DNA of 32,000 nt from positions 2,100,001-2,132,000 of the forward strand of contig NC_006576.1 in NCBI RefSeq assembly GCF_000010065.1, given 5' to 3'. The DNA comes from Synechococcus elongatus PCC 6301 (lineage in GTDB: Bacteria; Cyanobacteriota; Cyanobacteriia; Synechococcales; Synechococcaceae). Positions 1 through 32,000 of the stretch are shown in pieces. Position numbers and translations under genes: made by a program. Numbering within the stretch: position 1 is the first letter of the stretch; each line of letters opens with the position of its first letter. Below the pieces are notes generated by a model, which saw nothing but the letters and a program-made list of their open reading frames with translations, ran no database searches and was not told the origin of the DNA.

Positions 1-453
1 CGCTTCCTTGCGCTTCTTCATGAAGCTGGCGATCACGCTCTTGCTTTGGCCCAGCTGCGCCATCGAGAAGGAGCCGAGCTTGTTGAGGCGCATCACCTCC
101 GGCATCGAGGGGAAGACGATCGAGGCGGCAAGGCGATCGCGCACCGGTTGCACGGCGCTGACCACTTTCTCAGCTAGGTCTTCGATGAAGATCAGCGAGC
201 CGATGAAGATATCTGCATCCTGCAGATCGGCTTTAAAGGCGTCGTAGTTTTCGGGATCGCGCAGTTCTTCGATCAGGTAGCCGCTCAGTTCAACAGCAAC
301 TTGATGGGAGCCAGCATTGATCGATCGGACGGCGGCCGAGAGCGCACTCTGATACTGCGCTTCCAAGACGACGTAGACCACTTTCAGCCGCGATCGCCCG
401 TTAAGGTCCTCGGGCACGATGCGACGGATTGCGGACTTGACCTGGGTGAACAT
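1..453 (-). CDS. chlH: Magnesium chelatase subunit H, N-terminal 151 codons (gene continues beyond position 1)
   Basis: Not in the ORF track because it is truncated. The reverse-strand translation from ATG (complement of 451-453) reads MFTQVKSAIRRIVPEDLNGRSRLKVVYVVLEAQYQSALSAAVRSINAGSHQVAVELSGYLIEELRDPENYDAFKADLQDADIFIGSLIFIEDLAEKVV. This matches the conserved ChlH/BchH N-terminus as I recall it. A GGAGG lies 11 nt upstream of the ATG. Confidence 0.85.
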   Translation of the reverse strand, partial: MFTQVKSAIRRIVPEDLNGRSRLKVVYVVLEAQYQSALSAAVRSINAGSHQVAVELSGYLIEELRDPENYDAFKADLQDADIFIGSLIFIEDLAEKVVSAVQPVRDRLAASIVFPSMPEVMRLNKLGSFSMAQLGQSKSVIASFMKKRKEA

Positions 454-742
454 GCGCTTAGCAGCCTCCGGCGTGTTCTCGAGATGCGGGCGATCGGGTA
501 CAGGGCCGGCAAAAATACCCAATCGTGACAAATCACTCAAGATTGAGTTCTAACAGAAAATCCAGACTGGGTGGGGCCTCCCGGCGATCGCAGATACAAT
601 TTGCAATCCCTTTTGACAAGTAACTTCATAAAACTTGACAGAATGGCGATCGCTCCTTTTCCCCTAAGAGCTAAGGCGGTTTCGACCGCGCCCCGCCATT
701 TCAGGAAACAATGGCAACAGTGCAAGATTCTGTGACTGGTTT

Positions 743-1564
743 ATGGCTCACCCGATTCCTGTGGTTGTCAATGGGGCGACTGGCAAGATGGGGCGCGAAA
801 CGATCAAGGCGATCGCAGCGGCGGATGATGTGACCCTCGTGGGGGCGATCGCCCGCAGTGCGGATGTGCAGGGGCAAGACATCGGCGAGATTGTCGGGCT
901 TGGGCCGCTGGAAGTGCCGGTGACCAATGACCTTGAAGGAATGCTCTGCCTGGCTTCGCAGGAGCGGGAAGTGCCCGTTGTTGTCGATTTCACCCACCCT
1001 GACTGCATCTATGACAACGTCCGCAAGGCGATCGCCTATGGTGTGCGGCCAGTTGTGGGCACCACCGGCTTAAACAATGAGCAGTTGCAGGAACTAGCGG
1101 AGTTTGCCGAAAAAGCCAGCGTTGGCTGCTTGGTAATTCCTAACTTTTCGATTGGCATGGTGCTGCTGATGCAGGCAGCGATTCAGGCCAGCCGCTTCTA
1201 CGACCACGTCGAAATTTTGGAACTGCATCACGACCAAAAGGCGGATGCGCCCAGTGGCACGGCCATCAAAACCGCGCAGATGCTGGCAGAACTGGGCAAA
1301 ACCTTCAATCCTCCCAAGGTAACCGAGAAGGAGACGATGCCCGGCGCCCGCGGTGCTGTTGGCCCTGAAAATATCCGCATTCACAGCGTCCGTCTGCCGG
1401 GACTGATTGCCCACGAAGAGGTGATCTTTGGTGCGCCCGGTGAAATTCTGACCCTGCGTCACGACACCATGGATCGCAGTTGCTATATGCCGGGTGTGCT
1501 GTTAGCAGTGCGGAAGGTGCGGCAACTGACGGGGCTGATCTACGGCCTCGATCGCATTCCCTAA
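743..1564 (+). CDS. dapB: 4-hydroxy-tetrahydrodipicolinate reductase
   Basis: 273-aa ORF with an N-terminal NAD(P)-binding motif ([13 protein letters not shown]) and the DapB-typical segment [15 protein letters not shown]. Confidence 0.95.
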
Positions 1565-1573
1565 CGCAGGACC

Positions 1574-2257
1574 ATGCTGATTCCCATCACCGAAGCCAGT
1601 ACGAGGCAACTGATTCCTGCGATCGCGACGGGGCCGCAGTATCGCTACTGCTGGGGAAAGCCTCAGGACTTTCTGCGGCGGCTCCTGATCTCCGTGATCG
1701 TAGCGGTGGCTGCCTTGCTGGCCGAAACCCTGGCGGGGGTCTCCGGGGAAATTGCCCTCGTCGTCGGCATTCTGGGCGGCTTCTTTTGGTGGTGGGCACC
1801 GATCGCGATCGCTGCTCAACGCAACTACCGCCTGCGCCGCTATCGCTATGCCGCCTTTTGGGAGGGGGAGATCGTTGATCTTTACCGCAGCCAAGCCCGC
1901 ATTGGTACAGAGGAAACGGTCAATTCCCAGGGGCGGTTGGTGCTGATTGACAAGGTCGAAACTCGCGTCAATCTGGAGCTGCTGGACGAGAACGACTTTG
2001 AGCTGCGGCTACAGGTCCCGATCAAAAACGACTACAAGAAATTGCGACGGGGGCAACTAGTGCAGTTGCTCCTGTTTTCCAACGATCCGCAGCTGGCCAA
2101 GCTGGAAGCCTACAGCGACGCCTACGTGCCCGCCTTGGATCTCTGGGTGAGTGACTACCCCTATCTGAGCCGCGAAGCCTTCAAATTCACCAGTGCCCGA
2201 CTCATTTCCGAAACTGAGGCAGCTCGCTATGATGACCGGGGTCGCGGACGCCGCTAG
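1574..2257 (+). CDS. Conserved hypothetical membrane protein (two predicted TM helices, then a soluble C-terminal domain)
   Basis: 227-aa ORF starting 9 nt after the dapB stop. Hydrophobic stretches are LLISVIVAVAALLAETLAGV and IALVVGILGGFFWWWAPIAIAA. Codon usage resembles the flanking genes. No family recognised. Confidence 0.65.
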   Translation: MLIPITEASTRQLIPAIATGPQYRYCWGKPQDFLRRLLISVIVAVAALLAETLAGVSGEIALVVGILGGFFWWWAPIAIAAQRNYRLRRYRYAAFWEGEIVDLYRSQARIGTEETVNSQGRLVLIDKVETRVNLELLDENDFELRLQVPIKNDYKKLRRGQLVQLLLFSNDPQLAKLEAYSDAYVPALDLWVSDYPYLSREAFKFTSARLISETEAARYDDRGRGRR

Positions 2258-2321
2258 GGAACTGAACCCCGGCGAAGTGCATCATGGCCTTTGATAACTG
2301 TTCTCAATAGGAGAAAGAGGC

Positions 2322-3371
2322 GTGAGTAAACGCTGGCTAGCCCGGAGCGCTGCTGTGGCGATCGCCTGTCTACCGGCGCTGATCAGCCTCGAAGCAATCT
2401 CCACCCAACCAGCGATCGCCCAGGCGGCAGTCAACAATTTGCGCAGCATCGATGCGGATGCAGAAGGTCAACTCATCTTTCGCACGGATGCACCGCCGCG
2501 CTTTGAATGGACGCCAGACCTCGGTGGTAACTATCAGCTGACGCTCTTTGATACCCAGCTTCCCCTGAACTTTCGGACTCTGCCGCCGCCCTTGAGCTTG
2601 GCGCGCTTTGAAATCAATCGTCAGGGAAATAACATTGTCATCCGCCTGCGGACGCGCCCCGGTAGTCGTTTAGAACCGCCGGTGATGACAGCAGCAGGTC
2701 TACTGGGGCTGATGCTACCGAAAGCGAGCCTGCCGGCCCTAACGACGGCACCGCCTCGCCTGACGCCGCTGGTGCCCAACCTAAACCCGATTCCTCAGCC
2801 CTCTGTAGTCGGACTGCCGCCCCTGACGCGACCGGCAGTGATTGTGATCGATCCCGGCCATGGCGGGCGCGATCCCGGCGCGATCGGGATTGGTGGCATC
2901 CGTGAGACGGATATCGTGCTCGATATCTCTACTCAGGTCACCCGACTGCTCCAAGCGCAGGGGGCACAGGTGGTGATGACGCGGCAAGACGATCGTGAGG
3001 TTGATTTAGCCCCGCGCGTGGCGATCGCTCAGCGAGCACGAGCAACGGTCTTCGTCAGCATCCACGCCAATGCTCTCAGCATGAGTCGGCCAGACGTCAA
3101 CGGCATCGAGACCTACTTCTTCTCGGCAGCCAGTCGACCACTCGCCCAGGCCATCCAAGACCGGATGATGCAGTTCTTCCCCGACATGCGCAATCGTGGT
3201 GTCAAGCAAGCGCGTTTCTACGTCATTCGCCAGACAACGATGCCCTCAAGTTTAGTGGAAGTGGGATTTGTGACGGGGGCTGAGGATGCGCCTCGCCTCG
3301 CGGATCCCACGTTTCGCGCCCAGATGTCCCAAGCCATCGCGGCCGGCATTCTCGACTTCCTCAATCGCTGA
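2322..3371 (+). CDS. N-acetylmuramoyl-L-alanine amidase (AmiC-type: signal peptide, AMIN-like domain, Pro-rich linker, Amidase_3 domain)
   Basis: GTG start preceded by AGGAGAAAGAGG. Signal-like N-terminus (AVAIACLPALISLEAISTQPAIAQA). Catalytic-domain motifs VIVIDPGHGGRDPGA, FVSIHANA and SLVEVGFVT. Confidence 0.9.
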   Translation: MSKRWLARSAAVAIACLPALISLEAISTQPAIAQAAVNNLRSIDADAEGQLIFRTDAPPRFEWTPDLGGNYQLTLFDTQLPLNFRTLPPPLSLARFEINRQGNNIVIRLRTRPGSRLEPPVMTAAGLLGLMLPKASLPALTTAPPRLTPLVPNLNPIPQPSVVGLPPLTRPAVIVIDPGHGGRDPGAIGIGGIRETDIVLDISTQVTRLLQAQGAQVVMTRQDDREVDLAPRVAIAQRARATVFVSIHANALSMSRPDVNGIETYFFSAASRPLAQAIQDRMMQFFPDMRNRGVKQARFYVIRQTTMPSSLVEVGFVTGAEDAPRLADPTFRAQMSQAIAAGILDFLNR

Positions 3372-3453
3372 AGCTAGGTCTGGTGCTGAACTGGGCGATC
3401 GCTCGACACCAGGCTCATGAAGCAGAGCGGAGAATGGAGTAGTTCTTCTGCCT

Positions 3454-3467
3454 GCGATCGCGATCGC
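3454..3467. repeat. HIP1 (GCGATCGC) example: two overlapping copies, GCGATCGCGATCGC
   Basis: Read directly. The same octamer recurs throughout the window, for example at 133-140, and I counted about 12 copies in the first 3 kb by eye. Confidence 0.95.
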
Positions 3468-3508
3468 CGTCGGTAGGCTGGGAGCTGGTTGTCGTCCCTT
3501 TGCTAACC

Positions 3509-4060
3509 ATGACCTCGCCGCAACTCTTGGCTTCCCTCGTGCCTTGGGATTTGATGTTTTCGACCCAGGGAATCATGATCGGGCTGTTGGCGGCCTATGC
3601 CGGGGCACTCTGGCTCTTCCTGAGCAGTACGCCCAAGGTTCACACTGTTCTGGTCTCGGACCTAGCCCAAGCGCAGATTTTCTATGAGCGGGTGCTGGGG
3701 CTGGTGGCAGCGGATGTGCCGCTGAATTACTACTACAACACCGAACAAGGCCTGGCTGGTTTGGGGTACGACGGATCTCTCGGCATCGCCGCCCCGTCCC
3801 GTTTGGGTCGCGATCGCCCGCAGGATGGGCTATGGTATCGCCTCAAGCGTAAAACCCAGCTGCATGTGGTCGCTGGGGCGAATCCTGGCGATCACCAACG
3901 CCTGCGGCAGGTGTCCTTCGATCGCGATGGTCTGCAGCAGATCCTCAGCCGCATTCAAGCTCAAGGGTTGCCCTTCAAGCTCAAACGACAACTACCCCTC
4001 CTCTTTCTGGTCAAGGACTGGGAAGGGCAGGTGATCGAGTTCGAAGAGCTAGAGGTCTAG
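3509..4060 (+). CDS. Membrane-anchored glyoxalase/VOC-like protein (tentative)
   Basis: The ORF track starts at TTG 3500; the first ATG is at 3509. One N-terminal TM helix (GIMIGLLAAYAGALWLFL) is followed by VHTVLVSDLAQAQIFYERVLGL, which resembles the first beta-alpha-beta unit of VOC-fold proteins. The family call is by eye only. Confidence 0.55.
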   Translation: MTSPQLLASLVPWDLMFSTQGIMIGLLAAYAGALWLFLSSTPKVHTVLVSDLAQAQIFYERVLGLVAADVPLNYYYNTEQGLAGLGYDGSLGIAAPSRLGRDRPQDGLWYRLKRKTQLHVVAGANPGDHQRLRQVSFDRDGLQQILSRIQAQGLPFKLKRQLPLLFLVKDWEGQVIEFEELEV

Positions 4061-4062
4061 CG

Positions 4063-5511
4063 CTAGAGCAGGTGTGATTCCGCCACTTGCACGAGATGGG
4101 TGGTCCAATGTTCAACCTGCTGGGCTTCCTCGGCTTCCACCATGATCCGCAGCAACGGTTCCGTGCCGGAGGCGCGTACCAAAACGCGGCCGCGATCGCC
4201 CATATCGGTCTCTGCCGCTGCGATCGCTTGGGTCAGAGCCGCGCAGTTCTGCCAGTTGCAACGGCGATCGCGATCTTCCACGCGCACATTGCGCAGCAGT
4301 TGCGGATAGGGTCGGAAACTCTGGTCAACCAAGTCAGCAAGAGAAACTCCACTAGCTTGCACTAAGGCTGCAACATGGGCAGCTGTCAAAGTGCCATCCC
4401 CCGTCAATGCGTAGTGACGGCAAAGGATATGCCCGGACTGTTCGCCGCCTAGCATCGCCCCGCGAGCCTGCATTTCCGCTTGCACATACTGATCACCGAC
4501 AGCGGTGCGGACAAATTCGCCACCCACGGCTTGCCAAGCTCGCTCAAAGCCCAGATTAGCCATCACTGTCGTCACAATTGCCTGACCCGGAAGCTGCTGT
4601 TGCTGCTCCAGTTCCCGTCCCCAGAGGAAGAGGATGTGGTCGCCATCGACGCTACGGCCCCGTCCATCGACGGCCAAAACGCGATCGGCGTCGCCATCAA
4701 AGGCAAAACCCATGTCTGCGCCCTGCTCAAGGACAGCGGCTTGTAGCCGTGCCAGATGAGTCGAGCCGCAGTTGACGTTGATCTGATTACCATCTGGCAG
4801 GTCATGCAGGGCGATCACCTCAGCGCCGAGTTCCCGGAACAGTCGAGGAGCGAGTAGGGCGGCAGCCCCCCAAGCGAGGTCAAGGACAATCTTGAGCCCT
4901 TGCAGGTTGGCTCGCTGTCCCAAGGATTGAGCGATCGCCGCTTGGTAGTGATCCGCGAGTTGGGGCTGGTAGTAATGTTGCCCCCAAGTCGTCGCTGGCA
5001 GGCTGGTTTGCTGACCGCGCAGGCCCGCTTCGATCGCGGCTTGGAGCTGGCGATCGAGTTTGCTGCCATCGGCCCCGAACACCTTGATGCCGTTATCGCC
5101 GGGTGGATTGTGGCTGGCGGAAATCATCACCCCGCCGATCGCTTCACTGTGGTGGGTCAGGTAGGCGACACCGGGCGTGGGACACAGGCCGAGGTGCAGC
5201 ACTTCCACACCCGCGGCGGCCAGCCCTGAAGAGAGCGCCATCGCCAGCATGTTGCTGGAATTACGCGAATCTTGGCCGACGACGACTGGCCCACGATCGC
5301 CCCCAGCTTGCCGCAGCACCTGTCCAGTCCAGAAGCCGACCTGCTGAGCCAGTGGCGCTGTCAAATGCTCACCGACGCGACCGCGAATGCCATCGGTTCC
5401 AAACAGCGGAACCTGCTCAGCGATCGCTGCGATCCAAGGAGTAACTTCAATCGCTGTCTCCCAACGTGTCGCTGAGACCATTCCACACACCTTTGCAGTT
5501 GGACAAAACAA
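4063..5511 (-). CDS. glmM: Phosphoglucosamine mutase
   Basis: 482-aa ORF with FGTDGIRG near the N-terminus, the phosphoserine loop [13 protein letters not shown], the metal loop FDGDADR and GEQSGH. An alternative start is the internal ATG at 5481 (MVSATRW). Confidence 0.93.
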
Positions 5512-5535
5512 GAGGATCGGAATCCTGAGGCCGGG

Positions 5536-5715
5536 TTAACGCCAGCGTCGGGGGGCGTAGAGTGCTTGCAATCCAAGAACTGCAGAGCTTAACAAGAGTA
5601 GCCAGAGGATAGCGCCTGGCAGGAAGCCTAGCCAGCCCAGACCTCGCACAATCCAGACAAGAGCTGTGACAGCCAGACTAATCCCAAACCAACGATAGCG
5701 ACGACGGCTGACCAT
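5536..5715 (-). CDS. Candidate small membrane protein, 59 aa (one residue shorter than the shortest ORF in the track)
   Basis: Hand translation gives MVSRRRYRWFGISLAVTALVWIVRGLGWLGFLPGAILWLLLLSSAVLGLQALYAPRRWR followed by TAA. It has two hydrophobic helices with Arg-rich termini and fills the otherwise empty gap between glmM and the transglycosylase gene. No clear SD. Confidence 0.35.
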   Translation of the reverse strand: MVSRRRYRWFGISLAVTALVWIVRGLGWLGFLPGAILWLLLLSSAVLGLQALYAPRRWR

Positions 5716-5774
5716 AGAGATGGGTGAAGAGAACCCGCAGAAGATTCTAGCGGTTGCAGTGTTACCCTAGGCCG

Positions 5775-7847
5775 ATGTCTGCTCCTTCTTCCCCTTCGAC
5801 ATCCCAGACTCGGCCCCCAGCCCGATCGCTCTGGCGCCGGCGGCGTACCTGGTTTTTGGTCGGTGGAGGTGGCCTTGGAGCGGCAGCAGTCGTTGTCTTG
5901 TTGGGGATTTGGTGGCGATCGCCCACCCCGGAAGCTGCGATCGCGCTGCGTCAGTCGGATTTTGCAGAGCTACGCTGGCAATCGCGCTTTGCCATGGATG
6001 CCGCCACTCGTCAGCGGGCTCGTTTTCTCTACGCCCTGGCGATCGCCCCAGATCAGCCCCAAGCGGCCCTGCAAGCCCTGCAAGGACTAGAACGCTCCTA
6101 TCCGCTGCTGGGTCCCTACATCCTCAAACTCCGTGCCCAAGTTCAGACGCAACTGGGCCAAGACCCCCGCGAAACCTGGCGGCAACTGCTCAATACCTAT
6201 CCCGAGAGTCCTGTGCAGGCAGAGGCTGTCCTGGCCTTGGGACAGTGGGATCTCGCCCCAGCAACGATCCAGCGCTGGCCTCGCTATCCAGCCAGCAATG
6301 AGTTGGCGCGTCAGTTGGCGAAACGGCAGCCCGCAGAAGCAAAACGGTGGTTGCTGCAGATTGCCCAATTCGGTCGCTATCGCTTTGATATCGATGCCGT
6401 ACTGTCGGAATTGCAAGCTCTGCCCAATCTGACTGCCCGTGATCGCCAACAAATTGCTGATGCCTATTGGCAACGCGATGACTATGCAACGGCAGCAGAC
6501 CTCTACGCGCGATCGCCCCAGACCGATGAAACCCTTTATCGGCAAGCGCGCAGTCTCGACCTGACCAGTCAACCTGAGGTGGCGCGGACCCTCTACCAAC
6601 AGCTGCTCCAGCGTTTCCCTCAGTCCCCTGAACGGGAGCGGGCTTTAGTCCATCTCGTGCGCTTGGACCCAGCCAATCGCGATCGCTATTTGCAACTGCT
6701 AGAGCGGCAATTTGCTCTTAGTCTGCCCGAGGCCCTGGGCCTAGCAGCCGCCACTGAACCGCGTTACCGCCCGATTTTGCTGCAACGGTTTCCCGCCTCA
6801 CCTGAAGCGGCTGCCCTGCGTTGGCAACAGGCTTGGCAGCAAGCCGAGGCTGGCAATCTACCCCAAGCGATCGCCCTGGTGACTCAAACCCGCGATCGCA
6901 GCCCCACCATCGAAGCGGCAGCCCAAGCAGGCTTTTGGTTAGGTCGTTGGCAGACTCAGCTGGGGCAAACTGACGCGGCTCAAGCAGCTTGGCAATGGGT
7001 ACTTCAGCAGCATCCCGATTCCTACTACGCCTGGCGATCAGCGGCGGCACTGGGTTGGCCGGTTGGGGATTTTTCCCAAGTTCAAGCGCAACAACCGGCT
7101 TGGCCGCAAGCCCAATCTCCCCAAGCGTTACCCGCGGGTTCTGCTGTTCTGAAAGAGCTCTATGCCCTCGGCCAGACGGAAGATGCTTGGCGGCTCTGGC
7201 AACAGGAAGGCCCTAGCCGCGATCCCAGCCCCAGCGATCGCTTTATCTCCGCTCTGCTGGAGGCCAGCATCAGCCGCTACGATCGCGCCGCGAGTCTCCT
7301 CAAAGGTCTGCCGATCGATAGCCCGTTGCGGCAGCGATCGGATTTTGTCAGCACCCTGTATCCAGTAGTTTTCAAAGAGGAAATTACAGCAGCAACCCAG
7401 CGCGATCGCCTCAATCCGCTGTTGGTATTAGGTCTGATTCGCCAAGAGTCGCGCTTTTTGCCAGGAGCGACATCAGTCGTTGGGGCGCGAGGCTTGATGC
7501 AGTTGATGCCAGAAACGGCCGCTGAAGTGGCGGCAGAACTGGGGCTTCAGCAATACGATTTGGGCGATCCTCAGACCAATATCCAGTTGGGTAGTCGCTA
7601 TCTTCGCAATGTCTTGGACTATTGGCGCGAGGACAGTCTCTTTGCGATCGCTAGCTACAATGCTGGCCCCGGTAATGTCGAAAATTGGGTGCGTCGCTTT
7701 GGCCGTAGAGATCGCGATCGCTGGTTAGAGCAGATTCCTTTCCCTGAAACGCGCGATTACGTCGAGAAAGTCCTCAGTAACTATTGGAACTATCTGCGTC
7801 AGAGCGATCGCAGCTTAGAGCAGCGTTTACAACAACTAGACCGTTAA
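5775..7847 (+). CDS. Soluble lytic murein transglycosylase (Slt70-like: N-terminal TM/signal, superhelical repeat region, C-terminal SLT domain)
   Basis: SLT catalytic-domain motifs are GLIRQESRF, GLMQLMPETA and AIASYNAGPGNV. The track begins at TTG 5754; the first ATG is at 5775. Confidence 0.85.
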   Translation: MSAPSSPSTSQTRPPARSLWRRRRTWFLVGGGGLGAAAVVVLLGIWWRSPTPEAAIALRQSDFAELRWQSRFAMDAATRQRARFLYALAIAPDQPQAALQALQGLERSYPLLGPYILKLRAQVQTQLGQDPRETWRQLLNTYPESPVQAEAVLALGQWDLAPATIQRWPRYPASNELARQLAKRQPAEAKRWLLQIAQFGRYRFDIDAVLSELQALPNLTARDRQQIADAYWQRDDYATAADLYARSPQTDETLYRQARSLDLTSQPEVARTLYQQLLQRFPQSPERERALVHLVRLDPANRDRYLQLLERQFALSLPEALGLAAATEPRYRPILLQRFPASPEAAALRWQQAWQQAEAGNLPQAIALVTQTRDRSPTIEAAAQAGFWLGRWQTQLGQTDAAQAAWQWVLQQHPDSYYAWRSAAALGWPVGDFSQVQAQQPAWPQAQSPQALPAGSAVLKELYALGQTEDAWRLWQQEGPSRDPSPSDRFISALLEASISRYDRAASLLKGLPIDSPLRQRSDFVSTLYPVVFKEEITAATQRDRLNPLLVLGLIRQESRFLPGATSVVGARGLMQLMPETAAEVAAELGLQQYDLGDPQTNIQLGSRYLRNVLDYWREDSLFAIASYNAGPGNVENWVRRFGRRDRDRWLEQIPFPETRDYVEKVLSNYWNYLRQSDRSLEQRLQQLDR

Positions 7848-7879
7848 TCTCAAGCTTGCGGAGACAGTCACCTAGTCGG

Positions 7880-8464
7880 TTAATTCAGGCGCGACTGACT
7901 CAGAATCAAAGGCTCCTTGGACGGATGAGCGAACTGAGCCGAGGATTCTATGGGCTGAGAGCGCGTCTGCGATCGCTCGGGCATGACAACATCTGATTGA
8001 TGCCAAGTATGGGCGGTAATCCCGAGGCTGCAACCAATGACTGCTGCCAACAGCAGTGACAGCCAAGATTGCCGCGTTGAGTAAGCGCGAATTTGCAAGT
8101 CGAGACGGGCGATCGCAATCACCGTGCCCAGCACCAGCAGAGTAGCCAGTGCATTGATATGGGTCAGGATCAAGACCGTAAAAACACTGGCAAAAACCAT
8201 AAAGATAAAGGAAAAAAGACTGGAATCAAACCAACTTAAAACCCGTGAATTAATAAAGCTGCGTGGAACCGTACAAAGGCTAATAATAATCAAGTTGACA
8301 ATAATAATAAAAGGCCAGAAGAGGATTGGAAATTGCCGAAAAAATGGCATTCTCTCGAGGTTTTCGAGGAGGCTATGCCAATACCAACCAAAGGCAATAT
8401 AAGTAAAAATAACCAGCCACCAAGCTGGAATAAAGAGGGCATTTTTATGAGAAGCGGAGGCCAT
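7880..8464 (-). CDS. Hypothetical polytopic membrane protein, 194 aa, strongly AT-rich 5' half
   Basis: The track ORF 7880..8575 overlaps the upstream gene by 104 nt. The internal ATG at 8464 (MASASHKNALFIPAWW) lies 7 nt after that gene's stop, so I take it as the start. There are about 5 hydrophobic segments. No family recognised. Confidence 0.6.
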   Translation of the reverse strand: MASASHKNALFIPAWWLVIFTYIAFGWYWHSLLENLERMPFFRQFPILFWPFIIIVNLIIISLCTVPRSFINSRVLSWFDSSLFSFIFMVFASVFTVLILTHINALATLLVLGTVIAIARLDLQIRAYSTRQSWLSLLLAAVIGCSLGITAHTWHQSDVVMPERSQTRSQPIESSAQFAHPSKEPLILSQSRLN

Positions 8465-8471
8465 AGTTCGG

Positions 8472-8876
8472 TTACAAGTTAGTGGCGATCGCCTGTACCG
8501 GACAGGTGGGAATGCACTGTTCACAGACACTACAGCGCGGCCGATCGAACTGAAGCTGAAAGCTCTTGGGGTCAAGTCGCAGAGCGCCAGTTGGGCAAAC
8601 CCCTGTACAAAGGCCGCAATCGACGCAGCGATCGCGATCGATCACAATCTCAGCAGTGGTGAGCGAGACATTAATATCTTGCATCCCCATCCAGTCGATC
8701 GCGGCTTCTAGCGCATCGATATCGCCGGATAGCTCGACTACCAGTTTGCCGCTTTGGTTAGGCGTGATCTGGGCGCGAATAATATTGGCTGCCACATTAA
8801 ATTCAGTCGCTAGCCGATAGGTAATCGGCATTTGGACAATCCGTCGTGGAAACGTGAGGGTCACGCGCTTCTTCAT
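8472..8876 (-). CDS. NIL-domain protein fused to a 2x[4Fe-4S] ferredoxin domain
   Basis: 134 aa. The N-terminal about 75 aa resemble the NIL/MetN C-terminal-type domain (PITYRLATEFNVAANIIRAQI...GKLVVELSG). The C-terminus carries two CxxCxxCxxxCP motifs (CVDCGLCTGVCP, CSVCEQCIPTCP). Confidence 0.85.
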   Translation of the reverse strand: MKKRVTLTFPRRIVQMPITYRLATEFNVAANIIRAQITPNQSGKLVVELSGDIDALEAAIDWMGMQDINVSLTTAEIVIDRDRCVDCGLCTGVCPTGALRLDPKSFQLQFDRPRCSVCEQCIPTCPVQAIATNL

Positions 8877-8948
8877 GGCTGCGGTCCCACTGCCTCAGAC
8901 TCCTCGGCTTCGATAAACTGGGACTGTTCCGGCCACCCTTGAGGCAGC

Positions 8949-9524
8949 ATGACTGCGGATAATTCTGTACCCAGCCGTCTTCGCAACATCTTGGTGATTG
9001 CCGCAGCACTCGTACTCACCATCCTAGTGGTGCTGGGGTCTCGTCAGCCATCAGCCGCTGCATCGCTAGCAAGTTTGGCCGAGCAAGCTACGCCCTACGA
9101 AGTTGCGATCGCTAACGATCGCCCCATGCTGCTGGAGTTCTACGCCGACTGGTGTACCAGTTGCCAAGCCATGGCTGGCCGCATTGCGGCTCTCAAACAG
9201 GACTACAGCGATCGCCTCGACTTTGTCATGCTCAACATCGACAACGACAAATGGCTGCCTGAGGTTTTGGACTACAACGTCGATGGCATTCCGCAGTTTG
9301 TCTATCTCAACGGTCAAGGCCAGCCCCAAGGCATCAGTATTGGTGAGCTACCGCGTTCAGTCCTAGCAGCAAACCTCGACGCGCTGGTCGAAGCCCAGCC
9401 TCTGCCCTACACCAACGCTCGAGGCAACCTTTCAGAATTCTCAGCGGATCTGCAACCTAGCCGTTCCAGCCAAACTGACCCGCGTAGCCACAGCGGTCAA
9501 GTCCAAGACGGTGTTCTAGATTAG
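8949..9524 (+). CDS. txlA: Thioredoxin-like thiol:disulfide interchange protein TxlA
   Basis: 191 aa with an N-terminal TM anchor (ILVIAAALVLTILVVLG) and a thioredoxin fold with WCTSCQ (CxxC). A thioredoxin-like gene next to nblA matches the locus described for Synechococcus PCC 7942 as I recall it. Confidence 0.85.
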   Translation: MTADNSVPSRLRNILVIAAALVLTILVVLGSRQPSAAASLASLAEQATPYEVAIANDRPMLLEFYADWCTSCQAMAGRIAALKQDYSDRLDFVMLNIDNDKWLPEVLDYNVDGIPQFVYLNGQGQPQGISIGELPRSVLAANLDALVEAQPLPYTNARGNLSEFSADLQPSRSSQTDPRSHSGQVQDGVLD

Positions 9525-9683
9525 AGCCTTGCTCACAATTGATCAATGGCGAGCGATCGCAGTCGTGGAACTTGAGGTATCTAGACTCGATTCGTGCCCT
9601 CGTTGGCAAAACTGGGGCTGCCCGGAAGTTCAACAGCTCATCGCTGAGTCAACAACGCTTCGCGGGCAAGTCTTGCACACGGT

Positions 9684-9863
9684 CTAACTTCCTTGGCGAA
9701 TCATGCCTTTGAAGATGTTCTCGTGTGCCATCTTCTGGCGAACCACTTCGATGAACAGATCTTCGAGGTCTTCCCGTGAGATGTCACGCACCTGCTGACG
9801 GTACTTCTGCAGATCAAACTGCTGTTCAACACTGAGGGAAAAGTCGGGGAGAGGGGGGAGCAT
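9684..9863 (-). CDS. nblA: Phycobilisome degradation protein NblA (59 aa)
   Basis: MLPPLPDFSLSVEQQFDLQKYRQQVRDISREDLEDLFIEVVRQKMAHENIFKGMIRQGS is the S. elongatus NblA sequence as I remember it. GGAGG lies just upstream of the ATG at 9863. The track ORF (to 9908) adds 15 residues that are probably untranslated. Confidence 0.9.
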   Translation of the reverse strand: MLPPLPDFSLSVEQQFDLQKYRQQVRDISREDLEDLFIEVVRQKMAHENIFKGMIRQGS

Positions 9864-10225
9864 GGGAGCCTCCGGCACTGCAGATGAACAAGCTGTCTCA
9901 GACAGCAACTGTTTCAGAGTCTTTCTGAATTGTTACACAAGGTAACTATGGCTTGACGAGCCGTCAATACTGCTATCTCGAATCTTATCTGTGTAGTGAT
10001 TGTTTACAATCTACGCGCTGCTCCTGCTACGGGTGCTACAGAATTGGCGTGACTTTCCCAGGCAGCGCCTTGATCCTGAGAAAGGATTTGCCCTTTCTGA
10101 GACAGCGAACTGCCGGTAGGGCGATCTGCAGGACGCTTAAGGAACAGCCACAGATCCCCCTCGGGTGAAGCTCGGCGGCCACTCAGAATGAAGTAGAGGC
10201 AGCAGCATTGGAGGGTTGGCCTAAT

Positions 10226-10630
10226 ATGCGTTACTTCTTCTGGTCTTTACTTGCGATCGCTGCCGTCTTACCGATTTCGATCGCTCAGGCTGGGTCAGTG
10301 CGTATTGAGCAAGCCCCAAACTTGCAAATGTCTGGCATGTCTGGAGGGGGTCGTGCTAGCGACTGTGGCTACATTGGCAACCGCCCAAGCGAGCAAGTGA
10401 CTATCAGCCCGCAGTATGTGGAACAGTCAGGCTATCTGCGCATCAGTGTGACGGCTGCAGGCAATCCCACACTTCTGATCGAAGGCCCTTCAGGGCGCTT
10501 CTGCTCCGTGGGCCAAGGCGGACGCAATCCCCAGCACGTGGGCGTTTGGCCGGCTGGAGTCTACAACATCTACGTCGGCGATCGCCAGGGCCAGAGCCAT
10601 CCCTACCAGCTCAATCTGTCGGGGCGCTAA
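10226..10630 (+). CDS. Hypothetical secreted protein (cleavable signal peptide, two Cys)
   Basis: The ATG at 10226 is preceded by GGAGGG (10210-10215). The signal peptide MRYFFWSLLAIAAVLPISIAQA ends with an AxA-like cleavage site. No family recognised. Confidence 0.6.
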   Translation: MRYFFWSLLAIAAVLPISIAQAGSVRIEQAPNLQMSGMSGGGRASDCGYIGNRPSEQVTISPQYVEQSGYLRISVTAAGNPTLLIEGPSGRFCSVGQGGRNPQHVGVWPAGVYNIYVGDRQGQSHPYQLNLSGR

Positions 10631-11028
10631 TCCTCGTCGAGATCCTGCACTTCGACCGCCTGCACATCGAGGGTTCCTGGCGGTGTGACGCGGACAAGCT
10701 GCCGATTTTTGACCTGCAAAACTTCGCCACAGCCTGGGCATTGCAGTGTCGACTGCCCTATCCCACTAACCGGGGTGCCACAGACTGGGCAAGGAGCGTT
10801 GATTAAGTTGCGGTTGATCCACCAGCGCAGGCCGAGAATGCCCAGAATGGGCAGCAGGATCAGCAGCCCAACCAGCCCAAACAAGGCATCGCGCAGCCAA
10901 TTGGGCAGAACTGAGAGCACCAACACGATCACCGCGATTGTGGCGAGACTGCGCCAAGGCGATGGACTGGGGCCAGCACCAAAGTTCACAGGAACCTCCT
11001 CAAGTGGCTGTTGTTTCCAGCTTGCCAC
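10627..11028 (-). CDS. Hypothetical membrane protein with a C-terminal zinc-ribbon (CPVC...CPGC)
   Basis: 133 aa with two TM helices (IAVIVLVLSVL, LFGLVGLLILLPILGILGL), then CPVCGTPVSGIGQSTLQCPGCG. Its 3' end overlaps the convergent gene by 4 nt. Confidence 0.6.
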   Translation of the reverse strand: MASWKQQPLEEVPVNFGAGPSPSPWRSLATIAVIVLVLSVLPNWLRDALFGLVGLLILLPILGILGLRWWINRNLINAPCPVCGTPVSGIGQSTLQCPGCGEVLQVKNRQLVRVTPPGTLDVQAVEVQDLDED

Positions 11029-11150
11029 TTGCCTGTCCTCCAGCGCGTCGCAATGACCGCCCTAAAACCTTGGCAATAGCCGCTGTGCAGAGAGCTGAGT
11101 GAGACTGATCAACTCGCTATAGACTCGCGGAAGACGAACAGTAGCTGGCC

Positions 11151-12122
11151 ATGAACCTTGAGCAGGCCCTATCAGGGCGATTGCCGATTGTCTACAGCGA
11201 TCGCTTTTTGGACCATGACACGGGCTTAGGTCATCCGGAGCGGCCAGAGCGGTTATCGGCGACGGTGACCCATCTGCGATCGCAACCTTGGAGTACGGCT
11301 CTCGACTGGTATTTGCCCACCGATCTGGCGACGCGATCGCCCCTGCCTTGGATCGAGACTTGCCACTCGCTGCACTACATCGACAGCGTTCAGCACTTGG
11401 CTGAGCGGGGCGGCGGCTCCTTGGATCCGGATACGCCTTGCTCCGCCGCGAGCTACGAGGTAGCGCTGCTGGCCGTTAACGTCTGGCTGGATGGCATCGA
11501 TCGCTTGCTGACCAGGCAATCTCAGGCGGCCTTTGCCCTGACTCGCCCCCCCGGACATCACGCGCTGGCCACCCATGGCATGGGTTTTTGTCTGTTTGGC
11601 AATGCCGCGATCGCAGCCCGCTATGCTCTCGCTCAAGGACTGACGAAAGTTGCGATCGTCGATTGGGATGTCCATCACGGCAACGGGACGCAAGCCTTAG
11701 TCGAACAGCAGCCGGCGATCGCCTACGTCTCCCTCCACCAAAGTCCGGCTTACCCTGGCACGGGCTCCGCCTCGGAGACTGGCTTTTATGAAAATGTTCG
11801 CAACCTCCCCCTCCCCCCTGGCAGCGATGGGCAGGACTATCGCCAGTGTTTTGAGACGATCGTGCTGCCGTTTTTGCGCGCTTGGCAGCCGCAGTTGCTC
11901 ATTGTCAGTGCCGGCTACGATGCGGCAGCAGCCGATCCACTCGCCAACATGCGGTTACAGCCAGCGGATTACGGGGCCCTGACCCAGCAGCTGCGATCGC
12001 TGCAGATTCCTATTCTGTTTGGCCTCGAAGGGGGTTACGACCTCCCGGCTTTGTCGGCGTCGGTGGCGGCAACGCTGGCTGCTTGTCTGGAACCCCCGTC
12101 GGCTCCTAAGCAGTCAGGGTGA
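11151..12122 (+). CDS. Histone deacetylase-family (arginase-fold) deacetylase, AcuC/acetylpolyamine amidohydrolase-like
   Basis: 323 aa with [25 protein letters not shown] and EGGY, the canonical class I/II HDAC-family motifs. Confidence 0.9.
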
Positions 12123-12182
12123 ATCCTGCGAGTACCTGGCGCGATCGGTTCTAAAATCGAGCCAATTGTCCGAACTGCCGCC

Positions 12183-13229
12183 ATGCTCGTTGCCCCGCCT
12201 GCCTTCGCCGAAGCTCAAGTCCTGCTGCAGCGTCTGTTAAATCACGAGTCGCTAGGGGCAGTGCAGGCCCGAGCCTTGATGGAGCAGTGGTCGTCGGGCA
12301 CCCTGCCCGAGGCTCTGTCTGGGGCACTTTTGGCTGCTTTGCAGAGTAAGGGCGTGTCTGCTCAAGAACTGGCGGCCATGGCGCAGGTGCTCCAAGAACA
12401 GGCCGTTGCAGTTGAAGCGAGCGATCGCCGGGAGCCCCTTGTCGATACCTGTGGGACCGGTGGTGACGGTGCCGAAACTTTCAACATCTCAACGGCCGTG
12501 GCTTTTGTGACGGCAGCGGCTGGCGTCAAAGTTGCCAAGCATGGCAATCGTTCTGCCTCTGGTCGGGTGGGGTCAGCGGATGTCCTCGAAGCTCTGGGGC
12601 TTAACCTGACAGCACCGAGCGATCGCATCCATGCGGCAGTGGATGAGGTCGGCATTACCTTCCTGTTTGCCCCAGGCTGGCATCCCGCCATGAAAGCCGT
12701 CGCTCCGCTCCGCAAAATCCTCGGAGTACGCACCGTCTTTAATCTGCTGGGCCCCTTGGTCAACCCGCTCCGCCCGACGGGGCAAGTCATTGGGGTCTAC
12801 AATCCCGGGCTGCTGCCCACGATCTCAGGAGCCTTGGCGGAACTCGGAGTTCGTCGGGCGATCGTGTTGCATGGTCGCGAAGGTCTGGACGAAGGGGGGC
12901 TAGCCGACTGCATGGATCTGGCGATCGTGCGCGAAGGGCAGCTCAGCCAGCAGGTTGTCGATCCCCGCGATCTGGGTTTGACCCAGGCCCCGACGGTCGC
13001 ACTCAAGGGCGGCAGTGTTGAAGAGAATGCCGATATTCTCAAAGCGGTTTTGCAAGGGAAGGGGACGCGGGCTCAGCAGGATGCGGTCCTGCTTAATGCC
13101 GCCTTAGCCTTGGAAGTTGGGGAGCAGGTCGATCGCCTTGACCAAGGCATCGGTTTGGCGCGATCGGTCTTGGCCAGTGGCGCGGCGTGGCAAAAGCTCA
13201 CCCAGTTAGCGGCCTTCCTTCAGAGCTAA
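12183..13229 (+). CDS. trpD: Anthranilate phosphoribosyltransferase
   Basis: 348 aa with [30 protein letters not shown] and [10 protein letters not shown], the TrpD signatures. Confidence 0.93.
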
Positions 13230-13324
13230 ACTCCTCAGGACTCTCGCTGGCCCTAAAACTCGAAATCGACCCGCGGTCGCGAGCCAGTGCGATAATGGTT
13301 CGGATCTCGGGCTTTTGCTGCGCT

Positions 13325-14470
13325 ATGTCCCTTGCTGAACGCCAAGCTGCTCTGCTCGTCTTGGCTGACGGATCCGTATTCCATGGTTACGCCTGCGGGG
13401 CGGCGGGAACGGTCATCGGTGAAGTTGTCTTCAACACCGGCATGACCGGCTATCAAGAAGTGCTGACAGACCCGAGCTACTGTGGGCAGATTGTCAGCTT
13501 TACCTATCCCGAGCTGGGCAACACCGGGGTCAACCCCGAAGACGAAGAGTCTGCCCGGCCTCAAGTCAGCGGCTTGATTGCTCGTAATGTTGCTCGCCGC
13601 CACAGCAACTGGCGGGCCGATCGCTCCCTGCCTGACTATTTGCAACAGCACAACATTGTTGGCATCTACGGCATCGACACCCGCGCCCTCACGCAACATT
13701 TGCGATCGACGGGGGCGATGAATGGCGGCATCTCCACAACTATTTTGGATCCTGAAGAACTCTGGGCAGAAGTCAAAGCCGCCCCATCCATGGAAGGGTT
13801 GAATTTGGTCGATCAAGTCACGACCGATCGCCCCTACGAGTGGCAAACTCCCACCAGTCAAACCTGGGAATTTATTGAAGGGCCAACCACAGAGTCCCTG
13901 ACAGTTGTCGCCATCGACTTCGGCGTGAAGCGCAATATCCTGCGCCGCTTGGCCAGCTATGGTTGCCGTGTGATCGTGGTTCCGGCCGATACGCCGATCG
14001 AAGAAATCCTGCGGCACGAGCCAGATGGTGTCTTTCTCTCCAATGGCCCTGGCGATCCAGCCACGGTCAAAAATGGGATCAGCACCGCCCAAGCACTCCT
14101 GCAAACTGGACTGCCGTTGTTTGGGATTTGCCTCGGGCACCAGATTCTGGGGTCAGCCTTGGGGGCTCAAACCTTCAAGCTCAAGTTTGGCCACCGGGGG
14201 CTCAACCACCCCTGTGGCTTGTCCCAGCAGGTCGAGATCACCGGCCAAAACCACGGCTTTGCGATCGCGGCGGACTCCTTAGGGCCGGATGTGGAAGTCA
14301 CCCACCTCAACCTCAACGATCGCACGGTAGCGGGGTTACGACACCGCCATCTGCCCGTCTTCTCGGTCCAGTATCACCCCGAAGCCAGCCCAGGGCCCCA
14401 TGATTCTGACTATCTGTTTGAGCAGTTTGTGGCTTTAATGCGCGATCGCCAACCCACTCCAGTGGCTTAG
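13325..14470 (+). CDS. carA: Carbamoyl-phosphate synthase small (glutaminase) subunit
   Basis: The track ORF begins at 13187 inside trpD. The conserved CarA N-terminus ([18 protein letters not shown]) follows the ATG at 13325. The GATase triad context is GICLGHQ with HPE near the C-terminus. Confidence 0.93.
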
Positions 14471-14520
14471 ACCAGTTGCGACTCTGGCTGCCCTGCCCCT
14501 ATACTTGAGCGTCTGCTGAG

Positions 14521-14913
14521 ATGACAACGCTGGAGGATACGGCCATTCGCGAAACGCTCGCCCTGACGGTTAGTTTGCGAGGAACCGTAGAAGTCAGGGA
14601 CGATTACCAATTGTTCCGGCTTACGGGTCAGCTCGATGCCTTCTCGGAGCCGACCTTCCGCAAGGTTCTTGGCAAGAGCCTAGAAGATGGGCCAAAACAT
14701 GCTATTCTAGATCTCTCGAAGATCGATTTTATCGATAGTTCTGGCTTAGGCGCTTTGGTTCAACTTGCGAAGCAAGCTCAAACCAGCAAAGGAAGTTTGC
14801 AAATTGTCACGAATCCCCGTGTCACACAGACTGTGAAACTCGTGCGATTAGAAAACTTCTTGGCCCTTCAGCCTTCGGTGGACGTAGCGCTGTCCAATAT
14901 CAGCGTGTCATAA
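14521..14913 (+). CDS. STAS-domain anti-sigma-factor antagonist (SpoIIAA-like)
   Basis: 130 aa with LDLSKIDFIDSSGLGALV, the STAS phosphorylatable-Ser motif context. Confidence 0.85.
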   Translation: MTTLEDTAIRETLALTVSLRGTVEVRDDYQLFRLTGQLDAFSEPTFRKVLGKSLEDGPKHAILDLSKIDFIDSSGLGALVQLAKQAQTSKGSLQIVTNPRVTQTVKLVRLENFLALQPSVDVALSNISVS

Positions 14914-14915
14914 GC

Positions 14916-15332
14916 TTGTTCGTTCCCGAGTCAGACCCCCTCCGCGGCGATCGCCGCCTCAGTCCTGCGGCAGCAAAGCAACTGGCGCCCCAGGCACTAG
15001 CCTACCTAGGAGATGCCCTCTACGAATTCCATGTGCGCCTGCGTTTGTTACTGCCGGCGCAGCGTTCCCATCAAGTTCACCAGTCTGTGGTTGGTGCAGT
15101 GCGAGCCGAGCGCCAAGCGGAATTGTTGGTGAGTCTACTACCGCTGCTGACAGCGGAAGAACTTGAGATTGTCCGTCGCGGTCGTAATGCGGCCGGACGT
15201 GTGCCACGCCGCCTGACTGGAGAATACTATCAGCAGGCAACAGGGTTAGAGACCCTGCTGGGCTATCTCTATCTGTGTGATCCCCAGCGCTTGCAAGCGC
15301 TACTCCAGCAGCTGCCCGTCACCGAGTACTGA
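14916..15332 (+). CDS. mrnC: Mini-ribonuclease 3 (Mini-III, 23S rRNA maturation)
   Basis: TTG start 2 nt after the STAS stop. [14 protein letters not shown] (RNase III signature), RRGRNA and [13 protein letters not shown] match the B. subtilis MrnC pattern. Confidence 0.85.
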
Positions 15333-15373
15333 CGCCAGCTCTTCTGAATTTTTCTCCACGCGCGAGCTTTTTC

Positions 15374-16933
15374 ATGTCTGACTATTCGGATCGTTCTGAC
15401 TTTTCTGAACGCCAAGATCGTTCGAGTGACGATCGCCCGAACTTCCGCCGTTTTGATCGCGATCGTCCCAGTGAAGGTCGCCGTCTTGAAGGCCGCTCAG
15501 AGGGCGGATACCGAGGCCGCGATGATCGCGGCGGCAGTGGCGGCTATCGCCAGAATCGCGACGACCGCGGTGGCTTCCGGGGTCGTGATGATCGGGGCGG
15601 CTATCGGGGAGGCGACCGCGATCGTCCCAGTGAAGGTCGTCGTTTTGAAGGCCGCTCAGAGGGCGGATACCGAGGCCGCGATGATCGCGGCGGCAGTGGC
15701 GGCTATCGCCAGAATCGCGACGACCGTGGTGGCTTCCGGGGTCGTGATGATCGGGGCGGCTATCGGGGAGGCGATCGCGATCGTCCGAGCGAAGGTCGTC
15801 GTTTTGAAGGCCGCTCAGAGGGCGGTTTCCGGGGTCGTGATGACCGTGGCGGCAGTGGTGGTTACCGGGGTCGCGATGATCGCGGTGGCTTCCGAGGTCG
15901 TGACGATCGGGGCGGTTTCCGGGGCCGTGATGACCGTGGCAGTAGTGGTAGTTACCGGGGTCGTGATGATCGTGGTGGCTTCCGAGGTCGTGATGACCGA
16001 CGCGACGATCGTGATAACTTCCGGCCCAGCCGCGATCGCGAATTGAATCGGGAAGTCAACACCAGTCCCGCCGGCGATCAGGAAGCGACCGATCACGAAT
16101 TGATCTACGGTCGTCATGCTGTCTTGGCTGCCCTCCAAGGCAACCGGACCCTCAACCGTATCTGGGTGACGCCGCGTCTGCGCTATGAATCAACTTTCCT
16201 GGAGTTGATTGACGCTGCTAAAGCCGGTGGTGCCGTGGTTGACGAAGTTCCCGTTGAGCGGATTCGTCAGCTGACCGATGGTGCTGTTCACCAAGGAATT
16301 GCCGCTCAAGTTGCTCCCTACCCCTACCAAGAACTCAGCGATCTCATTGCCCAAGCTAAGGCTGCAACCACAGATCCCGTGATTGTGGTTGCCGATGGGA
16401 TCACTGATCCCCACAACTTGGGTGCCATCATTCGGACCGCAGGAGCCTTGGGCGCTCACGGTTTGGTGATCCCGCAGCGGCGTGCGGTCGGTGTGACTGC
16501 GGCTGTCGCGAAAGTAGCTGCTGGTGCACTGGAAAGCTTCCCTGTCGCGCGAGTCGTCAACCTCAATCCCGCCCTCGAAGAGTTGAAGGATGCCGGTTTC
16601 TGGATCTATGGTGCGGCTGGCGAAGCCAAGCAATCGATTCATGAGACCAGCTTCAGCGGGCCAGTCGTGCTGGTTGTGGGATCCGAAGATGAAGGCCTCA
16701 GCCTTCTGACTCGAGAGCGCTGCGACCACCTCATTTCGATTCCGCTCCGTGGCAAGACGAACAGCCTCAATGCTTCGGTGGCAGCCGGCATGGTGCTGTA
16801 CGAAGTGAGCCGTCAACGCCAACAGCTGACCCATCATCTTGAGGGGATCGCTGACAACGGCGCAACAGCGTTGACGACGGCAGCAGTTGAGTTTGCTGGA
16901 GCTGCGGCTGGCCTTGGGGAACTAGGTCTCTAA
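15374..16933 (+). CDS. SpoU/TrmH-family RNA 2'-O-methyltransferase (RlmB-like) with a repeat-encoded Arg/Gly/Asp-rich N-terminal extension of about 215 aa
   Basis: The C-terminal about 270 aa carry the SpoU substrate-binding-domain start ([13 protein letters not shown]) and methylase motifs ([46 protein letters not shown]). The N-terminus is RGRDDRGG(F/Y) repeats. Confidence 0.88.
15455..16016 (+). repeat. In-frame tandem repeat: two near-identical 159-bp units (15461-15619, 15620-15778) plus a degenerate third, with nested 27-bp [10 protein letters not shown] sub-repeats
   Basis: By my alignment, copies 1 and 2 differ at 4 of 159 positions, and one difference is non-synonymous (L to F). The third copy starts at 15779 and decays into 27-bp units. 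Confidence 0.9.
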
Positions 16934-17048
16934 GCACTGGCCAGTGAATTGAAAAATCGAGAGGCTCGGAGTATAACCATGCCTAAGTGCAACTAGCCTC
17001 TCGGTTGCCCTCCATTTTCTCCTGCTCTTACGCGAGGTCTCGGCATCG

Positions 17049-17336
17049 ATGATTAATCTCGCCCATGCGATCGCAGCAAACCTAGGTCTGGCTATCTGGG
17101 TTGAGATTCAGACAGATAGCCCTGTCTGCACCTATTACTTTGGGCCATTCCTGTCTCGATCATCGGCAGAAGCTGCAGTGGAAGGCTACAAGGAAGATCT
17201 GCTGCAAGAAGGGGCTCAAAATCTTCGCGTCAAAATTCAGCGTTCTAAGGAACCGGAAGTCTTGACGGTGACAGAGGATTGGGGGGCTTACTCCCGCACT
17301 GCTTCGCCCAGCCCGATGTTCAGTGGCCAGCTTTAA
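17049..17336 (+). CDS. Small conserved cyanobacterial hypothetical (DUF1816-like by recollection)
   Basis: 95 aa. The segment WVEIQTDSPVCTYYFGPFLSRSSAEAAVEGYKEDLLQEGAQ resembles a family I recall as DUF1816. The family name is unverified. Confidence 0.6.
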   Translation: MINLAHAIAANLGLAIWVEIQTDSPVCTYYFGPFLSRSSAEAAVEGYKEDLLQEGAQNLRVKIQRSKEPEVLTVTEDWGAYSRTASPSPMFSGQL

Positions 17337-17435
17337 ATCAGGCTTGCGATCGCAGATCTAATTCTTTAGATATCGAGAGCCGCCGCCCCGGCTTTTATAC
17401 TGAAGAGTGACTTTTCAGGAGTGCTGGGGCGCTAC

Positions 17436-18875
17436 ATGGCTTCAATTCGAGAACTGCACAGCCAGCTAGTTCGTAAGGAGCGCAGTGCAGTCGAAATTGC
17501 TGAAGCGGCGCTACAGCGTATCGAAACCCTCGAGCCACAGCTCAAAAGTTTTTTGCACGTCACAGCTGATCAGGCAATCGCTCAAGCCAAGGCAGTAGAT
17601 CAGCGAATCGCTGCCGGTGAAGAGATTAGCCTTCTAGCGGGCATTCCGATCGGCATTAAGGACAACCTTTGCACGCGGGGTATTCCCACTACCTGCGCCT
17701 CCAAGATTTTGCAGGGGTTTGTCCCTCCCTACGAGTCCACCGTCACCCAACGGCTTGCAGAAGCAGGAGCCGTAGCGGTTGGCAAGACAAACTTGGATGA
17801 GTTTGCCGTGGGCAGCTCGACCGAGAACTCTGCTTACCAAACCACTGCCAATCCCTGGGACTTAACCCGTGTTCCTGGCGGATCGTCCGGGGGGTCGGCG
17901 GCAGCGGTTGCAGCGGATGAATGCGTGGTTGCCCTCGGTTCAGATACGGGTGGTTCCATTCGCCAACCTGCTGCCTTTTGCGGCGTTGTTGGGCTGAAGC
18001 CAACCTATGGTCTGGTCTCTCGCTATGGCTTAGTCGCCTATGCGTCTTCGCTCGATCAGATTGGCCCCTTCTCTCGGAGCGTCGAAGATACGGCGATTTT
18101 GTTGGGGGCGATCGCCGGACATGATCCCAAAGATGCCACCAGCCTCAAAGTCGAGGTACCGGACTACACCCAGTTTCTCAAGCCCAGTTTGGCTGGCATC
18201 AAGGTCGGCGTGATTACTGAAACGGTGACAGATTCACCGGCAGGACAAGCGATGCAGGCTGCCCTAGAAGTCCTGCAGGGGCTGGGGGCAGAAATTCGCG
18301 AGATTTCCTGTCCGCGCTTCGCCTATGGTCTGCCGGCTTATTACATCATTGCGCCGTCGGAAGCATCAGCGAACTTGGCTCGCTATGACGGTGTTAAGTA
18401 CGGCTACCGCGTCGAAGAAGCAGAGACCCTGATCGACATGTATTGTCGGACGCGGGCAGAGGGTTTTGGCAGCGAGGTCAAGCGCCGGATCATGATCGGC
18501 ACCTATGCGTTGTCGGCTGGCTACTACGATGCCTATTACCTCAAGGCTCAGAAAGTTCGCACGCTGATTAAGCAAGACTTTGAAGCAGCTTTCGCAGAAG
18601 TCGATGTTTTGGTTTCACCCACAACCCCGACCACGGCTTTCAAAGCAGGCGAAAAAACTGCCGACCCGCTGAGCATGTACCTGTCAGACTTAATGACCAT
18701 TCCGGTGAATTCGGCCGGTTTGCCAGGCTTGAGCTTGCCCTGTGGCTTTGATGAGGCTGGTTTGCCCTACGGTTTGCAGATCATCGGTAATGTCCTGCGC
18801 GAAGACCAGGTGCTCCATACTGCCTACGCTTACGAGCAGGCAACGGAGTGGCATCTGCGGCAGCCGGCGCTCTAG
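17436..18875 (+). CDS. gatA: Glutamyl-tRNA(Gln) amidotransferase subunit A
   Basis: The amidase signature [13 protein letters not shown] and [12 protein letters not shown] are present. The N-terminus [11 protein letters not shown] begins at ATG 17436; the track starts at GTG 17421. Confidence 0.93.
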
Positions 18876-18879
18876 GGCA

Positions 18880-19740
18880 ATGCTGCTGCGATCGCTCCTC
18901 CTGATCCTCCTTGGCTGTGGGAGTGTCGTTCTGCTGTTTCTGGCGGCAATCTGGCTGGGACAGTCGCGGCTGATTTTCCGTCCTGCTAAGGATGAGCCTA
19001 TCCCGGAATCGCTGCTGGCCTATCAGCCCGCAGAGGTCTGGATTGCCCTGCAGCCCCAAGCAGTGCGATCGCCTCGGCTCCAAGCCTGGTGGTTTCCCAA
19101 TCAGGGGGTTACTCCTTGGACCGTTCTCTACCTGCACGGCATTCAAGGGCGCTGGGTCGACACGGAAGATCGACTCTTGCAGTTGCTCTCCTTGGGGCTA
19201 TCAGTGCTAGTTCTGCAATATCGCGGTTACGGACGCAGCTCTGGCCCTTTCCCCAACGAGCAACGGGTCTGCGCGGATGCTGAAGCGGCAGTTGCCTATC
19301 TGGCCAAGGAACACGCCATTCCCAGTGATCGCTTGTTAGTTTATGGCCACTCTTTGGGTGGTGCGATCGCGGCTGAGCTAGCTAACCGTCAGCCCAAACT
19401 AGCAGGCTTAATTCTGGAGGGATCCTTCAGCTCGATGCGGGCGATGACTCAATATCGGCAGCGGTTTGCTTGGTTCCCCAACTGGCTCTTGCACCAACGC
19501 TTTGATACCCTCGCTAAAGTGCGGCAGTCGTCGGTACCGGTGTTAATTCTGCACGGTGAAGCAGATACCGAGGTGCCAGCCCTAATGAGTGAAGCCCTGT
19601 TCTTGGCCGCTGCAGGGCCAAAGCAACTCTGTCGGATTCCCGATGGGGGGCATAACGACTTGCCGAAGCTGGCAGGCGATCGCTATCGACAGGCTTTTCA
19701 GCGTTTTCTCGATTTAGTGGCTGCGCGATCGCGAGCCTAG
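18880..19740 (+). CDS. Alpha/beta-fold hydrolase with an N-terminal membrane anchor
   Basis: The track ORF starts at 18742 inside gatA. The ATG at 18880 lies 4 nt after the gatA stop and opens with a TM helix (LLLILLGCGSVVLLFLAAIWL). The nucleophile elbow is GHSLGG, followed by LHGEADTEVP and GGHND. Confidence 0.85.
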   Translation: MLLRSLLLILLGCGSVVLLFLAAIWLGQSRLIFRPAKDEPIPESLLAYQPAEVWIALQPQAVRSPRLQAWWFPNQGVTPWTVLYLHGIQGRWVDTEDRLLQLLSLGLSVLVLQYRGYGRSSGPFPNEQRVCADAEAAVAYLAKEHAIPSDRLLVYGHSLGGAIAAELANRQPKLAGLILEGSFSSMRAMTQYRQRFAWFPNWLLHQRFDTLAKVRQSSVPVLILHGEADTEVPALMSEALFLAAAGPKQLCRIPDGGHNDLPKLAGDRYRQAFQRFLDLVAARSRA

Positions 19741-19901
19741 GTAGGCATCCCAGCAACGTTCCAGTGAATCGGGTGAGGCGTTTCCAGGCATGACTTGCAC
19801 TGCTTCCTGCTGTTCTCGTCGCTAAACCTGTGCAGGGGGGCATCCTAGGACGGGTCGTTTCAGGCTGTCTGAACGAGCCATCGCCCCTTGGGAGATTGAA
19901 G

Positions 19902-20756
19902 ATGACCCTGGCTGGCTACACCATTCGTCCCATGACGCGATCGGATTTGGATCTAGCGATCGCTTGGGCTGCTGCTGAAGGCTGGAATCCGGGCTTGGAT
20001 GATGCCGACAGCTTCTATAGCGCTGATCCCACAGGGTTCTGGATGGGCTGGCTAGATGATCAACCGATCGCTTGTCTGTCGACGGTCAAATATGGCGATC
20101 GCTTTGGCTTTGTCGGCTTTTACATCGTCGTACCCCAATACCGAGGTCAAGGCTACGGCTGGGCGATTTGGCAGGCTGGGCTGGCGAGTTTGGGGGATCG
20201 CCTGATCGGTTTGGACGGTGTGGTGGCACAACAGGAGAACTACCGGCGATCGCGCTTTGAATTGGCTTACTGTAACCAGCGCTATAGCGGCCTGAGTCGT
20301 AGGCTACAGTCCGAGCTCCCTGCGGCCATTCGTCGCTTAGAACCGGCGGATTTTCCCTCGCTCTTGGCCTACGATCGCCAGCTCTTTCCTGAAGATCGCC
20401 ACTCGTTTCTGGAAAAATGGCTGACTCAACCTCGAGCAATCGCCCTTGGCTATTTCGCATCCCAAGGACTCCAGGGCTATGGACAGATTCGTCCAAGTCA
20501 GGCGGGCTATCGGATCGGTCCCCTATTTGCCGATCAGCCTGAGATTGCTCAACAACTCTTTCTGGCTCTGCAGAGTCAAATTCCCGAGAGTCAGCCCATC
20601 TTTTGGGATATTCCCACGGTCAATACGGCCGCGATCGCGTTCGCCACAGAGCAGGGGTTCACCTCGATGTTCGACACCGCTCGGATGTATCGCGGAGCAG
20701 CCCCCGATATTTCCCTCAATCGCCTCTATGGAGTGACGAGTTTAGAGCTGGGCTAA
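19902..20756 (+). CDS. GNAT-family N-acetyltransferase with an additional C-terminal domain
   Basis: The ATG at 19902 is preceded by GGAG (19891). The acetyl-CoA motif YRGQGYGWAIW is present. The C-terminal half is a second domain resembling the two-domain YitH-type GNATs, judged by eye. Confidence 0.8.
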   Translation: MTLAGYTIRPMTRSDLDLAIAWAAAEGWNPGLDDADSFYSADPTGFWMGWLDDQPIACLSTVKYGDRFGFVGFYIVVPQYRGQGYGWAIWQAGLASLGDRLIGLDGVVAQQENYRRSRFELAYCNQRYSGLSRRLQSELPAAIRRLEPADFPSLLAYDRQLFPEDRHSFLEKWLTQPRAIALGYFASQGLQGYGQIRPSQAGYRIGPLFADQPEIAQQLFLALQSQIPESQPIFWDIPTVNTAAIAFATEQGFTSMFDTARMYRGAAPDISLNRLYGVTSLELG

Positions 20757-20795
20757 TTCATCACGCAGTGCGATCGTTGACTTTTGCGTTAAAGC

Positions 20796-20827
20796 AAAAA
20801 TCCTGCTCACACTTGAACAGGATTTTT
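20796..20827. terminator. Bidirectional intrinsic terminator shared by the GNAT gene (+) and tRNA-Glu (-)
   Basis: AAAAATCCTG (20796-20805) and CAGGATTTTT (20818-20827) form a 10-bp stem around a 12-nt loop. This gives a U-tract on both strands. A second AT-rich hairpin, TTTTGC/GCAAAA, lies immediately upstream. Confidence 0.6.
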
Positions 20828-20874
20828 GAGAAGATTAGAAGACTTGAAGTGATTCACTTAAGTCTCTGTTTTAA

Positions 20875-20947
20875 TACCCCCAAGGGGATTCGAACCCCTG
20901 TCGCCTCCGTGAAAGGGAGGTGTCCTAGGCCTCTAGACGATGGGGGC
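20875..20947 (-). tRNA. tRNA-Glu (anticodon UUC), 73 nt, no encoded CCA
   Basis: The reverse complement is GCCCCCATCGTCTAGAGGCCTAGGACACCTCCCTTTCACGGAGGCGACAGGGGTTCGAATCCCCTTGGGGGTA. It folds as a cloverleaf with anticodon loop CUUUCAC, T-loop TTCGAAT and a G1.U72 pair, as in plastid tRNA-Glu. Confidence 0.93.
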
Positions 20948-20967
20948 AAATCGCATCGCCAATTAAG

Positions 20968-20996
20968 AAATTATCGAACTTCTAGAGTGGTGTCAA
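20968..20996 (-). promoter_or_regulatory. Sigma70-type promoter for tRNA-Glu
   Basis: The minus strand reads TTGACA (20996-20991), a 17-nt spacer, then TAATTT (20973-20968). It ends 20 nt upstream of the mature tRNA 5' end. Confidence 0.5.
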
Positions 20997-21039
20997 CCCC
21001 TTCTCCAAAAGAAACTGCAGAGACCGCGATCGCGGTGCG

Positions 21040-22203
21040 TTAGCAGGGCATGGTGTAGCGATAAACCGGCATCGTGAAGTGGAAGGTGCTGCCTTGGCCC
21101 AGTTCCGAAGCAACCCAGATGCGGCCAAAGTGGGCCTGAACAATTCGCTGGCAAACCGATAGTCCAATGCCGTAGCCCTCTTGGCTGCTATCGCGGGAAA
21201 GCCGCACCAAGTTCTTGAAAATGACGCTGAGCTGGTCGCGAGGGATGCCAGAGCCCGTGTCGCTGATGCTGATCTGCACTTTCTGGCTCGTGCGATGGAG
21301 CGCTGCGATCGTGATTGTGCCCCCGGGCGGAGTGTATTTGATGGCGTTGTCTACCAGATTGACCAGAACCTGCCGCAGACGGTCAGGGTCGGCGTAGAGC
21401 GTGGGCAGGTCGCCTGGAACATCCGTGATCAACTGCTGCTGCTTACTCCGCCAGCGTTCATGCAACTGTTCCAGAACCTGCTGCAGGAGCGGCTCAAAGA
21501 CGACTTCGCGGGGATTGATCCGCAAGCTTTCGCCAGAGTGGCGAGTTGCCTCCAAAATCTCGGCAATCATGCGCTCGATTTCACGCAATTGCGATCGTGC
21601 CTGATCGAACAGACTGCACAGTCCCTGCATTTCCTTGGCTGTCGCCACAGAAAAGGATTGACTGCGGATTTGAATGGTGTCGACCGCCAAAAGAGCAGCG
21701 GTTAGCGGATTGCGGAGGTCGTGGGCGACGAGAGCAATGACCTGCTCAAGGAATTTTGTCCGCTCCGAGAGATCAGCGTATTGTTGCTGAAGCTGAAAAA
21801 AGGCATCAGCCTGCTGCAACGCGGGGGTCTCGGGTTGGCCTAGCTCCGTGAACGGAATGTTGACTTCAGGTGGCTCTCGATCGGCAAAAAAGGCCTCTTG
21901 CTGAACCAGCCACTGGGGCAACTGGTTGGCTAATTGATCGGTGAGGTCGATGCCACTCAGAACTTGGCGAGAGCCTGGACCAATTTTAACCAGGGCAGGC
22001 GTGACGACTAGGCGGTAGTACTCCACCAGTTGTGGCTGGTCCGCCACATTGATCACCTGCAAGCTGATGGGGACGGTTGCCTCTACTGCTGCCAAAATAT
22101 TTTTAACCCGCTGCACAATGTGCTGTGACAGGGGCCGGGTATCGACGAACAGTTGCAGTAGCAACGGTTGAGCCAGTGCTTGTGGTGACAGAGACTCTCC
22201 CAT
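21040..22203 (-). CDS. sasA: Circadian clock output histidine kinase SasA (KaiB-like N-terminal domain plus HisKA/HATPase)
   Basis: From the ATG at 22203 the protein reads MGESLSPQALAQPLLLQLFVDTRPLSQHIVQRVKNILAAVE, which is the S. elongatus SasA N-terminus as I recall it. The H-box is VAHDLRNP, with N, G1 and G2 boxes downstream. The length is 387 aa. Confidence 0.93.
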   Translation of the reverse strand: MGESLSPQALAQPLLLQLFVDTRPLSQHIVQRVKNILAAVEATVPISLQVINVADQPQLVEYYRLVVTPALVKIGPGSRQVLSGIDLTDQLANQLPQWLVQQEAFFADREPPEVNIPFTELGQPETPALQQADAFFQLQQQYADLSERTKFLEQVIALVAHDLRNPLTAALLAVDTIQIRSQSFSVATAKEMQGLCSLFDQARSQLREIERMIAEILEATRHSGESLRINPREVVFEPLLQQVLEQLHERWRSKQQQLITDVPGDLPTLYADPDRLRQVLVNLVDNAIKYTPPGGTITIAALHRTSQKVQISISDTGSGIPRDQLSVIFKNLVRLSRDSSQEGYGIGLSVCQRIVQAHFGRIWVASELGQGSTFHFTMPVYRYTMPC

Positions 22204-22304
22204 TAACTCGCGATCGCTGGCTGGGGGGCAAACACCCACGGGGTCGTGCGTGTTCCCAACAGTCTACCGAAGCGATCGCGAATTCGTTGGTAAGTAGGAT
22301 GGCT

Positions 22305-23300
22305 CTAGCGGAACGTACTGCTCACTGAGCTTTCTTCGTGAATCCGCCAAATTGTTTCACCCAACAGGTTAGCCACCGACAGGATCGTCAACTGAGGGAA
22401 GCGGTTTTCCTCGGGGATCGGAATCGTGTTAGTGACAATTACTTCCTCGAAGAGGCCGCTGGCCGAGAGACGCTCGATTGCCGGTGGCGAGAAGACTGCG
22501 TGCGTCGCACAGGCGTAGACCTGGCTCGCGCCTTGCTTGCGCAGGAGACGGGCACCCTCGCAGATGGTGCCAGCTGTGTCGATCATGTCGTCCACGAGCA
22601 CCGCTGTTTTACCCTGAACGTCACCAATGACGTTGAGGACTTCCGCAACGTTGTGAGCTTGTCGACGCTTATCAATGATCGCTAAAGGCGCATCATCTAA
22701 TTTCTTGGCGAAGGCACGAGCCCGAGCGACACCACCGACGTCAGGAGAAACCACTACTAGATCAGCGAGATTTTTGCTGCGCAGATAGTCGATCAGGACA
22801 GGCGACCCATAGACGTGATCGAAGGGAATGTCGAAATAGCCTTGAATCTGGGCTGAGTGCAAGTCCATCGCCAGCACCCGATTCGCTCCAGCCTGAGTGA
22901 TTAGGTTAGCAACCAACTTGGCTGTAATCGACTCACGACCTGCCGTTTTGCGATCGGCGCGGGCGTAACCGTAGTAGGGCAAGACTGCCGTGATTTGGCG
23001 GGCTGACGCACGTCGACAGGCGTCGATCATGATCAGCAATTCCATCAAGTGGTCGTTGACCGGCCAGCAGGTCGGCTGCATCAAGTAGACATCACAGCCG
23101 CGGATCGATTCTTGGATTTGAACGTACAATTCACCATCCGCAAACCGCTTGCGGATCATGGGCCCTAAATCAATCCCGAGATAGCGAGAAACTTCTTGGG
23201 AGAGGGCGGAATTGGACGAACCAGAAAATAGCCGTAGGCGATGATTGTCCGGGAGTGAGGGCAGTGCAGACGCGAAGGGCAGGGTGGCAGAACGGATCAC
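22305..23300 (-). CDS. prs: Ribose-phosphate pyrophosphokinase
   Basis: GTG start; 331 aa. Motifs are YARADRK, the PRPP-binding loop VLVDDMIDTAGT and VVSPDVGG. Confidence 0.95.
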   Translation of the reverse strand: MIRSATLPFASALPSLPDNHRLRLFSGSSNSALSQEVSRYLGIDLGPMIRKRFADGELYVQIQESIRGCDVYLMQPTCWPVNDHLMELLIMIDACRRASARQITAVLPYYGYARADRKTAGRESITAKLVANLITQAGANRVLAMDLHSAQIQGYFDIPFDHVYGSPVLIDYLRSKNLADLVVVSPDVGGVARARAFAKKLDDAPLAIIDKRRQAHNVAEVLNVIGDVQGKTAVLVDDMIDTAGTICEGARLLRKQGASQVYACATHAVFSPPAIERLSASGLFEEVIVTNTIPIPEENRFPQLTILSVANLLGETIWRIHEESSVSSTFR

Positions 23301-23528
23301 AGCAGACCCCGGAGCATAACCAACGAAATCTTATCATCCCTGCCTAGGCGTCGACCGTGGCAACAGGACGCTAAAAGGCATGCCTACTGGGCCGTTCGCC
23401 TGTTTTTGATCGCGAGCGATCGCCTTCAACAAGTTTTCGTTTCCGATTGGCTGGAGCGATCGCCCGGTGCATCGTCTTGGTAACAGTTCCCGTTAGGCTG
23501 AAGACGCTCCTTTGCTGCTTCTTTCGTT

Positions 23529-24071
23529 ATGCGTCTGCTGATCAGCAGTACTTCTTCCGGCGCTGGTAAATCCGCGATCGCCCAAGCACTACAGGCCTAT
23601 CAAGCTTGGCGACGGCAACCGGTTTGGTCGCTTCAAGACTGGCTGGCGTCAGATCAGTCCTTGGCGGAACGCTGGCAGACTTTGCAGCAGAGCGAAGCCT
23701 GTTTTCTGGAAGCGCCCGGTTGTTTGGGAACACTGGTTGCACCGGAATTGACCGTGGCAGATCTAGCACAGGCTTGGCGATTACCGGTGCTGTTGGTGGC
23801 TTCAGCCCAAATGGACTGGCCCGGACAGGCGATCGCGATGGTGGCCTTGGCTCAACAACGGCAGCTACCGATTTTGGGCGTGATTCTCAATCAAGTTACG
23901 ACTGCAGCTCCCGTTGCACAGGAATCTTTCCAGTTACTGACTGGCATTCCTGTGCTGGGAACTTTTCTAGCGGGAGCAGCCCAAGCGGCGATCGCAGATC
24001 AGGCGGCGATCGTCCGTAATTGGGATCTCGAACGCCTACCCGGATTCCTGCCAGCGATCGCGAGAGTCTAG
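23529..24071 (+). CDS. Short P-loop protein resembling a truncated dethiobiotin synthase (BioD-like)
   Basis: 180 aa with the P-loop-like STSSGAGKS. The block FLEAPGCLGTLVAPELTVADLAQAWRLPVLLVASAQ...ILGVILNQV is collinear by eye with E. coli BioD VLVEGAGGWFTPL...LPVILVV...LAGWVANDV. The middle substrate-binding segment appears to be absent. Confidence 0.5.
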   Translation: MRLLISSTSSGAGKSAIAQALQAYQAWRRQPVWSLQDWLASDQSLAERWQTLQQSEACFLEAPGCLGTLVAPELTVADLAQAWRLPVLLVASAQMDWPGQAIAMVALAQQRQLPILGVILNQVTTAAPVAQESFQLLTGIPVLGTFLAGAAQAAIADQAAIVRNWDLERLPGFLPAIARV

Positions 24072-24097
24072 TAGCTGAAGTCGTTTTTCAGTTGGAC

Positions 24098-25006
24098 TCA
24101 GACCTTGCCCAGTGCTTGTAGCTTGTCCCAAGCCAACTTGGCAGCCCCAACTCGACCGGCTTCGTTGCCGAGTGCCGCGATCGCAATCTGCAGATCTTCA
24201 CGAGAGGTCGGGAGGACGCGACGATGCAGCTCCTCCGTCAGTGCCGGTAAGAAGAAAGCTGCACTGCCGCTGATGCCGCCGCCCAGAATAATCACTTCGG
24301 GCGTCAGGACATAGACCAGACTGGCAAGACCGGCAGCGAGCGTTCGGCCATAGTCCTGCCAAGCCGCGATCGCTTCAGGACCCCCTTGGGAAGCGCGATC
24401 GCCGAGGTCTTTGGGATCGCAACCAAAGCGCCGCTGAACGGCTCCGATCGAGGCATATTGCTCTAACGATCCTTGGTTGCCACTATTGCAATGCGGCCCA
24501 GCCGGGTCCAGTGTGATCAGCCCGAGTTCTGCTGCTGTTCCCGTGCGACCCACAAACAGCTCGCCATTGAGTACGATCGCCCCGCCCACGCCGGTCCCGA
24601 GAGTCAGCAAAATGGCATCGCGATAGCCCCGACCGCCACCCAGCCAGACTTCACCCAAGCCAGCGCAGTTGGCATCATTGGCCAAAATGACCGGCCGTTG
24701 CAGATCGGCTTCCAGCCAGTCAGCCAGGGGGACCTCAGTCCAGCCGTCTAGATTGATGGCAACCCGCGCTACCCGACCGGCTGCATCCGCAGGCCCCGGT
24801 GTACCAATGCCGATCGCCAGTGCTTCAGCTTGGGGATCGAGCTGACGGATCGCCTCTACGAGCGCAGCCCGAACATTGCTTGGCGTGCTGGGGGTTGGAG
24901 TTGGGACGGTCAATTCCTGCTGACACTGTCCCTCAATCGGGTAACGCCCCAATTTCATGGCAGTTCCGCCCAAATCGACGCCGATCACGGTCGCGGGGTA
25001 TGCCAT
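24098..25006 (-). CDS. ROK-family sugar kinase (glucokinase-like)
   Basis: The start is taken at ATG 25006 (MAYPATVIGVDLGGTAMK, the ATP-binding DxGGT motif). ILANDANCAGLGE and GTGVGGAIV are present. No N-terminal HTH, so this is a kinase rather than a repressor. Confidence 0.85.
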   Translation of the reverse strand: MAYPATVIGVDLGGTAMKLGRYPIEGQCQQELTVPTPTPSTPSNVRAALVEAIRQLDPQAEALAIGIGTPGPADAAGRVARVAINLDGWTEVPLADWLEADLQRPVILANDANCAGLGEVWLGGGRGYRDAILLTLGTGVGGAIVLNGELFVGRTGTAAELGLITLDPAGPHCNSGNQGSLEQYASIGAVQRRFGCDPKDLGDRASQGGPEAIAAWQDYGRTLAAGLASLVYVLTPEVIILGGGISGSAAFFLPALTEELHRRVLPTSREDLQIAIAALGNEAGRVGAAKLAWDKLQALGKV

Positions 25007-25130
25007 AACGATTGCCCTAGCCCAAGTTGCAAAAGAGTTTCGCAATCCTAGCAAGCAGCGATCGCCTCAGTGAAACAGACATGCCACGATCGCCAATAGT
25101 CCCCCTGTTTTGAAGCGAGGAGCGAACACC

Positions 25131-26114
25131 GTGCGCGTCGTCTTTTTTGGAACCCCCCAATTCGCGGTTCCAACTTTGCAGCAGTTGCTTGATGCGCCGG
25201 ATGTTGAGGTGATGGCGGTGGTCAGCCAACCCGATCGCCGCCGAGGGCGGGGTAATCAGGTCAGTGCTTCGCCGGTCAAAGCCCTCGCGATCGCCTATGA
25301 TTTGCCAGTCTGGCAACCGGAACGCCTGCGCCGCGATCCAGAAGTCTTGAGTCAGTTACAGCAAACCCAAGCTGATGCGTTTGTCGTTGTCGCTTACGGC
25401 CAGTTACTGCCAGCGGAGGTGCTGGCGATGCCACGACTGGGCTGCATCAACGTCCATGGTTCGCTGCTGCCGGCCTATCGTGGTGCCGCCCCGATCCAGT
25501 GGAGTTTGATCAACGGCGATCGCGAAACGGGGATCGTGACGATGCAGATGGATGTAGGCATGGATACGGGGCCGATGCTGTTGCGCTGGACGACCCCGAT
25601 CGCCTTGGACGATAACAGTCAGACCTTGGGCGATCGCTTGGCGACAGCGGGCGCTGAACTGCTCTTACAAACGCTGCGGCAACTGGATCAGGGGCACCTA
25701 ACTGCGATTTCTCAAAACGAGGCTGAAGCGACCTATGCTCGGCTCCTGCAAAAGGAAGACTTTCAGCTGAGCTGGGATCAGTCCGCCTTGGAGCTGCATA
25801 ACCGGATTCGTGGGCTGTATCCCGGAGCGAGTCTACCTGTCCAAGGCGATCGCCTCAAAGTTTTGGCCAGTCTGCCCTTGGGACTAGGTCTGCTCCTGTC
25901 GGCGGCCTATGCAGATTGGCAAGATTGGCAGCCTGATCCAGCAGCTCAGCCAGGGACCGTATTGGCGATCGCCAAATCCTTGGGGCCGATCGTGGCGACT
26001 CGCGAGGGAGCATTACTACTACTACAAGTTCAACCGGCAGGCCGCAAACCACTGAGTGGCTGGGATTGGGCCAACGGCCTGCGCTTGCAAGAAGGGCTGT
26101 CTTTGCTGGAGTAA
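25131..26114 (+). CDS. fmt: Methionyl-tRNA formyltransferase
   Basis: The GTG at 25131 is preceded by GAGGAG (25117-25122). VVFFGTPQFAVPTL, NVHGSLLPAYRGAAPIQW and the C-terminal Fmt domain are present. The track starts at TTG 25110. Confidence 0.93.
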   Translation: MRVVFFGTPQFAVPTLQQLLDAPDVEVMAVVSQPDRRRGRGNQVSASPVKALAIAYDLPVWQPERLRRDPEVLSQLQQTQADAFVVVAYGQLLPAEVLAMPRLGCINVHGSLLPAYRGAAPIQWSLINGDRETGIVTMQMDVGMDTGPMLLRWTTPIALDDNSQTLGDRLATAGAELLLQTLRQLDQGHLTAISQNEAEATYARLLQKEDFQLSWDQSALELHNRIRGLYPGASLPVQGDRLKVLASLPLGLGLLLSAAYADWQDWQPDPAAQPGTVLAIAKSLGPIVATREGALLLLQVQPAGRKPLSGWDWANGLRLQEGLSLLE

Positions 26115-27890
26115 CTAAACGCGATCGCTCAGACGTTCGCCGGTTTGCACTTTCCAGAGGTTGGCATAGAGGCCATCCAAGGCAAGAAGTTCGTCATGGT
26201 GTCCGGCTTCGACCAAGCGACCCTGATCCATCACATAGATGCAGTCCGCATGACGAATCGTCGAGAGGCGGTGGGCGATCGCCAAGGTGGTCCGATCGCG
26301 GGTGATTTGTTCGAGCGATCGCTGAATGGCGGCTTCGGTCTCGTTATCGACTGCCGAGGTTGCTTCATCGAGGATCAGGATTGGCGGATCCTTGAGAATG
26401 GCTCGCGCGATCGCCAAACGCTGCCGCTGTCCACCCGACAGTTTCTGGCCTCGTTCGCCCACAACTGTGTCGTAACCCTGGGGTAAATCCATGATGAATT
26501 CGTGGGCTTCAGCGAGCTTGGCAGCTTGCTCAATTTCAGTCTGAGTCGCGTCAAAACTACCGTAGGCAATGTTCTCAGCAACACTGCCATGGAAGAGAAA
26601 AACATCCAGGCTAACGAAGCCGATCGCCTGCCGCAAATCCTTCAGTTTTAAGTCACGCAAATCAATCCCATCGAGTAGGATGCGACCGGTTTGAGGTTCA
26701 TAGAAACGCAGCAGCAGTTTGACTAAGGTACTTTTGCCAGAACCAGTAGCCCCGACGATCGCAATCGTTTGACCAGCGGGGATGTTCAGATTGAGATCGA
26801 TAACACTGGGTTCGCGATCACGGTAAGCAAAGGTGATGCCTTCAAACTGGACAGCACCTTGCACTTGGCCGATCGGCAAAGATTGGCGACCGCTGGGAAT
26901 TTGCACCGGGATCGCCAGCAAATCCATCACCCGCTGGGTCGAAGCCATCGCCCGTTGGTAGTCATCCAGTACTCGCCCCAAGCTGGTCAAGGGCCAGAGA
27001 AGACGTTGGGTAATGAACACCAAAAAGCTATAGGTGCCGACATCGAGCCGTCCGTTAATGGTTTCCATTCCACCGACATAAAGAATGGCGATGAAAGCAA
27101 ACAGAATCGCGAAACGAATCAATGGAACAAAAGCGGAACTGAGCGCGATCGCCCGACGATTCGCTTGGCGATAGGCATCACTATCCTCAGCGACCCGCCC
27201 TTTTTCAAATGCCTCAGCCGTGAAACTTTTAATCGTGGCAATGCCGCCCAAATTGTTCGCCAGTCGTGCACTAATCAGACCGGCTTGTTCGCGAACGCGG
27301 GCATAGCGCGGGGCTAAACGCCGTTGGAAGCGCAGCGATCCCCAGAGAATGACAGGAATCGGCAGAATCGCCAGCCCTGCCACGGTTGGAGAGAGATAAG
27401 CCATCGCCCCACCGACTGCCAGAACGGTGGTCGTGACCTGCAAAATCTCGTTTGCGCCGTGGTCGAGGAAGCGTTCGAGCTGGTTGATGTCATCGTTGAG
27501 AACACTGAGTAGCTGACCAGTACTCCGCTCCTCAAAAAAGCTCAGCTCCAGTTCTTGCAAATGGCCGTAGGCATCCAAACGCAACTCATGTTGCAGCGTT
27601 TGCGCGAGGGTGCGCCATTGCCAAGCGTAGAGATACTCGAACAGTGATTCGAGGCTCCAAATCACAAAGGAGAACAGCACCAACAGCCCTAACTGCTGTT
27701 CAACGGGGACGACGCCCCACTTGGCCAGCCAAGAATCCTGCCGCTGGACAACCACATCCACCGCCATGCCAATCAGGACGGGTGGGGCAAGGTCAAAGAT
27801 TTTGTTGAGGATCGAACAAGCGATCGCACTCAGCACCTGCCGTTGATGGGGGGCACTGTAGCGATACAACCGCACAAGGGGATGGGGCAT
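26115..27890 (-). CDS. ABC exporter, fused transmembrane and ATPase domains (MsbA/multidrug-type half transporter)
   Basis: 591 aa with six N-terminal TM helices, Walker [10 protein letters not shown], signature LSGGQRQR and Walker [10 protein letters not shown]. Confidence 0.9.
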
Positions 27891-27944
27891 GGTTCTCGCA
27901 ATCAGCCAGCTCTTTCCAGCATGGCAGGCGATCGCAGTTCCATA

Positions 27945-28313
27945 TTAGAGAGGGTGGTAGCGAACGGAGTAGCTCGGCCCAAGTTCGAGCCTCAAGGCTT
28001 GCAAAGCAGCCTGGGCTGCGACTTCAAACTGAGCTGACTCTTCAGCCGTCCAAGGGCTTGGCCCTGCCGGATCATTCCAGTCCAAAGCAGTGTCATGCCA
28101 AAGAGACAGTTGGTCTAATTGCTGTCGCAAGCTCTGGGATAGTGGCAGTTGATCTTCGATCGCGCCAACATCAAAGCGATCGCGACTCGCCGCATCATCC
28201 GCCCAAAGAATCCCACCACCCCATTCAAAGCTAAGGCGAAGTGCGAGGGGTTTAGGTGAAGAATTATTGGCTCCAAGCTGAGGTTCAGTGCAGTTAATTG
28301 GGTATGGATCCAT
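27945..28313 (-). CDS. Hypothetical acidic, Trp-rich protein (122 aa) directly upstream of the ABC exporter
   Basis: The ORF is in the same orientation as the exporter and 54 nt upstream of it. The ATG is at 28313; the track uses TTG 28322. No family recognised. Confidence 0.5.
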   Translation of the reverse strand: MDPYPINCTEPQLGANNSSPKPLALRLSFEWGGGILWADDAASRDRFDVGAIEDQLPLSQSLRQQLDQLSLWHDTALDWNDPAGPSPWTAEESAQFEVAAQAALQALRLELGPSYSVRYHPL

Positions 28314-28510
28314 CAAGGTCAACCTGTTCTAAAGCCAGTGAATGCAATTTTTGGAACGATGATGCCGCTCGCAACAGTGTTCAGCGATTACGTTCCCGAA
28401 GAAAGATCTTCTAGGGCGATCAGGCTGGGAGGCCTAGGACAGTCTGCCTTGATTGCTTACTAGTGAACGTGCTAGCACCCGAGTGCTCAAAGCCGTAATG
28501 ACTTTGAGTT

Positions 28511-28552
28511 GTAACGACGGCTACATTTTGACCCTGGGGTTACTACTACCAT
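28511..28552 (+). promoter_or_regulatory. NtcA-activated (class II type) promoter of the cyn operon
   Basis: GTAACGACGGCTAC (28511-28524) is a perfect GTA-N8-TAC box. Exactly 22 nt downstream lies TACCAT (28547-28552), which fits the TAN3T -10 pattern. Nitrogen (NtcA) control of cynS in this organism is established knowledge. Confidence 0.6.
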
Positions 28553-28576
28553 TCGCCCTTAACTGAGGAAAGTTTG

Positions 28577-28945
28577 ATGGTCCCCCCAACACTTCTTGAG
28601 GAGCAATCTAAGCTCCTCCATTCTGCTGCGTGTCGCTGTCAGGATTGCTATCGTCTGACGACCGATCACGATCGCTTTTTGGAAGATATGCCGCAAGACC
28701 CTGAGATCTTGATGGCAGATTTTCAAAAGATGGGTTTATTCAAACCTGAATCGATTGCGATCGCCGATCGTCTGACGACTTCAGAGTTGCGCCAAGCCTT
28801 GTTCTTTAAAAATGCTTCCCAAGGGGATCCTGAACAGGGAAGCAATGCTGAGAGCTTTGGCTGCAGAAGCAGGTGGTTTAGATCAGGCATTTGCTGCTGC
28901 TTTTGGACCGCAAGCGGGTCGTTTTTTCAGCAACATTCAAGCTAG
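28577..28945 (+). CDS. Upstream ORF of the cyn operon (122 aa as read). Only the first about 78 codons look coding. It may be a detached N-terminal part of cynA.
   Basis: GAGGA (28565-28569) lies 7 nt before ATG 28577. This is the first ORF after the predicted promoter. It contains CRCQDCY...DH and overlaps cynA by 134 nt in another frame. See findings. Confidence 0.35.
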   Translation: MVPPTLLEEQSKLLHSAACRCQDCYRLTTDHDRFLEDMPQDPEILMADFQKMGLFKPESIAIADRLTTSELRQALFFKNASQGDPEQGSNAESFGCRSRWFRSGICCCFWTASGSFFQQHSS

Positions 28946-30167
28946 TGGCGGGGTCAGTCGTCGGGTTTTCCTGCGCAACTTGGTCGTTGGTGCAGCTCTC
29001 GTGACGCTGACCAACTGTGCCCAACAGGCTCAACAACCCGATAGCCCAACCACGACTGGCAGTGGCAATTTAGAAAAAACGGATCTGAAGGTTGGCTTTA
29101 TCCCGATTACCTGCGCCACTCCGATCATCATGTCAGATCCCTTGGGCTTCTATCAGAAATATGGCTTGAAAGTCCAAGTTGTGAAGATGCCGAGCTGGGG
29201 GGCAGTTCGAGATTCTGCGATCGCAGGCGAATTGGATGCCTATCACATGCTGGCACCGATGCCGATCGCGATGACCTTGGGTCTTGGCTCAGCTCCCTTC
29301 AGTGTCAAGTTAGCCAGTATTGAAAATATTAACGGTCAGGCGATTACGGTTGCCAAACGTCACCTTGGCAAAGTCAAAGAAGCGAAAGACTTCAAAGGCT
29401 TTGTGATTGGGGTCCCCTTCCCCTTCTCAATGCATAACCTGCTGTTGCGCTACTATCTCGCTGCTGGTGGTTTGAATCCCGATACCGATGTCCAAATTCG
29501 GCCAGTTCCCCCGCCAGATAGTATTGCTCAGCTCGTCGCAGGTGATATCGATGCGATGCTGATGCCCGATCCCTTTAATCAGCGGGCAGTGTATGAAGAT
29601 GCTGGCTTTATTCATCTGTTAACTAAAGAAATTTGGAATGGTCATCCTTGCTGTGCATTTGCAGCAGGTGAGCCTTGGATTCAAGAAAATCCCAATACGT
29701 TCCGAGCGCTTAACAAAGCAATTATTGAAGCAACTGGTTATGCCAGTAAGGCCGAAAATCGTGCTGAGATTGCCAAGGCTATTTCTAGCCGTCAGTACTT
29801 AAATCAACCACCCGAAGTCGTGGAAGCTGTGCTGACCGGTAAGTTCCCCAATGGTCAAGGTCAAGAACTGGATGTTCCCGATCGCATTGACTTCAATCCC
29901 TACCCATGGCAGAGCTTTGCCAACTGGATTCAATCGCAGCTAGTGCGTTGGGATCTGGGTAAAGCTGCCGGTGTGATCCAGCCCGATCAGTACGACAAGA
30001 ACGGTCAGGCAATTTACCTGACGACTGAAGCACAAACCCTCGAGAAGGAAGTGGGCCTGCAGCCGCCGACTGAAATCTATCGGGAAGAAAAGCTCGCTTA
30101 CGACACCTTTAACCCGCAGGATCCAGTCGCTTACCTCGCATCTCAAAAGCAGAAATACGGGAGATAA
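28812..30167 (+). CDS. cynA: Cyanate ABC transporter substrate-binding lipoprotein (NrtA/CmpA family)
   Basis: The twin-arginine signal and lipobox are SRRVFLRNLVVGAALVTLTNC. The NrtA-like core is KVGFIPITCATPIIM...SWGAVRDS. It is followed by cynB, cynD and cynS. The start is uncertain: ATG 28812 has no SD, and ATG 28845 is preceded by AGGGAAG. Confidence 0.88.
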   Translation: MLPKGILNREAMLRALAAEAGGLDQAFAAAFGPQAGRFFSNIQASGGVSRRVFLRNLVVGAALVTLTNCAQQAQQPDSPTTTGSGNLEKTDLKVGFIPITCATPIIMSDPLGFYQKYGLKVQVVKMPSWGAVRDSAIAGELDAYHMLAPMPIAMTLGLGSAPFSVKLASIENINGQAITVAKRHLGKVKEAKDFKGFVIGVPFPFSMHNLLLRYYLAAGGLNPDTDVQIRPVPPPDSIAQLVAGDIDAMLMPDPFNQRAVYEDAGFIHLLTKEIWNGHPCCAFAAGEPWIQENPNTFRALNKAIIEATGYASKAENRAEIAKAISSRQYLNQPPEVVEAVLTGKFPNGQGQELDVPDRIDFNPYPWQSFANWIQSQLVRWDLGKAAGVIQPDQYDKNGQAIYLTTEAQTLEKEVGLQPPTEIYREEKLAYDTFNPQDPVAYLASQKQKYGR

Positions 30168-30176
30168 ACACAACTT

Positions 30177-30968
30177 ATGGTGAGAACTCCTGTACCGCTT
30201 TACCTACGTTGGGCGGTCTCCATCCTCAGCGTGCTTGCGTTCCTAGCCATTTGGCAAATTGCGGCAGCTTCAGGATTTTTAGGCAAAACTTTTCCTGGCT
30301 CCCTGCGCACTTTGCAGGATTTGTTTGGATGGCTTTCAGATCCCTTCTTTGATAACGGCCCCAATGACTTAGGGATTGGCTGGAACTTACTGATTAGTTT
30401 GCGTCGCGTTGCGATCGGCTACCTGCTGGCAACAGTTGTTGCAATTCCTTTGGGGATTGCAATCGGTATGTCGGCGCTAGCTTCCAGTATTTTTTCGCCC
30501 TTTGTGCAACTCCTGAAGCCAGTTTCACCTTTGGCCTGGTTGCCGATTGGTCTCTTCTTATTCCGAGATTCGGAATTGACGGGTGTTTTTGTCATCCTGA
30601 TTTCGAGTCTGTGGCCAACGTTGATCAACACAGCGTTTGGGGTGGCGAATGTCAATCCTGACTTTTTGAAGGTTTCGCAATCTTTGGGAGCTAGTCGTTG
30701 GCGCACGATTCTGAAGGTGATTCTGCCCGCAGCATTGCCCAGCATCATCGCGGGAATGCGGATCAGCATGGGCATTGCTTGGCTGGTCATTGTGGCAGCA
30801 GAGATGCTGTTGGGAACAGGAATTGGCTATTTCATTTGGAATGAGTGGAATAACCTATCACTTCCTAATATTTTCTCGGCCATCATCATCATTGGGATTG
30901 TTGGCATTCTTCTCGACCAAGGCTTCCGTTTTCTTGAGAACCAGTTTTCTTACGCAGGCAACCGATAA
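30177..30968 (+). CDS. cynB: Cyanate ABC transporter permease (NrtB-like)
   Basis: 263 aa, polytopic, with an EAA-type loop region (SQSLGASRWRTILKVILPAALPSI). Confidence 0.9.
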   Translation: MVRTPVPLYLRWAVSILSVLAFLAIWQIAAASGFLGKTFPGSLRTLQDLFGWLSDPFFDNGPNDLGIGWNLLISLRRVAIGYLLATVVAIPLGIAIGMSALASSIFSPFVQLLKPVSPLAWLPIGLFLFRDSELTGVFVILISSLWPTLINTAFGVANVNPDFLKVSQSLGASRWRTILKVILPAALPSIIAGMRISMGIAWLVIVAAEMLLGTGIGYFIWNEWNNLSLPNIFSAIIIIGIVGILLDQGFRFLENQFSYAGNR

Positions 30969-30971
30969 CCC

Positions 30972-31841
30972 ATGATTTCTGAAGCTGTGCCAGCCAAGGA
31001 GGAGACAGGGCAGGCTCAATTGCTGATTGAGCAAGTTGGCAAAGTTTTTACTGTCAATTCACCTTCTCTCCTCGATCGCCTTCGACAGCGATCGCCCAAA
31101 CGCTACGTTGCATTAGAAGATGTCAACCTCACGATCGCGTCGAACACATTTGTCTCGATTATTGGCCCTTCGGGTTGTGGTAAATCAACCCTTCTCAACT
31201 TGATTGCTGGCCTTGATTTACCAACGTCTGGCCAGATTCTGCTGGATGGTCAACGCATTCGATCGCCGGGGCCCGATCGTGGCATCGTCTTCCAGAACTA
31301 TGCCCTGATGCCCTGGATGACCGCGCTTGAGAATGTCATCTTTGCAGTTGAAACGGCGCGCCCAAACCTGAGCAAATCCCAAGCTCGCGAAGTGGCACGA
31401 GAGCATCTAGAGCTGGTGGGTTTAACCAAAGCTGCCGATCGCTATCCGGGCCAAATTTCAGGGGGGATGAAACAGCGCGTAGCGATCGCCCGTGCCCTCT
31501 CCATCCGTCCTAAGCTCCTGCTGATGGATGAACCCTTTGGTGCCTTGGATGCCCTCACCCGTGGCTACCTCCAAGAAGAAGTGCTGCGGATTTGGGAAGC
31601 CAACAAACTGAGTGTGGTGCTCATCACTCACAGTATTGATGAAGCACTGCTGCTTTCCGATCGCATTGTGGTGATGTCTCGTGGGCCACGAGCCACTATT
31701 CGAGAAGTGATTGATTTACCAGCCGTTCGCCCTCGGCAACGGTCTGTGATCGAAGAAGATGAGCGCTTCGTCAAAATCAAATTGCGCCTTGAAGAACATT
31801 TGTTCAACGAGACGCGTGCAGTTGAAGAAGCCAGTGTTTAG
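30972..31841 (+). CDS. cynD: Cyanate ABC transporter ATP-binding protein (NrtD-like)
   Basis: Walker [10 protein letters not shown], signature ISGGMKQR and Walker B LLLMDEPF. Confidence 0.9.
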
Positions 31842-31851
31842 GAGAATTCCA

Positions 31852-32000
31852 ATGACCTCAGCGATTACTGAACAACTTCTGAAAGCGAAAAAAGCAAAGG
31901 GAATTACCTTTACTGAGCTTGAGCAATTACTTGGACGGGATGAAGTCTGGATTGCGAGTGTGTTCTACCGTCAATCTACGGCTTCGCCTGAAGAGGCAGA
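31852..32000 (+). CDS. cynS: Cyanase (cyanate hydratase), N-terminal 49 codons; the gene continues past the window
   Basis: The ATG at 31852 is preceded by [47 protein letters not shown] matches the cyanase N-terminal helix-turn-helix-like domain. Confidence 0.9.

Follow-up and report, generated by a model that had tools for sequence, protein, structure and literature searches.

In the stretch of the Synechococcus elongatus PCC 6301 chromosome analysed here (32,000 nt; the window), the coding sequence at the 5' end of cynA appears to pass from one reading frame into another, and the question is whether this switch is a biological feature or a flaw of the record. Coordinates are those of the window, and features lie on the plus strand unless stated otherwise. 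An ORF of 122 aa starts at ATG 28577, 7 nt downstream of a Shine-Dalgarno-like GAGGA (28565–28569), and ends at 28945. The cynA frame, +1 relative to it, is closed by a TGA at 28773–28775, opens at ATG 28812 (451 aa) and overlaps the first ORF by 134 nt. These features of the original prediction were all recovered on re-reading, as were the run of five A residues (A5) at 28808–28812 and the 529-aa length of a fusion product. The prediction had placed the switch at the A5 run, by +1 re-pairing of tRNA-Lys or loss of one A, and had listed as alternatives a small ORF overlapping cynA, a strain-specific frameshift and an error in the homopolymer.

Comparison with other CynA proteins moved the switch away from the A5 run. 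Homology in frame 0 was found to persist for nine codons past the run (NASQGDPEQ, to 28837), and homology in the cynA frame begins only at GAA 28839 (EAMLRALAAEAGG); the MLPKGILNR encoded by the cynA frame matched nothing in the homologue comparison. These limits, together with an extra G at 28837–28839, place the real switch point about 27 nt downstream of the proposed one. The true junction is ...FFKNASQGDPEQ-EAMLRALAAEAGG... as against the ...FFK-MLPKG... proposed earlier, and the junction peptide LRQALFFKMLPKGILNRE is consequently non-existent. An intact S. elongatus contig (L007) differed from the window over 28500–28960 (461 nt) solely in carrying GG in place of GGG at 28837–28839; the TTTAAAAATG run and the A5 run were the same in both, so that the suggested comparison of A runs revealed no difference. 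Nucleotide alignment showed a single one-base gap in all six orthologues, opposite GAACAGGGAAGC of the window. Deleting one G yielded exactly the 529-aa CynA of PCC 7942 (ABB58137.1) and UTEX 2973 (AJD57387.1; P0009).

Exact-sequence look-up found the 529-aa CynA on 147 contigs (172 index blocks), and the 122-aa, 440-aa and 395-aa (BAD80176.1) products only on the 2,696,255-bp PCC 6301 chromosome. When the N-terminal region served as query, the matches included the identical 122-aa 'unknown protein' of PCC 6301 and metagenomic fragments in which the first-ORF sequence runs in a single frame into the part of CynA preceding the twin-arginine (RR) motif (...ELRxxLFF[RK]xASQGNPxxExLLRxLAxEAGGLDQAFAAAFGP...RR). 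Judged by these comparisons, one 529-codon gene underlies both the ORF 28577–28945 and the cynA frame (ATG 28812), each being one half of it, in keeping with the single 529-aa CynA that had been suspected, and the frame switch is no biological feature. Its cause is the GGG run at 28837–28839, which is one G longer than in any other S. elongatus assembly. Codons 1–87 of cynA (frame 0; 28577–28837) make up the first part of an N-terminal extension; they are identical to residues 1–87 of the 529-aa CynA of PCC 7942 as well as UTEX 2973 and are conserved in frame across six orthologous loci (L001–L006). The second part, codons 88–126, is read in the cynA frame (28839–28955). The remainder of the 122-aa ORF (28838–28945) is a spurious out-of-frame tail (GSNAESFGCRSRWF...) carried by no homologue, the 122-aa product itself being found on one contig only.

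Two overlapping frames that together make one protein are also found in prfB (release factor 2), which uses a +1 frameshift, and programmed +1 ribosomal frameshifting or transcriptional slippage, at either the A5 run or the G run, could in principle join the two halves of cynA; both frames are open through the overlap and homopolymer runs are present. Unlike prfB, however, cynA has neither a conserved shift site nor, at the switch point, an in-frame stop, a stimulatory Shine-Dalgarno sequence or a stimulatory structure, and its orthologues are unshifted. The other S. elongatus assemblies are likewise single-frame. At the A5 run, a +1 slip, including the proposed re-pairing of tRNA-Lys, was ruled out by the junction seen in the homologue alignment and by the unchanged run in the intact contig. 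At the G run, CAG-GGA-AGC does not figure among the known +1 shift-prone sites and is accompanied by neither a 0-frame stop nor a rare-codon pause, and a search for a stimulatory structure in the 103 nt downstream showed folding no better than that of shuffled sequences (z = -1.15). A programmed shift there thus had no signals, and no conservation in the six orthologous loci or the other S. elongatus assemblies. Joining of the frames by frameshifting or slippage is therefore highly improbable.

The first ORF (78–122 aa) could alternatively be a small gene in its own right, or an upstream ORF with a regulatory role and translational coupling to cynA, since it has a good Shine-Dalgarno sequence and ATG of its own and overlaps cynA. 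Homologues of a free-standing 78-aa gene would be expected in that case; the opposite was found. The extension was in frame with the binding domain in six of six loci, which answers the question of collinearity raised by the original prediction, and it was collinear with CynA everywhere. A profile of the extension run against 1.84 billion representative proteins gave 56 matches. Every match examined was an N-terminus or fragment of CynA, with the binding domain present in the full-length sequences (537 and 544 aa); a free-standing gene ending in a conserved stop was not among them. On the evidence of this exhaustive search and of the six loci, a free-standing small ORF is rejected, and the chance of a separate or coupled gene is close to nil. 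For recoding or coupling of any kind, the chance of explaining the frame switch is at most very slight.

The extra G in cynA is, with a probability of roughly 0.88, a base-calling or assembly error in the 2004 PCC 6301 record. A strain-specific frameshift or a homopolymer error had been named among the earlier alternatives; a cause of this type holds, but in the G run and not in the A run. The surplus G would artificially divide one gene, leaving a 122-aa 'unknown protein' ORF and a cynA truncated at its 5' end. It is exclusive to AP008231 (PCC 6301, 2004), and the gene is intact in independent assemblies including PCC 7942 and UTEX 2973. For the published PCC 6301 sequence, Adomako et al. (2022; PMC9239245) report >1,000 apparent SNPs and indels, which in many cases break essential genes; resequencing of PCC 6301 abolished the apparent changes in essential genes, the authors attributed most reported differences to sequencing errors, and genuine differences among all legacy strains number only 120. 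Comparison of the window with a legacy-type contig (L008) revealed 13 differences in 13.4 kb, comprising 11 substitutions and 2 one-base insertions. This density is about 1 per kb, whereas the 120 genuine differences in ~2.7 Mb given in that paper predict roughly 0.6 per 13.4 kb; on these figures, any given difference in the window would be real with a probability of only roughly 5%. The density fits the error load documented for the published PCC 6301 record, and the cynA site resembles the errors described there in being a record-unique single-base indel that breaks an ORF intact in other legacy strains, amid the same high density of differences.

The other reading of the extra G is a genuine one-base insertion in the sequenced PCC 6301 clone, so that the culture concerned would truly have a split cynA. 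Any CynA produced would then start at Met90 (ATG 28845, after AGGGAAG) or at ATG 28812, without the N-terminal domain. The record does hold the extra G, RefSeq has a 440-aa product from ATG 28845 on the PCC 6301 chromosome, and cynA is dispensable in the laboratory, so that a frameshift could drift in. The argument of PMC9239245 from essential genes, in which no frameshifts are tolerated, is for its part not directly applicable, as cynA is non-essential. Nonetheless, the 122-aa product is encoded by no other assembly in the protein collection, the roughly 5% chance of being real applies to this difference as to each of the others, and UTEX 2973, which descends from UTEX 625 (= PCC 6301) according to PMC9239245, has an intact gene. 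A real insertion is thus unlikely. The accessible portions of PMC9239245 and its supplements make no mention of the cynA site, and the accessible supplements of PMC5389031 have no entry for it.

With the surplus G taken as an error, the PCC 6301 entries BAD80175.1 (122 aa), BAD80176.1 (395 aa) and WP_234701771.1 (440 aa) would be artefacts of it. CynA stands in the databases at three lengths, of which only the 529-aa form includes the extension: the 440-aa entries AAB58736.1 and WP_234701771.1, from older and RefSeq annotation, start at Met90 and omit it, and the 395-aa BAD80176.1 starts inside the signal peptide (MVVGAALVTL...). As the apparent recoding or gene overlap amounts to what is most probably a one-base error in a record already known as unreliable, the window is unsuited to frameshift mining. 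The intact cynA is already annotated in PCC 7942, and the extension is already visible in the existing 529-aa annotations. What novelty is left resides in the uncharacterised extension, a domain that is conserved and under selection, has a putative metal site and precedes an internal Tat signal; it offers a modest, testable lead on the handling of Tat lipoproteins with large cytoplasmic pre-domains.

The real gene begins at ATG 28577, downstream of a candidate NtcA-type promoter and the GAGGA Shine-Dalgarno sequence, and codes for the 529-aa CynA precursor. Direct reading of the sequence gave a candidate NtcA-type box, GTA-N8-TAC, at 28511–28524. The same motif was found 60–190 nt upstream of the extended cynA ORF in L001–L004, L006 and L007, that is, in every locus having upstream sequence (L001, 2692–2705; L002, 5852–5865; L003, 5758–5771; L004, 5746–5759; L006, 5745–5758; L007, 1435–1448). 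In L001 and L002 the start codon of cynA is probably GTG or TTG, since the open frame contains no ATG ahead of the Cys/His motif described below. Downstream, the mature substrate-binding domain with the stop codon (29016–30167) is followed by cynB (permease; 30177–30968) and cynD (ATPase; 30972–31841). A Cyanate_lyase gene follows cynD in L008, and the order cynA-cynB-cynD-cynS is the same in L001–L006. The CynA of PCC 7942 (Synpcc7942_2107, ABB58137.1, 529 aa) has the same cynA-cynB-cynD(-cynS) context and, once the extra G is removed, identical amino acids, the extra G in the PCC 6301 record being the only difference. CynA is described in PMC4390861 and PMC4973221 as part of a cyanate/nitrite ABC transporter encoded by cynABDS and induced by nitrogen starvation.

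An ORF on the minus strand (27945–28322), divergent from cynA, is flanked by cynA on one side and by a 591-aa ABC exporter gene (26115–27890, minus strand) on the other. It encodes 125 aa from a TTG and is called at 122 aa in L007 and L008; no Pfam match was found for it. The 13 differences from L008 (window 18576–32000) are located at 18712, 19271, 19696, 21354, 22315, 23443, 24381, 24749, 24940, 26608, 27327, 28076 and 28837. Among them, the extra C at 23443 is the second one-base insertion and is intergenic, 27327 is a synonymous change in the 591-aa ABC transporter gene, and 28076 turns Asp83 of the minus-strand ORF into Asn.

The 529-aa precursor consists of the extension (residues 1–126), SRRVFLR (127–133), a hydrophobic stretch ending in LTNC (134–147) and the binding domain (148–529). 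The binding domain matched NMT1_2 (Pfam PF13379; E = 2e-79, 267 bits against a gathering cut-off of 24.7) and was 97% identical to P0008 and 71–83% identical to the other cyanobacterial homologues listed. The signal (28956–29018) combines the twin-arginine motif SRRVFLR (28956–28976), which conforms to the textbook Tat pattern S/T-R-R-x-F-L-K and is followed by the hydrophobic NLVVGAALVTL, with the lipobox-like LTNC, whose Cys147 is encoded at 29016–29018. All 120 closest homologues matched [STGAN]RRxF[LIMVC], the commonest forms being [ST]RRxF[LM][KRQ], and this motif followed by Cys was conserved in about 97% of the N-termini scanned. Against the lipobox consensus [LVI][ASTVI][GAS]C, the Cys was present in about 97%, and position -1 was occupied by Asn in the LTNC of S. 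elongatus and in about one half of the homologues; by this consensus, Asn at position -1 is non-canonical. The few homologues that lack the Cys might possibly retain the segment as an uncleaved anchor. Homologous fragments are named 'twin-arginine translocation signal domain-containing protein' by NCBI.

The RR pair of CynA occupies residues 128–129, outside the extreme N-terminal position (within about 35 residues) expected of such a signal. NrtA and CmpA, cyanobacterial lipoproteins that bind nitrate/nitrite and bicarbonate, belong like CynA to the NMT1_2 fold family, serve ABC transporters of the same type and also bear a lipobox Cys after a twin-arginine motif, but their RR pair falls within roughly the first 10 residues; Maeda and Omata are said to have identified NrtA as a lipoprotein in 1997. 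In the CynA clade, in contrast to that position, RR lies at about residues 128–140, behind a conserved extension of about 125 aa. The motif was present in 120 of the 120 closest mature-domain homologues (71–97% identical, from many cyanobacterial orders) and was located at residue 91 or later in 119 of them (mode 138–140), so that the extension is the norm for this clade. The original prediction suggested, tentatively, that some members of the family carry N-terminal extensions before RR, which proved correct for nearly all of the CynA clade; it also placed a segment of about 128 aa with Cys and His residues before the twin-arginine/lipobox signal, and this was likewise substantiated. Hydrogenase small subunits and actinobacterial Rieske proteins also have Tat signals with long n-regions or an internal position, where RR is not extreme N-terminal, and the segment ahead of such internal signals is expected to stay cytoplasmic. 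CynA differs from these in that its signal is preceded by a domain of about 125 aa, conserved and probably folded, that bears a Cys/His knuckle and is confined to one binding-protein family.

In six freshwater picocyanobacterial loci with the order cynA-cynB-cynD-cynS, the extension and the binding domain were present in one ORF, which in L003 encodes 537 aa from its ATG. Differences in the extension between loci were concentrated at third codon positions (for example, 0.10/0.09/0.41), and the extension has about double the evolutionary rate of the mature domain. This pattern of substitution indicates that the extension is translated and under purifying selection. The first part of it contains, alongside an MPxDP motif, a Cys/His knuckle, C19-x-C21-x2-C24-x6-H31 (28631–28669), in which C21 and C24 are invariant and H31 is nearly invariant. 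The form C-x2-C-x3-H-x4-H was observed in 71 of the N-termini scanned (homologues P0085–P0203), covering most lineages, and the form C-x-C-x2-C-x6-H in 12, from S. elongatus and picocyanobacteria. The loss of one His and gain of one Cys, with four ligands kept, suggests a conserved four-ligand metal site, and the knuckle may be regarded as a putative structural zinc site. The most conserved stretch of the extension is AGG[LI][DE]xAFxAAFG, located 18–30 residues before RR, and MPxDP is also conserved. The invariant AGGLDQAFAAAFGPQAGRFF motif of S. elongatus (28869–28928) lies within codons 88–126.

Two AlphaFold models predicted the extension to be all-helical over residues about 30–123, with a block-mean pLDDT of about 66–89 for residues 31–130; the knuckle was modelled with low confidence. 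No family was assigned to the extension by Pfam and NCBIfam on the S. elongatus protein, and Pfam on 16 members at E <= 5 returned nothing but noise for it. A sequence-profile search of the PDB found no relative, and Foldseek with the two AlphaFold models found no match in the PDB. A zinc-binding anti-sigma motif (ZAS, H-x3-C-x2-C) and known zinc fingers were considered for the knuckle and rejected, as the order of the motif differs and there was no Pfam or PDB relative. The literature searched held nothing relevant on the extension, on cynA together with twin-arginine, or on Tat N-terminal extensions in cyanobacteria.

In Tat and lipoprotein biology, the RR motif docks on TatC, the N-terminal side stays cytoplasmic and the folded domain is translocated. 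Applied to CynA, the cytoplasmic extension (residues 1–126) would comprise the four-ligand Cys/His knuckle, the helical domain and the invariant AGGLDQAFAAAFGP motif ahead of the Tat/lipobox signal, and the mature part would be a cyanate/nitrite-binding domain of the NrtA/CmpA type. Cys147 would be lipidated and signal peptidase II would cut before it, leaving mature CynA on the periplasmic face; the extension would stay cytoplasmic during Tat export and then be removed together with the signal peptide at Cys147, as a 146-residue N-in fragment. The export route, the cleavage at Cys147 and the binding of metal are all putative and are deduced from motifs. We tentatively propose, at slightly less than even odds, that the segment of about 125 aa is a real and previously undescribed cytoplasmic module that precedes the twin-arginine signal in practically every cyanobacterial CynA, maybe with a dedicated function. 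Its parts would be the four-ligand Cys/His knuckle, for which zinc is the probable metal, an orphan helical domain and the invariant AGGL(D/E)xAFAAAFGP motif. Such a module may, for example, gate or chaperone the Tat export of CynA. Alternatively, it may be a membrane-anchored cytoplasmic fragment that outlasts cleavage by signal peptidase II and regulates CynBD, and not a passive long n-region. A part in targeting before export, or simple degradation after cleavage, may also be its fate.

About 20 CynA entries of 491–510 aa (for example, P0085, P0096, P0100, P0121, P0132, P0147 and P0149) have their first residue at, or very shortly ahead of, the nearly invariant MPxDP Met and are without the Cys/His knuckle. 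They are probably truncations by the gene caller or at contig ends, and an alternative start at the conserved MPxDP Met is possible. Odd metagenomic or database cynA entries were also encountered (P0031, 268 aa; P0069, 657 aa): in one metagenomic cynA, DDE_Tnp_4 transposase sequence interrupts the gene after about 150 residues, and in another entry a Ser/Thr-kinase N-terminus is joined to a partial CynA extension and the binding domain. The latter is probably a chimeric assembly or gene call, since the fragments P0070 and P0073 show a normal N-terminus.
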